64,000 nt of DNA from Candidatus Poribacteria bacterium (GTDB taxonomy: Bacteria; Poribacteria; WGA-4E; WGA-3G), in contig CBDBFU010000014.1 in NCBI GenBank assembly GCA_965205025.1, positions 1 through 64,000 on the forward strand, read 5' to 3'. The notes under the pieces were generated by a model, which was not told the origin of the DNA, ran no database searches, and was given only the letters and a program-made list of their open reading frames with translations. The position numbers were made by a program, and so were the translations under genes. Shown here one piece after another: positions 1-64,000 of this stretch (its first letter is position 1; each line of letters opens with the position of its first letter).

Positions 1-2196
1 CTCAGACTGTTTCCTTCTCTTAGATTTGCCAATCTCATCAAGTGAATCGCTGAATATGACGTCTGGTATTTCTATCTGTAGTAATAATTCGCGTTCCAAC
101 TTTCGTTCCCTAATTACTTGTTTTAGATTTTTACCACTAATCAGTCTTTCTAATTCATCTGGCACCAGATAGAAAATCCCACCATCAAGTTCATACCGAT
201 TATCTAATTCGACTAAAGGCCGTCGAATTTGTTCATAACCGAGCATGAGATAGTATTTGGCAGTTTCTCTAAATGGCATATACCGTCTTGTATAATCCAA
301 CTCTGTTTCAATTTGTTTTTGTATTCCAGGCTTTTTCATTATAGCATCTTTCAGATCTTTCTCTGCGGTATCTTTCAGTTCTGTTTGAGTTGAATCTGAG
401 TATTCTTCATAATTGAGAGATTCAATTACCTGTTCAAGGTATTCTGTGTTTTCGCGCCACCGTGGTTGTGCCAGTTCAAATTCATCTACTGCCCGATGTC
501 CATATACGTTTAGAAAGTCGGAAAGGGTTATTTGTTCGTTTGCTACTTGACGTAGTTTTTCATTTGTTTCAATTGTCATATTTCCTGATTGACCAGTTAT
601 CAAACGATTTACTAACTTTTTTGTGTCTTCCTCACTCATACATTTCTGAAGTGTATTTTCTAACCTCTGAAGCGAGAAACCAGCAAGAAGTGTAGCAATT
701 AGTGCTTTTGGGGCAAAATCTTCTAATGTTTTTTGTATCCATTCATTCACTTTTTCGACTATATCGGCATCGCTCAGATCTGAAAGATCTATAGATTGTT
801 CAATTTGTACAGCCTTCTGGAATTCTGGAAACACTTTTTTAGTTAATACTTGATCAAAATCAGAACGATACTTTCTCAATCGCATCTCCGCTTTGGTCAT
901 TCTAAATATATGAATTGGTAGTTTTAGCCAAAATGAAGCATTGCTACGTCGTATATCTGTTTTTGCTTGAGCATACATTGCTTGCTGTGGAAACAGTTTC
1001 AACTCATAATAGTCATGAGTGAATGGGAATCCCGCGAAGAAGAGTTCAGTTTCTCGGTTTAAGTTAACATAAATTCTGCCACATATAAGATCAAGAATCC
1101 CGATTCTGTCAACTTTTTTACTCGGATAGAAACCTAAATCACGGTATGCCTTACCTAAACCACCATTTCCAGACATGAACTTTTTCATAATTTCCCAAGT
1201 CATAGGTAATGGTGCTGGAAGAACTTCTGCGAGGTTATGATGACTCCATATTGTATTTTCTTTAGCAATTGTCTTTAGAATTTGTATTTCAGCTTGACGT
1301 AGCTTCTGTATATCACTATCTTTTTGGACATTCTGATTTCTACTTTCAACCTTTGCTGTAATAGGCCTTGTCTGTAACAGAAAGAAATCTTCACCTGTAA
1401 GTCCCCATTCTATGTCCATTGGTTGTTTGTATAGTGTTTCAACTTCTAATCCAAGTCTACAAAGTTTCTGTAACTGTTCATTTGTTAGACTTGGTACATT
1501 CTGTTGATCTTCTAATATTTTTGTTATACCGGTATCGGTAAACATTTCTTGTTTTGTTGCAATGGTTTCATTCACCACTTTCCCAGTATCTCGGGATAAT
1601 TCAAAACTATCAGGGGTAATCGAACCTGAGACAACAGATTCACCCAATCCCCAATTTGACTCAATGATACAGGATTGATTGCTAAATGGACTTACCGTGA
1701 ATAACACACCAGAGACATCAGCATTACACATTTCCTGAACAACTACAGCCATTGCCAAATCGTCATTTGAAATTCCTTGATTTTTTCGGTATGAAATTGC
1801 TCGCATAGTCCATAGGGATGCCCAACATCTCTTTATTGCATCAATTACTTCATCCGATTTTACATTTAGAAAAGTGTCTTGTTGACCAGCAAAACTTGCC
1901 TCATCTAAATCTTCAGCGGTAGCACTGGAACGTACAGCAACTGTATCAGTATTTAGACTTTTTCTGGCATTATGGATTTCCTCCAGTAATTCAGGCTTTA
2001 AGTCAATGTCTTTGATATTAGATTCATTCTGTTCAGATAAGTGTTCAACTGATAAACGGTATGCCTCTGTGGTAATGCAAAATCCATTAGGAACTAAAAA
2101 CCCTGAATTAGTTAGTTTACCAAGATTCAGAGCTTTTCCACCAACAAGTGGCAGGTCATCAGTTGTTATCTCTGAAAAGTGTTTGATGAATTGCAT
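1..2196 (-). CDS. PEP/pyruvate-binding (PPDK N-terminal ATP-grasp) protein with rifampin-phosphotransferase-like architecture; 3' end runs off the window
   Basis: Absent from the ORF track. Manual translation from ATG at 2196: MQFIKHFSEITTDDLPLVGGKALNLGKL...VAVRSSATAEDLDEASFAGQQDTFLNV...SNWGLGESVVSG...DIEWG...FLLQTRPIT, and later YGHRAVDEFELAQPRWRE. Confidence 0.85.
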   Translation of the reverse strand, partial: MQFIKHFSEITTDDLPLVGGKALNLGKLTNSGFLVPNGFCITTEAYRLSVEHLSEQNESNIKDIDLKPELLEEIHNARKSLNTDTVAVRSSATAEDLDEASFAGQQDTFLNVKSDEVIDAIKRCWASLWTMRAISYRKNQGISNDDLAMAVVVQEMCNADVSGVLFTVSPFSNQSCIIESNWGLGESVVSGSITPDSFELSRDTGKVVNETIATKQEMFTDTGITKILEDQQNVPSLTNEQLQKLCRLGLEVETLYKQPMDIEWGLTGEDFFLLQTRPITAKVESRNQNVQKDSDIQKLRQAEIQILKTIAKENTIWSHHNLAEVLPAPLPMTWEIMKKFMSGNGGLGKAYRDLGFYPSKKVDRIGILDLICGRIYVNLNRETELFFAGFPFTHDYYELKLFPQQAMYAQAKTDIRRSNASFWLKLPIHIFRMTKAEMRLRKYRSDFDQVLTKKVFPEFQKAVQIEQSIDLSDLSDADIVEKVNEWIQKTLEDFAPKALIATLLAGFSLQRLENTLQKCMSEEDTKKLVNRLITGQSGNMTIETNEKLRQVANEQITLSDFLNVYGHRAVDEFELAQPRWRENTEYLEQVIESLNYEEYSDSTQTELKDTAEKDLKDAIMKKPGIQKQIETELDYTRRYMPFRETAKYYLMLGYEQIRRPLVELDNRYELDGGIFYLVPDELERLISGKNLKQVIRERKLERELLLQIEIPDVIFSDSLDEIGKSKRRKQSE

Positions 2197-2279
2197 TTGA
2201 AGAGTGTATTCGTAGTATGAACCAGTGGAATTAGTATAACAATATACTACTTTCCTTAGCAAGAGAGTTATAAGGGTAG

Positions 2280-2321
2280 TAAAACGAGAAGGCTGGTATG
2301 AAAACCAGCCTTCTCGTTTTA
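2280..2321. terminator. Inverted repeat, likely intrinsic terminator
   Basis: TAAAACGAGAAGGCTGGT-atgaaa-ACCAGCCTTCTCGTTTTA, perfect 18-bp arms, just downstream of the 2343..2885 gene. Confidence 0.8.
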
Positions 2322-2342
2322 GATATCAATTAAGTGTGTTGT

Positions 2343-2885
2343 TTATTCCTCATGGTTATCGTCCTCATGGTCATTGTCACCGTCATCGTCCTCATGATCA
2401 TCGTCCCCATGACCATTGTCGCCGCCATCGTCAACATGGTCATCGTCATGAGCAGCAATACTTTCCTGTGGAGGTTGCATATTGATCCAATCCTTAATGA
2501 TTTTCACTTCCGTATAGGGCAACTGTTCTCCACCTTTAGGCATATTACCACTTACGATTTCTTCGACAATTTCGCTCGCTTCAGCATTTCCAGGTATAAA
2601 TATGGGACCGTGTTCTCCTCCTTCTATAAAAGTCTCGTATGATGTCAAATCAATACCATGAGCGTCAATTCCTCCGTCCACGTGACATCCAGAAAGGGCA
2701 CATTTTTCGGTAAGAATAGGTTGTACAGTCTGTTCAAAAGTCATCTTTGCGTCAGTATCATGTTCATCCATAGATGATGAAAATCCGGGTTCTGACAAAA
2801 ACTCTATAGATTCTCGGGTACATCCGATTATACAAAATAGGAGAACGGTTGTTAGTATAAGATATTTTTGTGTATTTACAATCAT
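2343..2885 (-). CDS. Lipoprotein with planctomycete cytochrome c-like domain and His/Asp-rich tail
   Basis: Lipobox IIGC; TFEQTVQPILTEKCALSGCH (CX4CH); IPGNAEASEI...GNMP...IIKDWI pattern; C-terminal HDDDH repeats. Confidence 0.75.
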   Translation of the reverse strand: MIVNTQKYLILTTVLLFCIIGCTRESIEFLSEPGFSSSMDEHDTDAKMTFEQTVQPILTEKCALSGCHVDGGIDAHGIDLTSYETFIEGGEHGPIFIPGNAEASEIVEEIVSGNMPKGGEQLPYTEVKIIKDWINMQPPQESIAAHDDDHVDDGGDNGHGDDDHEDDDGDNDHEDDNHEE

Positions 2886-2932
2886 TGGTATTCCTTTCTA
2901 ATAATTTAGTAGATTGTAGTAATGCGATTGAA

Positions 2933-4279
2933 CTAATTTCTTCGATAGAATAATCGGATTGGTGTTCCATTAAAACCGAAAGCACTACGAAGATTGTTAA
3001 TCAAGTAAGAAGTATAAGGGGGTCTTATTCTATGAGTATTGCGACCAAAAATCAAAAAAGTGGGTGGTTGCGTTTCAACTTGAGTAATGTATTTGAGTGC
3101 TGGACGTGTTCCCTTCACTCTGGGAGGTGGATGGACAGTTCGTAATTCCATCAACAATTCATTTAAAGCAGGGGTTGGAATGCGTGTACAGTATTCCCTA
3201 TGTACCTCAAGGGCAACATCAAGGATTTTTGATACACGCTGTCCTGTAAGAGCAGAGACGAAGATTTTTGGGACATAATCTAATTGTGGCACTTGACGGG
3301 TAATCATGTCAATGTATTCATCAAATGTCTTGTTGTCCTTTTCGATAAGATCCCATTTATTAAGTACTAAGACAGAAGCTTTCCCGTTCCGTTCAATAAA
3401 ACTTGCAATTGTCTTATCTTGTTGTGCTAATTCTTGTGTGATATCTAATACTAATGCAGCAATATCACTTTGACGAATACTGTGAATGGCACTTCGCACA
3501 GTGGCGGTTTCTAAATCGTCCTTTACGGATGATTTTCTACGCATTCCTGCAGTATCAACAAGCTCAAAAGGAACGTTATCGTAAACAAATTGGATATTCA
3601 CAGCATCACGTGTTGTACCAGGACGGTTGTCTACTATCATTCGCTCTTCACCGAGAAGCGTATTTAGTATTGAGGATTTGCCAACATTTGGTCGACCAAC
3701 TATTGAAATTTTGACAGGTTTTTTAATGTCTTCAGCCGGATCAGGGGTTTCAGGTAGTAATTCTGCTACCGTATCTAAAAGTTGGTGTATGCCTAAATTC
3801 TGTACACAGGAGGTTAATACCGGGGTTTCTAATCCGAGTGCATAGAATTCGGCTGTGTCCATTTCAATTGATCGGCTATCAGCTTTGTTTGCCACAAGGA
3901 TTATAGGTTTTCCTGCTGCTCGAAGTTTATCTGCAACTATAGTATCATGTGGCAGGATACCCTCTCTTGAATCAACGACAAAGAGGATAAGTTCCGCCTC
4001 AGCTAATGCTTCGTCGACTTGGATTTGGACATTATCAATAAGGGGATCTTCAGGGTCAACATCCATTCCACCCGTGTCAACAATAGTAAATGGGGTTTTG
4101 TTCCATTTTACATTTGCATAATTTCTATCTCTTGTGACACCGGGTTGATCATTAACAACAGCAATTTGTTTAGGGTGATCCGTACTTGGTCGTGCATCTG
4201 CTGCAATTCGGTTGAAAATAGATGATTTACCTACATTAGGTCTACCGACGATGGCAACTATGGGAAGTTGATGTTCCAT
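2933..4279 (-). CDS. der: Ribosome biogenesis GTPase Der (EngA)
   Basis: Two GTPase domains (GRPNVGKS twice, DTGG/DTAG, NKAD/NKWD) and a KH-like C-terminus ending GFNGTPIRL. Confidence 0.97.
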
Positions 4280-4297
4280 TATGTATCTCCTGTAATA

Positions 4298-6517
4298 TTA
4301 CGCATCTGCCTCGGTAATCCCGGATTTAGAAACAGAAACAATAGATTTAATAACAACAATTATAGGGATAGCGAGTAGAACACCCCAGAAACCGAGTATG
4401 GAAGCACCTACTATAACAGCAAACATAATTAATAATGGGTCAACATCAACAGCAGAACTCATCACTTTTGGAGAGATAATAGAATTGTCCAACGCTTGTA
4501 TCCCGAGTATTGCACCTAATACAAATAAACTTCTTATGAGGAAATCGATTCCTGTAAATTCACCTGCGGCCAATCCCATTAACATTGCAATTAATGCAAA
4601 ACCTCCACCAATAAATGGTCCGAATGTTGGGATTGCATTACAGAGACCTGCTAATATCCCGATTAGAAGCGCGAATGGCACCCCTATAATTCGATAGATA
4701 ATACAGGAGATGATTGATACAATTACTATTACGGTGAATTGTCCTTTTAGAAACTGCTGCATATTATTATCTATTTCAAGTAAGTATGTTCTGATTGTAT
4801 TACGATGTTGTTCTGGGATTATATTAACCAGACTGTTGAAGTAGTGATCTAATCCTTGAGTTGCATACGCAAAGACTATAAGAGCAAGGAAAAATGTAGC
4901 TATAAATCCACCAAACTGGAATGCAATTGACCCCGCCAATCCTGACAGCCATCTGATTAATGCGCCACCACTTGCAGTCCATCCTGGAATTCTCTCTGTC
5001 AGATATTCTTGGATCTCTTTAACAATGGGTTGATCTCTATAGATGAGGATCCCCGGTTTCTTCTTAATAAGTGTTTCCCAAGAATTGGAGTTTATTGTTT
5101 TATAATGTATAGTATTTTCATTGCCAGCATATAATTCAGCTGGTGTTGAAGTAAATAGATGAATTGATTCTGGTAGGCGATTCGAGCCCTCCGAGGGAAT
5201 CCAGTTTGGTATTTCTATGTTCTTTGTCTCATATAAACCTTTTTTTGTACCGGCATAAAGTTCAGTTTCCTCTTTATTTGTCGCAACCAGTGTTTGTATC
5301 TGGGGTAATTTTCCATCTATAGTAGTTTGTGTATCTGTATTTACTCGTGTCCAAGACATTGGAAAGTCTGATAACTTCCAAAAGACACTATTGACTTCAG
5401 GTTTAGAGTCTTCCGAATCATCTGATTGTTGCTGAGTATTGTTAATACAAGATAGATAGAGAACTCTTTGCTTTCGGTTCATTTTTTCGTATTTCTCAAT
5501 GGATGTGATACTTGTTATAGACGATTCTTCTGAACCATCTATTTCAACGTTCTGCCATTTCTCTCCTGCATCTTCACTTTTGTATAATCCTCTATCTGTA
5601 CCAACATATATCAACGAGGGATTCCAAGATGGAGCGTTAATTGTTTGAATGAGACGTGTCCCCAATTGTGTGGTATCAATTTCAGTCCATAACAATTCTT
5701 CAGTCGGTGCGATTAAAGATTCTTTTATTTTTCCTGTTGCTGCTTTAACAATGTTCTTACTGCATCTGTAGACTGAAGACACAGTTGCAGCATAAATATA
5801 CTTCTCATTTACAGCAATGGTTTGAATATTCTTTCCAACAAGTTCACCGTTTGTAATACCCTTCCTTTTTGTTTTAGTTTCATTTTCCTTAGTTTTCTTT
5901 TTTTTCTCTTCCTTAGTATCTTTATCAATTGGTACAATATAGACACCATGGTCTGTTCCAAGGAATAAGGTGTCAGTATCAGTAGTAATGGTTCTATATT
6001 CTTCGCCAACAACAGAAGGTAACAATGCTTCGTGATAAAATTTTTGCAGACCTTTTGCCATTTGCCCTACTTGAAAACCAACTCCGATGCATGTAAAGAT
6101 TAACACGCTGGTACATACAACGATAATGAGAACAGTGGCAATGCTGCGTTGATAACTTTTCTTGAAGGGAAGTGCTTTCCAAAGAAACCTGAATAGATAC
6201 GCGAATCCAAACCCCACAATGAAAGGCATCAATACGTCTAATAGCCGAATGAACAACCAAAGACAGATCATGATGATCTCAAGGTATACGATAAACTTGA
6301 TACCGACCCATTTATGGATACGTATGAGAAGGGCAATAAGACATATTGGTACAAGCGGATGTAATAGCATGATCTTATGTCCATCTGCATCAGTATGGTT
6401 GCCTTTATAGTACGCAAAGGCGATCCATAGCGCACCGAGAGCCACACTAATTATGGCTAAGACTGTCTCACCTGTTATCCAAGGATTATGGGGGGTTGTA
6501 TTATTTTGGGAATTCAT
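4298..6517 (-). CDS. AI-2E family transporter with large inserted soluble beta-propeller-like domain
   Basis: AI-2E C-terminal motifs (FLKGQ, NAIPTFGPFIG, IQALDNSIISPKVM, GFWGVLLAIP); central YVGTDRGLYKSEDAGEKW repeats. Confidence 0.85.
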   Translation of the reverse strand: MNSQNNTTPHNPWITGETVLAIISVALGALWIAFAYYKGNHTDADGHKIMLLHPLVPICLIALLIRIHKWVGIKFIVYLEIIMICLWLFIRLLDVLMPFIVGFGFAYLFRFLWKALPFKKSYQRSIATVLIIVVCTSVLIFTCIGVGFQVGQMAKGLQKFYHEALLPSVVGEEYRTITTDTDTLFLGTDHGVYIVPIDKDTKEEKKKKTKENETKTKRKGITNGELVGKNIQTIAVNEKYIYAATVSSVYRCSKNIVKAATGKIKESLIAPTEELLWTEIDTTQLGTRLIQTINAPSWNPSLIYVGTDRGLYKSEDAGEKWQNVEIDGSEESSITSITSIEKYEKMNRKQRVLYLSCINNTQQQSDDSEDSKPEVNSVFWKLSDFPMSWTRVNTDTQTTIDGKLPQIQTLVATNKEETELYAGTKKGLYETKNIEIPNWIPSEGSNRLPESIHLFTSTPAELYAGNENTIHYKTINSNSWETLIKKKPGILIYRDQPIVKEIQEYLTERIPGWTASGGALIRWLSGLAGSIAFQFGGFIATFFLALIVFAYATQGLDHYFNSLVNIIPEQHRNTIRTYLLEIDNNMQQFLKGQFTVIVIVSIISCIIYRIIGVPFALLIGILAGLCNAIPTFGPFIGGGFALIAMLMGLAAGEFTGIDFLIRSLFVLGAILGIQALDNSIISPKVMSSAVDVDPLLIMFAVIVGASILGFWGVLLAIPIIVVIKSIVSVSKSGITEADA

Positions 6518-6532
6518 TTTTGTGTAGATATA

Positions 6533-6601
6533 TTAATATCTTCCATAGTAACTTAGCAGGTAATAAAGATTATTCAAACAATGTACTATGGAAGATATTA
6601 A
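6533..6601. repeat. Perfect 18-bp inverted repeat with 33-nt loop (terminator or mRNA stem-loop)
   Basis: TTAATATCTTCCATAGTA (6533-6550) and TACTATGGAAGATATTAA (6584-6601), between the DAACS and AI-2E genes. Confidence 0.7.
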
Positions 6602-6642
6602 CGGGGTTTTTGCTAATTTAGTGACGTGTTTCTATGGATCAA

Positions 6643-8226
6643 CTAAGTTGCAGGAACTTCAGTGGAATCACGGGATTCATAAGTTTCAATGATACCAGCA
6701 CCGACACTGTCGCCCCAAACATTGACTGTTGTACGGAATCTGTCAAGTAGCCAGTCAATTGATAGAATCAATGCGACACCCTCAATCGGTAAGTCAACAG
6801 CATTTAGTACTATCACCATAGTAACGAGTCCAGCTTCAGGTATTCCTGCAGCCCCGATGGCCGCGAGGGTTGCTGTCAAAACAATAATAATCTGAGCTGG
6901 GAGTCCCATAGTATGACCGTATACTTGAGCAATAAACATAACTGCGACAGCTTCATAGAGTGCAGTACCATCCATGTTTATAGTTGCCCCTAAAGGTAGA
7001 ACAAAGCTGGCAGTTCTATTTGAAATACCATTCTGTTCTTCAACACCCTGCATAGTCAGAGGCAATGTTGCGCTGGAACTTGCTGTAGAGAAAGCATTAA
7101 GCAGTGCAGTTCCCATTCCCCTGACGTATCCGAGTGGGTTTCTCCGTCCTAAAATCATTAGGAGGATTGGTAGGATAACCATACCGTGGATACCAAGTCC
7201 TAATAAGACAGTTATACTATATTTACCTACTGCTACTAATTCGGGCCAGAAGCCTGCAAACCCATCTGCCTTCCCTATTCTACCTGCAATTAATCCGAAT
7301 ATTCCTACAGGTGCAGTAAACATAATCCAGTGAACAATCTTCATGACTGCTTCATTAAACCCGTTAAAAATTGCGATAACAGGGTGTCCTGCATCTCCTA
7401 TTGTCGTTAGGGCTGCACCGATGAGTAGTGAGAAGAAGATGATTGGTAAGATATCCATGTTCGCCATTGCCTTGAAGACATTGGTTGGTATCATACCCTG
7501 TTTCCCAGTTTCTTTATTCCCCAAGAATACCTCAATGAGAGTAGCTATCATACTACGGTCTTCTTTACCTTTAACTTTCGAGGCAACGGGTAGTGATATT
7601 CTGACACCTATACCAGAGTCTCTGAGTGTCATATCAACCAACTGATTGTCACTGACCATTAGCAACTTTCCACTTTCAGCAACAATGTATTCCACATCAT
7701 CCGATAAAAGTTGCCATCCACCCACAGTGATAGTATTGCCTTCTATAGTATCAATATTTCCCATGACATTCTGATCTGTGAGCGTAACGACATACTTATT
7801 TGTATAGTCCCCTGTGACATCTCCATCTGTTAATGTAAGCGTTAGGTTATCAGTACCTCCTAAGGTATAATTGGAGTTGGTGAGTTCTTCCTCACCAGAT
7901 AGGCCTGTACCGGGAGAAATTAGGTTGACGAGAATCATCCCAAGGACAACAGAGATCCCAGTCGTAGCCATATAATATAGAACAGTCCGTCCACCGATAG
8001 ACCCCAGGTTGCGAATATCACCTAAGTTGGTTATACCGACAACCATTGAGAAAATGACAAGTGGAACAACAATCATTTTTAGTAGCGTGAGGAAGATATC
8101 ACCCAATATGTGTGTACTTTCGGCAAAATCTGGTGCAAATCCACCGATAAGTCCACCAAGAATGATAGCGATAATTATACCGTAGAGTAGTCCAAGATTT
8201 CCCTTCGCATTTCCATTTTCATTCAT
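6643..8226 (-). CDS. Dicarboxylate/amino acid:cation symporter (DAACS/GltP family)
   Basis: FSTASSSATLP, LPLGATINMDGTALYE, AAIGAAGIP and DWLLDRFRTTVNVWGD motifs. Confidence 0.95.
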   Translation of the reverse strand: MNENGNAKGNLGLLYGIIIAIILGGLIGGFAPDFAESTHILGDIFLTLLKMIVVPLVIFSMVVGITNLGDIRNLGSIGGRTVLYYMATTGISVVLGMILVNLISPGTGLSGEEELTNSNYTLGGTDNLTLTLTDGDVTGDYTNKYVVTLTDQNVMGNIDTIEGNTITVGGWQLLSDDVEYIVAESGKLLMVSDNQLVDMTLRDSGIGVRISLPVASKVKGKEDRSMIATLIEVFLGNKETGKQGMIPTNVFKAMANMDILPIIFFSLLIGAALTTIGDAGHPVIAIFNGFNEAVMKIVHWIMFTAPVGIFGLIAGRIGKADGFAGFWPELVAVGKYSITVLLGLGIHGMVILPILLMILGRRNPLGYVRGMGTALLNAFSTASSSATLPLTMQGVEEQNGISNRTASFVLPLGATINMDGTALYEAVAVMFIAQVYGHTMGLPAQIIIVLTATLAAIGAAGIPEAGLVTMVIVLNAVDLPIEGVALILSIDWLLDRFRTTVNVWGDSVGAGIIETYESRDSTEVPAT

Positions 8227-8529
8227 AGTTTGTTTCCTTTGGTTGGTGGAGTTTTATCTCCGAGATTAAAGTTATACTGCTTTGATGAAGTCTACAATTT
8301 TATAAGTATGTAATTGTTCTTAGACCTAAACAATATGTGAAATTCGATACTACCTCTATGCAGAATGTATATATATTTGCATGAGGGGACTTCATTTACC
8401 TGATCACTTGAAGGCGGTCCCAGTGACAGCCTTATAAGAGCGGTCAATAATAAACCCTTATCCGCCCAAGTCCTTAATTTTTAAAGTCGGATTATGGAAT
8501 AATAGTGTCAAAACTAATACTGTCTCACC

Positions 8530-10542
8530 TTATTCAGCCACATCAACTCGAATAGATAGTTCATCAAGTTGTTCCTCTGTTACCGTAGATGGTGCATGTG
8601 TTAGAGGGCACAAACCCTGTTGAGATTTAGGAAACGCAATTACCTCACGAATATTCTCTTCATTCCGCATTAACATGACTATACGGTCAAGACCGGGAGC
8701 GATTCCAGCGTGTGGCGGAGTACCATATTCGAGGGCATCCGTAAAATATCCAAATCTATTCTTTATATCTTCTGGCGTTATATTTAGAATATTGAAGATC
8801 TTTTGTTGTATTTCCCATTGATGTATTCTAACACTACCGCTACATATTTCTGATCCGTTACATACCAGATCGTAATGTTGGCTCTGAACTTTACTTGGAT
8901 CTGTATCCAACAAAGGTAATGTTTCTTCAGTTGCCCCAGTAAAAAGATGGTGGTGCGGTTCAAATCTGTTCTCTTCTTCGTTCCATTCAAACAACGGATA
9001 ATCAACAATCCACAAGAAATTATATATACTCTCATCAATTAGGTTTAACTTGTGTCCAAGGTGTAGACGTAGGTTTCCAAGAGCATCTGCGACAACCTTT
9101 GGTTTATCTGCGACAAAGAACATTATATCCCCAGGCTTTGCTCCCATCCTTCCCTGTGCTGTTTCGAGCTGTTCATGTTTGAAGAATTTAACAATTCCTG
9201 ATGAGAATCCTTCTGATGTTATTTTGACCCATGCCAATCCTTTTGCTCGGTAGGTGGCAACAAATTCTGTTAAGTCGTCTATGTCTTTCCTTGAAAAGGC
9301 TTCACCGCCTGGGACAGCGATCCCTTTTACCTGTCCTCCAGAAGCAAGTGCCCGCGAGAATACCTGAAAATCACAGTCTGCCATTACATCAGATAGGTCC
9401 GTTAGCTCCATACCGAAGCGTGTATCCGGTTTGTCATTACCGAACCGTGCCATAGATTCGTGGTATGGTAGACGTAGGAAAGGTGTTTTAACTGGAATTC
9501 CACCAGCATCCTCGAATATTCTCTTCATCAGACCTTCGGTTACCTCAAGGACATCATCAATTTCAGCAAATGACATTTCAATATCGATCTGGGTGAACTC
9601 CAGTTGCCTGTCAGCGCGGGTATCTTCATCACGGAAACAACGTGCAATCTGAAAATACCGGTCAACACCGCTCATCATGAGAATTTGTTTGAATTGTTGT
9701 GGAGACTGTGGAAGTGCGTAGAATTTTCCAGGATAATATCGACTTGGTACGAGTACGTCGCGTGCACCTTCGGGTGTACTATTCATCAAAATGGGTGTTT
9801 CGACTTCAAGGAATCCCTGTTCACTCATATAGTTGCGTGCTGCAAGGGCTGCTTTATGACGCATTTCAAGTGTCTTTTGCATTTCAGGACGTCGCAAGTC
9901 GATGAACCGATATTTCATTCGAATATCTTCTGCTACCTCAATCTCATCTTCAACAGGAAATGGAGGTGTCTTAGCGGTATTCAGGATATTCAATGAATCA
10001 ATAGCGACTTCTATCTCACCTGTTGGCAATTCAGGGTTAACCGTCCCTTGATAGATACTAAGACCATTGTCATCAAACAGTATATCATAAGTTCTATTAT
10101 TATCTACATCCGTTAGTAGCCAATGTTTATCTGTTTCACGCACATTTATTTCAATGTTATCGGACAACGTGTATTTTGTATCTAAATCTGAAAATAGAGT
10201 TTTAAAATCAGCAGATAATCCATTGTTTCCTGAGAGTTCAGTTTTAAATGCTTCGTCGGCATTAAAAAGATGTTCGCCAGGTTCACGTTCACGAACTGTG
10301 CCGCTGGCATTAAGTACATACTCACTCCTAACAGAATCTGCGAGTGTGTGCGCGTTTTCATCAATTTGAGGATCAAAGACAATCTGTGTAATACCTGTAC
10401 GATCACGTAAATCGATAAAGATCACACCGCCATGGTCACGTCGTCGTCTTACCCAACCATTGAGTTGAGCAGTATTTCCAGCATCAGTTAATCGTAACTC
10501 ACCACAATAGTGAGTACGTTTTAGGGAAGGTCCTTGAGACAT
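8530..10542 (-). CDS. aspS: Aspartate--tRNA ligase with an insertion in the anticodon-binding domain
   Basis: RTHYCG, RRRDHGG, ALPQSPQQFKQ, QIARCFRDED, GTPPHAGIAPGLDR, IREVIAFPK. Confidence 0.97.
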   Translation of the reverse strand: MSQGPSLKRTHYCGELRLTDAGNTAQLNGWVRRRRDHGGVIFIDLRDRTGITQIVFDPQIDENAHTLADSVRSEYVLNASGTVREREPGEHLFNADEAFKTELSGNNGLSADFKTLFSDLDTKYTLSDNIEINVRETDKHWLLTDVDNNRTYDILFDDNGLSIYQGTVNPELPTGEIEVAIDSLNILNTAKTPPFPVEDEIEVAEDIRMKYRFIDLRRPEMQKTLEMRHKAALAARNYMSEQGFLEVETPILMNSTPEGARDVLVPSRYYPGKFYALPQSPQQFKQILMMSGVDRYFQIARCFRDEDTRADRQLEFTQIDIEMSFAEIDDVLEVTEGLMKRIFEDAGGIPVKTPFLRLPYHESMARFGNDKPDTRFGMELTDLSDVMADCDFQVFSRALASGGQVKGIAVPGGEAFSRKDIDDLTEFVATYRAKGLAWVKITSEGFSSGIVKFFKHEQLETAQGRMGAKPGDIMFFVADKPKVVADALGNLRLHLGHKLNLIDESIYNFLWIVDYPLFEWNEEENRFEPHHHLFTGATEETLPLLDTDPSKVQSQHYDLVCNGSEICSGSVRIHQWEIQQKIFNILNITPEDIKNRFGYFTDALEYGTPPHAGIAPGLDRIVMLMRNEENIREVIAFPKSQQGLCPLTHAPSTVTEEQLDELSIRVDVAE

Positions 10543-10565
10543 AATTGGTCTGTATTCTCCTCCTA

Positions 10566-13500
10566 TTATTTTATTTCATCCAATTCTTTCTGAATTTCTT
10601 CTTTGTAGGTTAGTAAATGACTTGGATCAGAGGCATTGGTTATCGCCTCATCAATAACTTTTAGAGCACTCTCGAAATGTTCATTCTGTTTATTCGGCTG
10701 ATTCATTGAATGATATACTTTACCGAGAATATAATGTGAACGCCAAGAATTTGCATCAGCATTCAATCCTTTCTGTGAATATTCTTTCGCTTTTTCAACG
10801 TTTTTTAATTCCCAGTGAAGTTGTGCCATTGCTACATAAATTGGTGCGGGGAGTTCTCCTTCTGTTTCCAAAAGCTCTAATCGATCATAGGTACGAAGTG
10901 CTTCATTAAAACGTCCTTGCCGTTCATATAATGGCCCTAATAATATATAGATGTCAGGTCTACTTGAATCACGTTTTAGATATGCCTCTAATTCTTTTGC
11001 AGCCTTCGATAGATGCTCGTTTGCCTTTTCAATTTCACCCTTTCTCTCGAACTCTCTTGCTAAACCTTCGTAAACGGTGAATAGATAAATATGTCCACGA
11101 GAATCCTCAGGGTTTTCTACCATTGTCTGCTTCACACTTTGTTCTATCTTTCTAAGTTCTTCATGTTCATCTTCACGAATTAGTCCGCTTACGACACCGA
11201 AATTATAACGTATTGTGTCATCACGTGGATTAATTCTAACTCCCTCATTTATTAGCATGCTTGAACTTTCGAGTAATGTGTTATATTTATCCACCTGTCC
11301 AAGAGTATAGGCAGTTTGTGCGTTTGCATAAGCGATTTGACCGAGAATCAGTTTCTGTGTTGCTTTATAGTAGGTGTTGATCCTTTCTCGTACCAGATTT
11401 TGTTCTTCTAAGGTTGTCCCAAAATTCCTTAGATATGGTAGCACACTTTCCCGATATTTATGCATTCCTCTTATATTACTTACTGTCGAGTTTGCTAAAT
11501 CTTTTGCTTTAAAGAATTCTAAACGTGGACGGTCATCTGTATGGATATGTCCAACTCCAACATTTTCTTTTACAGATGTATGGATATGTTCAATTCCATC
11601 ATTTTCCTTTACATATTCTTTTACAGCTTCTGGTCCCATCATAAATGAGTCAAGTAGAGACATCCCATCAAGATCGTCCGCGGCTAAACCTTCTTGTATA
11701 CTCCTTATCTTACTGCGTGCGATAAAGTTCTCATAATCTATGGAGAGTCGTTTTGGCGTTCCGATGAGAATCACAAAATCTGGCGTGTATTTGTACCAGA
11801 GTGTGGTTTCAGGAAATACATTAATGAATGTCCGTACAATCATCTTGTAATGTGATTCTGGTAGGCGATGGAGTGGTACCCACTGACACATAACACCGTC
11901 CTCTGTAAGGATTCGACGGCATAATTTGTAGAAGTCTTCTGTATAGATATTGGAACTTCCTGCGCTAACGAGTGGGTGTATGATACCTGTTGAAATCATA
12001 TCATATTTGGTTTTGGTCATTAGAATATGGTTTCGGCCATCGTTGATTTGATAGTTAAACAACCGATTCTTGAAGATATTCCTATTGATATGTACGAAAT
12101 ACTCTCGTGCTGCCGATATTACACCTTTAGACAATTCAATTGCATCGACTTTTACACCGTGCTGGGTGATGGAATGTGATGTTAACCCCATACCAAAGCC
12201 GACGACAAGAGCACGTTTTGGGTTTGGGTGTAAGAGTAAAGGTAGGTGTGCAATGACACGGTGTGAGGGGGAATCCCAGCGTGAAGCATCTGCCGCTTGG
12301 TTGGCATCTACATATAAACGGTAGACACCTTCATCGTCCTTTAGGGTAGTTACAGTCCCATCAACTTCTTCTTGATAATCAACGACTTGATCACCGGGTC
12401 GTTGTGTTTTGTAGATTGTACTTTTTAAGAAAATGGGTTGATTGAGTGAGGAGAGCAAAACTGCTGCTAATCCGAGTGTAATTATGGGAATCCCTATTCC
12501 TAACCCTTGAGAGAAGGCTTTTGCGACTTTAGGTTCGTCCTGTTCTTCTTCTGATGTTTCATTTGTACCTGTAACTGATCGCCATCCAGTTAGAACAAGT
12601 AGACAACCAATTCCTGTGTTTAATACTACCATTAGAACGATGCTGGGTCGTATGTTTAATAGTGGAATTAATATAAAACCTGCACAAAATGCTCCCAAGA
12701 TGCTACCGACTGTATTAACTGCGTATACATTCCCGATACTTCTGCCAAGTTGTTGCTCGTTTCCTGTATAGATTTTTGTCACAAGCGGGAAACTTGCACC
12801 CATTAAAAATGTTGGGAGGGACATGACGAGAAAGCATGAGAAAAATGCCCAGAATCTGCTTGCACCAAAGGTTGACTGTAGTGCTCTACTCACACTATAC
12901 AACTCTTCAAATGCTGGCATAAGAATCACAGCGAAGAGCCCGATTCCAAGCTGTATGAGACCGAAGGTTATTACGGGTTGTTTGATTCTGTCTACCCATC
13001 GTGCTAAAATCATACTCCCTAATGCAATTCCGAATAGGAATGCTGCCAGCATCGTAGCAAATGCATAGGTTGTGCTTCCCAGAAAGAAGACTAATATACG
13101 AGTCCAAAGTACTTCGTAGGACAGTGCACAAAATCCGGATATACCTATTGCGATTAATACAATATTACGGAGTGGGAGACGCAAATTTCCGATTTTAATT
13201 TCAGGTTTTATACCTTGGGTGGGTGTTTCTGTTATCTGTTTTCTGCTTGCCTTTTCAGTATTATCTGATTCTGATTTTTGTGTAATCTGATCTAAAAGCA
13301 GTGCTATTAATGCCACACCAAGATTGATTGCAATCGCTACACCGAGTGTCCATTTTATACCGAGTGCTTGTATTAAGAAGAACCCTGCAGCCACAGTTCC
13401 AATGACAGCCCCGAATGTATTTAAGGCATATAGAATGCCGATGTTGGTGCCGAGTTGTTCTAATCTTTTGACAAAGAATCGGGTTAGTACAGGTAATGTT

Positions 13501-13901
13501 CCGCCCATAAGTGTAGATGGTATGAGGAGTATGCCGAAGGTGAGTATGAAACGTATGAGTGAGAGGGTGTAGAATTCGGATGTTATGTGTCTGAAAATGA
13601 GGACATAAAGTGCACTAAGGATGGCTAATAGTATGGGCCATATTATACAGAATCCACCGATTCCTGCTTCCAGATAGGTGTAGAGTTTGAGTGGAGATAT
13701 ATTACTTTCATCTATCTTTCTGCCAAAATAGTAACTCCCGAGAGCCAGTCCTGCCATGAATGCCGTTAAAACGGTGCTGGTTGCAAAGACAGTACTACCG
13801 AAGACAAGTGTAAGTTGCCGCATCCAGATGACTTCATAGATGAGTGCACTTGCACCAGATAGAATAAAGATGATCCATACGAGGAGTTTTATTTTTCGCA
13901 T
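10566..13901 (-). CDS. Fused MFS-like membrane / spermidine-synthase-like protein with C-terminal TPRs
   Basis: SGASALIYEVIW and LYALNTFGAVIG membrane repeats; HPNPKRALVVGFGMG SAM-fold; INDGRNHI; TPR-like helices at the C-terminus. Confidence 0.9.
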   Translation of the reverse strand: MRKIKLLVWIIFILSGASALIYEVIWMRQLTLVFGSTVFATSTVLTAFMAGLALGSYYFGRKIDESNISPLKLYTYLEAGIGGFCIIWPILLAILSALYVLIFRHITSEFYTLSLIRFILTFGILLIPSTLMGGTLPVLTRFFVKRLEQLGTNIGILYALNTFGAVIGTVAAGFFLIQALGIKWTLGVAIAINLGVALIALLLDQITQKSESDNTEKASRKQITETPTQGIKPEIKIGNLRLPLRNIVLIAIGISGFCALSYEVLWTRILVFFLGSTTYAFATMLAAFLFGIALGSMILARWVDRIKQPVITFGLIQLGIGLFAVILMPAFEELYSVSRALQSTFGASRFWAFFSCFLVMSLPTFLMGASFPLVTKIYTGNEQQLGRSIGNVYAVNTVGSILGAFCAGFILIPLLNIRPSIVLMVVLNTGIGCLLVLTGWRSVTGTNETSEEEQDEPKVAKAFSQGLGIGIPIITLGLAAVLLSSLNQPIFLKSTIYKTQRPGDQVVDYQEEVDGTVTTLKDDEGVYRLYVDANQAADASRWDSPSHRVIAHLPLLLHPNPKRALVVGFGMGLTSHSITQHGVKVDAIELSKGVISAAREYFVHINRNIFKNRLFNYQINDGRNHILMTKTKYDMISTGIIHPLVSAGSSNIYTEDFYKLCRRILTEDGVMCQWVPLHRLPESHYKMIVRTFINVFPETTLWYKYTPDFVILIGTPKRLSIDYENFIARSKIRSIQEGLAADDLDGMSLLDSFMMGPEAVKEYVKENDGIEHIHTSVKENVGVGHIHTDDRPRLEFFKAKDLANSTVSNIRGMHKYRESVLPYLRNFGTTLEEQNLVRERINTYYKATQKLILGQIAYANAQTAYTLGQVDKYNTLLESSSMLINEGVRINPRDDTIRYNFGVVSGLIREDEHEELRKIEQSVKQTMVENPEDSRGHIYLFTVYEGLAREFERKGEIEKANEHLSKAAKELEAYLKRDSSRPDIYILLGPLYERQGRFNEALRTYDRLELLETEGELPAPIYVAMAQLHWELKNVEKAKEYSQKGLNADANSWRSHYILGKVYHSMNQPNKQNEHFESALKVIDEAITNASDPSHLLTYKEEIQKELDEIK

Positions 13902-14092
13902 TTTCTACACTAACTATACGTTACGTGAAACCGATAAAGCATTATTAACTCTTACAGTGGTTTCCTTTTCTGTCATAATCACGGATTATACGAATTACGC
14001 GGATAAAAAGCGTTTATAAGAAATAACATGATATGGACATTACATTGGCGTGTGTCTACTACCCTATATAATACGGTAGAAAGGCTTAAATA

Positions 14093-14917
14093 TCAAGTGG
14101 AATCTTTTATTCTCTGCTCTAATCGGACTATGTGACGATAGGTTGTGGAGAAGATCATGTCGAGTGTTGCAATGTCTCGTTCCTCAAGTGGGGCGCGGGA
14201 GAAAACACGACGAAGCGATTTTAGATAGGTTTCCCATTCCTGATTATAGGGAGACATACCAACCTTATCTAATAGACGGGTGACCCTACCATAGAAGTCT
14301 TCCAGCGCGTTTACTTCTGCATAGTCTATTTCTACCGGGGCATGATCCTCTCCTAAACTTGCAACGAATACTTCATAGGCGAATATCTGGACAGCTTGCG
14401 CTAAATTGAGTGATGGGTTTTTGGTTGCCATTGGAACACTGGCTGTCAGTTGGCAGAGACTTATCTGATCTGTTGACAGTCCGAAGTCTTCTCGTCCGAA
14501 CAATAGTGCAACTTGTTGATCCTGGGATATAGAAGCGATTGTTTCTGCGGCATCACGTGCGGGAACAGGAACAGGTAAACGTACATCACGCCGTCTATGT
14601 GTTGTGCCGACAAGGTATTGTATGCCATCAAGAGCATCTTTGAGTTCAGGGACAACTTTGCAGTGTTTGAGTATATCCCTTGCACCATGTGCCATATTCC
14701 ATGCTGCATCTTCATCCCTAAAAGGAACAGGGTTAACGAGATAAAGTTGGGATAATCCCATTCCTTTCACAACTCTTGCGACGGATCCGATGTTTCCCGG
14801 TTCACGTGGTTTGAAAAGGATAATTCGTATATTGGAGAGATTGTTGGGTACATCTACAGGTAGCGCGCGGAAACTCTCTGTGGGTTGTTTCGGTTTTTTT
14901 TGGGGTTCTGTTGACAT
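14093..14917 (-). CDS. SPOUT RNA methyltransferase, TrmJ/LasT family
   Basis: PREPGNIGSVAR, LFGREDFGLS, PSLNLAQAV. Confidence 0.92.
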   Translation of the reverse strand: MSTEPQKKPKQPTESFRALPVDVPNNLSNIRIILFKPREPGNIGSVARVVKGMGLSQLYLVNPVPFRDEDAAWNMAHGARDILKHCKVVPELKDALDGIQYLVGTTHRRRDVRLPVPVPARDAAETIASISQDQQVALLFGREDFGLSTDQISLCQLTASVPMATKNPSLNLAQAVQIFAYEVFVASLGEDHAPVEIDYAEVNALEDFYGRVTRLLDKVGMSPYNQEWETYLKSLRRVFSRAPLEERDIATLDMIFSTTYRHIVRLEQRIKDST

Positions 14918-15267
14918 AGCATGTAAGGTATAGGATTTATGTCAAATTGTCAAGGGAATTGCTGAAAGTGTTGGGTTGATGGGTGTTTGATTGAATTGAG
15001 GTTTAGAATAGTGTTAATTTATCTGAATCGCGGATGATATGATTACCCAGATGTCACGGAAGGATTGGGGAAATATGGTCTGGTGAGATTTACTTGGATC
15101 TGATAGATAGCTATTTTCTACGTGATTTAGACATCCAAGCAAGCACACCAGTTATGTTGGTATTGAGAAAATCAATGACCTTGGTGTGCTTACGTTCGGT
15201 GGTAACTGTACTTACAACCGTGATGTATAGATTGGTAACCGAATTGTATCGAAGAATGAAAATAATT

Positions 15268-17970
15268 TTACAGTACGGACTCTAAATCCCATAGCAATAT
15301 AGTACCATTGCCACATCCACCTGCGAGAATTTTACCATCAGGAGAGAATGATAGAAATTGTACTATTGAAGTATGACCTTGTAATGCTGCAACTTCCTCA
15401 GTAGTTTCAACATTCCAGATTCGAACTGCCAAATTCTCATTTCCTCTTTCCCACAAAGTTGCACCTGCAAGATACCGACCACAGTGAGAGAACGCAAGAG
15501 GATATGTACGGCGATAGGGTTTGGGTTGTTTAATTGAACGTAATGTCGTGAACTGATCTGCACACCAGAAACGGATTTCTGTTTCCAGATCACAGACGAC
15601 AAAATCACCGCAAGGAGAGTAGACGAGTCCCATCGGGATACAAGGGGAATCCATTGGTGATATATCAATTTCCGTTGCTGATTCTATATCCCATACACGG
15701 ACAGTCTCATCCTCAGCACCACTCACCAATTGTTTACCATTGGGAGAAAATGCAAGAGTCTTAATATAGTCTGTATGTCCTTTAAGCACAGAAGGATTCT
15801 CAGGTTTGTGGAGATTCCACAGATAGATATTTCCTTCTCTACTACCAGATGCAATCCAATCACCTGTAGGTGCATACTCTATTTTACCTACCCATTCTCT
15901 TTCCGGTTCTGTTACGGTTATCTCTGCGATCAGTTTTTCCAATGAACGGACTACCAACATTTTTCCTTCATCAGTAAAATATGAACATAGCAATTCTCCA
16001 TTAGATAAAACTGCGATTGAATTAGTCCACTCATCTTTAAATAGGGTTTCTGTAATGGATTTCTTACTGACATCCCATAAGGTTAATCCATTTCTTGTAA
16101 TACTCCCAATTGTCTCATTGTCTACCCATTCAACTTGTGGTGCTGGCCAGTGAAATTGTACTTCGCTAATAACCTTGTAGTTTGGGGTGTTTCCTTTTGT
16201 GCGTTCACTTGAACGTGATTGATTCAATTGGTGTGTTAATGCAATTGCCAAACTTGTTGAAAAGCCGAAACCGCCAATACCTGATGAGATATTAAGTATA
16301 GGATCCTGTTTTTCAACGTTCCACACTTCTAAGGTATTAAATGAGTCATGAGATGCTATTGCGAATAATTCTCCATTTTCTGCATAGAAAGGATCGCTGT
16401 AATCGGGATAAACCTTCTGTTCTGAACTTGTTGCAATATCCCAGACTCGTAGAATTCCGTCACTTGATGCAATGTATTCTCCACAGGGTGAGAAGGTTAT
16501 TTCATATACCCAATCACTATGTTCTGTGAAAAGGGCAATTTGTTCACCTGACGATATATCCCATACAGAAACGTTGCTATCTATCCGTTTAGAATCTGTT
16601 AAGGTTTCATCTGGGGAAGAACCTGCTACCAAACAACTATCCGATGAAAGGACGAATTCGTACCCCGCAAACTTGATGAGAGCTTCTCCAGTTTCTGGAT
16701 TCCATACATAGATTTGACTTCCTTCTGTATCGGGATTCACACATTGATTGTAGTTTTCTTTGTCGTCGAAATAGAGTTTAGGATTGCCTGGATTTGCGGC
16801 AAGTAATGTGCCATCTGGCGTAAATGTTAGGTTATGGATATCATTTGCTTTCCATTCGTGTTCACCACGATCCATCTGAGCGATATGGTTACCCGTATTA
16901 ATATCCAACACATTTACATGTCCTTGGCTATCAGAAATTGCGATCCATTTGCCATTTGAGGAACATGTAATTCCTCCATACCCATTTTGTTCGTCTATCT
17001 GAATAACACATTTACCTGTCTCAACATTCAAGACCTTTATGGAATCCACGGTATCAATGACAATCCATTTCCCGTCATGCGAAAAATCTATTCTAAAGAC
17101 AGGACCTTCTGGAATGTCCCATAACGAGATCGGTAACATTGATTCAACATCATACCACCATAATCCGATACCTGTTGCGACTGCAAAATATGTTCCATCT
17201 GGTGCAAGTTTAACATCATTGACATTTCCTTTACCGAATCTGGCAATTATGCCTTTTGGGATTGCCCAACTATCGCCTGTTGGATCGTTGGTATCAACAT
17301 TTAATAGTGCGGGTTTTCTGTTAATTGTGGATTTATCTGTGTGAGGATGTGAGGTAGTGTTTTTCGGTTGAACTATTTTTGATGTCATAGGTGCTCCTTT
17401 TATAGGTTCAGCATCAAATTCCTTTCGTAAAAGTGTCCGGATTTCCTTTAATTTAGTCTTAACAGTGCCAATAGGCAAATTACACTCAACAGCAATTTCT
17501 TTAATGTGCCACGATTCTAAATAGAACAATTCAGCAACTGAACGTACCTTTTGTGGTAGATGATGTACCGCTTCTTTAATATCTACCATCAGTTGTTTCT
17601 CTCTATATCGTGCTGCAGCCTGTTGTTCTATCTGTTCAACAATCACAGAATGTTCATGTGGGATTTCATTTCGAGATTGCTTTTTTAATGTGTAATATCG
17701 TTTGCATGCGTTATAGGCGATACGATGTAGCCAGGGCCCGAAACTCTCTATATTTCTGAGGTGATTTATATTTTGCCATACAGCGACCCAGATGTCGGTG
17801 TGTATCTCTTCTGCGTCAAGTCTTTGTCTGGAATTCGAGTCGACTACACCCTTTATTCGTGGTGTCCATCGTGTAATGAGTTCAGAAAATGCATCCTGAT
17901 CTCTATTCTGGACGTGTCGAATCAATTCTTCATCTGTGAGTTTACTGATGGCAACGAAATTCTTCCGCAT
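15268..17970 (-). CDS. ECF sigma-70 factor fused to WD40 repeats
   Basis: N-terminal sigma regions 2 and 4 (DAFSELI, FGPWLHRIAYN, EIAVECNLPIGTVKTKL); multiple GH...FSPDG...WD repeats. Confidence 0.92.
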   Translation of the reverse strand: MRKNFVAISKLTDEELIRHVQNRDQDAFSELITRWTPRIKGVVDSNSRQRLDAEEIHTDIWVAVWQNINHLRNIESFGPWLHRIAYNACKRYYTLKKQSRNEIPHEHSVIVEQIEQQAAARYREKQLMVDIKEAVHHLPQKVRSVAELFYLESWHIKEIAVECNLPIGTVKTKLKEIRTLLRKEFDAEPIKGAPMTSKIVQPKNTTSHPHTDKSTINRKPALLNVDTNDPTGDSWAIPKGIIARFGKGNVNDVKLAPDGTYFAVATGIGLWWYDVESMLPISLWDIPEGPVFRIDFSHDGKWIVIDTVDSIKVLNVETGKCVIQIDEQNGYGGITCSSNGKWIAISDSQGHVNVLDINTGNHIAQMDRGEHEWKANDIHNLTFTPDGTLLAANPGNPKLYFDDKENYNQCVNPDTEGSQIYVWNPETGEALIKFAGYEFVLSSDSCLVAGSSPDETLTDSKRIDSNVSVWDISSGEQIALFTEHSDWVYEITFSPCGEYIASSDGILRVWDIATSSEQKVYPDYSDPFYAENGELFAIASHDSFNTLEVWNVEKQDPILNISSGIGGFGFSTSLAIALTHQLNQSRSSERTKGNTPNYKVISEVQFHWPAPQVEWVDNETIGSITRNGLTLWDVSKKSITETLFKDEWTNSIAVLSNGELLCSYFTDEGKMLVVRSLEKLIAEITVTEPEREWVGKIEYAPTGDWIASGSREGNIYLWNLHKPENPSVLKGHTDYIKTLAFSPNGKQLVSGAEDETVRVWDIESATEIDISPMDSPCIPMGLVYSPCGDFVVCDLETEIRFWCADQFTTLRSIKQPKPYRRTYPLAFSHCGRYLAGATLWERGNENLAVRIWNVETTEEVAALQGHTSIVQFLSFSPDGKILAGGCGNGTILLWDLESVL

Positions 17971-18110
17971 AACAACAACTATCCTGAATTGGTTTTAATA
18001 TATAGAGAATGATATAGGGGAAAAAGGTTTAAAAATCTGTGGGGTGGGATGGAATTTTTAGTTTTTTAGTTGTTAGTTTTTAGTTTGCCATGACCGAGGT
18101 AGGATTAAGA

Positions 18111-18686
18111 TTAAAGGGGCAGGAACATCATCATAAGTTGCATGAAGATGCCGGATATGAGTGAGACTGTTAGGTTATCGTCTATTCGGAGAGGTAATAA
18201 TTCTACAACTGTTGCAACAAATGCACCCGCGATCCCAATAATAGGATTTAGCCAGATAAGACTGATTGAGGTACAAACTACAAAACATGCAGCACTTCCT
18301 TCCAAACTCTTTTTGCCAATGAGTTTGATCTGTCCCCATTTCATTCCGACCAAAGCAGCAACAGCATCTCCCAGAACAACGAAAAGAATACACACGATTG
18401 CGATGTTCTTCTGAAAGAAGAGGATACATAAGAATGTGCTGAGTATATAAAATGTGGCGCCAGTGAGTGCTCCTTTTTGTTCATGTTTGCGTAGGATGGA
18501 TTTGAAATAACGAAAAAACAGAATCCTGAATCCTTCTGAAACCCATTTTAGGAATTCGATAACTAAGGCAATAGCGGTAAAACTACCCACAATTATCAAC
18601 ATCTCAGGTTTATCTATGGTGATGTAAAGCAACGGGATGAACAATCCGGATAAATGCGTCGTTTTCCTGAGTAATTCAGCAATCAT
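18111..18686 (-). CDS. Diacylglycerol/polyprenol (phytol/dolichol) kinase family membrane protein
   Basis: ELLRKTTHL, GDAVAALVG, KKSLEGS, IDDNL. Start moved to ATG 18686 because it matches the family N-terminus. Confidence 0.88.
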   Translation of the reverse strand: MIAELLRKTTHLSGLFIPLLYITIDKPEMLIIVGSFTAIALVIEFLKWVSEGFRILFFRYFKSILRKHEQKGALTGATFYILSTFLCILFFQKNIAIVCILFVVLGDAVAALVGMKWGQIKLIGKKSLEGSAACFVVCTSISLIWLNPIIGIAGAFVATVVELLPLRIDDNLTVSLISGIFMQLMMMFLPL

Positions 18687-18864
18687 GTGCGGGAGTCCTG
18701 AATTCTGTATTTTGTAGATTATCGCAGTTTTAGACGCAGAACACAAGGGAATTAAAATTCCATGCATTTGACATACAAATTACACATTTTTGTTGCAATT
18801 TAGGATTAGAATATTGTCATAACCCGATAATATTGAAATTAAAATGGACAAAAATTGTTAAATA

Positions 18865-21735
18865 ATGAGAGGAAACATGAAAAGCCTTTCTATGTTGTTA
18901 TTGCTTGGGTTAGGGCTAATCGTCACTTTTAGTGTTGTAGCTCAAGTAAAAGATAATGAAGGAACAGTCAAAATTACTGGTATTGTAATGGATGGTGAGA
19001 CAGAACTCCCGATACCAGATGTCACAATAAAAATTGTAGATACGGATATTTCAGCTAAGAGTGATGAAAATGGTGAGTTTTCTATAGAATTACCTGCAGA
19101 CACTTATACAATGCAGGTTTCTGCCCCTTTCTACAAAGCATCAAAACTTTCTGACTTTAAAGTCACAATTGAAGGGAATGCGGATGGATTAAGGGTTATT
19201 CTTGAACCACAAGTTGTGAAATTAGATGCGATCAATATGAGGGTTCGATTAAGCCAATCAGGAGAACGGGGTTTACTTGAAAGACGTATGCGGAGTTCGC
19301 GGATTGCAGACAGTATTAGTACGGAGGAAATAAGTAGATTGCCTGATTCCTCCGCAGCACAAGCCATCAAACGTGTGACAGGAGTGAGTATTGTTGGTGG
19401 TAAGTATGTGTTTGTACGGGGTTTAGGAGAACGTTATAGCAATACACTTCTAAACAATGTTGAGATACCAAGTCCTGAACCGAATCGTAGAGTTGTTCCG
19501 ATGGATATATTTCCAGCAAGTTTATTGGCAAGTCTACAGACTGTTAAGACCTTTTCACCTGACCAACCGGGAGGATTCGCTGGTGGTTCCGTCCAGGTAT
19601 TTACCAAAGATTTTCCAGAAGCGTTGATGATGTCTCTTTCTCTATCCACGGGATATAATACCCAAACAACAGGGGTGGATGGATTGACGTATCCTGGGGG
19701 TAGTCTGGATTTCTTAGGTTTTGACGATGGAACACGTGAATTACCTGAGTTGATTCAAGTTAAAGCGGACGAAATTCCGATTCGTGAACGTGGTCGTTTT
19801 TCCAAGTTCGGTTTTACTCCAACCGAGATCCAAGAGTTTGGTCGTGAATTCTCAAATATATGGTCTCCTGAACGGCAATCAATTCCGATCAATCAAGGTT
19901 ATAAATTCAGTCTTGGTAATAGTAGTAAACTTTTTGGTAAGCAATTCGGTTATCTCGGTGTCATCTCTTACGGAAATAGTCATTCCTATAACACCCAAGT
20001 TCGTAAAGATTTCCGCATAGGATTGAACGAGACGCTTTCCCCTGTTACAGACTATAGCATTGAACAGAGTGGAAATGAAGTTGATTGGGGGAGTGTCCTA
20101 AATGCCAGTTTACGTTTTTCACCAAAACACCTTATTAGTTTACGTACCCTTGCAACGCATGCTGCAGAAGATCAGACACGTACGTGGGAAGGATTTAATT
20201 CGGATAGAAATACGGATTTACGAAGTGCGCGTCTCCGATATGTTGAACGACAACTTTTTTCAGGACAATTAGCGGGTTATCATGGATTCGATTTTGGTGA
20301 ACCGGAACTGACGGGTACACCTGTAGAAGATAACACCGAATCTGTGGATATTATAGAAGAACGATCAGATTTATCTATGGAGTGGCGTTTGACTTATTCC
20401 CGTGCTGCACGTGATGAACCCGATACACGGGAAACAATCTATGAAGATAGAGGGGATGGAACCTATACATTCAGAGATGTTACGCATAGTGGTAGTCGGT
20501 TTTTCTTTGATCTTGAGGATGATGAATATAATGCCCGCGTAGATTTTTCGATGCCAGTCAAGAAAACAGGTTCCGTAAAATTGGGAGGTTTACTTCGTGA
20601 TAGAGCACGTACATTTGATGCACGTCGCTTCAGATTCTTACCGTCAGATAATGTTGATTCAACAGTTGATTTATCATCATCACCAGAGACACTTTTCAAT
20701 TCAGACAACATTGTTCCCCGTGTATTTGAGTTAAGAGAATCTACCTTGGCTACAGATAATTACCTTGCTGATCACAATATATACTCTGGTTACCTTATGT
20801 TTGATGTGCCTTTTGGTTTAAAATGGCAATTGATGACAGGTTTAAGGTTAGAATCTTCGAATCAAGTTGTTACCACCTACGATCCTTTTTCTCCGGTGTT
20901 GACACCCATTTTGTCTGATTTGGAAACCCTTGATCTGCTCCCGGGTGTGAATCTTACTTACCGTCTTACTGAAAGAATGAATTTGCGTTTTGCTGTTTCA
21001 CGTACAGTAACACGTCCCGATTTTCGTGAACTTGCGCCATTTGAATTTACCGACTTTGTTGGTGGAAGAACGATTTTGGGAAATCCTGATTTGGAGAGGA
21101 CTCTGATCAACAATTTCGATTTCCGATGGGAGGTATTCCCGAATACAGGTGGTGGTGTATTTGCTATTAGTGCCTTTTATAAAGGTTTTCAAAAACCGAT
21201 AGAACAGATTATTCAACCGCAGGCTGAAGTGCGGATAACATACGAAAATGCAGAAGCTGCGAATAACTATGGAATAGAATTTGAAGCGCGGCAGAATTTG
21301 AGCATTATCTCACCCAAATTGAAGACGTTTTCAATCAATACAAACGCAGCCTTCATTTCTTCCAGAGTTGTTCTCCCTGATGATGTAGGTATTCAAACAT
21401 CTTCAGAACGTGCTTTACAGGGACAGTGTCCATATATCATAAATTTATCTATCGGGTATGATAACCCGAACTGGGATATAGCAAGTTCTGTTGCCTATAA
21501 CATATATGGACGCCGACTTTCTGATGTAGGAAATCATGGTGCCCCAGATGTGTTTGAACAACCACGTGGAGAATTAGATTTAAGTTTCAGTCGGAAAGTG
21601 GCAGGGGCATACAAATTTAGTTTTTCAGCCAAGAATTTACTTGATCCAGAGGTGGCATTCGAACAAGGTGATGAATCTTCGGTAAGTTATAAAATGGGTA
21701 GATCCTTCTCATTTGGGATCAGTTATGACCTTTAG
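18865..21735 (+). CDS. TonB-dependent receptor with N-terminal carboxypeptidase-regulatory-like domain
   Basis: Signal peptide; plug (AIKRVTGVS, VFVRGLGERYS); barrel motifs RPDFRELAPF and GNPDL; C-terminal FGISYDL. Confidence 0.95.
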   Translation: MRGNMKSLSMLLLLGLGLIVTFSVVAQVKDNEGTVKITGIVMDGETELPIPDVTIKIVDTDISAKSDENGEFSIELPADTYTMQVSAPFYKASKLSDFKVTIEGNADGLRVILEPQVVKLDAINMRVRLSQSGERGLLERRMRSSRIADSISTEEISRLPDSSAAQAIKRVTGVSIVGGKYVFVRGLGERYSNTLLNNVEIPSPEPNRRVVPMDIFPASLLASLQTVKTFSPDQPGGFAGGSVQVFTKDFPEALMMSLSLSTGYNTQTTGVDGLTYPGGSLDFLGFDDGTRELPELIQVKADEIPIRERGRFSKFGFTPTEIQEFGREFSNIWSPERQSIPINQGYKFSLGNSSKLFGKQFGYLGVISYGNSHSYNTQVRKDFRIGLNETLSPVTDYSIEQSGNEVDWGSVLNASLRFSPKHLISLRTLATHAAEDQTRTWEGFNSDRNTDLRSARLRYVERQLFSGQLAGYHGFDFGEPELTGTPVEDNTESVDIIEERSDLSMEWRLTYSRAARDEPDTRETIYEDRGDGTYTFRDVTHSGSRFFFDLEDDEYNARVDFSMPVKKTGSVKLGGLLRDRARTFDARRFRFLPSDNVDSTVDLSSSPETLFNSDNIVPRVFELRESTLATDNYLADHNIYSGYLMFDVPFGLKWQLMTGLRLESSNQVVTTYDPFSPVLTPILSDLETLDLLPGVNLTYRLTERMNLRFAVSRTVTRPDFRELAPFEFTDFVGGRTILGNPDLERTLINNFDFRWEVFPNTGGGVFAISAFYKGFQKPIEQIIQPQAEVRITYENAEAANNYGIEFEARQNLSIISPKLKTFSINTNAAFISSRVVLPDDVGIQTSSERALQGQCPYIINLSIGYDNPNWDIASSVAYNIYGRRLSDVGNHGAPDVFEQPRGELDLSFSRKVAGAYKFSFSAKNLLDPEVAFEQGDESSVSYKMGRSFSFGISYDL

Positions 21736-21775
21736 ATTGTTATGGATGATACCCTATTTCATAGTTGGATACATA

Positions 21776-21829
21776 GTCAAAAATCGTTAATAAAAAGTCA
21801 AAACCTTGTCAGATTTTTGTAATATTTAA
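21776..21829 (+). promoter_or_regulatory. Pho-box-like direct repeats at 11-bp spacing
   Basis: GTTAA (21786), GTCAA (21797), GTCAG (21808), GTAAT (21819), plus GTCAA at 21776; a TATTAT -10-like hexamer follows at 21834. Confidence 0.55.
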
Positions 21830-21949
21830 TGGGTATTATATTATTGATCGAAATCACAGAAGTGATGTATCAAAATTTGAATAAAGATTAGATAATCACC
21901 CATTCGTGAAATAGAATGGAGATAAAAATGAAGGAGCTTCGTAAAGCTA

Positions 21950-23299
21950 ATGTCATATTTAGTGTGTAATCTGAGATCTGAATGGAAACAGAAAAATTTC
22001 AATTGGTTACTTCAGTTAATGGTTGTTTTCGGAATTGTGTTAACATTAGTTGTTTTTGGATGTGGAAGTGACGATGTGGAGGATGAAGTTGTAACTTTAC
22101 CCGAGGAGACAATCTTTATTGAGGGACGTGAAGTTGTTGTTCTTCAAGGAAAGTTGACGGAAGATAGAACACTTTCATCGGACTACGATTATCTTTTACG
22201 GGGAGCAGTGTTTGTTAATGATGGTGTGACACTGACGATAGAACCCGGTGTTACGGTTTATGGAGAACAGGTTCAAAATGGGACATTGATTGTTGCCCAA
22301 GGCGGTAAGATAATGGCTGAAGGCACAGTGGATGCTCCTATAGTCATGACAAGTGATGCTGTCATTGGATCACGTGCGCGCGGACAATGGGGTGGTCTCA
22401 TCATCAATGGTAAAGCACCAACCAACCAAGGTGTAACATTTGGTGAAGGTGATACGGGTGCATTTGGTGGTACAGATCCCAACGATAACAGTGGAGTATT
22501 ACGGTATGTTCGTATAGAATATGCGGGTATCGAATTCAGTCCTGATAATGAGTTGAACGGTATTGCCTTACAAGGAGTTGGATCCGGAACTGTTATTGAA
22601 TATGTGCAGGTACACATGAACCAAGATGATGGTATTGAGATGTTTGGTGGTACAGTCAACCTCAAATATGCTTTTGTTACCGGTTCACGTGACGATTCAT
22701 TTGACTGGACTGACGGATGGACAGGTAAAGGACAATTTTGGGTTGCGCAGCAGTATGGAGACGATGCAGATAACGGGTTTGAAAATGATAACAGTAGTAA
22801 AGATAATGAAGCCACTCCACGTTCTGCCCCAACGATTTATAATGCCACACTCGTTGGAGATCCTGATGGTCCAGAAAGTGATAACGGCATGCTGGTTCGT
22901 GAAGGTGCAGCCGGGATGTATGCTAATTTTATTGTTACCGGTTTTAACAAAGTTGGACTTGATGTGAACAATGCGTCTACACATAAGCAAGCGGACGATG
23001 GTAATTTAGTTGTTAAAAACAGCATTTTCTTTGAAAATGGAAAAGCTAACTTTGGGGATGAAAAGGATGATGATGGTTTTGATGAAGCTGCATGGGCAAA
23101 GGGTCTTGATAACTATGAGACAGACCCGAAACTTGCAGATGCATTCAACAAGGATAACCCCAATTTTACATCAGGTGCTACTGGTGTAACACCCGCTTCA
23201 CCCCCGTCAGATGGTTTCTTTGAAGCAGTTAACTTTATCGGGGGTGTAAGTTCATCCAAAAATTGGACACAAGGTTGGACAACGAGTGCTCGAAATTAA
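21950..23299 (+). CDS. Lipoprotein, beta-helix-like, of the type found next to TonB-dependent receptors
   Basis: Lipobox VFGC; TLTIEPG, GQWGGLII, DNSGVLRYVRIEYAG, NQDDGIEMFGG, DDSFDWTDGW. Exact start uncertain. Confidence 0.82.
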   Translation: MSYLVCNLRSEWKQKNFNWLLQLMVVFGIVLTLVVFGCGSDDVEDEVVTLPEETIFIEGREVVVLQGKLTEDRTLSSDYDYLLRGAVFVNDGVTLTIEPGVTVYGEQVQNGTLIVAQGGKIMAEGTVDAPIVMTSDAVIGSRARGQWGGLIINGKAPTNQGVTFGEGDTGAFGGTDPNDNSGVLRYVRIEYAGIEFSPDNELNGIALQGVGSGTVIEYVQVHMNQDDGIEMFGGTVNLKYAFVTGSRDDSFDWTDGWTGKGQFWVAQQYGDDADNGFENDNSSKDNEATPRSAPTIYNATLVGDPDGPESDNGMLVREGAAGMYANFIVTGFNKVGLDVNNASTHKQADDGNLVVKNSIFFENGKANFGDEKDDDGFDEAAWAKGLDNYETDPKLADAFNKDNPNFTSGATGVTPASPPSDGFFEAVNFIGGVSSSKNWTQGWTTSARN

Positions 23300-23810
23300 A
23301 AAGTGTAGTACTACAATCTCTGCTTGGTGCGTCCCATCTCACATTGCAACTGCAGTTTTACTGTTTAGCATTTGTTTGATGTCGTGTCAGCAGCAAGTAT
23401 GGGAAAAAAGTCTCGACTCGCCAGACCAACTCGGTCTGGCAGTCGTTGACGCTCTTAATAGTAAAAATATTGAAAAGTTAAATGAGTATCGTGTGCAACG
23501 TGGTGAATATCTATCTTGGGTATTACCTGCATTTCCTAAGAGTGGTTTTTCACCAGATTTTGCTTGGGCAAATCTAAATAAGAAGTGTAATGTTGGTATG
23601 AGAAGATGGATTGACCGGTTCGGTGGTCGAAACCTACGCTTTGTGGAAATGCGTTTTGATAAACCAACGCAAACTTATAATGGATTTGAGCTTTTACGAG
23701 GAACGGTCTTGAGACTAAAAAACGCAACAGGACAGGAATTAGATTTGAAGATTCTCGGTTCTGTTGTTAAGAAGCATGACAGATATAAACTACTAAGTTA
23801 TGATGATTAA
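23286..23810 (+). CDS. Hypothetical lipoprotein
   Basis: 174-aa ORF in operon order with lipobox-like LMSC; start uncertain. Confidence 0.65.
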   Translation: MLEIKKCSTTISAWCVPSHIATAVLLFSICLMSCQQQVWEKSLDSPDQLGLAVVDALNSKNIEKLNEYRVQRGEYLSWVLPAFPKSGFSPDFAWANLNKKCNVGMRRWIDRFGGRNLRFVEMRFDKPTQTYNGFELLRGTVLRLKNATGQELDLKILGSVVKKHDRYKLLSYDD

Positions 23811-23875
23811 TCTCAATAGAATTTAGGTACGAATAAACTGATAACGATAAACCAAAACCATGGAGGAATATATTA

Positions 23876-24883
23876 ATGAGTTACATATTATCCAAAAATA
23901 TGGATAAGAAACGTAAGAGAAAACGACAAAGGAAAATGGCTGCAAATACCACAGGACAAAAAGCCCCAAATGTAGCCAAAAAAATGGTGTCTCCACACAC
24001 TTCTGAAGTTGCACTTACTCTGATAGATGTACAACGTCAAAATCGGCAAGCAACTCAAAAGTGGAAGGTAAAAGCCAGAAAATTTGCTTTTAGTTTGGCA
24101 GTGGGTCTCCATGCAATTGCTATTATTGCTTTTGGTATTTGGTTTATTAAGAAGACTGTTTTACAGATGGATGAAGATAAAATTGAAGGTATTGTCGTTC
24201 AGGAATCCCAACCGCAGAATAAACGTGCTATAACCCCCCGGAAGGCACAAAAAGCGGTTAAACCGAAAGCTGTTAAAGTAGTTGCCCCCCAGAGAACGGC
24301 TGTTGTTACAAGCGCAAACCTTAAGGCATCTCCAACAGATTTCACTATACCTATGGCAGAGATATTACCTGAAACTCCAAAAGAATTCACGGCTATGGGG
24401 TATGAAACCAATATGAAGGTACAATCTCGACAGATAGAGATCGTCTCTGCTGTACCGAAATTTGAGATGCCAAAATTTGAAAATACTGCGTTATCTATGA
24501 ATATGGATACAGGTGATAGTTTAGCGGTTATGGATTTTGATGTATCAGAAAATCTTGGATTAGCAGTGACAGATTTTGGCGAAACGAAACAGACCTTCTC
24601 AGAATTTCTAAGGCTTGTCAGGGAACGGATTAAAGAGTTTCAACGTTTTCCACCCAGTGTAAGTAAATTAGAAGAGGGAACAACTGCCACGATTCGGTTT
24701 ACACTTTATAAAGATGGAACGATTCGTGAACCAAAGGTATTAACCTCATCAGGTTCACGGGTATTGGATAACGCAGCCTTGTCGGCAGTCCAAAATGCCG
24801 AACCGTATCCTCCATTTCCAGATAGTCATTTGGCAAACAGTATACGACTGGAACTACCGATTATATTTCAGCAACTTAACTAA
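23876..24883 (+). CDS. Energy transducer TonB family protein
   Basis: TM segment FSLAVGLHAIA; C-terminal TonB domain (EGTTATIRFTL, SSGSRVLDNAALSAVQNAEPYPPFP). Confidence 0.88.
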   Translation: MSYILSKNMDKKRKRKRQRKMAANTTGQKAPNVAKKMVSPHTSEVALTLIDVQRQNRQATQKWKVKARKFAFSLAVGLHAIAIIAFGIWFIKKTVLQMDEDKIEGIVVQESQPQNKRAITPRKAQKAVKPKAVKVVAPQRTAVVTSANLKASPTDFTIPMAEILPETPKEFTAMGYETNMKVQSRQIEIVSAVPKFEMPKFENTALSMNMDTGDSLAVMDFDVSENLGLAVTDFGETKQTFSEFLRLVRERIKEFQRFPPSVSKLEEGTTATIRFTLYKDGTIREPKVLTSSGSRVLDNAALSAVQNAEPYPPFPDSHLANSIRLELPIIFQQLN

Positions 24884-25045
24884 ATTGTAAGGTAGATAAC
24901 TATTAATTAAGGTTTGGACAATTCGTATCCGTTTAATACTGAGTTAAACAGATATGAATTGTCCATTTTTTATTTAGTTATACCAATGTTACTTAATTCG
25001 TTTATATTAATAGCAGAATGGAAAAGCCAATTTAGTTTAAAAAGA

Positions 25046-25175
25046 TTCTATAAACATTTCGTCCCGATGCGACTCAAAAGAATGGATAAACACGTTTTCT
25101 ATAGACATTCCGTCCCTACGGGACTCGACAATATGTTGACAGATTTTCTATAAACATTCCGTCCCTACGGGACTC
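25046..25175 (+). repeat. Three copies of a 30-bp REP-like palindromic unit
   Basis: Consensus TTCTATAAACATTCCGTCCCTACGGGACTC at 25046, 25097 and 25146; spacers 21 and 19 nt; internal hairpin GTCCC-TAC-GGGAC. Confidence 0.85.
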
Positions 25176-25225
25176 ATGATATAATTGGAATAAACGTTCT
25201 TTCTCTACACAAAACCATAATTCCC

Positions 25226-25255
25226 TTGACACTATCAATATATTCTCAATATAAT
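25226..25255 (+). promoter_or_regulatory. Sigma-70-type promoter
   Basis: TTGACA-18 nt-TATAAT upstream of 25296. Confidence 0.65.
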
Positions 25256-25295
25256 TTTGAGAAAAATTAATCGTGGTTAGTGGAGGATACAGTCA

Positions 25296-26504
25296 ATGGC
25301 AAAAACAGTATATATTGTGGGAACGATGGACACAAAAGGGGTAGAATTCGGATTCATAAAAGCACAAATTGAAGATAGTGGTGTCTCAACATGTGTCGTG
25401 AATACAGGTATTTTAGGGGTTCCAGAATTAATACCAGATGTTTCAGCTGATGAGGTAGCACAAGCAGGGAATTCCTCCTTAGAAGCACTCAGAGACGAAG
25501 GAGATCGTGGCAACAGTGTCACTGTGATGGCACAAGGTGCAGCGACATTAATTGCAGAAAGGCATGCTGCTGGTGAAGTTGATGGTATTATATCCCTCGG
25601 AGGTTCAGCAGGAACAACTATTGGAACTACAGCAATGCAGGCGTTACCTGTCGGTGTTCCCAAACTGATGGTATCAACTTTAGCTTCAGGAGATACAAGT
25701 CCGTATGTTCAATCTAAAGATATTTGTATGATGTATTCTGTTGTTGACATTGCTGGAATTAACCGTTTATCCCGTCAAATTCTTGCTAATGCTGCGGGTG
25801 CTATTGTAGGAATGGTTAATACTAAGGTGTCTGAAGCAGTCGATGACAAACCCCTTATTGCAGCTACCATGTTTGGTGTGACAACACCTTGTGTGACGAA
25901 GGCGCGAGAAATATTGGAATCTGCGGGGTATGAAGTTCTCGTATTTCATGCCACTGGAACGGGTGGGCGTGCAATGGAAGATCTTGTTAAGGGTGGGTTT
26001 CTTGCAGGTGTGTTGGATGTGACAACAACAGAACTTGCTGATGAATTAGTTGGTGGAATTCTGAGTGCTGGTCCTGAACGTTTGGAAGCTGCAGGACAAG
26101 TAGGTTTACCACAAGTTGTTGCGCCGGGTGCATTGGATATGGTGAATTTTGGTCCGCCTGATACAGTTCCAGATAAGTTCAGTAACAGACAATTTTATCA
26201 ACATAATCCAACAGTTACACTCATGCGTACGACCCCTGAAGAAACAGCAGAATTAGGCAAAATCATGGCGAGTAAACTCAACGAAGCTATAGGACCTACA
26301 ACAGTATTGATTCCTACCCATGGTGTATCCGCAATCGATAAAACTGATCAACCTTTTGATTCTCCTGAAGCACGGGATGCTTGGCGTGAAAATTTGAAAG
26401 CAAACATCGGTGAGAATGTCACTGTAATTGAGATGGATGCACATATTAATGATGATGAATTTGCGACTAAACTTGCAGAGACACTGTTATCCAGTTTGAA
26501 ATAA
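25296..26504 (+). CDS. Tm-1-like ATP-binding domain protein (UPF0261)
   Basis: GTMDTKGVE, SLGGSAGT, ATMFGVTTPCV, VFHATGTGGRAME, GALDMVNFG, HNPTVTLMRT; GGAGG RBS. Confidence 0.93.
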   Translation: MAKTVYIVGTMDTKGVEFGFIKAQIEDSGVSTCVVNTGILGVPELIPDVSADEVAQAGNSSLEALRDEGDRGNSVTVMAQGAATLIAERHAAGEVDGIISLGGSAGTTIGTTAMQALPVGVPKLMVSTLASGDTSPYVQSKDICMMYSVVDIAGINRLSRQILANAAGAIVGMVNTKVSEAVDDKPLIAATMFGVTTPCVTKAREILESAGYEVLVFHATGTGGRAMEDLVKGGFLAGVLDVTTTELADELVGGILSAGPERLEAAGQVGLPQVVAPGALDMVNFGPPDTVPDKFSNRQFYQHNPTVTLMRTTPEETAELGKIMASKLNEAIGPTTVLIPTHGVSAIDKTDQPFDSPEARDAWRENLKANIGENVTVIEMDAHINDDEFATKLAETLLSSLK

Positions 26505-26510
26505 GAGATA

Positions 26511-27017
26511 ATGATGGATCATACTATGTATATAAAGACTCAGAACAAGGGTATTATAAACACTCTTCATTTTGATAGAGTTGATGTTTATAGGGAATCA
26601 GATGATTCATATAGTATAAGAGCATATACTAATCCGATTCCTAATTCTATTGATCATGAGTCTATAGTTATTGCAAAATTTGATAAGCGAGAAGATGCAT
26701 ACAATTCGTTTTTAAATCTATGGAATTCTCTCATGTCTCAAGCTAAAACGTGGAGTCCTGATTGTGTTCCCTGTTTTTCTGAGATGTGGCAGAAAGTGAT
26801 AGATCTGGAAATAGAAAAGAATGGTGATGAATTCGTAGAAAGCTTGAAGGTAGAAATAATAGCTTTGAATAGTTTCACGATAACACATCCAAGTAAGTAT
26901 GTATCAGATAGTGCGAAACTGAACGATCTGAAAATGGCGGTAGCAGAATCCATGGAACAGGTGTTCGGTCTTGAACCTATAATAAATTGGGAAGATGAGG
27001 AGGAATTACCAGAATGA
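26511..27017 (+). CDS. Hypothetical protein
   Basis: 168-aa ORF directly after the Tm-1-like gene; no motif recognised. Confidence 0.65.
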   Translation: MMDHTMYIKTQNKGIINTLHFDRVDVYRESDDSYSIRAYTNPIPNSIDHESIVIAKFDKREDAYNSFLNLWNSLMSQAKTWSPDCVPCFSEMWQKVIDLEIEKNGDEFVESLKVEIIALNSFTITHPSKYVSDSAKLNDLKMAVAESMEQVFGLEPIINWEDEEELPE

Positions 27018-27275
27018 AACTATTTAGCTGTCCCAAAATCTTATAGAAAATTTTCTTCTGGAGAAGTAATAACACGAATACGATTTTCTCGCCCTGGTTG
27101 GTACGGTTTCTAACCCCCCGAATTTTCCTTAGGATGGTTGGCATGACTAATTAATCCAAACTAATTGCATGTATATTTGTAATATTATTTCGTTTGTGTT
27201 ACACTTATTGAACTTGTATAGGATGACACATTGATACATGTTATGCGATTGTTAAGATAGAGAGTAAGAAGGTTT

Positions 27276-27749
27276 ATGGCAATTATTTACACAGATGAGG
27301 AAATAAATGAGTTAATAAATGAGCCGAAACCTTTACCTGAAGAATGGAAAACTGATATATACATACTGGATCATATGGAGATTAAAGGTGATAAAGGCAA
27401 TCAATTCAGAATAACTGTCAGAATAGATAAGGAAAACCCTTTAGACTTTTCTGTTATATTGGGTGTAATTCACCCCTTCACAACATTGGTATTCCGACTC
27501 CGTAGATATAATGGAAAGACTAACCCTCATAAAAATAGGATTGAAGGCAATGAAGTAGCAGGTTTTCATATCCACGAAGCGACAGAACGGTATCAGGATA
27601 GAGGGCAAAAAGAGGATGCTTACGCAGTTGAGACGGACCGTTATAGCGATGTAGAAGGTGCAATTGCTTGTCTCATAACTGATGCGAATTGTGTAGAACC
27701 TGAAGAGACACAGTTAAATATATTTGAGGATCTTAACAATGAAAATTAA
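27276..27749 (+). CDS. Hypothetical protein, DUF6978-like partner of DUF1828 proteins
   Basis: LINEPKPLP...DFSVILG...LRRYNGK..HKNRIE...FHIHEATERYQ; overlaps the next gene. Confidence 0.7.
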   Translation: MAIIYTDEEINELINEPKPLPEEWKTDIYILDHMEIKGDKGNQFRITVRIDKENPLDFSVILGVIHPFTTLVFRLRRYNGKTNPHKNRIEGNEVAGFHIHEATERYQDRGQKEDAYAVETDRYSDVEGAIACLITDANCVEPEETQLNIFEDLNNEN

Positions 27750-28509
27750 TAACATCAAACAGGAATTTATTACAAAAGTAGGCACAAAAATAAAACTGAT
27801 AGAGGAAGGTGAGGATCGATTCAGAATACTATCACCTTTCCAGTTTGATGATGGTGATCAATTAGTAATAATTCTGAAAAAAGTTGGCAACAAATGGGTT
27901 TTGTCAGACGAAAGACATACCTTCAGACACATGACTTATGAATTAGATGAAAAACAACTTTTTAAAGGCACACGTAGGCAAATTATTGAAAATGCTTTAT
28001 CAATGTTTGATATTATAAATCGTAATGGAGAACTGTGGTTAGATGTATCAGATGGCAACTTCGGTGATGCGTTTTTTGATTTTGTTCAATCTATTCTAAA
28101 GATAACAGATATAACTTACTTGTCTAAAGTTCAAACGAGATCACCATTTATGCAAGAGTTTCACAATCTCCTGTTCAACCATGTCGGAGATGCCAACACA
28201 GATTTTGAATGGTTTGATTCAGAAATTGACAAGAAAGGTATTTATAAGGTAGATTGCAAAATAGATAGCAACCAAAAACCCATATTCGCTTATGCTATTA
28301 ACAATGATCGTAAAACCCGTGATGTAATCATTGCTCTACACCAATTCAACGCATGGGGACTTAACTATCGTCCGTTAGGTATTTTTGAAGGGAGAAAGAA
28401 GCCCGGTGTTAGTGTATTAGAACGTTTCGTTCATGTTTGTGACGAGTATTTTATAGGTATCAATGAAAGTTATGCAAGTATATTAAGTTATATTGATACG
28501 TACAGCTGA
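27739..28509 (+). CDS. DUF1828-like domain protein
   Basis: ILSPFQFDDGDQLVIILKK...WVLSDERHT, typical of the DUF1828 N-terminus; ATG at 27739 overlaps the upstream gene. Confidence 0.75.
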   Translation: MKINNIKQEFITKVGTKIKLIEEGEDRFRILSPFQFDDGDQLVIILKKVGNKWVLSDERHTFRHMTYELDEKQLFKGTRRQIIENALSMFDIINRNGELWLDVSDGNFGDAFFDFVQSILKITDITYLSKVQTRSPFMQEFHNLLFNHVGDANTDFEWFDSEIDKKGIYKVDCKIDSNQKPIFAYAINNDRKTRDVIIALHQFNAWGLNYRPLGIFEGRKKPGVSVLERFVHVCDEYFIGINESYASILSYIDTYS

Positions 28510-28535
28510 AGTACAAATAAATTTCCTAATATTAT

Positions 28536-28576
28536 AACCTCAAGCCATGTATTCTGGACTTGGGGTTTTCTTTTTA
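28536..28576 (+). terminator. Intrinsic terminator
   Basis: AACCTCAAG-CCA...TGG-A-CTTGGGGTT stem followed by TTCTTTTT. Confidence 0.65.
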
Positions 28577-29072
28577 AGGAGAAAACGCAACTCCTAAATT
28601 ACCGCAATTCCATATTGTGAAGCGAAGGCAGGAACTTCCAATCGTTCAGTTATTCCTCTAATTTATCCTTAATCCACATGATTCCCGTGGACATCTTAAC
28701 CACGCTATCTGTCCCACGGTTCTGTTTTCAAGCGAACACGTTGATTCTCTGTCCAAGCCGAGTGCTAAACACTTCAATTCTTACATTGATATTCGCTTCA
28801 AACCTTTCATGTTCTTTTACGGAAATTCATGGAATTCAAGATTCTGACAGACAAGGAACCCACAGCCAAAAACAAATAACTTACACAGAACTCACGGTTT
28901 TAATGTATTAATTCTATTAGAATCAGAATCAAGCAATTCAACAGGTAATTATGGTATAAGATCCCGTTTCCAAATAACATCGCTTAGTGTTGGCATAATT
29001 CAATAATTTGATGGATTAACTAATTTGTTAATACTACAATATCATACATATTCTTAAAAGGAGGATTTATTA

Positions 29073-29549
29073 ATGGCTATTTATATAAGAAAAGTATTAT
29101 TCGTAGTCACAATCCTTATATTATCCTCTGTATTTATCGGTAAATCCTACGCGCCTGAATCACAGAAGTTTAAGGTATATGTGGATGTGCGTGTTGAGGA
29201 AGATGATCAAACAGAAAGAGATATTATTGAAAGCCACTTCAAACGGGAATTGCGCGCTTTAGGTGATGTCTTGATTGTTGGGGAACATGCCGATTGGGAA
29301 TGGCGAATTTTTGTAACTATGATTGGTATTAAAAATAAAGATGGTACAAAATCAGACGATGTTACGATTGCTATATCAATAGATAGACGAGTTCCCAAAT
29401 TCTATTTTAAGAATTACAATTTTGTTGGTCCAAGTATACCTGTTTACCATTCTTTTCCCGGGACATATTATTGGTTCAAAAAAGACTTACAAGCTTGGTG
29501 TATAGTATCGGCTAATTCTTTTAATAAAATACTTCAAAAATCGCGATAA
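29073..29549 (+). CDS. Hypothetical exported protein
   Basis: AGGAGG RBS, signal peptide, 158 aa. Confidence 0.75.
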   Translation: MAIYIRKVLFVVTILILSSVFIGKSYAPESQKFKVYVDVRVEEDDQTERDIIESHFKRELRALGDVLIVGEHADWEWRIFVTMIGIKNKDGTKSDDVTIAISIDRRVPKFYFKNYNFVGPSIPVYHSFPGTYYWFKKDLQAWCIVSANSFNKILQKSR

Positions 29550-29736
29550 CGAGAAACTATAGATAAAAATTATTGGGTTGATTTCTTACCAACTTACCAT
29601 TTTTCTTTCTGTATTAGCATATCAATTTTTATTTTAGTGGATAGTCTACGCTTATTTACAGGTATTTCTTCTGTAGGACGGCCTTCCGGTGGCAACATGA
29701 TATATTGATACAATCATTTTTAGACTGGACTGTCCA

Positions 29737-30759
29737 TTAGTTTTTTTTCAATTCTTCGCTCGTTATAATAGATATACTCCTTATGTCGCTGTATGGTATT
29801 GCATTGACGATATGTGGAGTAGAAGTTTCGTTCGCGATGAATCTATCACAGAAGTTTAGGTAGTGTAGGTATTTAAAATCAATAAAATAACTATTATCCA
29901 AGTGTTGTGCATCTTGTTGTCTAGCACAGAGCATATAACGGATTAGGAAATATATGTAGATAGGATATGATAGACTCGGATAATTTTCTATTGTGAGATT
30001 TCTATTTTGTCTTAGTTTCCTGCTTAGACCTTTAATATCCACAGCAGTGAGAAAAAAATGACTTTTAAAATACTCTAAAATCTCATCTTTAGACTCATCT
30101 TTTATTTCTCTTAATGCATGTCCAGCAGCATTACTGAGTTCTTGCGTTATATTAGTTGCAGGGGTACTCCTCAGTCTACGTTTTAGTTCCGACATAGATA
30201 ACTTATTGTCATATATTTGTTCAGACCGTTTTTTGACATTTGATCTGTATCGATTCGGACTAAGAGAACCTTTATTGTAATCTATTGTATCAGTTGAAAC
30301 ACGTCTTTCGTATTTAAGATCACGTAATTTTACCTCACATCTTGATACAAGTTCTTGATGTGTAATACTTTTCATTATAACAGGATCATCTATAATACAA
30401 TTTCGGGCAATTTGCCAAGAATCAAGTATATCAATATATTCAGTTTCTTTGATGTATGATGGTATCTGGATTCTATATCCGATGTTGGTTCTACCCATGA
30501 AAACTATAGGATTTTTTATTAATTCCAATTTTTCACGTAGGAATTTCTTTTCTTTTTCAAAAAACACTTTATCTTTCTTATCACTGTTGTTTGGTGAAAT
30601 ACATTCAATTACAAAATGAATTGGGCAAAGAATGTTATATCTTTTGGTTATTTTGATAAGTGCATCTTTGGATAGTTGTTGAAAGGCATTTCTGTCAAAT
30701 AGAATGATTTCTTTGTCAGGTGGAACATTATTGTCCACTTCATAGTCTACTTTTATCAT
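29737..30759 (-). CDS. Hypothetical protein, possibly PIN-like nuclease fold
   Basis: 340 aa; ILFDRNAF near the N-terminus and DNSYFIDFKYLHYLNFCDRFIANE near the C-terminus. Confidence 0.6.
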   Translation of the reverse strand: MIKVDYEVDNNVPPDKEIILFDRNAFQQLSKDALIKITKRYNILCPIHFVIECISPNNSDKKDKVFFEKEKKFLREKLELIKNPIVFMGRTNIGYRIQIPSYIKETEYIDILDSWQIARNCIIDDPVIMKSITHQELVSRCEVKLRDLKYERRVSTDTIDYNKGSLSPNRYRSNVKKRSEQIYDNKLSMSELKRRLRSTPATNITQELSNAAGHALREIKDESKDEILEYFKSHFFLTAVDIKGLSRKLRQNRNLTIENYPSLSYPIYIYFLIRYMLCARQQDAQHLDNSYFIDFKYLHYLNFCDRFIANETSTPHIVNAIPYSDIRSISIITSEELKKN

Positions 30760-30825
30760 AATCTTATCTTCATTTGATCGTTTATGCTGCGGTCAGCACC
30801 ATACAACTCATGATGGATGTTGAAA

Positions 30826-31113
30826 TTATAACCGCTCATTAAGCATTATTTCACGTGCTTCGTTCATAAGATTATCAAGTATATCCACCTCATTATCTTT
30901 GAGATGTATCACAACTTTGCCGCTGCCATCAACACTCTCTTTTGCCGTAATGTCACATATAATAACGTCATTATGTTTTAATAAAATGCGATCATCTTCA
31001 AATTTTAAGGTTATTGGAAGCAAATTTTTATCCTGGAGTGAAATATCAACTTGGTAACCTGAAGTTTTAAAATGTTGTAATAAGTCTAATAAATTCTTTT
31101 GTTTTTGACTCAT
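30826..31113 (-). CDS. Hypothetical protein
   Basis: 95-aa ORF with GAGGA RBS. Confidence 0.6.
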   Translation of the reverse strand: MSQKQKNLLDLLQHFKTSGYQVDISLQDKNLLPITLKFEDDRILLKHNDVIICDITAKESVDGSGKVVIHLKDNEVDILDNLMNEAREIMLNERL

Positions 31114-31308
31114 TTTGTTTCCTCTACTTACGGATATTAAAGAAGAAAGGAATGCAATGACAGTATCTCCTATACACTATACTCCTTTTGTTGTATTTAA
31201 GTATATAATGTTGTTAAGCCAATATCAAGCTAACATTACGCCATAACAGGACTATTTAGTTTTACGAATTTAGATTAAGAAAAATATAACGAGGGTATAT
31301 ATTATAAT

Positions 31309-31526
31309 CCTATATTCCGCACTTCTATTTCCGATTTACGATATTTATTTATTAAACCCGCGTGGTCCCAACATCGAACTAGCATTTTAGGCAAATTAGA
31401 GAAAAAGACAAATGGCAAATGGAATCTTAATGTAAAACCCTAAACCGTTATTATCCTGTGCGAATCCTTCCCTGACGCGGGTTTACCCTAAATTATTAAA
31501 ACTTGTAAACAAGTGCGGAATATAGG
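31309..31526. mobile_element. 218-bp MITE-like element
   Basis: Perfect 16-bp TIRs CCTATATTCCGCACTT / AAGTGCGGAATATAGG, flanked on both sides by TATAAT (putative target duplication); nested IR TAAACCCGCGT / ACGCGGGTTTA. Confidence 0.75.
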
Positions 31527-31752
31527 TATAATTGTTTATGTTGTTAGATTAAGTACGAATATATATACCTTGCGATGGTTCCAGTGTGGGAAATCAATGG
31601 TAATCTTCGACGAAAATTCGAATCAAAGGTATGAATGCTATTCAGCATTCCACTTGCTTGCAAACCACACCTGCCGGTTTGGGTAATTAGCAGATGTTAA
31701 ATATCACAGGGGAAAACCGACAACTAAACAACCCAGCACCTTATTCCATTTA

Positions 31753-31781
31753 TTGACACCTTACCTGTTCTAAAGTATACT
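31753..31781 (+). promoter_or_regulatory. Sigma-70-type promoter
   Basis: TTGACA-17 nt-TATACT upstream of 31868. Confidence 0.6.
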
Positions 31782-31867
31782 TACCCTTAACATAATCGTC
31801 AGTTATGTTTGAGGAAAACCAGACAATAATATAAAATACGAATAGTAACAATACTGGGAGAAATCTT

Positions 31868-32251
31868 GTGAAAAATGTACTTACTCTTTCATTGATAATA
31901 TGCGTAATCCTTTTTTCTTGTTTTACAGAAAAACCTACAAAGAGCGAAAAATTAACCAGCGAACATTTATCCCAAGCCGATTACGAGGACTTATTAGATA
32001 AGATTACGTCAGGTCATATAGATGAAAAGCAGGCGCAGCAGGTAGTATCTAAATTACATTCAGGCAAAAGTTATATCAATGCCTTGGATGAATTGTCTCC
32101 TAAATCAAACGACAGTCAAGTCTCAAATAATGAGCTTAATGAAGTTATTGAGCGACTTGATAAAATTGAACGCAATATTGAAGTCATTACCTTATATTTG
32201 AGTATAAAAATTGATGACAAAGGTAGAATAATTAAACTGCCAACTGATTGA
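31868..32251 (+). CDS. Hypothetical lipoprotein
   Basis: GGGAG RBS, GTG start, lipobox LFSC. Confidence 0.7.
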   Translation: MKNVLTLSLIICVILFSCFTEKPTKSEKLTSEHLSQADYEDLLDKITSGHIDEKQAQQVVSKLHSGKSYINALDELSPKSNDSQVSNNELNEVIERLDKIERNIEVITLYLSIKIDDKGRIIKLPTD

Positions 32252-33077
32252 AACTAATGGGATGATTCCTAAAATAGTTGGATTGATTAAGGAGTCAGAA
32301 ATCTGTCTTATAAGGTAGATCGTGATGCTATCATTATGAGATAATATTTGTGTCTAATAAAATCAAATCGAAATGGTTTTTTATGAATGAACTTGCTTGA
32401 TTTCCTTAGTTCCACTTTCTATGAGTTCAACTTTCTGTAGTGTGCTATTTTTGTGGGATTCCATCTATCTACATATTGACCATAGATCAAGTTATATTGC
32501 TGAACCAAACCACAAAGTTTTCAGAATATGATCTTGAATTGCGAAGGTATCCTGCCGAGTGACCAGATTCCAGACTATACAGAGAATTTAATGAGAACAC
32601 TCCCACAGTATCCGCGAAGTATAAAGTTGAACTAACAAGGGGTGCAGAACTGATTGAAGAATTCTTTATGGTTCTGGATGTGCCTGTAGTCAGTTTACAG
32701 ATTGGGAAATGTACCAAGCGGTTGATTGACACATGAAAAGTGAATTAATTCCGTACTTAAGTAAACTTTAGAAAGAAGGGCTTGTTAGTATTATTGGTAT
32801 GGTTGAAAATGAATTTGGAGGGAATGTTGCTGTTAGGATTATTTGATTGAATTGGTGCTGGAGGGTAATTCGGGAATAGAGTAAAAGTAGGAACGTATTA
32901 TGGAGGTGAATAATTATTGATACTTTAATTAAAAGTGTAAGAAGGTCATACCGTAGTTCGCTTTCAAAACACAACTTAGAGGGTCGTAAGCATCGGGCAA
33001 TTAGGGAAGCGAAAATAATAAACGATCAGACAATAGAAATAAAAACATTCCAACTCCATAGATTTAGACGAACAAAG

Positions 33078-33509
33078 GTGTTTTTAGCTAGAGAGAAATT
33101 TGGTTTTGTATTCCTATTCTTTTTAACTGATATATTGTTACCAATCTTATTGTATGATAATTCGTGGTTAGTTTGGCTTTTGTTATTTTATTTGAATATT
33201 ATACTTTTCTGTTTAATATTTCACTTAAGACATTTCCGACAAACGGGTTTAATGACAGTAGGTGATGAATATATGTTAATTGTTGGATGGACTTTTGTCT
33301 ATGGGGGTGGTTTTACTTTAATATTATACTACCCAGTACCTTTAATTCGTGCTGAAATGGTGTTATTTACCCTTTGTTTGACAATAATAGGTGTTTTGTT
33401 AATTTGGTTTCAATGGATAGAACTAAATATCGCCAAAGGAAAAAGAAAAAATACAATGCCGCTTCCCCGTTTATATGAATTTTTATTTAATAAAAATAGC
33501 AAACCGTAA
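33078..33509 (+). CDS. Hypothetical membrane protein
   Basis: 143 aa with about four hydrophobic segments. Confidence 0.5.
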   Translation: MFLAREKFGFVFLFFLTDILLPILLYDNSWLVWLLLFYLNIILFCLIFHLRHFRQTGLMTVGDEYMLIVGWTFVYGGGFTLILYYPVPLIRAEMVLFTLCLTIIGVLLIWFQWIELNIAKGKRKNTMPLPRLYEFLFNKNSKP

Positions 33510-33537
33510 CCAATGTCATGTATTTTGTGCAAAGGTT

Positions 33538-34050
33538 TGTACTGCCATCGGATATTTAGAACACAGTCTAAGATAAGTTTGTGATACAATTACAGTCTAA
33601 TTGAAAGGATTATCCGATGGCAAAACGTAGAAGATTTACACCAGAATTTAAAGTTGAAGTTGTTATTGAAGCACTTAATGCATAGAGTTTACAAGCAGAA
33701 CTTTGTCGACGACGTAACATTAGTCAAGTACAACTTTCAAAGTGGAAACGTCAACTCCTCGAAAATGCGACGACCCTTTTTGAAACTATTGACAATCAAT
33801 CTAACGATGCTATTGAGCGAATTGCGCACCTTGAACAAATTGTTGACAGGTTAACCCTGGAATTAGACATCCAAAAAAAGCATTGAATTTGTTGGATTAA
33901 AACCAACTATACAGGGAGAAACGATTACGGCATTACGCAAAGATTACAGCGTCCTCACTCAGCATTATGCTATTTGACCCCAATTGAATTTGAACAACAA
34001 TTCTTATCTTAACTTTTCTAATTTTTGGTCTAAAAACCGTTGGTACTTCA
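33538..34050 (+). mobile_element. Internally deleted IS3-family insertion sequence
   Basis: TG...CA imperfect terminal IRs; OrfA MAKRRRFTPEFKVEVV...LSKWKRQ from 33617 with an in-frame TAG at 33683; A7G slippery site at 33873; OrfB tail RPHSALCYLTPIEFE at 33950-34012. Confidence 0.88.
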
Positions 34051-34079
34051 ATACTAAATGCAAATACAAGGAAGACTTT

Positions 34080-34727
34080 ATGACATCAGAATATGAAATG
34101 CGATTTCCATTTACTACTCAGAAAGAGATTCTTGATTGGGAGGCATACTACATTAATGATCTTTCGGAAAAAAGTCAAAGCAGAGAACAAGCCGTCATAG
34201 ATCTCAAAAAAGAGGTAATAGGGCGCGTGAAACCTGATACACTAAAAGGTTATCTGTGTAAAACTGAATTGCTGCAGATGGCACAATGGAAATCTCATTA
34301 TACTCCAAGCAAGATAGATAAAAACCCAGCAGGACTTATAGAAGATGTAACCGGTGAAGCATTTAGTATTGATGACGATTGGGAGAAACTTCAAAAGTTA
34401 AGTAATGAACTAACAGGTGTAAGAGAGTCTGTTGCATCCGTGATCCTACATCTCTATGACCCGATGAAATATCCTATTCTTGATAAACACGCGCTTAATT
34501 CCATTGGAATCGACAACTCACAAGTTAACTACGATGAAACTTTATGGGGTGAATATATCAATCTGTGTCGTGTGGAAGCCGAACGTTATGACGTTTCGAT
34601 GCGAACACTTGATAGAGCATTATATAAATATTCACAGAGTGGAACAGTATCAGCACTTAAAATTATTTCTGATGAATCACTCATTCTTGAGCTTAAACGC
34701 CGAGGTAATAAGCTCAAGTCTCGGTAA
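34080..34727 (+). CDS. Hypothetical protein with HhH/DNA-glycosylase-like fold
   Basis: GYLCKTELLQMAQWKS, LTGVRESVASVILH, YPILD, MRTLDRALY. Start set at ATG 34080 because the longer ORF begins inside the IS remnant. Confidence 0.65.
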   Translation: MTSEYEMRFPFTTQKEILDWEAYYINDLSEKSQSREQAVIDLKKEVIGRVKPDTLKGYLCKTELLQMAQWKSHYTPSKIDKNPAGLIEDVTGEAFSIDDDWEKLQKLSNELTGVRESVASVILHLYDPMKYPILDKHALNSIGIDNSQVNYDETLWGEYINLCRVEAERYDVSMRTLDRALYKYSQSGTVSALKIISDESLILELKRRGNKLKSR

Positions 34728-34772
34728 TGAAAATAGACGACTGTTAAGATCGTCAAGATCTGTAAACACGCG

Positions 34773-35672
34773 ATGAAAGGGAAAGAAATGCATTATAGAA
34801 CACTAACAGAATCAGATATAGACCATTTCATAAAGAAGGGTCATATTGTACTTAAAGAGTGCTTTTCAAGAGAATTGGCTGCAGAATGGCGTGAGTTTGC
34901 ATTCAAACGGCTTGGATACGATCCTGATGATCCGACAACTTGGGAAGAACCGCGTATCCATCTTCCATCAATGAATCGTATCCCAATCCGCGAAATTGCA
35001 CCAAGAGCATGGGATGCCATTTGCGATCTACTCGGTGGGGAAGATAGAATAGCGAATACAAAACCCACTTGGGGAGATGGTTTTATTATTAACTTCGCTT
35101 TAGGTGCTGATTCAGAATGGCAACCCCCTGAATCACTACTTTCTGGTTGGCATAAAGATGGAGATTTCTTCCGTCACTTTTTAGATAGTCCAGAACAGGG
35201 ATTACTCACAATTATCGTTTGGTCTGATATTGAACCGATGAGTGGCGGTACGTTTGTTGCTTGTGATTCCGTTCAGCATGTTGCCCAACATTTGCATTCG
35301 CATCCTGAAGGATTGTTACCTGGAGAAGGATTTGGTCAGTTGATAGGGAAGTGTAAGGATTTTGTAGAGATTACAGGTCAAGCGGGAGATGTTGTGCTTT
35401 TACATCCGTTTATATTACATTCTGCATCTCAAAATCCATCCGGACGTGCTCGTTTTATCACAAATCCACCTGTTTCGCTAAAAGAACCGATGAATTTCAA
35501 TCGTGCTAATCCTGATGATTTTTCACCAGTAGAATTGGGAGTTTTACATGGGTTAGGAAAAGAAAGATTGGATTTTAAACTTACTGCCCCAAGAGAACGT
35601 TTAGTACCGGAACGTGTAAAACGTCAACAAAAGATGATGGAAGAACAGAAGAAAAGACTTGGAATGAATTAA
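34773..35672 (+). CDS. Phytanoyl-CoA dioxygenase family (Fe/2OG) protein
   Basis: WHKDG (HxD), GGTFV, GQAGDVVLLHPFILHSAS. Start may be ATG 34788. Confidence 0.85.
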   Translation: MKGKEMHYRTLTESDIDHFIKKGHIVLKECFSRELAAEWREFAFKRLGYDPDDPTTWEEPRIHLPSMNRIPIREIAPRAWDAICDLLGGEDRIANTKPTWGDGFIINFALGADSEWQPPESLLSGWHKDGDFFRHFLDSPEQGLLTIIVWSDIEPMSGGTFVACDSVQHVAQHLHSHPEGLLPGEGFGQLIGKCKDFVEITGQAGDVVLLHPFILHSASQNPSGRARFITNPPVSLKEPMNFNRANPDDFSPVELGVLHGLGKERLDFKLTAPRERLVPERVKRQQKMMEEQKKRLGMN

Positions 35673-35682
35673 CTTTCAGAGG

Positions 35683-36759
35683 TTAGGGATTATTTTCAGT
35701 GTCTAATTGTCTTTTCTGCCATCCGTAATCAACATTACCCTCATAAAATTTATCTGGATGTTCAACTGCCCATATCTGCTTATGGATAATCCAGTTTTTT
35801 GGATCAAGTGCTAAAGCCTTCCGCCATTCAATAATTGCCTCAGACTTTTTCCCTATATCTAACAGAAGAATACCCAACTTAAACCGTGCATGTGCCTCAA
35901 CGATGTTCGGATTTTGAGATTTATCAACTGGCGTAATGTCTTGGAGGAGCGTTGTGTTATAGGTAGGATCATACAACCATTTTTCAAGCATCTCAACGGT
36001 TTGTTTATTGTCTACATTTATGTTGAAAGGTGGTTTAACTAAGCGTCCTACCTCATCAATCATAATGCCGTAGGGAATGGCTTTAAGATTGTAGATGTTT
36101 CCCATGACATTTTCTGCATCAACGAGGGTGACAAATTCTGCGGATGCCTTATCATGCCACGGTTTTACGACGGATGCTCCTTGTGCATCAATTGCAATAG
36201 AAACAAGGTTAAGTTTTTCGCTGTGTTTATCAAAGAATTTCTGCCATCCAGACAGTTGTCCTCGACATCCTCACCATGAACCCCATATATACAGAAGAGT
36301 TTTCTTTCCTTGGAAATCTTGTAGGCGTACAGGTATATCGTTGAGATCTGGTAATGTGATACTCGGTGCCAGTTGTCCGGGACGTATTATCTCTAACTTG
36401 TCTTTTGAATATCTATAAATCTCATATCCGAAAGGTTGCGTAATATTCTCAAGTTTCGTGTAATTAGTGCCATCAATATGAAACACATCAGTGTCCAATT
36501 GTAGCGGGACACACAACTCAGAATCACCTGTTCCACATACTGCCAGCATATTCTGCTCTTCCTGTGCTTTGACAGTCAATCCAAGTTTTTTACAGATGGG
36601 ATCTAATGGAACTAACCATTCACTCTCCTGCAAGATAGCAGGGGAAGGGAAGTCAATTATCTGATTATCAATTGAAACCGCAAACTTTCTTATAGGTTCA
36701 GCATTAGCTGCTATACCGATAGACATAATTAGTATAATCGGGAGAATCAACTTTATCAT
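35683..36759 (-). CDS. Exported redoxin (TlpA/ResA/AhpC-like) selenoprotein with UGC motif and C-terminal TPR; TGA at 36273-36271 read as Sec
   Basis: ORFs 36271..36759 and 35683..36105 share a frame separated by one TGA. Read-through gives ...LLYIWGSW-U-GCRGQLSGWQKFF...VSIAIDAQG...VDAENVMGNIYNLKAIPYGIMIDE (358 aa). Confidence 0.88.
36228..36267 (-). promoter_or_regulatory. Bacterial SECIS-like hairpin
   Basis: 3' of the UGA: lower stem UGUCGAGGA/UCUUUGAUA, internal loop, upper stem CUGUC/GGCAG, loop UGGAU starting 20 nt after the UGA (folded by eye). Confidence 0.7.
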
Positions 36760-37124
36760 AGAGGTTTTCTCTTGCGATGTTTCGCATCGTAGACTAAGAA
36801 TTGGATTATCTTTTCAGCTGTTTTCGGATTGAGACCTGAACCGGGTTTTCGCCGCATCTTATGAACATACTCTCGCCATTCTTCTGGAGGGAAAGACGAA
36901 TTTATGGGTCGTGCGACGGTATGACAACGACTGCATTTCTTGGTAAATAGTTGGTAGAGGGTTTGCATCTCCTCTGGGTAGGTAGAAACATCAATAAAAT
37001 TAGGACCATCATCTGCTGGAAAAGATTTTGGGGTTATTTGAGGAGCACGTATTGCAAAATACATTCCTATTCCGACCAACAGGATAACCCCTACCACTGT
37101 AGTCCAAACAATTGCTTGCTGCAT
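36756..37124 (-). CDS. Small membrane-anchored c-type cytochrome
   Basis: N-terminal TM helix, CSRCH heme motif, distal Met (HKMRRKPG); ATGA overlap with the selenoprotein gene. Confidence 0.85.
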   Translation of the reverse strand: MQQAIVWTTVVGVILLVGIGMYFAIRAPQITPKSFPADDGPNFIDVSTYPEEMQTLYQLFTKKCSRCHTVARPINSSFPPEEWREYVHKMRRKPGSGLNPKTAEKIIQFLVYDAKHRKRKPL

Positions 37125-37156
37125 CTTTGGTAAATCCTGAGTGGATGATACCGGTA

Positions 37157-39001
37157 TTAGATTATCTCTTTCACCGTCTGTATAATCGGATTCGCACTAA
37201 TACCGTAAAGTTCCAACAATTCTTCAGGTTTACCAGATTTTGGTATACCGTTGACAGCGAGTTTGTGGACGGAGATCCCTTTCGTTGCTACAGCATCTAA
37301 AACAGCATCCCCTAAACCACCTTCAGGATAATGATCTTCTATAGTTATAAGCGTATTGTTTGTATTTTCTGCAGCACTTATAAGTGTTTCTGAATCCAAA
37401 GGTTTAATACTATAAAGGTCTATGAGTCTAACATAAATGCCTTCCGATTTAAGTGTCTCGTATGCCTTTAAAGCTTCGTGTAGTGTTACGCCAGCAGTTA
37501 CAATCGTAACTTTGTCATCAGAATTTTCACGTACGACTTTACAACCTCCTATGGGAAATTCCGCGGTTGCATCATAAAGGATTTCTGTTTTGGGTCGTGA
37601 AGTACGTATATATACAATTCCTTCGTGATCTGCAGCTGCAGCAACCAGCCGTTCTGCGGAAACAGCATCACTTGGATATAGCACAACTGCCCCAGGAATT
37701 GCTCTGAACATGGCAATATCTTCCAAACCCATCTGTGATGGACCATCTTCACCGATCGAAACACCACAATGCGAACCGGCATATTTTATATTTGCCTGTG
37801 AAATAGCGGACATGCGTATTTGGTCATAAGCACGTGATAGAAATGCGGCAAATGTAGAGACAAAAGGTATTTTCCCGCGTTTTGCTAATCCTATACCTGC
37901 TCCAACTAAGTTCTGTTCTGCGATGAACATTTCAAAATATCTGTCTGGATGAAGATCCATAAACTGTTCAGCATAGGTAGAATTCTTGGTATCCCCGTCC
38001 AATGCGACAACGTTAGGGTTAGCCGTTCCAAGTTTCGCAAGACCTGTTCCATAACCGCCCCGTGTTGCTACTTCATCATCCGAACTATAGTCTGGGGGTT
38101 CAACTTCTACAGGTTTAATATTACCATTTTGGATATTCGTCTGATTTGGTGGTTTGATCTGAGTAGGAATATCTGTATGTAGTGGACCAAGTTCAGCTAA
38201 AGCGTTATCAAGTTGTTCACCTTTTTCAAGTGCCTTCCCATGCCAGTTGTCTTCATCGGCAAGAAAGGAGACACCTTTCCCCTTATGCGTCTTTGCAACA
38301 ATCATTGTTGGTTTATCCGTTGATGCGTCGGCTTTATCCAATGCGGTTAATATCTCATCATAATCATGTCCATCAATTCCAATACTTTGCCAACCGAAAG
38401 ATTCAAACCTTTTGCAATATGTATCTATATCAAAGGCGTACATAGTCCGTTGGCTTTGTCCGAGTGCGTTCACATCAACAATTCCAATAAGGTTATTTAA
38501 TTTATAATGAGAAGCGAGTGCAGCGGCTTCCCATACACCACCTTCTGCAGTTTCACCATCACCCAGAAGAACAAATACTCGATAATCCAATTTATCAAGA
38601 TATTTCCCGTTGAGTGCCATTCCCAAGCCAAGGGAGAGTCCTTGTCCTAAAGATCCTGTGGCAACTTCTGTCCATTCAAAGCGGGGTGTAGGATGTCCTT
38701 CAAGTATGCTGTCTATCTGTCTGAGTGTAAGAAGGTCTTCAGTTGGGATGATCCCGGCTTCTGCATAGGCAGCATATAAAAGTGGGGCGGCATGTCCTTT
38801 GGATAAAATGAACCTATCATTGTTTGGGTTTTGAGCATTATTTGTATCATACCGCATTGCATGGAAAAAAATGGCAGCAACAATATCTGCTGCAGATAGG
38901 CATGTTGTTGGATGTCCAGATCCTGCTTCCGATGTAGAGAGGATGGAGTGGATTCGGAGGTTCGTTGCTCTGTGTTTAAGATGTTTTTTCAAAGTATCCA
39001 C
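37157..39001 (-). CDS. tkt: Transketolase
   Basis: SGHPT, DRFILSKGHA, ATGSLGQG, GDGETAEG, FIAEQN, SHCGVSIGEDGPSQ. Confidence 0.95.
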   Translation of the reverse strand: MDTLKKHLKHRATNLRIHSILSTSEAGSGHPTTCLSAADIVAAIFFHAMRYDTNNAQNPNNDRFILSKGHAAPLLYAAYAEAGIIPTEDLLTLRQIDSILEGHPTPRFEWTEVATGSLGQGLSLGLGMALNGKYLDKLDYRVFVLLGDGETAEGGVWEAAALASHYKLNNLIGIVDVNALGQSQRTMYAFDIDTYCKRFESFGWQSIGIDGHDYDEILTALDKADASTDKPTMIVAKTHKGKGVSFLADEDNWHGKALEKGEQLDNALAELGPLHTDIPTQIKPPNQTNIQNGNIKPVEVEPPDYSSDDEVATRGGYGTGLAKLGTANPNVVALDGDTKNSTYAEQFMDLHPDRYFEMFIAEQNLVGAGIGLAKRGKIPFVSTFAAFLSRAYDQIRMSAISQANIKYAGSHCGVSIGEDGPSQMGLEDIAMFRAIPGAVVLYPSDAVSAERLVAAAADHEGIVYIRTSRPKTEILYDATAEFPIGGCKVVRENSDDKVTIVTAGVTLHEALKAYETLKSEGIYVRLIDLYSIKPLDSETLISAAENTNNTLITIEDHYPEGGLGDAVLDAVATKGISVHKLAVNGIPKSGKPEELLELYGISANPIIQTVKEII

Positions 39002-39022
39002 TAATTTTCTAATCCTTTCAAT

Positions 39023-39589
39023 TTATGATATTTTCTCTTTCAAGTTGGCAGCGCGTCGTCGGGCTGCAATCATAAGGTAATGCTCTTTACAGGTATTAAC
39101 GAGTGATTCAAAGGCTTTAATTGCTTTTGTAAAATCCTGTGTTTTCACGTATGCTTCAGCTTGCCAATACAAAGATTTTGCCAATATCTCGTTGCTATCC
39201 ATTATTTCCTTTTTCTTTCCTCTTTTCTCACTCTTAATAACCTTACTGAATTGTTGAATTGCATATTCATAATTCTTATCTTCGTAGTATGCTCTTATAG
39301 CGTCTGCATAGTCGAAATTATCTGCTTCTTCATCGGTAAACTCCGGTACAACAACACGTTCAATAATTACAGGTGTATCGTCTTCTAAATCATCCTCATC
39401 GGGATAATCGTCATCATTATCATCGGGTTCTGAATCTTGATAGATGGGTGTTTCTGAATTGTCATCCTCGTCATTATCATCTATAGCGTATGTATCAAAT
39501 TCCTCATTATCAGTATATTCATTTTTGTCATCACTATCGTCAATTTCTTCTTCATCAAAGTCGTCTGTTTCGTCAATCTTGAATTCCAT
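39023..39589 (-). CDS. Tetratricopeptide-repeat protein with highly acidic N-terminus
   Basis: AGGAG RBS before ATG 39589; about 75 D/E-rich residues, then TPR helices (SLYWQAEAYVKTQDFTKAIKAFESLV). Confidence 0.75.
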   Translation of the reverse strand: MEFKIDETDDFDEEEIDDSDDKNEYTDNEEFDTYAIDDNDEDDNSETPIYQDSEPDDNDDDYPDEDDLEDDTPVIIERVVVPEFTDEEADNFDYADAIRAYYEDKNYEYAIQQFSKVIKSEKRGKKKEIMDSNEILAKSLYWQAEAYVKTQDFTKAIKAFESLVNTCKEHYLMIAARRRAANLKEKIS

Positions 39590-39747
39590 CTCATTCTCCT
39601 GAATATAGTGTTTTCCCATAAACCTGCTAAAATATACATACCTAAACACTTCATTTAGGTGTTGTTTGGTTATAGGTATATTAGAATATCATACCAGTTT
39701 TCAGGTGATAATGTCAAGAAAAACCTTGTTATTATCATAAGTATAAT

Positions 39748-39776
39748 TTGCTTAAAATAAATGTCTGAAGTATAAT
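39748..39776 (+). promoter_or_regulatory. Sigma-70-type promoter for the riboswitch leader
   Basis: TTGCTT-17 nt-TATAAT about 25 nt upstream of the aptamer. Confidence 0.65.
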
Positions 39777-39800
39777 ATAGACGTTACAACATAATATATA

Positions 39801-39973
39801 CGGTTCAGGTGCCGAAGTACGGAGAATAGGGAAGCGCGGTGAGAATCCGCCACGGCCCCGCCACTGTGAACGATTATTACCTATGTCAGGTAATTCCACT
39901 GAATATACCACTGTCAACGGTTGATGGGAAGGTACAGCGGAAAGATCGTAAGTCAGGAGACCTGCCTGGATCG
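39801..39973 (+). ncRNA. Cobalamin riboswitch
   Basis: AGGTGCC...AATAGGGAAGCGCGGTGAGAATCCGCCACGGCCCCGCCACTGTGA...CCACTG...GGGAAGGT...AAGTCAGGAGACCTGCCTG (B12 box); P1 CGGTTCAGG/CCTGGATCG. Confidence 0.93.
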
Positions 39974-40098
39974 AGTTTCACGAATCTGCTTTCGCGGGAA
40001 AGCGGTGGAACAGATGCACATCAGTATCCTCTGGTAAATAAAGAATACAAGTATATTCAGGATTTCCGGATTCAAAAGACACAGATTGTCGCCTTTGT

Positions 40099-40134
40099 CC
40101 CCTGTCTTTCAGTGAAAGCAGGGGTTTCTTTTTT
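40099..40134 (+). terminator. Riboswitch expression-platform terminator
   Basis: CCCCTG(T)CTTTC-AGT-GAAAGCAGGGG followed by TTTCTTTTTT; an upstream hairpin CTGCTTTCGCGGGAAAGCGG (39986-40005) could pair alternatively. Confidence 0.75.
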
Positions 40135-40150
40135 CATTACGGAGGTTTTA

Positions 40151-41449
40151 ATGAAAACAGGTTTTTTGTTTTGGCGACATTGTTTTTTCAACACTAACCA
40201 AAAATTACATTCGCTCGTAATCCTTGGAGCAATTTTACTTACACTCCTCGTTAGTTCCGCTATAGCACAGACAGAAGTCCAGAATATTGCTATTGCAGTA
40301 AATGCATTGGATAAAGACGATTGGGAGGTCACGTCTTCTCTTTCAATTATTGACCTTGATGACCCTGATCTAAAACGAGCAATTGACAAAGAGGTCATTT
40401 CTATAGGTGATGTTCCCACCAGTATACTTATTCATGGACATCTCGCCTATGTTTCACGTTTCGATTGGTTATCGGGGATGTTTAGCGATAACATTCTTAT
40501 TATCAATTTGGAACACAGAGAGATAATAGACACTATTCCTATTGCGTCAGGATCATACCCACAAAGTCTTGCACTCGTTAATTCCAATAAGATGTATGTT
40601 ACCTGTGATAATTCTCATGAGGTGCATGTAGTAAATATTGGATCCCGTAGGGTAACCAAGGTTATCACAGACTCATCCTTTAATAAAACCACTGGTCTTA
40701 CGATACTAAACGGGAAAGCGTATGCTACCAATCCTGCATGGGAATGGGATGCAGATGCAGGTAAATCTGTATATTATCAAAGTAGTGTTACAGTAATTGA
40801 TACACAAACAGATTCCGTCATTAAATCTATACCGATGCCAATAAATGCCGGTGGTATTCTCAATGATGGCGAATCTACTGTAATAGTTAAAACGACAGGT
40901 AATTACGGTGATATTTCGGGGAATCTTGTGTTAATTGATGCAACGATGGATGAAATCATCAAGACGATTGACCTGAAAATGACACCCGGATCATTTGCTA
41001 TTAATTCACAGAAGCAGATATACCTTCAAGGGGGATGGCCGAACCGAGGTCTACTCATCTACGATGTACCGAGTCAAATGTGGATTCGAGATAAGAATGA
41101 TAGACTCGAAGAGTTTGGTGGTGGATCTGGAATGACATTCGGTCCAGATGGCAATCTCTATATTACCAAGCCAGATTGGACTGGTCGTGGTTTGTCTACG
41201 ATGCTGGTGATGGGACCGGATGAGACACTCCTCAAGACTTATGAGCTTGGACACGGAACTGATAGGGTCGCACTAGCACAGATTATACCTCGAAATGAAG
41301 ATGTTAACGACGATGGTTTCGTTGACATCAAAGATCTGATAATTGTTGGTCAGTCTTTTGGACAACGAGGTCCAGCTATTGAGGGCGATATTAACATGGA
41401 TGGAGAGGTTAATATCTTAGACTTAGTTCTTGTGGTTCAGCACTTCTAA
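40151..41449 (+). CDS. Secreted YncE/BtuG-like beta-propeller with C-terminal dockerin-like (EF-hand) domain
   Basis: GGAGG RBS at 40141; signal peptide ending SSAIA; blades such as PQSLALVNSNKMYVT and SSVTVIDTQTDSVIKSI; DVNDDGFVDIKDL...GDINMDGEVNILDL. Confidence 0.85.
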   Translation: MKTGFLFWRHCFFNTNQKLHSLVILGAILLTLLVSSAIAQTEVQNIAIAVNALDKDDWEVTSSLSIIDLDDPDLKRAIDKEVISIGDVPTSILIHGHLAYVSRFDWLSGMFSDNILIINLEHREIIDTIPIASGSYPQSLALVNSNKMYVTCDNSHEVHVVNIGSRRVTKVITDSSFNKTTGLTILNGKAYATNPAWEWDADAGKSVYYQSSVTVIDTQTDSVIKSIPMPINAGGILNDGESTVIVKTTGNYGDISGNLVLIDATMDEIIKTIDLKMTPGSFAINSQKQIYLQGGWPNRGLLIYDVPSQMWIRDKNDRLEEFGGGSGMTFGPDGNLYITKPDWTGRGLSTMLVMGPDETLLKTYELGHGTDRVALAQIIPRNEDVNDDGFVDIKDLIIVGQSFGQRGPAIEGDINMDGEVNILDLVLVVQHF

Positions 41450-41658
41450 ACACTTACGTCTGGTGTGTAGAGAATGCAAAGATCCCTACTAATTCTATCT
41501 AATACCATATCCATAAATGTTTATCCCATGAATAGTTGTAAATCATGTCTTGAAATACCGCACACACTGAATGTTTATGCTACATTAAAGAGACTTTACT
41601 TATCAGAAATGGTATAACCTATAATTCACTTTCATCAATTGATGTAAAGGTTTCTATT

Positions 41659-43569
41659 ATGGAAAAATGGGGATTTTTGCTATTCCTACCAATACTATTT
41701 GTCGGTTGTACATCGGAACTCGTAAACCACTCTAATCTATGGCAAATTACATTTTCTCCACTCGGTGCCAATATTCAATTTACTGAAAATGCTCCGATTA
41801 AGAAGGTGTCTACCTACAATTCTGATGGGACAATGGTTGCTCAGATAAGTTTTCCATCACATCCTCGACAAATAGAATCTCTCTATTTTGAATGGAAAGA
41901 GGGGGAAAGTTATAGATTTGAAGCAACCTTGTCCACAGATCAGGTCAACGTTAAAACAGTGTCAACCCCACGTGACTTTTCTCAAGGTGATTTAGAAATA
42001 GCCATTCCTTACGGTACAAGAAATATCTCTACACAGCAATACTCGGTAGAAAGCAAGCAGAAAGCACTCCTTCTACAAGGTAGTGAGATGACAGTTACAA
42101 TCATCGTTAAAAACGGAAATTCCCCTGCTACATTCGACCTTGAATTATGTGTGCCAGAAACATTGGAAGTTATCCTTGCTCCAGAAAAATGGAATGCTGA
42201 AACAAAAGACGACCTAATCTGTTATTCAGTGAACGATTCACTTGCTGTTGCATTTGAGGTATGGCACCGTGATTTGGTTGTGAAGACACCAGAACTTTCA
42301 ATGGTTGAAATGGGGAAATTGGAAAATCAAGAAATATCTGCTGTTGTTCGGTTTACAACAGCAGATGGAAGGGAATGGGAGCAGAAGAGATCGGTACAAT
42401 TACATATAGCAACTGTCCCTGAAATCTCTCAATTTCTATCCATAGAATCTATAAAAATGCCAACAGATGCAGCGGGTAAAGTTGATGCCAAACAGCGAGA
42501 AGATTCTATTTACTATTCCCGTCCTTTGTTTGGTTGGCTTTCAACACTTCAAACTGATGAATATACCCCAATAAGTTATCAAACAGTCCATATCCGAAAT
42601 CAGATTGACGAGACAATTCATGTTGTTGTCACTTCAATAAACCGTGAAATAACAACTGGTGAAGCGGTTCGTTTTCTTGCTCCACCAGATGAAGTAAATG
42701 CTGGAACAGATCGTAGTGTTAGTTTCGCGAGTCTCGCACCGGGTGAACAGACTCCAATACCCTTGCCGATCTATTTTCATGGGCATTTAGCGAAAGCAGG
42801 TGAATATGAACGTGAGATAGCAGTTAAAATTTGGGGAAGTGATACAACTGTTCTCAGTGAAAAGAGAGCGCTACATATTATTGTTCCAAACCGACATGCC
42901 TTATTCGTGAGTGGATTGGCAATCCTTGCGAGTTCCATCGGTCTTGTAGTTTTACTAAGGTATCATAGACAATTTTTCACTCGTTTTACAACGAAGCAGT
43001 TAATTGTCATCGCTCTGTTCGGTACCACGATTTTTGTTGCAGTTGTTGTACCGTCTACACTTTTTCTGAATCTAAGCCGAGTTATTCTTGGACCTTTTTC
43101 TGGACTGTTAACCGGTCTTATTAATGAGACACTCTACTATGCCTTACTCACTGCATTGTTGATCTATATTTACGGTTCTCCTCATGATAAGTCAGAAAAA
43201 AATCTACAAGTATCTAACAAAGGAGGCGTAATCCTTCTCGTTTCTGCAGTACGATTACTACTCGGGGGTATTACATTCGGTCTGTTTACTCCGATGACGA
43301 TTATCTACACTGGGACAAGTGTTATTTTGTTAGAAATGGGTTTTTTCTTTGTTCGGAGACGCGGTTTACTGGTCTGGGCACTTGTTCTCGGAGTATGTGA
43401 TGCGATTGCAGTTTATGTAGATTTTCAACTTTCAATTCTGTTCTATCGGCTTTTTTTCGCATATTGGTATATTGTATTACGAATATTTATTGAAGGATTT
43501 GCTTATACATTCATCGGTGTATTACTGGGTGCAAAATTAGGAAAGGGTCTATGGAAAGTTGTAGATTAG
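41659..43569 (+). CDS. Lipoprotein-like extracellular domain fused to an ECF S-component-like membrane domain
   Basis: Lipobox FVGC; about 400-aa soluble region; then about 7 TM helices, including RFTTKQLIVIALFG and ending FIGVLLGAKLGKGL. Confidence 0.7.
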   Translation: MEKWGFLLFLPILFVGCTSELVNHSNLWQITFSPLGANIQFTENAPIKKVSTYNSDGTMVAQISFPSHPRQIESLYFEWKEGESYRFEATLSTDQVNVKTVSTPRDFSQGDLEIAIPYGTRNISTQQYSVESKQKALLLQGSEMTVTIIVKNGNSPATFDLELCVPETLEVILAPEKWNAETKDDLICYSVNDSLAVAFEVWHRDLVVKTPELSMVEMGKLENQEISAVVRFTTADGREWEQKRSVQLHIATVPEISQFLSIESIKMPTDAAGKVDAKQREDSIYYSRPLFGWLSTLQTDEYTPISYQTVHIRNQIDETIHVVVTSINREITTGEAVRFLAPPDEVNAGTDRSVSFASLAPGEQTPIPLPIYFHGHLAKAGEYEREIAVKIWGSDTTVLSEKRALHIIVPNRHALFVSGLAILASSIGLVVLLRYHRQFFTRFTTKQLIVIALFGTTIFVAVVVPSTLFLNLSRVILGPFSGLLTGLINETLYYALLTALLIYIYGSPHDKSEKNLQVSNKGGVILLVSAVRLLLGGITFGLFTPMTIIYTGTSVILLEMGFFFVRRRGLLVWALVLGVCDAIAVYVDFQLSILFYRLFFAYWYIVLRIFIEGFAYTFIGVLLGAKLGKGLWKVVD

Positions 43570-43759
43570 GTCAGAAGATATTAGAGCATATATCATAAAT
43601 CATATATTTTGAGGATTCTTCAATATTTCCATTTACTATATATTGAACAACGGACGGGAGATCCATCCTTACGTAGAGGAATTATGTCCATACGAACGAG
43701 TTGTATTTGTGAGATACACTGAATATACATCTGAAATTAATAATCATAAGGAAACAAAA

Positions 43760-45412
43760 ATGAAACTATTCAAAAAACTCAGTCTGATGTTATTACTAAT
43801 TATCTTACCCACCAGCATAGTCATGGCTGATTTTAATGTGGTTTGGGTTCGAACAGGAATTGTTCTTGAATCTGAGACGAAAGATGATTTTGAAACTAAT
43901 ATAAGGATTGAAGTTGGACAGCAAGATGATGCTTTTGAAACCGTTAAATCTATAAGACTTGATGATAAACGCATCTTATTACAATCAACATGGCAAGCAG
44001 GTAAAACATATACGATCCGCGTGGATAAAAATACAATTAAGGTTACATCACCACTAAAACCCCAACCTTATCTCATCCATACGATAGAGTTAGATGGATT
44101 ATTATCTTTGTTGGAAAACCTGCGACAACCCGCCAAACCCACTGCAATAGCATTTAGCAATAGAACAGATGAGTTAAAACTGGCTATTGCTACAGATAGA
44201 GGACATATCGCAATACTAAGATCTATAACTGGAGAAACTATATGGAAAACACGGATCTCTGAAGGATATGTTAGACAGATCACATTTAGTGCAGATGATT
44301 CGCTACTTTATGTTGGAGAACAGGCTACCGACGGTTTTGTCTATTGTTATGAATTGTCAAGTGATCCACCGAATCTTCGTTGGAAATATCGCACGGCAGA
44401 TGATATTGAAACATCTACTCCCACTGATCCTGATAGCGTATATGCTTGGGTCAGTTATCCCGGACAATCTTGCATGAAGGCATTGCCGAACGGGGATCTC
44501 TTAGTATCGGGTGTTCATTCCTGGACAAGAGAAGAAAAACCTGAAAAACGTTCTATACTCTATAGGTTTGATTCACAGACTGGTCAGGTGAAGTGGAAAT
44601 ATCCGAGTGAAGAACCGATACAGAAGATATATCGATGGTTTGATGTGAGTGAGGATGGAAAGACACTTGCACTTCTTACAGATGATAGTGGTAATGGAAA
44701 CGGGATGTTATCTGTTTTTGATGTTGAAACTGGCACTGAAAATTGGTCTTCAGAAGTTGAACCATTGACACCATATTTTAAAGGGGTAACTTTTTGGCGT
44801 GGGGTTAGTATGTCGCCTAATGGGAAGTCAATCAATGTGACAACCGATGATGGACGCGCCTTCATTTTTGATGTAGAAAAATCGGAACCAATATGGCAAG
44901 AGAAATTAGCTTCACCATTAGAGGTGAGTGGTGTCCCAATTATCGCTACAACTGGAACAATTGGATCAACGGACACACATGCTCTCTTTGTTACAGGAGA
45001 CACATATATACCATACCATCTTCAAAAAGGAGCACAACGTCCATCTACAATGCATCCTAATGGGATGACCTTATTTGCGTTTTCGTGGAGTGGTGAAAAG
45101 AAATGGCAGTGGAAGCTTGAGAATATGCCACAAGGATTACGAATTGATGGACAAAACCGTTATGCTGCATTAGGAGTCTCAAAACGGAGTAAGAATCCTA
45201 AGGAAAGTCTTCACGGTGTGTCGGTTTTTGATCTGTCTGCTGAAGGAAGTGGTTTATCAAAATATCTTTTTACCTATCGTACTGAAGGGCAACTTCCCTA
45301 TGATACACTTGCGATTAGTTCTGATGGTTCAGTTATTGCCATAGTAGAAATGCCGATTTCATTACCAGATGATACTCTACTTGGTAAAAATCAGGTTCAT
45401 CTGTTATATTAA
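43760..45412 (+). CDS. Secreted PQQ/BamB-like beta-propeller protein
   Basis: Signal peptide MKLFKKLSL...SIVMA; repeated TGxxxW blades (TGETIWK, TGQVKWKY, TGTENW, SGEKKWQW). Start moved to ATG 43760. Confidence 0.82.
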   Translation: MKLFKKLSLMLLLIILPTSIVMADFNVVWVRTGIVLESETKDDFETNIRIEVGQQDDAFETVKSIRLDDKRILLQSTWQAGKTYTIRVDKNTIKVTSPLKPQPYLIHTIELDGLLSLLENLRQPAKPTAIAFSNRTDELKLAIATDRGHIAILRSITGETIWKTRISEGYVRQITFSADDSLLYVGEQATDGFVYCYELSSDPPNLRWKYRTADDIETSTPTDPDSVYAWVSYPGQSCMKALPNGDLLVSGVHSWTREEKPEKRSILYRFDSQTGQVKWKYPSEEPIQKIYRWFDVSEDGKTLALLTDDSGNGNGMLSVFDVETGTENWSSEVEPLTPYFKGVTFWRGVSMSPNGKSINVTTDDGRAFIFDVEKSEPIWQEKLASPLEVSGVPIIATTGTIGSTDTHALFVTGDTYIPYHLQKGAQRPSTMHPNGMTLFAFSWSGEKKWQWKLENMPQGLRIDGQNRYAALGVSKRSKNPKESLHGVSVFDLSAEGSGLSKYLFTYRTEGQLPYDTLAISSDGSVIAIVEMPISLPDDTLLGKNQVHLLY

Positions 45413-45430
45413 CTATTGATATCCTTAGTG

Positions 45431-45459
45431 TTGACAGATGCAGTTTCCAAAAGTATACT
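45431..45459 (+). promoter_or_regulatory. Sigma-70-type promoter
   Basis: TTGACA-17 nt-TATACT upstream of 45536. Confidence 0.65.
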
Positions 45460-45535
45460 TGTAATGTTTATAGTAAAGCATTCCTATGGAATACCTTTAT
45501 ATACACCTTAAAGTTGCGTAGTACTGCTAAAAGGA

Positions 45536-46747
45536 ATGGAAATGCGGCATTTTACAGATGAAGAGTTATTGCAAATAATTGAAGATGATGAATCTGATCG
45601 TGTGGAGTTCAAGGAATCATTATCTGGTGATGCTCCTGAGAAAATTAGGATGGCTATCTGTGCATTTTCTAACGATCTTCCCAACCATGGGCAACCGGGT
45701 TTTATTTTTCTCGGTGTAAAACCCGACAGTACGATTGTTGGATTCCAGGTGACAGATGAATTACTCAGACGTTTAGGAGATATGAAAACAGATGGAAATA
45801 TTCTCCCTCCGCCATCACTGACTGTTGAAAAACGGGAATTACAGGAAAAAGAAATTGCTATTGTAAAAGTGGAACCCTCTAATTCTCCACCGGTAAGATT
45901 TAAAGGTGTCATCCATATCCGGACGGGTTCTCGTCAAGACATTGCAAATGCTCAAGATGAAAGAATACTCAATGAAAAACGTCGATACGGTGAACGGCCA
46001 TTTGACTTATACTCTATTCCATCTTCTATAATATCCGATCTAAATCTTCCATTATTTAATTACGAATATCTTCCTCAGTCTGTTTCTCAAGAAATCTTAG
46101 AACAGAATGAAAGAACTCTAAATGAGCAATTAGCAGCAACAAAGATGATAGCCTCCGTGGATGAACCTATACCTACAGTGCTTGGAATTTTGACACTTGG
46201 AAAGAGTCCACAAGATTTTCTACACGGTGCATATATCCAGTTCCTAAGAATTGATGGAAATGAACTAACAGATGAGATTATTGACAGTGAAGATATCAGA
46301 GGTGCAATTTCTGACCAGATACGTCGATTAGATGAGAAATTGATGGGGCATAATCGAGTTGCGGTTGATATTACTTCTGGTCCAGTTGAGAAGCGAACTG
46401 CCGATTATCCTTTAGAAGCACTGCAGCAGATTACTCGAAATGCTATTATGCACAGAACTTATGAAGGTACAAACGCACCTGTTCGGGTTAGTTGGTTTAA
46501 TAATAGAATAGAGGTGTTAAGTCCAGGTGGTCCTTACGGAACAATCTCAGCAGAGAACTTTGGGGAGTCAGGATTAGCAGAATACCGTAATCCAAATCTT
46601 GCTGAAGCTATGAGAACACTTGGTTATGTTCAACGTTTCGGTGTTGGTATATCCATAAGCAGAAGACTCCTTCAAACTGCAGGTCATCCAGAATTAGAGT
46701 TTGAAGTAATCACAAATTATGTTAGGGCAACTATATTGTCAACCTGA
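45536..46747 (+). CDS. Schlafen/AlbA_2 domain protein with HATPase-like (RecG C-terminal type) domain
   Basis: ESDRVEFKES, ICAFSN, GFIFLGV; ALQQITRNAIMHRTY, IEVLSPGG, YRNPNLAE, GYVQRFGVGI. Confidence 0.88.
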   Translation: MEMRHFTDEELLQIIEDDESDRVEFKESLSGDAPEKIRMAICAFSNDLPNHGQPGFIFLGVKPDSTIVGFQVTDELLRRLGDMKTDGNILPPPSLTVEKRELQEKEIAIVKVEPSNSPPVRFKGVIHIRTGSRQDIANAQDERILNEKRRYGERPFDLYSIPSSIISDLNLPLFNYEYLPQSVSQEILEQNERTLNEQLAATKMIASVDEPIPTVLGILTLGKSPQDFLHGAYIQFLRIDGNELTDEIIDSEDIRGAISDQIRRLDEKLMGHNRVAVDITSGPVEKRTADYPLEALQQITRNAIMHRTYEGTNAPVRVSWFNNRIEVLSPGGPYGTISAENFGESGLAEYRNPNLAEAMRTLGYVQRFGVGISISRRLLQTAGHPELEFEVITNYVRATILST

Positions 46748-46764
46748 ATTGGAGATTAATTGAA

Positions 46765-47793
46765 ATGTCTGTTCCAATATTAACATTCTTTAATAACAAA
46801 GGTGGCGTTGGTAAAACCTCTCTTGTCTATCATCTCGCCTGGATGTTCTATGATCTTGGGTATCGTGTCCTTGCATGTGACCTTGATCCTCAGGCAAATC
46901 TCACAAGTATGTTTTTACATGAGGAACGACTTGAAGTGTTATGGACTGAGGAGGGGGATAGAAAAACTATCTATAATGCACTACTACCCCTTTTAAATGG
47001 TACAGGGGACATTAAACATGCACATTTGGAAAATATTACTCATGGGGTATTCAGACAAGAGTTAAGTCTTATTGTTGGAGATCTTATGTTATCATCGGCA
47101 GAAGACGAACTCTCAAGACAATGGCCAGAATGCTTAGATCGACGAACTCGTGCTTTCCGTGTAATTTCAGCACTCTGGAGAATATTGCAAAATGCTGCAA
47201 ATGAACGAGATGTTGATATTATCTTGGTGGATGTAGGACCTAATTTAGGAGCACTGAATAGAGCTGTTTTAGTAGCTACAGACTATGTTATTGTACCACT
47301 TGGGGCAGACCTATTCTCTCTTCAAGGGTTAAGAAATCTTGGTCCTACATTACAGAATTGGCGTGATGGATGGAAAGATAGACGTAACCGAAATCCTGAT
47401 CCTGACTTACCTATGCCAGAAGGTAAAATTACACCAATTGGCTATGTCGTTCAACAGTATAGTGTCCGTTTGGACCGTCCAGTTTTGGCTTATGATAAAT
47501 GGGTTAATCGAATGCCAGCAGAATATTCTCGAAATCTATTAAGGGACAAAACTGGACCATATGCAAAAACACCTGAAGAAGATAAGAAGAACTCTCTTGG
47601 GACTGTCAAGCACTATAGAAGTCTCGTTCCAATGGCACAGGAAGCACGTAAACCTATTTTCCATTTAAAGCCAGTTGATGGGGCAATCGGAGCACATGCA
47701 AGTGCTGCCGAATCGGCATATCACGATTTCAAAATCTTAGCTGAGAAAGTAGTGAAAAGAATTGACATTAATACTACCATTTCACTTGAATAG
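46765..47793 (+). CDS. ParA/Soj-family ATPase (orphan, no ParB)
   Basis: FNNKGGVGKTS, DLDPQANLT, DVGPNLGALNRA. Confidence 0.9.
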   Translation: MSVPILTFFNNKGGVGKTSLVYHLAWMFYDLGYRVLACDLDPQANLTSMFLHEERLEVLWTEEGDRKTIYNALLPLLNGTGDIKHAHLENITHGVFRQELSLIVGDLMLSSAEDELSRQWPECLDRRTRAFRVISALWRILQNAANERDVDIILVDVGPNLGALNRAVLVATDYVIVPLGADLFSLQGLRNLGPTLQNWRDGWKDRRNRNPDPDLPMPEGKITPIGYVVQQYSVRLDRPVLAYDKWVNRMPAEYSRNLLRDKTGPYAKTPEEDKKNSLGTVKHYRSLVPMAQEARKPIFHLKPVDGAIGAHASAAESAYHDFKILAEKVVKRIDINTTISLE

Positions 47794-48306
47794 TATGTAG
47801 AGTTCCTATACAAGCTCGATATAATTGTGCTAATTTGATTATAGACAAGACTAAATTCCACGTTATTACCCTTTATTTCGCTACTAACCATAATTAACAA
47901 ACATCACCACTCATGAATAGTCCTATTACCACCTTAAACAATAATGAATAGGTGTGAATCCTTGCTAATATAGGGTTTATTTGTATTTAAACTTTATGAA
48001 TTCAGTAACCGTTTGATTTAATCAAACGTATATATAGGAAACATACGGTAATATTGCGTTTTAGCAAGGTCACCTAAATGTTGAATGTTCTCAGAATTGA
48101 GTCGTACCTTGACAGCGGTAAAATTCTGAATAACAGACGGAACCACATTACGTTTTTACTTAATATTATTGTATATAGTAAAATTAATCCATAGTAGTAA
48201 GGTTTCATTGAAATTACATTTCAGTCACTGTATTTACTCACAATAGGTTCTAATGATCCTTAGGGAGTTTTGACTGAAAAACTTAATTATAAAAGGAAGT
48301 TAAATC

Positions 48307-48591
48307 ATGGCAAAGAAATTGATGAAGGATGACATTATCAACAGCGTCGTTGACAAAACTGGTTTGAGCAAAAAAGATGCTGGGTCAGCTGTTGAAGCGT
48401 TCACCTCTACAGTCCAGGATGCCTTGAAAAAAGGTAATTCCATTGGTCTTATCGGCTTTGGAACTTTTGAAGTCAGAACTCGTGCTGCTCGTGAAGGACG
48501 CAACCCCCAAACAGGCGAAGCCCTTAAGATTCCTAAGAAGAAGGTCCCCGCATTTAAAGCCGGTAAAAAACTTAAAGACGCTGTCTCCTAA
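48307..48591 (+). CDS. hup: DNA-binding protein HU
   Basis: LIGFGTFEV, RAAREGRNPQTGE, VPAFKAGKKLKDAV. Confidence 0.96.
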   Translation: MAKKLMKDDIINSVVDKTGLSKKDAGSAVEAFTSTVQDALKKGNSIGLIGFGTFEVRTRAAREGRNPQTGEALKIPKKKVPAFKAGKKLKDAVS

Positions 48592-48607
48592 GAGTTGGCT
48601 TGCTTGT

Positions 48608-48663
48608 AAAAAAGTCGTTGTATGGCATTCTATCCCTGATATGGTGTCTACTTCGACTTTTTT
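48608..48663 (+). terminator. Putative terminator after hup
   Basis: AAAAAAGTCG ... CGACTTTTTT with additional inner pairing. Confidence 0.5.
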
Positions 48664-48973
48664 CATTTTAATGGAAATGGTATTTTCACCCTAAACTAAC
48701 CCATTTATACAACGCCTAATTCAGAAAGAATAGTTCTCATTTTGAAATATTCCACCGAAATCTGCTCTGATTTAACCCACCACGGATCGTAAATCCTGTT
48801 ATTTTACCTATTGATTATCTCACTGATGTTCATTAGTGAGTTCTCCAATTTTGATTGTAATAACTCGTTCTCTGTGCTATTATAGAGGGTATATATCCTA
48901 CTTGTATTTGATGATAATAGGTATAAAAAGTAGGATGATTTCATGTTGGAATGGACGGTTTCAGGAGTTTTTC

Positions 48974-50027
48974 ATGTTGATTAGAACGAGATCACCGGTA
49001 CGTATAGATTTTGCTGGAGGTTGGACAGATGTTGCCCTATTCACTGAAGAATCCAAGGGATTAGTTGTCAACGGAGCAATCAATCGATATGCGTATGCTA
49101 CACTCGTTTTTGATGGGGATACCGAATTTTTCAGATTCAGTTGAACTTCAACGCGTCATAGATAAAAGTATACGTATCTATTCAGCAGATTTTGATACTT
49201 TTGTCGAAGCAGAGGATGTCCGTCAGCTTGAATATGACGGAAATATTGATCTGGTAAAAGCAGCTGTTCGACAAATGTCAATTCAGTTTGGTGGGTTTGA
49301 TCTAATTACACAATCAAATGCTCCTCCAGGAAGCGGGCTCGGCACCTCAGCTGCAATGGGTGTCACCTTGATTGGCGTGCTTGGGGCACTTAAGGATGTA
49401 ACCTATGTTCCCTATCAATATGCGGAACTCGCCAGTAGCATTGAACGCCATGAACTCGGTATTCTCGGTGGGAAACAAGACCATTATGCCAGTGCAATAG
49501 GCGGCATTAGTTTCATGGAATTCCAGGATGAAGAAGTAAAGACCTCCACTCTAACTTTACCTTCCGACATCCGATATGAATTAGAGAAAAATTTAGTATT
49601 ATGCTATACCGGTCAATCACGATTATCAGGAAGTATTCATCAGAATGTCACACAGGCTTATAAGAGTGAAGAACCGGGTGTAAGAAATGCTTTAGACTCT
49701 TTAAAAGATATTGCTGAATCCACAAAAAATGCACTCATGCGTGGACGGTTAACCGATTTTGGTGAACTACTCACTGAAAACTGGCAGAATCAAAAGAAAC
49801 TACATCCATCCGTGACAAATGATCGGATTGAGAAATTATTTAAAATTGCAAATGAGAATGGTGCAATTGGAGGAAAAGCTTGTGGTGCTGGTGGTGGAGG
49901 GTGTCTTCTCTTCTATTGTCAACCTACTCGAGAACATAGTGTACGACAAAAACTTGAAGATGCTGGCACAAGAATCATTGACTTCAATTTTGATTTTGAT
50001 GGACTTCAAATCTGGAAGGCAGATTAG
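48974..50027 (+). CDS. GHMP kinase (HddA/fucokinase-like) with an apparent +1 frameshift near 49107-49131
   Basis: MLIRTRSPVRIDFAGGWTD in one frame; PPGSGLGTS, GGKQDHYA and GAGGGG in the next. Deleting one T from the T5 run at 49127-49131 joins them (DTEFSDSVELQ). Confidence 0.85.
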
Positions 50028-50125
50028 ATTACTATACATAAATACCATAGTTCATGTCAATTGACACATAATTTCCCTTTTAATTCGATTCATTCCAACC
50101 ATAAATACACTCAGAAGGAAACTTC

Positions 50126-51139
50126 ATGGAAAATACAAAATTCGATACTGATTTGGAAGCTGCTGAATTTTTACGAGATGCACGCGAAAGAATCATCACC
50201 GAATTAAAGAAACAGATCATTGGTCAATCCGATGTTGTCGATCAACTACTTATAGCACTTTTTTCTCAAGGTCATTGTCTACTTGTAGGTGTACCGGGTT
50301 TAGCGAAGACACTACTGATTAGTACTTTTGCTCAAATACTCGAACTCCCATACAATCGCATTCAATTCACTCCAGACCTAATGCCATCTGATATCATTGG
50401 AACTGATATTATTGAAGAGGAGATGAATACCGGTAATCGTGCCTTTCGTTTTATTAAAGGACCAGTATTTGCAAATATAGTTCTTGCTGATGAAATTAAC
50501 CGCACACCTCCAAAGACACAAGCAGCTCTACTACAAGCAATGCAGGAATATAAGGTAACTGCAGGTGGAAATACCTATGCCTTAGAACTCCCTTTCTTTG
50601 TTTTAGCAACACAAAATCCAATTGAACAGGAAGGTACGTATCCTCTCCCTGAAGCACAACTTGACAGGTTTATGTTTAATATCTATATTGATTATCCTGA
50701 AAAATCCGAAGAGAAAGAGATTGTCCTGACGACTACCTCTGCTTATGAACCTGAGATTGAACCTGTTCTTACTGGGGATGAAGTATTAAAGTTACAACAG
50801 ATTGTACGGAAAGTTCCAATTGCTGAAGCGATGGTTGATTACGCAGTTGAACTGAGTCTAAATACCCGGCCTACCAATGATGATGCTCCAGATTTTATTA
50901 AAGACTGGGTTGATTGGGGTGCTGGACCGAGAGCATCTCAATATCTCGTGTTGGGTGCTAAGGCACGAGCAATCATGCACGGACGTTATCATGTTAGTTA
51001 TGAGGATATAAAAGCCGTGACGAAACCTGTTCTACGTCATAGAATCCTGACTAACTTCAATGCCGAAGCGGATGGTATCACGAGTTTAGATATTATCACA
51101 CGGTTATTGGATGAGGTAGAACCACCTGAATCAAATTAG
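50126..51139 (+). CDS. MoxR-family AAA+ ATPase
   Basis: GVPGLAKT, RIQFTPDLMPSD, LADEINRTPPKTQ, NPIEQEGTYPLPEAQLDRF. Confidence 0.95.
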   Translation: MENTKFDTDLEAAEFLRDARERIITELKKQIIGQSDVVDQLLIALFSQGHCLLVGVPGLAKTLLISTFAQILELPYNRIQFTPDLMPSDIIGTDIIEEEMNTGNRAFRFIKGPVFANIVLADEINRTPPKTQAALLQAMQEYKVTAGGNTYALELPFFVLATQNPIEQEGTYPLPEAQLDRFMFNIYIDYPEKSEEKEIVLTTTSAYEPEIEPVLTGDEVLKLQQIVRKVPIAEAMVDYAVELSLNTRPTNDDAPDFIKDWVDWGAGPRASQYLVLGAKARAIMHGRYHVSYEDIKAVTKPVLRHRILTNFNAEADGITSLDIITRLLDEVEPPESN

Positions 51140-51153
51140 AGGCAATTGATGGA

Positions 51154-53868
51154 ATGATTGTTAGAGTCAGGTCGGAGGATATTCTGGTACAACAGACCAT
51201 GCAATTTCAACATAACATGTTACAAACACATCATTCCTCATTGCTACAACCCACATTTATCGCGATATTATTCTGTTTCCTACTCTTCCCTATATCATAT
51301 AATACCCATGCACAGATTAAGACTCCTGATGAGGTGTTAGGTTATCAGGTCGGAAGTGATTACAAAGTAGCAGGATGGAAAACAGTTTCTGGATATTTGC
51401 GTCAATTAGCAGAAAACTCTGATCGGATTGTCGCACAAGAATTAGGTAAGACGACAGATGGAAAGGATTTCTTACTCCTACTCATCTCAGCACCAGAGAA
51501 TTTTGATAAAGTAGACTTTTACAAGGAAAATCAACGTAAACTGGCTTTTCCAAATGATGAAATGGTGCCTGAACTGGATGCCATCTGCCAAGATGGAAAG
51601 GCAGTTGTCCTCATCAATTGTAACTTACATTCCACTGAAATCGCGTCCTCCCAGATGTCGATGGAATTTGCCTATGAATTCGCTACACAAGATACACCAG
51701 AGATTAATAAAATTCTTGAAAATGTCATTATTCTATTAGTGCCATCTGCAAATCCTGATGGTTTAGACATCGTAGTGGATTGGTACAATCGTACAGTCGG
51801 TACACCCTATGAAGGGGCAGAGCTGCCGTGGTTATACCATAAATATACAGGACATGACAACAATCGAGATTGGTTTATGTTGACACAGGTTGAAACACAG
51901 ATACTCACCCGTGTTCTGTATGAAGAGTGGTTCCCAGAGATAGTATATGATGTACATGAAATGAGTTATCGTGGACCACGATTCGTTATTCCACCTTACT
52001 TTGAACCGATGAATCCAAACATTCCACCAATTCTACAGAGAACATTATCTTTGATTGGGGCACAGTTGGCATACGATTTTACGGATAAAGGTTTTACAGG
52101 TGTACTTTCAAATGCCGTTTATGATTCATGGTGGCATGGTGGATTTCGGACTGTCCCATATCGCCACAATATGGTTGGGATATTAACGGAAGCAGCACGT
52201 GTAGAGATAGCAACTCCAATTTTTCAACCCAGAGAATCCTTAAAAGGGTATAGGAGAGGACTCGACAAATATACACTACGCACCAACTTTCCTGAACCGT
52301 GGCCAGGTGGATGGTGGCGTTTACGGAACATTGTAGACTATGAAAAGACAGCAGCGTTGTCCATACTCACTTTTGCAGCAGACAATAAGGTGATGTTAAA
52401 AAGTAATTTTTATAAGATGGGTCTTAACGCAATTAAAAAAGGACAGAATGAACCACCTCGTGCTTTTCTAATTCCAGAACAACAAAGAGACATTCACACC
52501 ATGCTGAAGATGTTAGATATCTTAAAACGAGGTGGTGTGAAAATACATCAATCCACAAACTTTTTCACTGCAGATGGAGTGGAATACCCAGAAGGAACTT
52601 ATGTTGTATTGATGGCACAACCTTTCCGAGCACATGCCAAAGATCTACTTGAAGTACAACACTATCCAGAACGACGTCCATCTCCAGAATCATCACCCGA
52701 ACGACCTTATGATGTTGCTGGATGGACGCTTCCTCTACAGATGGGAGTTAGAACTGTAACCGTTGTGCATCCTTTTGAGGCAGAGTTGGAATTAGTAGAC
52801 ACAATTCCTAAGGTAGAAGGAAATCTAATTTCTATTGCTGAAGCGACAAGATTTCTTTTTGAGAATCAGACGAATGTTGATGCTATAGTTCTGAACCGTC
52901 TATTTAAAAAGGCTATCGAGGATAAAACTTTATTACTCTATTCCTCAAGTAAAGAAGTAAAGAGTGGGGATAAGACTTTTCCACGCGGTACGATTCTTAT
53001 CAGAAAATTGGCAGATGGAATAACTTTAGATGAAGAAATACAGGACATCGCAGAAACGTATGGGATTCAGATATACGCTGATGATTCGATTGATGAGGAT
53101 ACACTTGATAGATCTTTCCTACCTATTTCCCGACCACGACTTGGATTGTATAAACCGTGGTTAGCAAGTATGGATGAAGGTTGGACACGATGGGTTTTGG
53201 ACTCCCATCAGTTTGCTTATAACAGTCTTACGAATTCTGAAATTCGCGCGGGAAATTTGACTGAACGCTATGATGCTATAATCCTTCCTGATATTGGTGC
53301 ATCAAGGATTCTGAATGGACATCCAACCGGAAAACTTCCACTGGAATATGTTGGAGGTATAGGTAATGAAGGATTGGCTAATTTACGTAGATTTGTAGAA
53401 GAAGGTGGAAGTCTAATCTGTTTGAATGCTGCCACGCAACTCCCATTAGAGTACTTTGGATTAGAAGATAAAGGGATTGTTAATGTTGTAAAACAAGCCA
53501 AAAAACCGGGTGAACCAGAATTCTTCTGTCCTGGGTCTTTATTACGTGTATGGATTGATACAAAACATCCCATTGGTTATGGTTTAGATAAAGAAATGGC
53601 TATCATGTTTAAATTTAGTCCTGCATTTGAAGGAGCACGAAGCGGTGCAAAACCAATTGCCACATATCCAGAATTTAATCCATTGATGAGTGGTTGGATA
53701 GAGGGTGAGAAACGAATTCAACAGAAATCCGCGTTATTGGATGTAGAATTAGGGGATGGTCGTGTGATTCTATTTGGTTTCAAACCGCAACAACGGGGTC
53801 AGTCCCACGGAACCTTCAAGTTGCTCTTCAATGCGATTTATTATAGCTCAGTAGATTCTGATGGATAG
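51154..53868 (+). CDS. M14 zinc carboxypeptidase-family protein with C-terminal class I GATase-like domain
   Basis: LHSTE, NPDG, DNNRDW, DVHEM; DEGWTRWVL and FVEEGGSLI. Start uncertain. Confidence 0.88.
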   Translation: MIVRVRSEDILVQQTMQFQHNMLQTHHSSLLQPTFIAILFCFLLFPISYNTHAQIKTPDEVLGYQVGSDYKVAGWKTVSGYLRQLAENSDRIVAQELGKTTDGKDFLLLLISAPENFDKVDFYKENQRKLAFPNDEMVPELDAICQDGKAVVLINCNLHSTEIASSQMSMEFAYEFATQDTPEINKILENVIILLVPSANPDGLDIVVDWYNRTVGTPYEGAELPWLYHKYTGHDNNRDWFMLTQVETQILTRVLYEEWFPEIVYDVHEMSYRGPRFVIPPYFEPMNPNIPPILQRTLSLIGAQLAYDFTDKGFTGVLSNAVYDSWWHGGFRTVPYRHNMVGILTEAARVEIATPIFQPRESLKGYRRGLDKYTLRTNFPEPWPGGWWRLRNIVDYEKTAALSILTFAADNKVMLKSNFYKMGLNAIKKGQNEPPRAFLIPEQQRDIHTMLKMLDILKRGGVKIHQSTNFFTADGVEYPEGTYVVLMAQPFRAHAKDLLEVQHYPERRPSPESSPERPYDVAGWTLPLQMGVRTVTVVHPFEAELELVDTIPKVEGNLISIAEATRFLFENQTNVDAIVLNRLFKKAIEDKTLLLYSSSKEVKSGDKTFPRGTILIRKLADGITLDEEIQDIAETYGIQIYADDSIDEDTLDRSFLPISRPRLGLYKPWLASMDEGWTRWVLDSHQFAYNSLTNSEIRAGNLTERYDAIILPDIGASRILNGHPTGKLPLEYVGGIGNEGLANLRRFVEEGGSLICLNAATQLPLEYFGLEDKGIVNVVKQAKKPGEPEFFCPGSLLRVWIDTKHPIGYGLDKEMAIMFKFSPAFEGARSGAKPIATYPEFNPLMSGWIEGEKRIQQKSALLDVELGDGRVILFGFKPQQRGQSHGTFKLLFNAIYYSSVDSDG

Positions 53869-53903
53869 ACAATGAAATGATAAAAGAGGAACGAGGATTC
53901 TAA

Positions 53904-54491
53904 ATGGAAGAGAATCAGATGCATTTTGGAAGAACTAAAGTATACTCAGATCAGAATACCCTATTCACAGCTGAAGAATTATGGGATCTGGATAATCAAT
54001 ATCGTTATGAATTGATCAGAGGTGAATTATGGATGAAACCCTTGAATGGGTTTGAACATGGTGTCATAGCATCAATAATTGGACATTTTCTTTCCTTGCA
54101 TGTTGAAAGATATCATTTAGGTAATGTTTGTGGTGCGGGAACTGGATTTCATACTTCTCAACATCCAGATACCGTATTGGCACCAGATGCCGCATTTGTA
54201 AACCAGACTTCAATTGATGAACATGGTATTCCGAAAGGATATTGGGTCGGAGCACCTGATCTTGCAGTTGAAATCATATCTCCCAACGATACATATACAG
54301 AAGTCGCAGAAAAGGCAAATCAATGGCTAAATGCTGGATGTAAAATGGTGTGGGTCATAAACCCACGTCGAGAAACAGTCGAAGTATATCGTTCTATTGA
54401 GGATATTACTGTTTTACGTGGGGATGAAATCCTTGAAGGTGGGGAGGTTATAGAAGGTTTTCAGTGTCGTGTGGAGAATCTTTTTGTATAG
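53904..54491 (+). CDS. Uma2-family endonuclease
   Basis: YELIRGEL, APDAAFV, APDLAVEIISPND, VWVINP. Confidence 0.92.
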   Translation: MEENQMHFGRTKVYSDQNTLFTAEELWDLDNQYRYELIRGELWMKPLNGFEHGVIASIIGHFLSLHVERYHLGNVCGAGTGFHTSQHPDTVLAPDAAFVNQTSIDEHGIPKGYWVGAPDLAVEIISPNDTYTEVAEKANQWLNAGCKMVWVINPRRETVEVYRSIEDITVLRGDEILEGGEVIEGFQCRVENLFV

Positions 54492-54507
54492 CGAATAATC
54501 TATCACA

Positions 54508-55890
54508 TTATTCCTTAGAATCTTCTGAAATCAATATGTCACTATCCGATTCATCATCCTGTTTATAGACTTCCAGTTTTCTATGTAAAGTACGCACACC
54601 GATATTTAGTATTCTTGCTGCTTCAGTCTTATTATTTCCCGTCTCTGTCAACGTTTTTTCAATCGCTTCACGTTCAATTTCCTCCATAGTCATACCAACA
54701 CGTCCGATTGAATCTTCTTCAACACTCCTCTGAGTGCCAATAGGGGAGTGTATGCCAGTTCGTCCGTTTTCAGGTATTGGTAACGGGATTAATCCTTCTT
54801 CTGTTCTTTGTTCAACGGCTTTAGCAATGGTTGAAAGTACATCTAAGGTTTTTCGTAGGATTGATGCGGTGTCTTCAGTTTCTGTCGCCTGCAACCAACT
54901 GGTGTCTTCGTCAGGAATAAGTGATGGCATTTCACCACTCTCATTAGCATGGGGTTCCAGCAAACGTACGGCAGAAAGAATTAATCCAAGAATAGTTTTA
55001 TATACCGCTTCGCTTTCTGTTGCGATTAATTGCGGATCAGGATTTACGACTTTAATGGATGTCCCTGACTCATCAAGAATCTGTATCGGATATTTTGTAT
55101 GTTGAGATTCTATATCTGTTGGAATGTCTTTTAATTCAATTTCATCCGATGCTGTTAGGATGATAGCAGATTCAATGGCGTTTTTGAGTTGACGGACGTT
55201 CCCATACCATGCGGCATTTTGAAGATAGTTAAGTGCTTCAGGTTTAATCCCTGTAACCTCTTTACTATGTTTTTCACTTAATTCTGAGATAAATGCATCC
55301 ACGAAGAGAGGAATATCTTCGCGTCTTTCTCGTAAAGGAGGGATTCGGATATGGAACAGGTTTAAACGGTAATAGAGATCTTCTCGGAACTTATCGGTTT
55401 GAACCGAATGTCCAAGATCGACGTTTGTGGCAGCAATTATGCGGACATCTACTTTTACATTCTTTTCACCACCGAGTCGAGTGAATTCCTGGTTTTCTAA
55501 TACACGAAGAAATTTCACTTGAACTTCTGGCGACATCTCACCTATTTCATCAAGAAATAGCGTGCCACCATCAGCCAATTCAAACACACCTCGCCGTTGT
55601 CCAGTAGCCCCTGTAAAAGCTCCTTTTTCATGCCCAAAGAGTTCACTTTGTAGAAGGTCTTGGTAGAATACGCCACAGTTGACAGCTTTAAAGACTTTGC
55701 TTTTCCGCTGACTATTTTCGTGGATAGTTTCTGCGATAACCTCTTTCCCAACACCTGTTTCCCCTGTGATTAGAACAGTGGCATCTGTTGGAGCAACTTT
55801 CGCAACTTTACGCCATACAGATTGTATCTGCTCCGATTTACCTATTATAGGGTATGAAGGTGGATTTGAAAGGGGTGTTGGAAGATTCAT
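54508..55890 (-). CDS. Sigma-54-dependent transcriptional activator lacking an N-terminal sensor domain
   Basis: [38 protein letters not shown], Fis [23 protein letters not shown]. Confidence 0.93.
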
Positions 55891-55932
55891 TTTTCTCTCC
55901 CTATAGACCCATTGGAAGAAGGTACAACTAAC

Positions 55933-56670
55933 CTACTTGATAATATCAAGTAACACTTCAGGATTATCTTTTACCTGCTCAAAAACCTCAATACCTTGTT
56001 CACATGCTGCTTTGCACAATTTCCTCATAACAACACCTTTCAGTGCCCAGTTTGTGGTACGTAAGCTTTTCTGTAATTCACTTCCTGTTTCAACAACATG
56101 AACATTAGGCAGATTCTCATCTACTGCCTTTTTCTGGCTTTTTGGAAGTAAGAAGACTATAGAAACTGAACGTTCTACTTCAAATACACGTTGCAATGAC
56201 GCAATGTCATCAGGTCGTAATAATGAGAATACAAGGTCATAACCTTCGAGTAAAGCCACTGTTCGTTCAGGAACACCAGTATCATCTAATTCTAAAACAT
56301 CCAGTTCATGAAGTGGGGAAGTATCAAACGGAACGATGATATCCTCTTCGTTGACAGGATCCATCTTGCCGTCAACACGACAATGATACCAAGGAAAATA
56401 CAGATCTATAGAATGCTTTCCATAGTTCTTGTGTCCACGAATCTGATCCAACCCTTTACGTAACTCCACATAAAGAGGACCAGTGAACATATCCTTAGCC
56501 GGTAATCGAAAATCTTTATCTTTGTCGTGCCAACCTTCTTCGTTAAAACCACACAGTTCTTTGATTCTCGATTTTAACCGGTCTGGGGAACTACAATCTT
56601 CCGCATCAAGGGGATTATCAATTTTATGCTTCTGACCCGTTGTATAAGAATTAAAAACCAATACCTTCAC
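55933..56670 (-). CDS. Hypothetical protein, possibly DUF6884-like
   Basis: 245 aa starting 3 nt after the secF stop; LPAKDMFTG resembles the PAxxxYTG motif. Confidence 0.6.
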   Translation of the reverse strand: MKVLVFNSYTTGQKHKIDNPLDAEDCSSPDRLKSRIKELCGFNEEGWHDKDKDFRLPAKDMFTGPLYVELRKGLDQIRGHKNYGKHSIDLYFPWYHCRVDGKMDPVNEEDIIVPFDTSPLHELDVLELDDTGVPERTVALLEGYDLVFSLLRPDDIASLQRVFEVERSVSIVFLLPKSQKKAVDENLPNVHVVETGSELQKSLRTTNWALKGVVMRKLCKAACEQGIEVFEQVKDNPEVLLDIIK

Positions 56671-56673
56671 GCT

Positions 56674-57840
56674 CTATGCCTCCTGGTTATGTTCTCTACG
56701 CTGCCATAAGTATAGAATAGGACTGGCGATGAAGATAGAGGAATATGTACCAATGAGAACACCTACAATCAATGCTAAGGCAAATGTATTGATTTCTTCG
56801 CCTGCACTGGAGAGGACAAAAATAACAATAACAACAAATAAAGTTGTTATGGATGTAATCACTGTTCTACTGAGCGACTGATTGATGCTACGGTTGACGA
56901 CATCTATGTATTCAGTACCACGCAAAGATATACCATTTTCGCGAATTCTGTCAAATACAACAATTGTGTCATTGAGTGAATAACCGATAATTGTAAGAAA
57001 CGCAGCAACAGTTGGTAGATTTATCTCTTTTGTAAGGACAGCAAATAGACCCAGAGTAATCATCACATCATGGACAAGGGCTGCAATAGCACCGATAGCA
57101 AAACGGAATTCAAAACGCCACGAAATATATACGAGTAAGATTGCAATTGACGCGAGAACAGACCATAAAGCAGACCATTTAAGGTCTTTACCAACACTTG
57201 GTCCTACTTCAGTAACATTCACACTATCCGATATTGCTGCCCATCCCTCACCACCTTCAAGAAGTGCGTCGGTGAGTATTCTTCCAATACTTGCTTGTAT
57301 CTGAATAGTAGCATTTTCAGATAGGTCCGTTTCAAATGCATTTGCAAATGTAATATCTATCATACCTGCATCAGCATCTGGTTCAAGGGCAATAATTTCG
57401 TTAATGCGTCGTTCATCCCCTTCAATTATTTCAACGGTATCATTAACCGATAATAGATGTATCTTTTCGACTGTACTACTAACCCTTAGTTTTGTGGCAG
57501 TAGCATCGCCAGGATCACCTTCTATAGGTATGTTAAACGACTGCTTCTGAAATTCGGCTCGATATCCCATTGAGATGAATGCTTTATTTTCGTTCGGATC
57601 GAGTTGTATCTTGGCATCTCCATACCCCAATTCAGATAACTTGGTTTTCAATTCTGCTTCTGTTATAGATTTACTAAATATTGCTTCAATCTTAACGCCA
57701 CCACGAAAGTCTATTCCAAAATTAGGACCTCCATGGAATATGAGGAACGCAATTCCGATTAAGATTAATATGGCAGAGAAAGTAAACCCAGAACGGTATT
57801 TGTTGATAAAATCAAATTTTGTATCTCTTAATAGTTGCAA
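56674..57840 (-). CDS. secF: Protein translocase subunit SecF
   Basis: GIDFRGG, VGPSVGKDL, ALVHDV, IIGYSLNDTIVVFDRIRE, GTYSSIFIA. Confidence 0.96.
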   Translation of the reverse strand: MQLLRDTKFDFINKYRSGFTFSAILILIGIAFLIFHGGPNFGIDFRGGVKIEAIFSKSITEAELKTKLSELGYGDAKIQLDPNENKAFISMGYRAEFQKQSFNIPIEGDPGDATATKLRVSSTVEKIHLLSVNDTVEIIEGDERRINEIIALEPDADAGMIDITFANAFETDLSENATIQIQASIGRILTDALLEGGEGWAAISDSVNVTEVGPSVGKDLKWSALWSVLASIAILLVYISWRFEFRFAIGAIAALVHDVMITLGLFAVLTKEINLPTVAAFLTIIGYSLNDTIVVFDRIRENGISLRGTEYIDVVNRSINQSLSRTVITSITTLFVVIVIFVLSSAGEEINTFALALIVGVLIGTYSSIFIASPILYLWQRREHNQEA

Positions 57841-57931
57841 TTTTTAAATCCTCTCAATCTTCGCTTCACTTCGTAGGAAAATATCTATTTTTACCGATAA
57901 AGCCTACCGTGAAGGAAATTGTCTCCTTTAA

Positions 57932-59879
57932 TTAGATGCTAAGTTTCTCCACATCCCGATTTCCTATAGTCAGTCCGTATATTTCACGCGTGACAACAAT
58001 TGCAGTGAACATACTGGCAAGAATACCAATACCAAGTGTTACCGCAAACCCCTTTATTGGACCTGTTCCAAACTGATACAGGACAAGGGCGGTAAAAAAG
58101 GTTGTTAGGTTTGCATCTAAGATAGTCACAAATGCGCGTTGATATCCGCTTGTAATTGCTTGCCATACAGGTTTCCCCTGAACGTAATTCCTCCCGGATT
58201 CGTTCGAAAATCAGAACATTTGCATCGACTGACATCCCAATTGTGAGTACAAGACCTGCTATGCCGGGTAGAGTTAATGCCGCTCCGAATCCTGCCAATG
58301 CCCCGAGAATGATTATCATATTAAAAACAAGTGCGACGATAGCAATTAAACCGGAAAACCTATAATAGATGACCATAAACACCAACACCCCTGCTAAACC
58401 AATGATAGCAGCCTTCACCCCATTATCTATAGAATTCTTACCTAATGTAGGACCGACGGCTCGTTCCTCGCCAACCTGAACACCAACAGGGAACGCACCA
58501 GCTTTAAGGATATTAGACAGATAGTTTGCCTCCTCAAAACTGAAATTTCCTTCAATCATCGCCGTACCGAATATTTGAGAATTAATGACTGGGGCAGACT
58601 GTACTTTATCATCAAGAAGTATAGCTAAGTGTTCACCGATATGATTACCCGTAATTTGGGCAAATTTACGTGTACCTTCGCTATCAAAATCAATGAGAAC
58701 AACAATCTCAAAACTGGTACTTCCTGAACTGGGTCGTGCCTTAGTAATATGATTTCCAGATAAGAGGACAGGACTTTCAAGCACATACCAGTTACCTGTT
58801 TCGTGATGATAACGAATTTCACTGTTTTCAGGAAGGTCATCTGGAGGCGCGGTATCCGCTGAACCCGACCATAAACTTCCACCTGTTGGGGATTTCTTTA
58901 CAATCTTAAACTCCAACCGTCCCATTGTTTGTACAATACGGAGTGGTTTTGAAGAATCCTTCGCTCCCGGAAGTTCAACGATGATTCGAGGTCTATTTGC
59001 TTCCTGTCGAATTGAAGGTTCGGAAACACCAAAAGCATCAACACGATTTCGTAAGACTATCAACACCTGTTCTATCGCTTGATCACTATATTCATTCATC
59101 CCTTTAGTACTAAGTCGCAGACGATAAGTAGTTTGTGTATCTTTCTCTACTAATACCTCCGCATTATCGAAAAAGTTCACATCATTTAACAATTCGACGG
59201 CTTTATCAAGATATTTTTTCTTTTCTTCTTGGTCTGATCTAAGACGCGATGGAATTTCTATGAGTACGTTTAAGGCATCTTCGTTGGGGACTTGTTCAGC
59301 CTGTCTACATAAAACCTGTTCAGCCCTTAAACTCTCTGGAATAGAGAAAGCGTTTTCTTTCAGTAAAGCTTTTTTCGATTCTTCAAGATTGATCTCAAGA
59401 ACCAGGTGTACCCCACCCTTCAAGTCTAAACCTAACTTTAATCGATTCTCAGGGAGTATAGTTCTTAATCCTATCGGTAAACTTCCGTAAAGATGTAAAT
59501 TCTCCAACGTTCCAGCAGGATTTTCTTTAGCTTTATCGGAAATTAAGTTTACGAAAAATTCTTTGTCTTCAGTTGTATCAAACTGATAGTCAGTTGTCTC
59601 TTCTAAACCGAGCTTATTTAATTGGACATTGAAAACATCCTGCAGTTCTTCGGATGCTTCGTGGAAATTAGTTCCCTCAGGTAGATCTACCTCTGATAAA
59701 TCAAGTCTGAATGCATTATCTTCTGTGATTTCAAACTGAGGGATTCTCTCCTGCAACACGCGTGGTATGTTTCCATACAACGGTAGGTATAATTTGTCCA
59801 GTGTAGGGATAAGGTATAAGACTGATAGTAGTAAAATACCTAATATTAAAACAATTCTCCAGATATTGAATCTGTACAT
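57932..59879 (-). CDS. secD: Protein translocase subunit SecD with an apparent +1 frameshift at 58175-58178
   Basis: LGLDLKGG, RVDAFGVSEP, GMSVDANVLIFERIREE. Removing one G from the G4 run restores SGKPVWQAITSGYQRAFVTILDANLTT...GPIKGFAVTL. Confidence 0.93.
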
Positions 59880-60091
59880 CAAATGCTCCTGTGTTCTATT
59901 ACTAAATTTACGGATGCAAGAATAGGTAAAGTTTTATTTTCTCACAATTGATTGGCTGTATAGAAGATCTAAGAATATCTAACCAAGTTTATGGTAATTG
60001 AAGTTCGGTTAAAATCCACATCCGTAATACTATGTCAATTGTCTGCATCCCAACTCATAGTATGGGACGCTGCTATTTTCTTGCTAATAAG

Positions 60092-60164
60092 TGCGCCTGG
60101 GAGGAATCGAACCCCCGACACGAGGCTTAGGAAGCCCCTGCTCTATCCCCTGAGCTACAGGCGC
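60092..60164 (-). tRNA. tRNA-Arg(CCT)
   Basis: GCGCCTGTAGCTCAGGGGATAGAGCAGGGGCTTCCTAAGCCTCGTGTCGGGGGTTCGATTCCTCCCAGGCGCA; cloverleaf with anticodon CCT; CCA not encoded. Confidence 0.95.
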
Positions 60165-60240
60165 ATTGCCACTCTTATCCCCTCGTATAATTGACGCTGA
60201 ATCTTATAATTTGCAACAGAAAATTATAACATAGTATAGT

Positions 60241-60756
60241 TCAGAATTCAACGAGAGAAAAAACCGGTTGATTTTCTATCTTCTTTCTACCCTCAAGTTC
60301 CTTGAGTTCAATTAAAAGGGCTATACCGATTATGTTACCACCAAGTTTCTCAACAAGTTCAACTGATGCGGCAAGTGTACCACCCGTGGCTAATACATCA
60401 TCACAGATAAGGATACGGCTGCCTTCGGAGAAAGCATCTTTATGAATAGCAAGCGTATCCCTTCCATATTCAAGGTCATACGTCACTTCATAACACTCAA
60501 AAGGCAGTTTCCCACTTTTCCGAATTGGAACAAAACCGATACCAAGCCTTTGAGCCAAGGCTGCCGCGACTATAAACCCACGGGCGTCAATTCCAATTAT
60601 TACATCTATTGACTCAGATTTATATTTGTCCGCAAATACTTCGATTGCCGCATTAAACGCTGTGCCATTTCCTAAAAGCGGTGTAATGTCTTTAAATGTA
60701 ATACCTTGTATGGGAAAGTTCGGTATATCTCGTATGTAATTTGTAAAATCGTTCAT
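60241..60756 (-). CDS. apt: Adenine phosphoribosyltransferase
   Basis: FKDITPLL, IRKSGKLP, YDLEYG, DDVLATGGT. Confidence 0.96.
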   Translation of the reverse strand: MNDFTNYIRDIPNFPIQGITFKDITPLLGNGTAFNAAIEVFADKYKSESIDVIIGIDARGFIVAAALAQRLGIGFVPIRKSGKLPFECYEVTYDLEYGRDTLAIHKDAFSEGSRILICDDVLATGGTLAASVELVEKLGGNIIGIALLIELKELEGRKKIENQPVFSLVEF

Positions 60757-60867
60757 AATTATTTACGATTATGATGACACAAATGTAGATTCTATTTTGT
60801 TCCTTACTAAATAAGTTGTGTGTTTTATTTTAAATTATACCAGTCTTATCTTCCATTACCACATACA

Positions 60868-61917
60868 TTATGAGGACGCATGTGGATGTATCATTATCTT
60901 CATACCTTTACGTGATTCCATCGTTTCAAAAGCTTTATCAATTTCAATTAGTGGAAAATGATGCGTAATTAATGGTTCAACGCGAACCAAACCTTTTTCA
61001 AGGAGACGAACTGCCAATTCGTGATGACGGGGTACACAACCATGAGAACCTGTGACAAAACATTCCTTATAGTGGATTATATTTGAAAGGATACTCATGG
61101 GTCGCATTGTTTTTGGGAGACCACCAAAAAGGTTTACATATCCACGGTGAGCAACCATTTCTACTGCTTGTTCATGTGCTTCAACTGAACCACAAGTGGT
61201 AACAACAATATCAGGACCTTGACCATCGGTTTCTTCTCGACATCGTTCGACTACATCCTCTTCCTCAGATGCAATATAGACATCTGCCTCATAGTATTTT
61301 GCAATTTCCATCCGAAGCTTACTTCTTTGAATGCCAATAACCTTCGTTGCCCCCATCACACGAACGAGATCTATCATCATACATCCAATAGGTCCCAATC
61401 CAATTATTACTACTGTTTTGCCGAGAGACATATTAACTAATTCAAGACCATTGATAGCACATGCAAGGGGTTCGGCAAGGGCAGCATCATCGAAACTAAG
61501 GGTAGTGTCAAATGGAGTGACGGGACCTTCCTCTAAGACCAGTCGAGGGAGTTTCATATATTGTGCAAAAGCGCCTGGAATTTGGTAGCCAATAGCATAA
61601 TTGATATCGCAATTGTTTCCAAGACCATTTCTACACCAATGACATTGACCACATGGTACATCAGCACCAATAGAAACCCGGTCACCTTCCTTAACACGGG
61701 TCACGTTCTTACCCGTTTTCACGATCACACCAGAGTTTTCGTGTCCAATTATAGTAGGGGGTTTAACACGTGGATTTCCATGATGTAAAATCCGTACATC
61801 AGAACCACAAATACTTACAGATTCAACCCGCATCAGAGCAGAGTCATCATCGATTTCTGGATCTGGGACATCCTGAACTGAAATATTGTCAAGGCTTTCA
61901 AGTATTGCTGCTTTCAT
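60868..61917 (-). CDS. Zinc-dependent alcohol/polyol dehydrogenase
   Basis: ICGSD, GHE, CGQCHWCRNG...C, GLGPIG. Confidence 0.92.
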   Translation of the reverse strand: MKAAILESLDNISVQDVPDPEIDDDSALMRVESVSICGSDVRILHHGNPRVKPPTIIGHENSGVIVKTGKNVTRVKEGDRVSIGADVPCGQCHWCRNGLGNNCDINYAIGYQIPGAFAQYMKLPRLVLEEGPVTPFDTTLSFDDAALAEPLACAINGLELVNMSLGKTVVIIGLGPIGCMMIDLVRVMGATKVIGIQRSKLRMEIAKYYEADVYIASEEEDVVERCREETDGQGPDIVVTTCGSVEAHEQAVEMVAHRGYVNLFGGLPKTMRPMSILSNIIHYKECFVTGSHGCVPRHHELAVRLLEKGLVRVEPLITHHFPLIEIDKAFETMESRKGMKIMIHPHASS

Positions 61918-61944
61918 AGTGTACTAATTACCTATGTTATATGT

Positions 61945-63009
61945 TTATGATGGGTGGATAAGTACTTTCGCGTAGAATTCATCCTTATCATTCATCATCT
62001 GTAATGTCTGCGTTCCATTAATCAATGGGACCTTATGGGTTATCAATGGTGTCAGATTCAATTTTCCAGTTGCCATCGCTTGTAATACTGTTCGCCAATC
62101 ATCATCGTTGCCAGCTATACTGTAATCTGAATTCCATGTTCCAAATATACTTGCCTCACGCCGCATGACTTGTGAAATAAGTGATGCGGGTAGTGTGACA
62201 TCTGTATCGGGATTGCCAAGAAATACTACACTCCCACCCCTTCTTACGCTACCTAATGCATAGAGATAGGTTTGTGGTACTCCTGCAGCTTCAACACAAG
62301 TATGAACCCCTTTTCCATCAGTCTCGGCGTTAACAACATCTACAACGTCTTCTATGGATGTATTGTAGACATTATCAAAACCGAATCTCTCAGCTAATTC
62401 CAGTTTTTCATTAAGAATGTCAAACAAGAGAATCTGCTCAGCACCTAATATCCTTGCCCACTGTGCTACCATGAGTCCTATTGGACCTACACCGAATATT
62501 GCAACTGTTTTGCCAACTGGAGACTCTTTGACTCGACGGAGAGCGTGGAGTGCAACAGCAGCAGGTTCGGTTAATGCTGCTACTTCTAATGAGACACCGT
62601 TTGGCATCCGGATAATGTTCTCTTTTGGTGCAACAACATACTCTGCGAATGCACCGTCGCTTCTTGAACCGAGGTAGTCATAGTCAGTACACTGCACATA
62701 TTTTCCACTCTCACAGGCATCGCACTTACCGCACCATAGGAGCGGAAATACAACGACGGGGTCACCTTTTGCAAAACCATATACACCAGGACCACATTCG
62801 TCGATTGTGCCAGCAAATTCATGTCCGCAAACTGTAGGAAAACTATAAGTTCCTTTAGAGAAAATCCGTGGAATATCGGAACCACATACACCACAAAACC
62901 CAATTCGAACACGTACTTGTCCTTCTGTGACGGTAGGAATAGGAATTTGTGAAAGTCGTAAATCACCAATACCGTGTAGCACCAACGCTTCCATCAAACC
63001 GCTCCGCAT
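61945..63009 (-). CDS. Zinc-dependent sugar-alcohol(-phosphate) dehydrogenase, galactitol-1-phosphate dehydrogenase-like
   Basis: VCGSD, GHEFAG, CGKCDAC...C, YLGSRSDG, GVGPIG, FGTWNS. Confidence 0.88.
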   Translation of the reverse strand: MRSGLMEALVLHGIGDLRLSQIPIPTVTEGQVRVRIGFCGVCGSDIPRIFSKGTYSFPTVCGHEFAGTIDECGPGVYGFAKGDPVVVFPLLWCGKCDACESGKYVQCTDYDYLGSRSDGAFAEYVVAPKENIIRMPNGVSLEVAALTEPAAVALHALRRVKESPVGKTVAIFGVGPIGLMVAQWARILGAEQILLFDILNEKLELAERFGFDNVYNTSIEDVVDVVNAETDGKGVHTCVEAAGVPQTYLYALGSVRRGGSVVFLGNPDTDVTLPASLISQVMRREASIFGTWNSDYSIAGNDDDWRTVLQAMATGKLNLTPLITHKVPLINGTQTLQMMNDKDEFYAKVLIHPS

Positions 63010-63791
63010 CAGTCTGCTCTTTGTTCTAATCCAAGTAAGATCGCTTGATGTATCTGTTGGATATTTTCTGCACGTGTTCCTGATTTATGGAACACACTAC
63101 TCGTTCCACCGACTAAAATATCAGCCCCTGCTGCTACCATTTTAGGTATGTTTTCAAAACTGACATTACCATCGACTTCTACTGGTATATCAATATTATG
63201 TTGATTCAAATAATTCTTGCAATCGGATATCTTACGTAACGTGGCTGGTACCAATTTTTGTCCTGCGTATCCAGGATTTACAGTCATAATGAGTACAAAG
63301 TCAAGACGATCAAGCACATAATCTAACGCGAAAAGCGGGGTCGCTGGGTTCAAAGCGACCCCCGCCTTAATTCCATGTTCTTGAATTACAGCTAAAGTTC
63401 TGTCCAGATGGGTGGCAGATTCAGCATGAATAGCAATTTGTTGTACACCAATGTCTGCTGATTCAGCAACGAAAAAATCGTTATCTTCTACCATGAGGTG
63501 AATATCAAAGGCAAGATCTGTTTTCTGTCTTATTTGTTGTATGAGTGCCAACCCAATTGGCATATTTGGAACGAAGTGTGCATCCATGAGATCAAAATGG
63601 AGCAGACCAATTCCAGATATTTCCAATTCCCGAATATCTGATTCTAAATTACAAAGATCCGCACACATCACCGAAGGTGCGATGCAGATTGTATTCACTG
63701 GAGAACTATCTCGCGGTTTACCAGTGGGTGAGTTATCGCCTGCAGCTGTATCAGAACTGACATCATGGCGTTGACTCGCAGGAGTCGACAA
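63009..63791 (-). CDS. rpe: Ribulose-phosphate 3-epimerase family protein
   Basis: IAPSVMCAD, HFDLMDAHFVPN, DIHLMV, MTVNPGYAGQ, VDGNV. Start is TTG 63791 or GTG 63698; could be a hexulose-phosphate epimerase paralogue. Confidence 0.85.
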   Translation of the reverse strand: MSTPASQRHDVSSDTAAGDNSPTGKPRDSSPVNTICIAPSVMCADLCNLESDIRELEISGIGLLHFDLMDAHFVPNMPIGLALIQQIRQKTDLAFDIHLMVEDNDFFVAESADIGVQQIAIHAESATHLDRTLAVIQEHGIKAGVALNPATPLFALDYVLDRLDFVLIMTVNPGYAGQKLVPATLRKISDCKNYLNQHNIDIPVEVDGNVSFENIPKMVAAGADILVGGTSSVFHKSGTRAENIQQIHQAILLGLEQRAD

Positions 63792-64000
63792 GACATTTCT
63801 CCATATAAATTCGGGGATTCTGGTTGCCGATTATTATAACATAAACTGAACTAATTGTCAAATTCGCAGAACTCTAACATATAAGAATACACCTTGTGCT
63901 GGCACCCATTCACAATGTTTTGAAAATATTAGATATAACAGCAGTAGAAAAGGTATTGACGCAATGGGTAAATAACATTGTTGAGAGTCGTCCTGATCTG

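Follow-up and report, generated by a model that had tools for sequence, protein, structure and literature searches.

By textbook rule, ECF transporters require no binding protein. Their S-components are small, about 20-25 kDa, with neither an extracytoplasmic domain nor a soluble binding protein, and they may serve cargoes other than B12, as does YkoE, which carries a thiamine precursor. A B12-related member, ECF-CbrT, is described as a cobalamin/cobinamide ECF transporter of the B12 auxotroph Lactobacillus delbrueckii, whose small, stand-alone S-component has its gene away from those of the ECF motor and next to B12-related genes (PMC5997447). BtuM is presented as a solitary, S-component-like B12 transporter that needs no ECF motor (PMC6072759). 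Capture outside the cell is represented by BtuG, a lipoprotein described as capping the outer-membrane transporter BtuB (PMC6143338, PMC10404256) and stated in the former paper to be exclusive to Bacteroidetes.

Here, we analyze a locus within a 64,000-nucleotide stretch of DNA (the window) from a 95%-complete genome of a sponge-symbiont Poribacteria bacterium. A cobalamin riboswitch precedes three genes, which encode a dockerin-tailed, BtuG-like propeller (gene 1), a lipobox protein whose membrane domain has a predicted S-component fold (gene 2) and a second propeller (gene 3). The best explanation, and in our judgment a probable one, is a system for the uptake of complete cobamides under repression by B12; we found no published description of such a system. 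It would resemble ECF-CbrT as an ECF-type B12 importer in a B12 auxotroph, with the same proposed substrate and energizing principle and with an S-component encoded apart from the motor, beside B12-related genes. It differs in that CbrT belongs to a Gram-positive bacterium, whereas the gene 2 system belongs to a diderm and adds a lipobox signal, approximately 390 extracytoplasmic residues, an extra transmembrane (TM) helix and a dedicated propeller partner. With its 636 residues, large ectodomain and predicted propeller partner, gene 2 thus departs from the S-component family norm.

Riboswitch and transcription signals

The aptamer (Table 1) scores far above the Rfam gathering score of 31.5 bits, covers model positions 1-189 of 189 and is the sole RF00174 match genome-wide. 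On its 5' side, a perfect TATAAT (39771-39776) and TTGCTT (39748-39753), read from the sequence, form a putative promoter that ends 13 nt before the riboswitch; the site is absent from the consensus-scan list because its -35 element matches at only 3/6 positions. On the 3' side, the terminator hairpin (-15.3 kcal/mol, z -3.27; equaled by 1/200 shuffles) gives way to UUUCUUUUUUC, after which come GGAGG and the ATG at 40151. With hairpin and U-run placed between aptamer and ribosome-binding site, the region has the makeup of an expression platform predicted to be able to switch the downstream gene.

Table 1. Features of the riboswitch locus, in window coordinates unless given as residues (aa).
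Feature	Position	Strand	Details
Promoter-like site	39748..39776	+	TTGCTT, 17 nt, TATAAT; read from sequence
Cobalamin riboswitch aptamer (RF00174)	39790..39983	+	104.3 bits, E 4.9e-25, full model
Intrinsic terminator, putative expression platform	40099..40135	+	stem 40099-40124, U-run 40125-40135
Gene 1	40151..41449	+	432 aa; secreted YncE/BtuG-like beta-propeller with C-terminal type I dockerin
Gene 2	41659..43569	+	636 aa; lipobox, Ig-like ectodomain, TM0, six-helix S-component domain (predicted fold)
Gene 2 lipobox Cys17	41707-41709	+	LFVGC17
Gene 2 Ig-like beta-sandwich ectodomain	aa 18-410		about 390 residues
Gene 2 extra helix TM0	aa 412-434, from 42892		
Gene 2 six-helix ECF S-component domain (predicted fold)	aa 445-635		
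Gene 3	43760..45412	+	550 aa; secreted WD40/PQQ-like beta-propeller, PQQ_2 E 2e-9

All three genes are co-oriented 3' of the riboswitch and terminator, with intergenic gaps of 209 nt (genes 1-2) and 190 nt (genes 2-3). Neither gap contains a predicted terminator, and the folded parts of both are without unusual RNA structure (z 0.46 and -0.02); either could hold a promoter. A preliminary description of this DNA had listed a promoter, a cobalamin aptamer, a terminator and three co-oriented genes, all of which we recovered, the promoter with the weak -35 element noted above. It had also stated that no btuB, btuCD/F or ecfA/ecfT lies beside them, in agreement with the ORF neighborhood: none adjoins the three genes, and the nearest TonB-dependent receptor is encoded about 18 kb upstream.

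The three encoded proteins

The most likely start of gene 1 is ATG 40151 rather than GTG 39839, which sits within the riboswitch. Its product matches Dockerin_1 (E 2.3e-5) and DUF5074 (E 4.1e-4) in Pfam, and the family profile recovers BtuG1 (8blw_B, 1.1e-15, positions 86-335), BtuG3 (8okv, 4.1e-10), BtuG2 (3dsm, 6.9e-10) and 8bmx (9.1e-10) from the PDB. The top PDB match is the generic YVTN propeller 1l0q (2.6e-20), so the BtuG similarity may partly reflect the repeat type. Judged by these profile matches, we regard gene 1 as a homologue of the Bacteroides B12 binder BtuG, a more specific assignment than the propeller-dockerin it had been called before. Like btuG as described in those reports, it lies in a B12-riboswitch-controlled uptake locus and would perform high-affinity extracellular capture. 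It differs from BtuG in carrying an ordinary signal peptide without a lipobox cysteine and a dockerin, in having no adjacent btuB or other TonB-dependent receptor gene, and in being proposed to feed an ECF rather than a BtuCD system. The genome contains 16 cohesin matches.

The gene 2 protein, which matches no Pfam or NCBIfam entry, had been described as a lipobox followed by about 400 soluble residues and about seven TM helices; our model bears this out, with beta strands at 29-408 and seven helices at 412-635. Cys17 is invariant in 22/22 Poribacteria homologues, and the ectodomain has structural similarity to integrin legs, pilins and adhesin Ig domains. The AlphaFold model of the TM domain (pLDDT 93.3, pTM 0.88) comprises one extra helix and then segments consistent with six TM helices. 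In a Foldseek search, the fold comparison that had been suggested for this domain, 5edl, titled "S-component of ECF transporter", was the sole match of probability 1.00, with an E-value of only 1.4e-2 and TM-scores of 0.45/0.51 over 199 columns; every other match had a probability of at most 0.41, and neither a CbrT nor a BtuM structure was among the 50 matches listed. At the sequence level, PF09819 was matched, always below its gathering score, by 2/79 full-length family members and by 3/10 isolated TM domains (E 6e-4 to 4e-3, covering positions 2-105 of the 121 in the profile); these ten domains matched no other S-component family. For the window's own protein, an E cut-off of 10 still gave no PF09819 match, and a PDB search with the gene 2 family sequence profile yielded no S-component. 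The fold match, the weak PF09819 matches and the ATPase and EcfT operons of distant relatives described below lead us to read the six-helix domain as an ECF S-component. The YkoE type is its best fold match and the only Pfam family that the gene 2 family touches, and distant gene 2 relatives share the dedicated operon layout of S-component, fused double ATPase and T-component; it differs in that YkoE has no ectodomain and the family's PF09819 matches stay below the Pfam cut-off. Conservation along the protein peaks in the membrane domain, where G541, E559, R597 and W603 are invariant in 158/158 sequences. A further cysteine conserved in Poribacteria, C580, recalls the cobalt-ligating cysteine of BtuM, a speculative analogy.

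Gene 3 most likely begins at ATG 43760 (MKLFKKLSLM..., a signal peptide) and not at TTG 43643. It lies downstream of gene 2 in 78/80 Poribacteria loci, and a homologue is found on the same strand in 46/80 metagenome loci. The predicted complex of the gene 2 ectodomain with gene 3 reached ipSAE values of 0.85, 0.86 and 0.84 in three runs, which shared at least 60% of contacts with a partner pLDDT of at least 84, versus 0.00 for the best of three controls; this mark is attained by 58/80 solved complexes and 2/110 mismatched pairs. The earlier label of PQQ propeller is only a generic repeat name for a protein that we consider a conserved partner of gene 2, predicted by these models to bind its ectodomain.

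The ECF motor and the distribution of gene 2

The genome encodes a single CbiQ/EcfT match and a fused ATPase, both unlinked from gene 2. The latter shares 40% identity with gene 2-linked ATPases across 532 aligned aa, scores 401 bits (versus 147 bits for the next best ABC ATPase in the genome) and starts 16 nt after a B12-binding, Radical_SAM and DUF4070 gene. Across the order, the ATPase adjoins a B12-dependent radical-SAM gene in 23/30 loci and is followed by EcfT in 17/30, and the cognate fused ATPase occurs in 41/41 genomes. BioY, RibU-type, ECF_trnsprt, CbiM and PF09819 S-components were not found in the genome. Gene 2 is therefore not solitary, because one matching ATPase and one EcfT are encoded elsewhere, and a BtuM-like reading was rejected on this ground: BtuM shares an S-component-like fold and its use for B12 but, as described, dispenses with the motor.

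Surveys of homologue neighborhoods, advised in the preliminary description, were carried out for B12 riboswitches and for ecfA/ecfT. Among 151 genomes sampled from the phylum, 147 contain the riboswitch, mostly exactly one, and 138 a gene 2 homologue; in 123 of these 138, a same-strand riboswitch lies no more than 10 kb upstream of gene 2, mostly at a distance of 1.5-1.9 kb. EcfT is present in 138/139 genomes of families f1-f4 and gene 2 in 137/139, versus 1/11 (a weak match) and 0/11 in families f5-f9, an agreement among related genomes that amounts to one evolutionary event. In distant relatives, a fused EcfAA' ATPase and EcfT follow gene 2: among the 37 metagenome loci whose downstream sequence spans 2.6 kb or more, 20 have the fused double ATPase immediately behind gene 2 together with an EcfT, and 26 have an EcfT within three genes of it. 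Gene 2 relatives also occur on contigs titled human-gut metagenome.

Proposed uptake route and competing explanations

We propose that, when B12 is scarce, the riboswitch would let transcription through the terminator into the three genes. The gene 1 propeller would catch cobamide outside the cell and stay at the surface through its dockerin, bound to one of the many cohesin proteins that the genome encodes. In the inner membrane, gene 2 would act as the S-component of an ECF-type ABC importer and carry the substrate, its lipid-anchored ectodomain joined through the extra TM helix. Gene 3 would sit on this ectodomain in the periplasm, where it probably passes on or retains the cargo. The remotely encoded EcfT and fused EcfA-A' ATPase, which in most Poribacteria appear to form one operon behind a B12-dependent radical-SAM enzyme, would power transport. 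The cargo is likely a complete cobamide and not cobalt, because searches of the genome for the B12-synthesis markers CbiC, CobD/CbiB and CobS found none, while B12-dependent enzymes are present (four B12-binding domains above the Pfam cut-off and two more below). The core of the earlier proposal, a B12-riboswitch-controlled cobamide-scavenging module with a giant S-component fusion, is supported by the fold, the weak PF09819 matches, the ECF operons and the riboswitch co-occurrence.

The riboswitch might instead govern gene 1 only, with genes 2-3 transcribed on their own as an ECF module that imports heme, another tetrapyrrole or an unknown micronutrient and just happens to be located downstream in Poribacteria. 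The gaps between the genes would permit this, and a heme-specific ECF transporter has been published (PMC7299338). The riboswitch is missing from 42 of 47 distant metagenome loci scanned, so B12 regulation is not uniform across the wider gene 2 family, which may transport other substrates; gene 1 homologues occur in 7/80 metagenome loci, among them 4/5 riboswitch-bearing ones. Distant loci often hold genes for CobN-like and ChlI-like chelatases, TonB-dependent receptors and a Peripla_BP_2 protein, which would also fit uptake of metal or another tetrapyrrole. We nevertheless consider a gene 1-only switch unlikely. In four genomes of genus g7, the riboswitch lies 169-409 nt before gene 2 itself, and in the one genome of these that was fetched (G007), gene 2 and then gene 3 follow it, whereas the gene 1 homologue stands elsewhere behind a second riboswitch, ahead of a cohesin gene. 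The earlier caveat that genes 2 and 3 may have promoters of their own is thereby answered in part: in this genus, gene 1 is separated from genes 2-3, and each of the two parts has its own riboswitch. In one distant locus (L125), a riboswitch heads a TonB-dependent receptor gene, gene 2 and the ATPase, without gene 1. The lack of predicted terminators in both gaps and the position of the ECF motor behind a B12-dependent radical-SAM gene likewise speak against it.

B12 riboswitches can also control cobalt transporters, and an importer of cobalt (or nickel) like CbiMNQO, repressed by B12 and supplying metal for corrin synthesis, would account for the CobN-type chelatase genes in 11/66 distant loci and for PF09819, named "ABC-type cobalt transport system", being the only Pfam family touched. 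The missing synthesis markers leave no corrin pathway for cobalt to feed, however, and gene 1 has a cobalamin-binding homologue in BtuG; moreover, the PF09819 name is historical, its solved member 5edl being what we take to be YkoE of the YkoEDC system, an S-component for a thiamine precursor. We therefore rate a metal importer as quite improbable. Even less credence is due to a surface or adhesion structure of propellers, Ig-like domains and dockerin without any part in transport, in which the helical domain would do no more than anchor the protein in the membrane. The adhesin-like ectodomain, the dockerin and the cohesin matches would suit it, but an anchor accounts poorly for a membrane domain more conserved than the rest of the protein and with four invariant residues or, in distant relatives, for the position of gene 2 directly before genes for an ECF ATPase and EcfT, and riboswitch control points to a B12-related function.

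The locus may, with somewhat less than even odds in our estimate, represent an undescribed class of ECF importer with extracytoplasmic helpers, in which a lipid-anchored Ig-like stalk docks a propeller and which Poribacteria feed through a BtuG-like catcher tethered to the surface by a cellulosome-style cohesin-dockerin link. The rule that ECF transporters work without a binding protein would then gain a widespread exception, the gene 2 family comprising 374 sequence clusters at 50% identity, and BtuG-type B12 capture would extend beyond Bacteroidetes. Elsewhere in the genome, a FecCD-type permease gene beside two TonB-dependent receptor genes (contig C4) could provide a conventional BtuCD-like route.

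Gene 2 as a candidate ECF S-component

Gene 2, the middle of three co-oriented genes behind a cobalamin riboswitch, very probably encodes a variant of the ECF S-component. The strongest evidence for this reading is gene context. We fetched 80 metagenome loci by distant-member alignment and clustered their ORFs. In the typical distant order, gene 2 precedes the gene for a ~550-aa protein carrying two ABC_tran domains, after which comes the gene for a ~290-aa CbiQ/EcfT protein, i.e., a fused double ATPase (EcfA-A') and the EcfT that together energise an S-component. Among the 37 loci whose downstream sequence extends for 2.6 kb or more, 20 show exactly this layout and 26 carry EcfT no more than three genes from gene 2; a gene 2 ORF is present in 66 loci, and the next gene encodes the ATPase in 30 of them and EcfT in 10. 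Two contigs titled human-gut metagenome (L147 and L155) carry distant gene 2 relatives in an operon ordered Peripla_BP_2, TonB-dependent receptor, gene 2, fused ATPase, EcfT, gene 3-like propeller and ABC exporter, and a cobalamin riboswitch was not found at either locus.

At the protein level, gene 2 starts with a lipobox (LFVGC17) whose Cys is invariant in 22/22 Poribacteria homologues, followed by beta strands (residues 29-408) and seven helices (412-635). Searches against Pfam and NCBIfam gave zero matches, phmmer against the PDB returned only noise, and no S-component was found when a 93-sequence family profile was run against the PDB. A full-length AlphaFold model based on 22 close homologues reached pLDDT 64 overall with a poor membrane part, and Foldseek retrieved only generic Ig-like repeats with it; the modelled ectodomain looks like a chain of Ig-like domains, as in integrin legs and adhesins. 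Modelled alone from a 132-sequence alignment, residues 407-636 gave pLDDT 93.3 and pTM 0.88, and the sole Foldseek match at probability 1.00 was 5edl, 'S-component of ECF transporter' (E 1.4e-2, TM 0.45/0.51, 199 columns; all other rows at probability 0.41 or below). Weak matches to the S-component family PF09819 (ABC_cobalt), all below the Pfam cut-off, occurred in 2/79 full-length members and in three of ten isolated TM domains (E 6e-4 to 4e-3), the latter three being colinear over profile positions 2-105 of 121. No other S family was found with these ten domains, and the window's own protein has no PF09819 match. Fold match, weak PF09819 matches and ECF gene context together support the S-component-like membrane domain proposed in the preliminary description.

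The topology also fits an S-component. An extra helix returns the chain to the cytoplasm (RYHRQFFTRFTTKQ), so that the six-helix domain begins and ends inside the cell, as known S-components do. Scored candidates of the family form 441 clusters at 90% identity, and 374 representatives remain at 50% identity (E <=0.001); what these share is the final beta-sandwich together with the helical domain. Close homologues are labelled Candidatus Poribacteria; Dalk_4067 of Desulfatibacillum aliphaticivorans is a member. G541, E559, R597 and W603 are invariant in 158/158 family members. A search for short stand-alone relatives of the TM domain yielded 28 matches, which were discarded as apparent fragments or Poribacteria genes with wrongly called starts, and the best ESM Atlas score (0.76) lay below the level of a lead.

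A motor encoded elsewhere in the genome

No ecfA or ecfT lies beside the three genes, as had been noted before. Gene 2 is nevertheless not a solitary transporter: the genome (5.66 Mb in 33 contigs, 95.5% complete, the window being contig C14) encodes a single EcfT and a single matching fused ATPase on another contig, C12, and we rejected a BtuM-like solitary mode for gene 2 on account of this cognate motor. The fused ATPase is 40% identical to the gene-2-linked ATPases over 532 aa (401 bits, vs 147 bits for the next best ABC ATPase of the genome). Other S-components (BioY, RibU-type, ECF_trnsprt, CbiM, PF09819) were not found in the genome, which leaves gene 2 as the only candidate partner for the motor.

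The ATPase gene begins 16 nt after a gene with B12-binding (PF02310), Radical_SAM (PF04055) and DUF4070 domains. It is present in 41/41 genomes of the order; of 30 fetched loci of the order, 23 have the radical-SAM gene immediately upstream, the seven loci without it being those of family f4, and 17 have EcfT in the 1.5-kb flank downstream. The usual Poribacteria layout is thus B12-dependent enzyme gene, EcfAA' and EcfT, with the S gene elsewhere behind the riboswitch. The EcfT gene of the window's genome has moved and now lies 433 kb from the ATPase on the same contig. A regulated S gene with a separately expressed motor is likewise described for group II ECF systems in PMC5997447; compared with known ECF transporters, the gene 2 system adds an ectodomain, an extra helix, a lipid anchor and a soluble partner dedicated to it. 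EcfT and gene 2 have matching distributions across 150 other genomes of the phylum: families f1-f4 have EcfT in 138/139 and gene 2 in 137/139 genomes, and families f5-f9 have EcfT in 1/11 (a 25%-identical match) and gene 2 in 0/11. Since the sampled genomes are mutually related, this shared distribution counts as one event, not many. As a side observation, two same-genus genomes each have an ECF ATPase orthologue with one in-frame TAG (G005:C81:6793-8313 and G012:C19:51463-52983), which may reflect a pseudogene, a sequencing error or recoding.

Coordinates of the riboswitch-linked locus in the window and of the motor genes on contig C12
Feature	Position	Strand	Basis or remark
Promoter-like site TTGCTT-17-TATAAT	ends 13 nt 5' of riboswitch	+	read directly from sequence
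Cobalamin riboswitch	39790-39983	+	Rfam, full-length; 104.3 bits vs gathering score 31.5, E 4.9e-25
Hairpin then U-run	40099-40124 (hairpin)	+	-15.3 kcal/mol, z -3.27
Gene 1 ORF	40151-41449	+	ORF scan
Gene 2 ORF	41659-43569	+	ORF scan
Gene 3 ORF	most likely from ATG 43760 to 45412	+	ORF scan
CbiQ/EcfT gene, single in genome	C12:13558-14424		alone between unrelated genes
Fused double ATPase, single in genome	C12:446688-448211		matches gene-2-linked ATPases
Radical-SAM gene + ATPase pair	G000 (window's genome) C12:444676-448211 = L165 (fetched locus):3676-7215		outside window

Riboswitch linkage and the two propeller genes

The riboswitch in the window is the sole cobalamin riboswitch of the whole genome. 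The promoter-like site upstream of it is absent from the output of a consensus promoter scan; downstream, the hairpin and U-run are followed by GGAGG and the ATG of gene 1. In the gaps between genes 1 and 2 (209 nt) and genes 2 and 3 (190 nt), no terminator was predicted, and unusual structure was not found in the folded parts. Directly after gene 3, a strong promoter-like site (45431-45459, 11/12 consensus matches) precedes a 403-aa ORF and a 342-aa ORF starting with the P-loop motif NKGGVGKT (45536-47793, +). A TonB-dependent receptor gene lies at 20467-21639 (+), ~18 kb upstream of the riboswitch.

Across the phylum, a cobalamin riboswitch occurs in 147/151 sampled genomes, mostly as exactly one copy, and a gene 2 homologue in 138/151. 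The co-occurrence expected of homologues is widespread: among 150 of 163 matches listed, the riboswitch lies upstream of gene 2 on the same strand and within 10 kb in at least 123 of the 138 genomes, usually at 1.5-1.9 kb, the length of gene 1. Riboswitch and gene 2 are unlinked in three genomes (G093, G140 at 17.7 kb, and G081); for 12 further genomes of the 138, the riboswitch position is mostly outside those 150 matches. One of these 12, G107, has no riboswitch match. Genus g7 is represented by four genomes, in which the distance from riboswitch to gene 2 is only 169-409 nt. In one, G007, gene 3 follows gene 2, and a second riboswitch elsewhere precedes a gene 1 homologue with dockerin and FlgD_ig domains, which is followed by a cohesin-domain gene (L167:911-4208). 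With a riboswitch each, the gene 1 and gene 2-3 units of G007 are both B12-regulated in their own right. The earlier caveat that genes 2 and 3 may have their own promoters is largely answered by this genus, in which each unit has a separate riboswitch. The cohesin-domain protein of G007 has 349 aa and is a likely docking partner of the gene 1 homologue.

Outside Poribacteria-like loci, the riboswitch link is patchy. Five of 47 metagenome loci scanned have a cobalamin riboswitch: the Poribacteria-like L098 and L101; L106 and L108, with gene 1 at 37-38% identity; and L125, ordered riboswitch, TonB-dependent receptor, gene 2, ATPase. In L106 and L108, a queG-like gene lies just upstream of the riboswitch (L106:1609-2793, L108:2176-3360); the L108 ORF has QueG_DUF1730 and Fer4_16 domains, and the L106 ORF falls in the same cluster. 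QueG is B12-dependent. The other 42 loci have no cobalamin riboswitch; frequent genes there are those for TonB-dependent receptors, CobN-like, ChlI-like and Peripla_BP_2 proteins and ABC exporters.

Gene 1 had been labelled a propeller-dockerin protein. Both domains stand, and profile matches correct the label to a BtuG homologue. Pfam recognised a type I dockerin (E 2.3e-5) and, below threshold, DUF5074; a profile built from 18 homologues and run against PDB sequences matched the YVTN propeller 1l0q (2.6e-20), 8blw_B (1.1e-15 over positions 86-335), 8okv (4.1e-10), 3dsm (6.9e-10) and 8bmx (9.1e-10). Of these, 8BLW is BtuB1G1, 8BMX and 8OKV are BtuG2 and BtuG3 with cyanocobalamin (PMC10404256), and 3DSM is BtuG2, BtuG homologues being called exclusive to Bacteroidetes (PMC6143338). 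Unlike BtuG, gene 1 has an ordinary signal peptide, no lipobox and no adjacent btuB. The genome contains 16 cohesin matches. From these sequence features we infer a BtuG-like B12 catcher that would be held on the cell by cohesin-dockerin contact, and we lean moderately towards actual B12 binding by gene 1.

Gene 3 had been described as a PQQ propeller. The repeat type holds, the label is generic, and the gene is better seen as a conserved partner of gene 2 with predicted binding. Its sequence matches only generic WD40/PQQ/BamB-type repeats; no specific family could be named, as the family profile retrieved only designer and generic WD40/PQQ propellers from the PDB. No neighbour accompanies gene 2 more consistently than gene 3, which lies downstream of it in 78/80 Poribacteria loci, with a homologue on the same strand in 46/80 metagenome loci, many of them truncated. 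When the gene 2 ectodomain (18-410) and mature gene 3 were modelled as a complex, three runs gave ipSAE 0.85, 0.86 and 0.84, and the best of three controls scored 0.00; the ipSAE mark is reached by 58/80 solved complexes and 2/110 mismatched pairs, a yardstick that is only rough here (own alignments). The runs showed at least 60% contact agreement and partner pLDDT of at least 84. The predicted interface joins gene 2 residues 56-78, rich in Poribacteria-invariant residues (A61, F65, P66, P69, R70, E73, F77), to gene 3 residues 96-103 and 496-510. On this modelling, gene 3 probably binds the gene 2 ectodomain.

Cargo and a proposed import route

The riboswitch could in principle serve import of cobalt or of complete cobamides. 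CbiC, CobD/CbiB and CobS were not found in the genome, which has four B12-binding domains above the Pfam cut-off and two below. It thus appears unable to make or finish corrinoids yet needs them, and this apparent auxotrophy favours complete cobamides as the cargo over cobalt. The B12 route carries one caveat: on contig C4 (C4:42903-56826), a gene for a FecCD-type permease is clustered with two for TonB-dependent receptors, and the cluster has no riboswitch; it may be a siderophore, heme or conventional BtuCD-like system. On balance, we consider it likely that the riboswitch-linked system imports cobamides.

In the proposed route, low B12 would let the riboswitch permit read-through, and the tethered BtuG-like propeller would take up a cobamide, which would cross the outer membrane by some route. 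The periplasmic propeller encoded by gene 3 and the Ig-like stalk of gene 2 would then take it over, and the S-domain of gene 2, powered by EcfAA'T, would move it across the inner membrane. The preliminary observation of the locus is confirmed, and its reading as a cobamide-scavenging module with an S-component fusion is supported overall, with corrections. In the openly searchable literature, we found no description of a fused S-component or of the Poribacteria locus.

Few microbes make B12 but many need it, and the ways in which auxotrophs acquire it therefore help to shape communities, among them those of the sponge holobiont and the gut. The locus, the sole riboswitch-controlled one in nearly every genome sampled, would provide Poribacteria, abundant sponge symbionts, with a defined route for B12 import. 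Beyond Poribacteria, it hints at a large transporter family, so far unannotated, whose ECF S-component has acquired an ectodomain as well as a propeller partner, and raises the mechanistic question of how a tethered S-component topples in the membrane. It would also extend BtuG-like capture proteins beyond Bacteroidetes and link them to cohesin-dockerin anchoring.

A minor observation concerns C580 of gene 2 (window 43396-43398) in a GxCDA motif. By analogy with BtuM, this Cys might serve as a cobalt ligand, which is only a guess. The position holds Cys in 17/158 family members and Ala in 102/158, and Cys is present there in four of the five riboswitch-linked metagenome loci.
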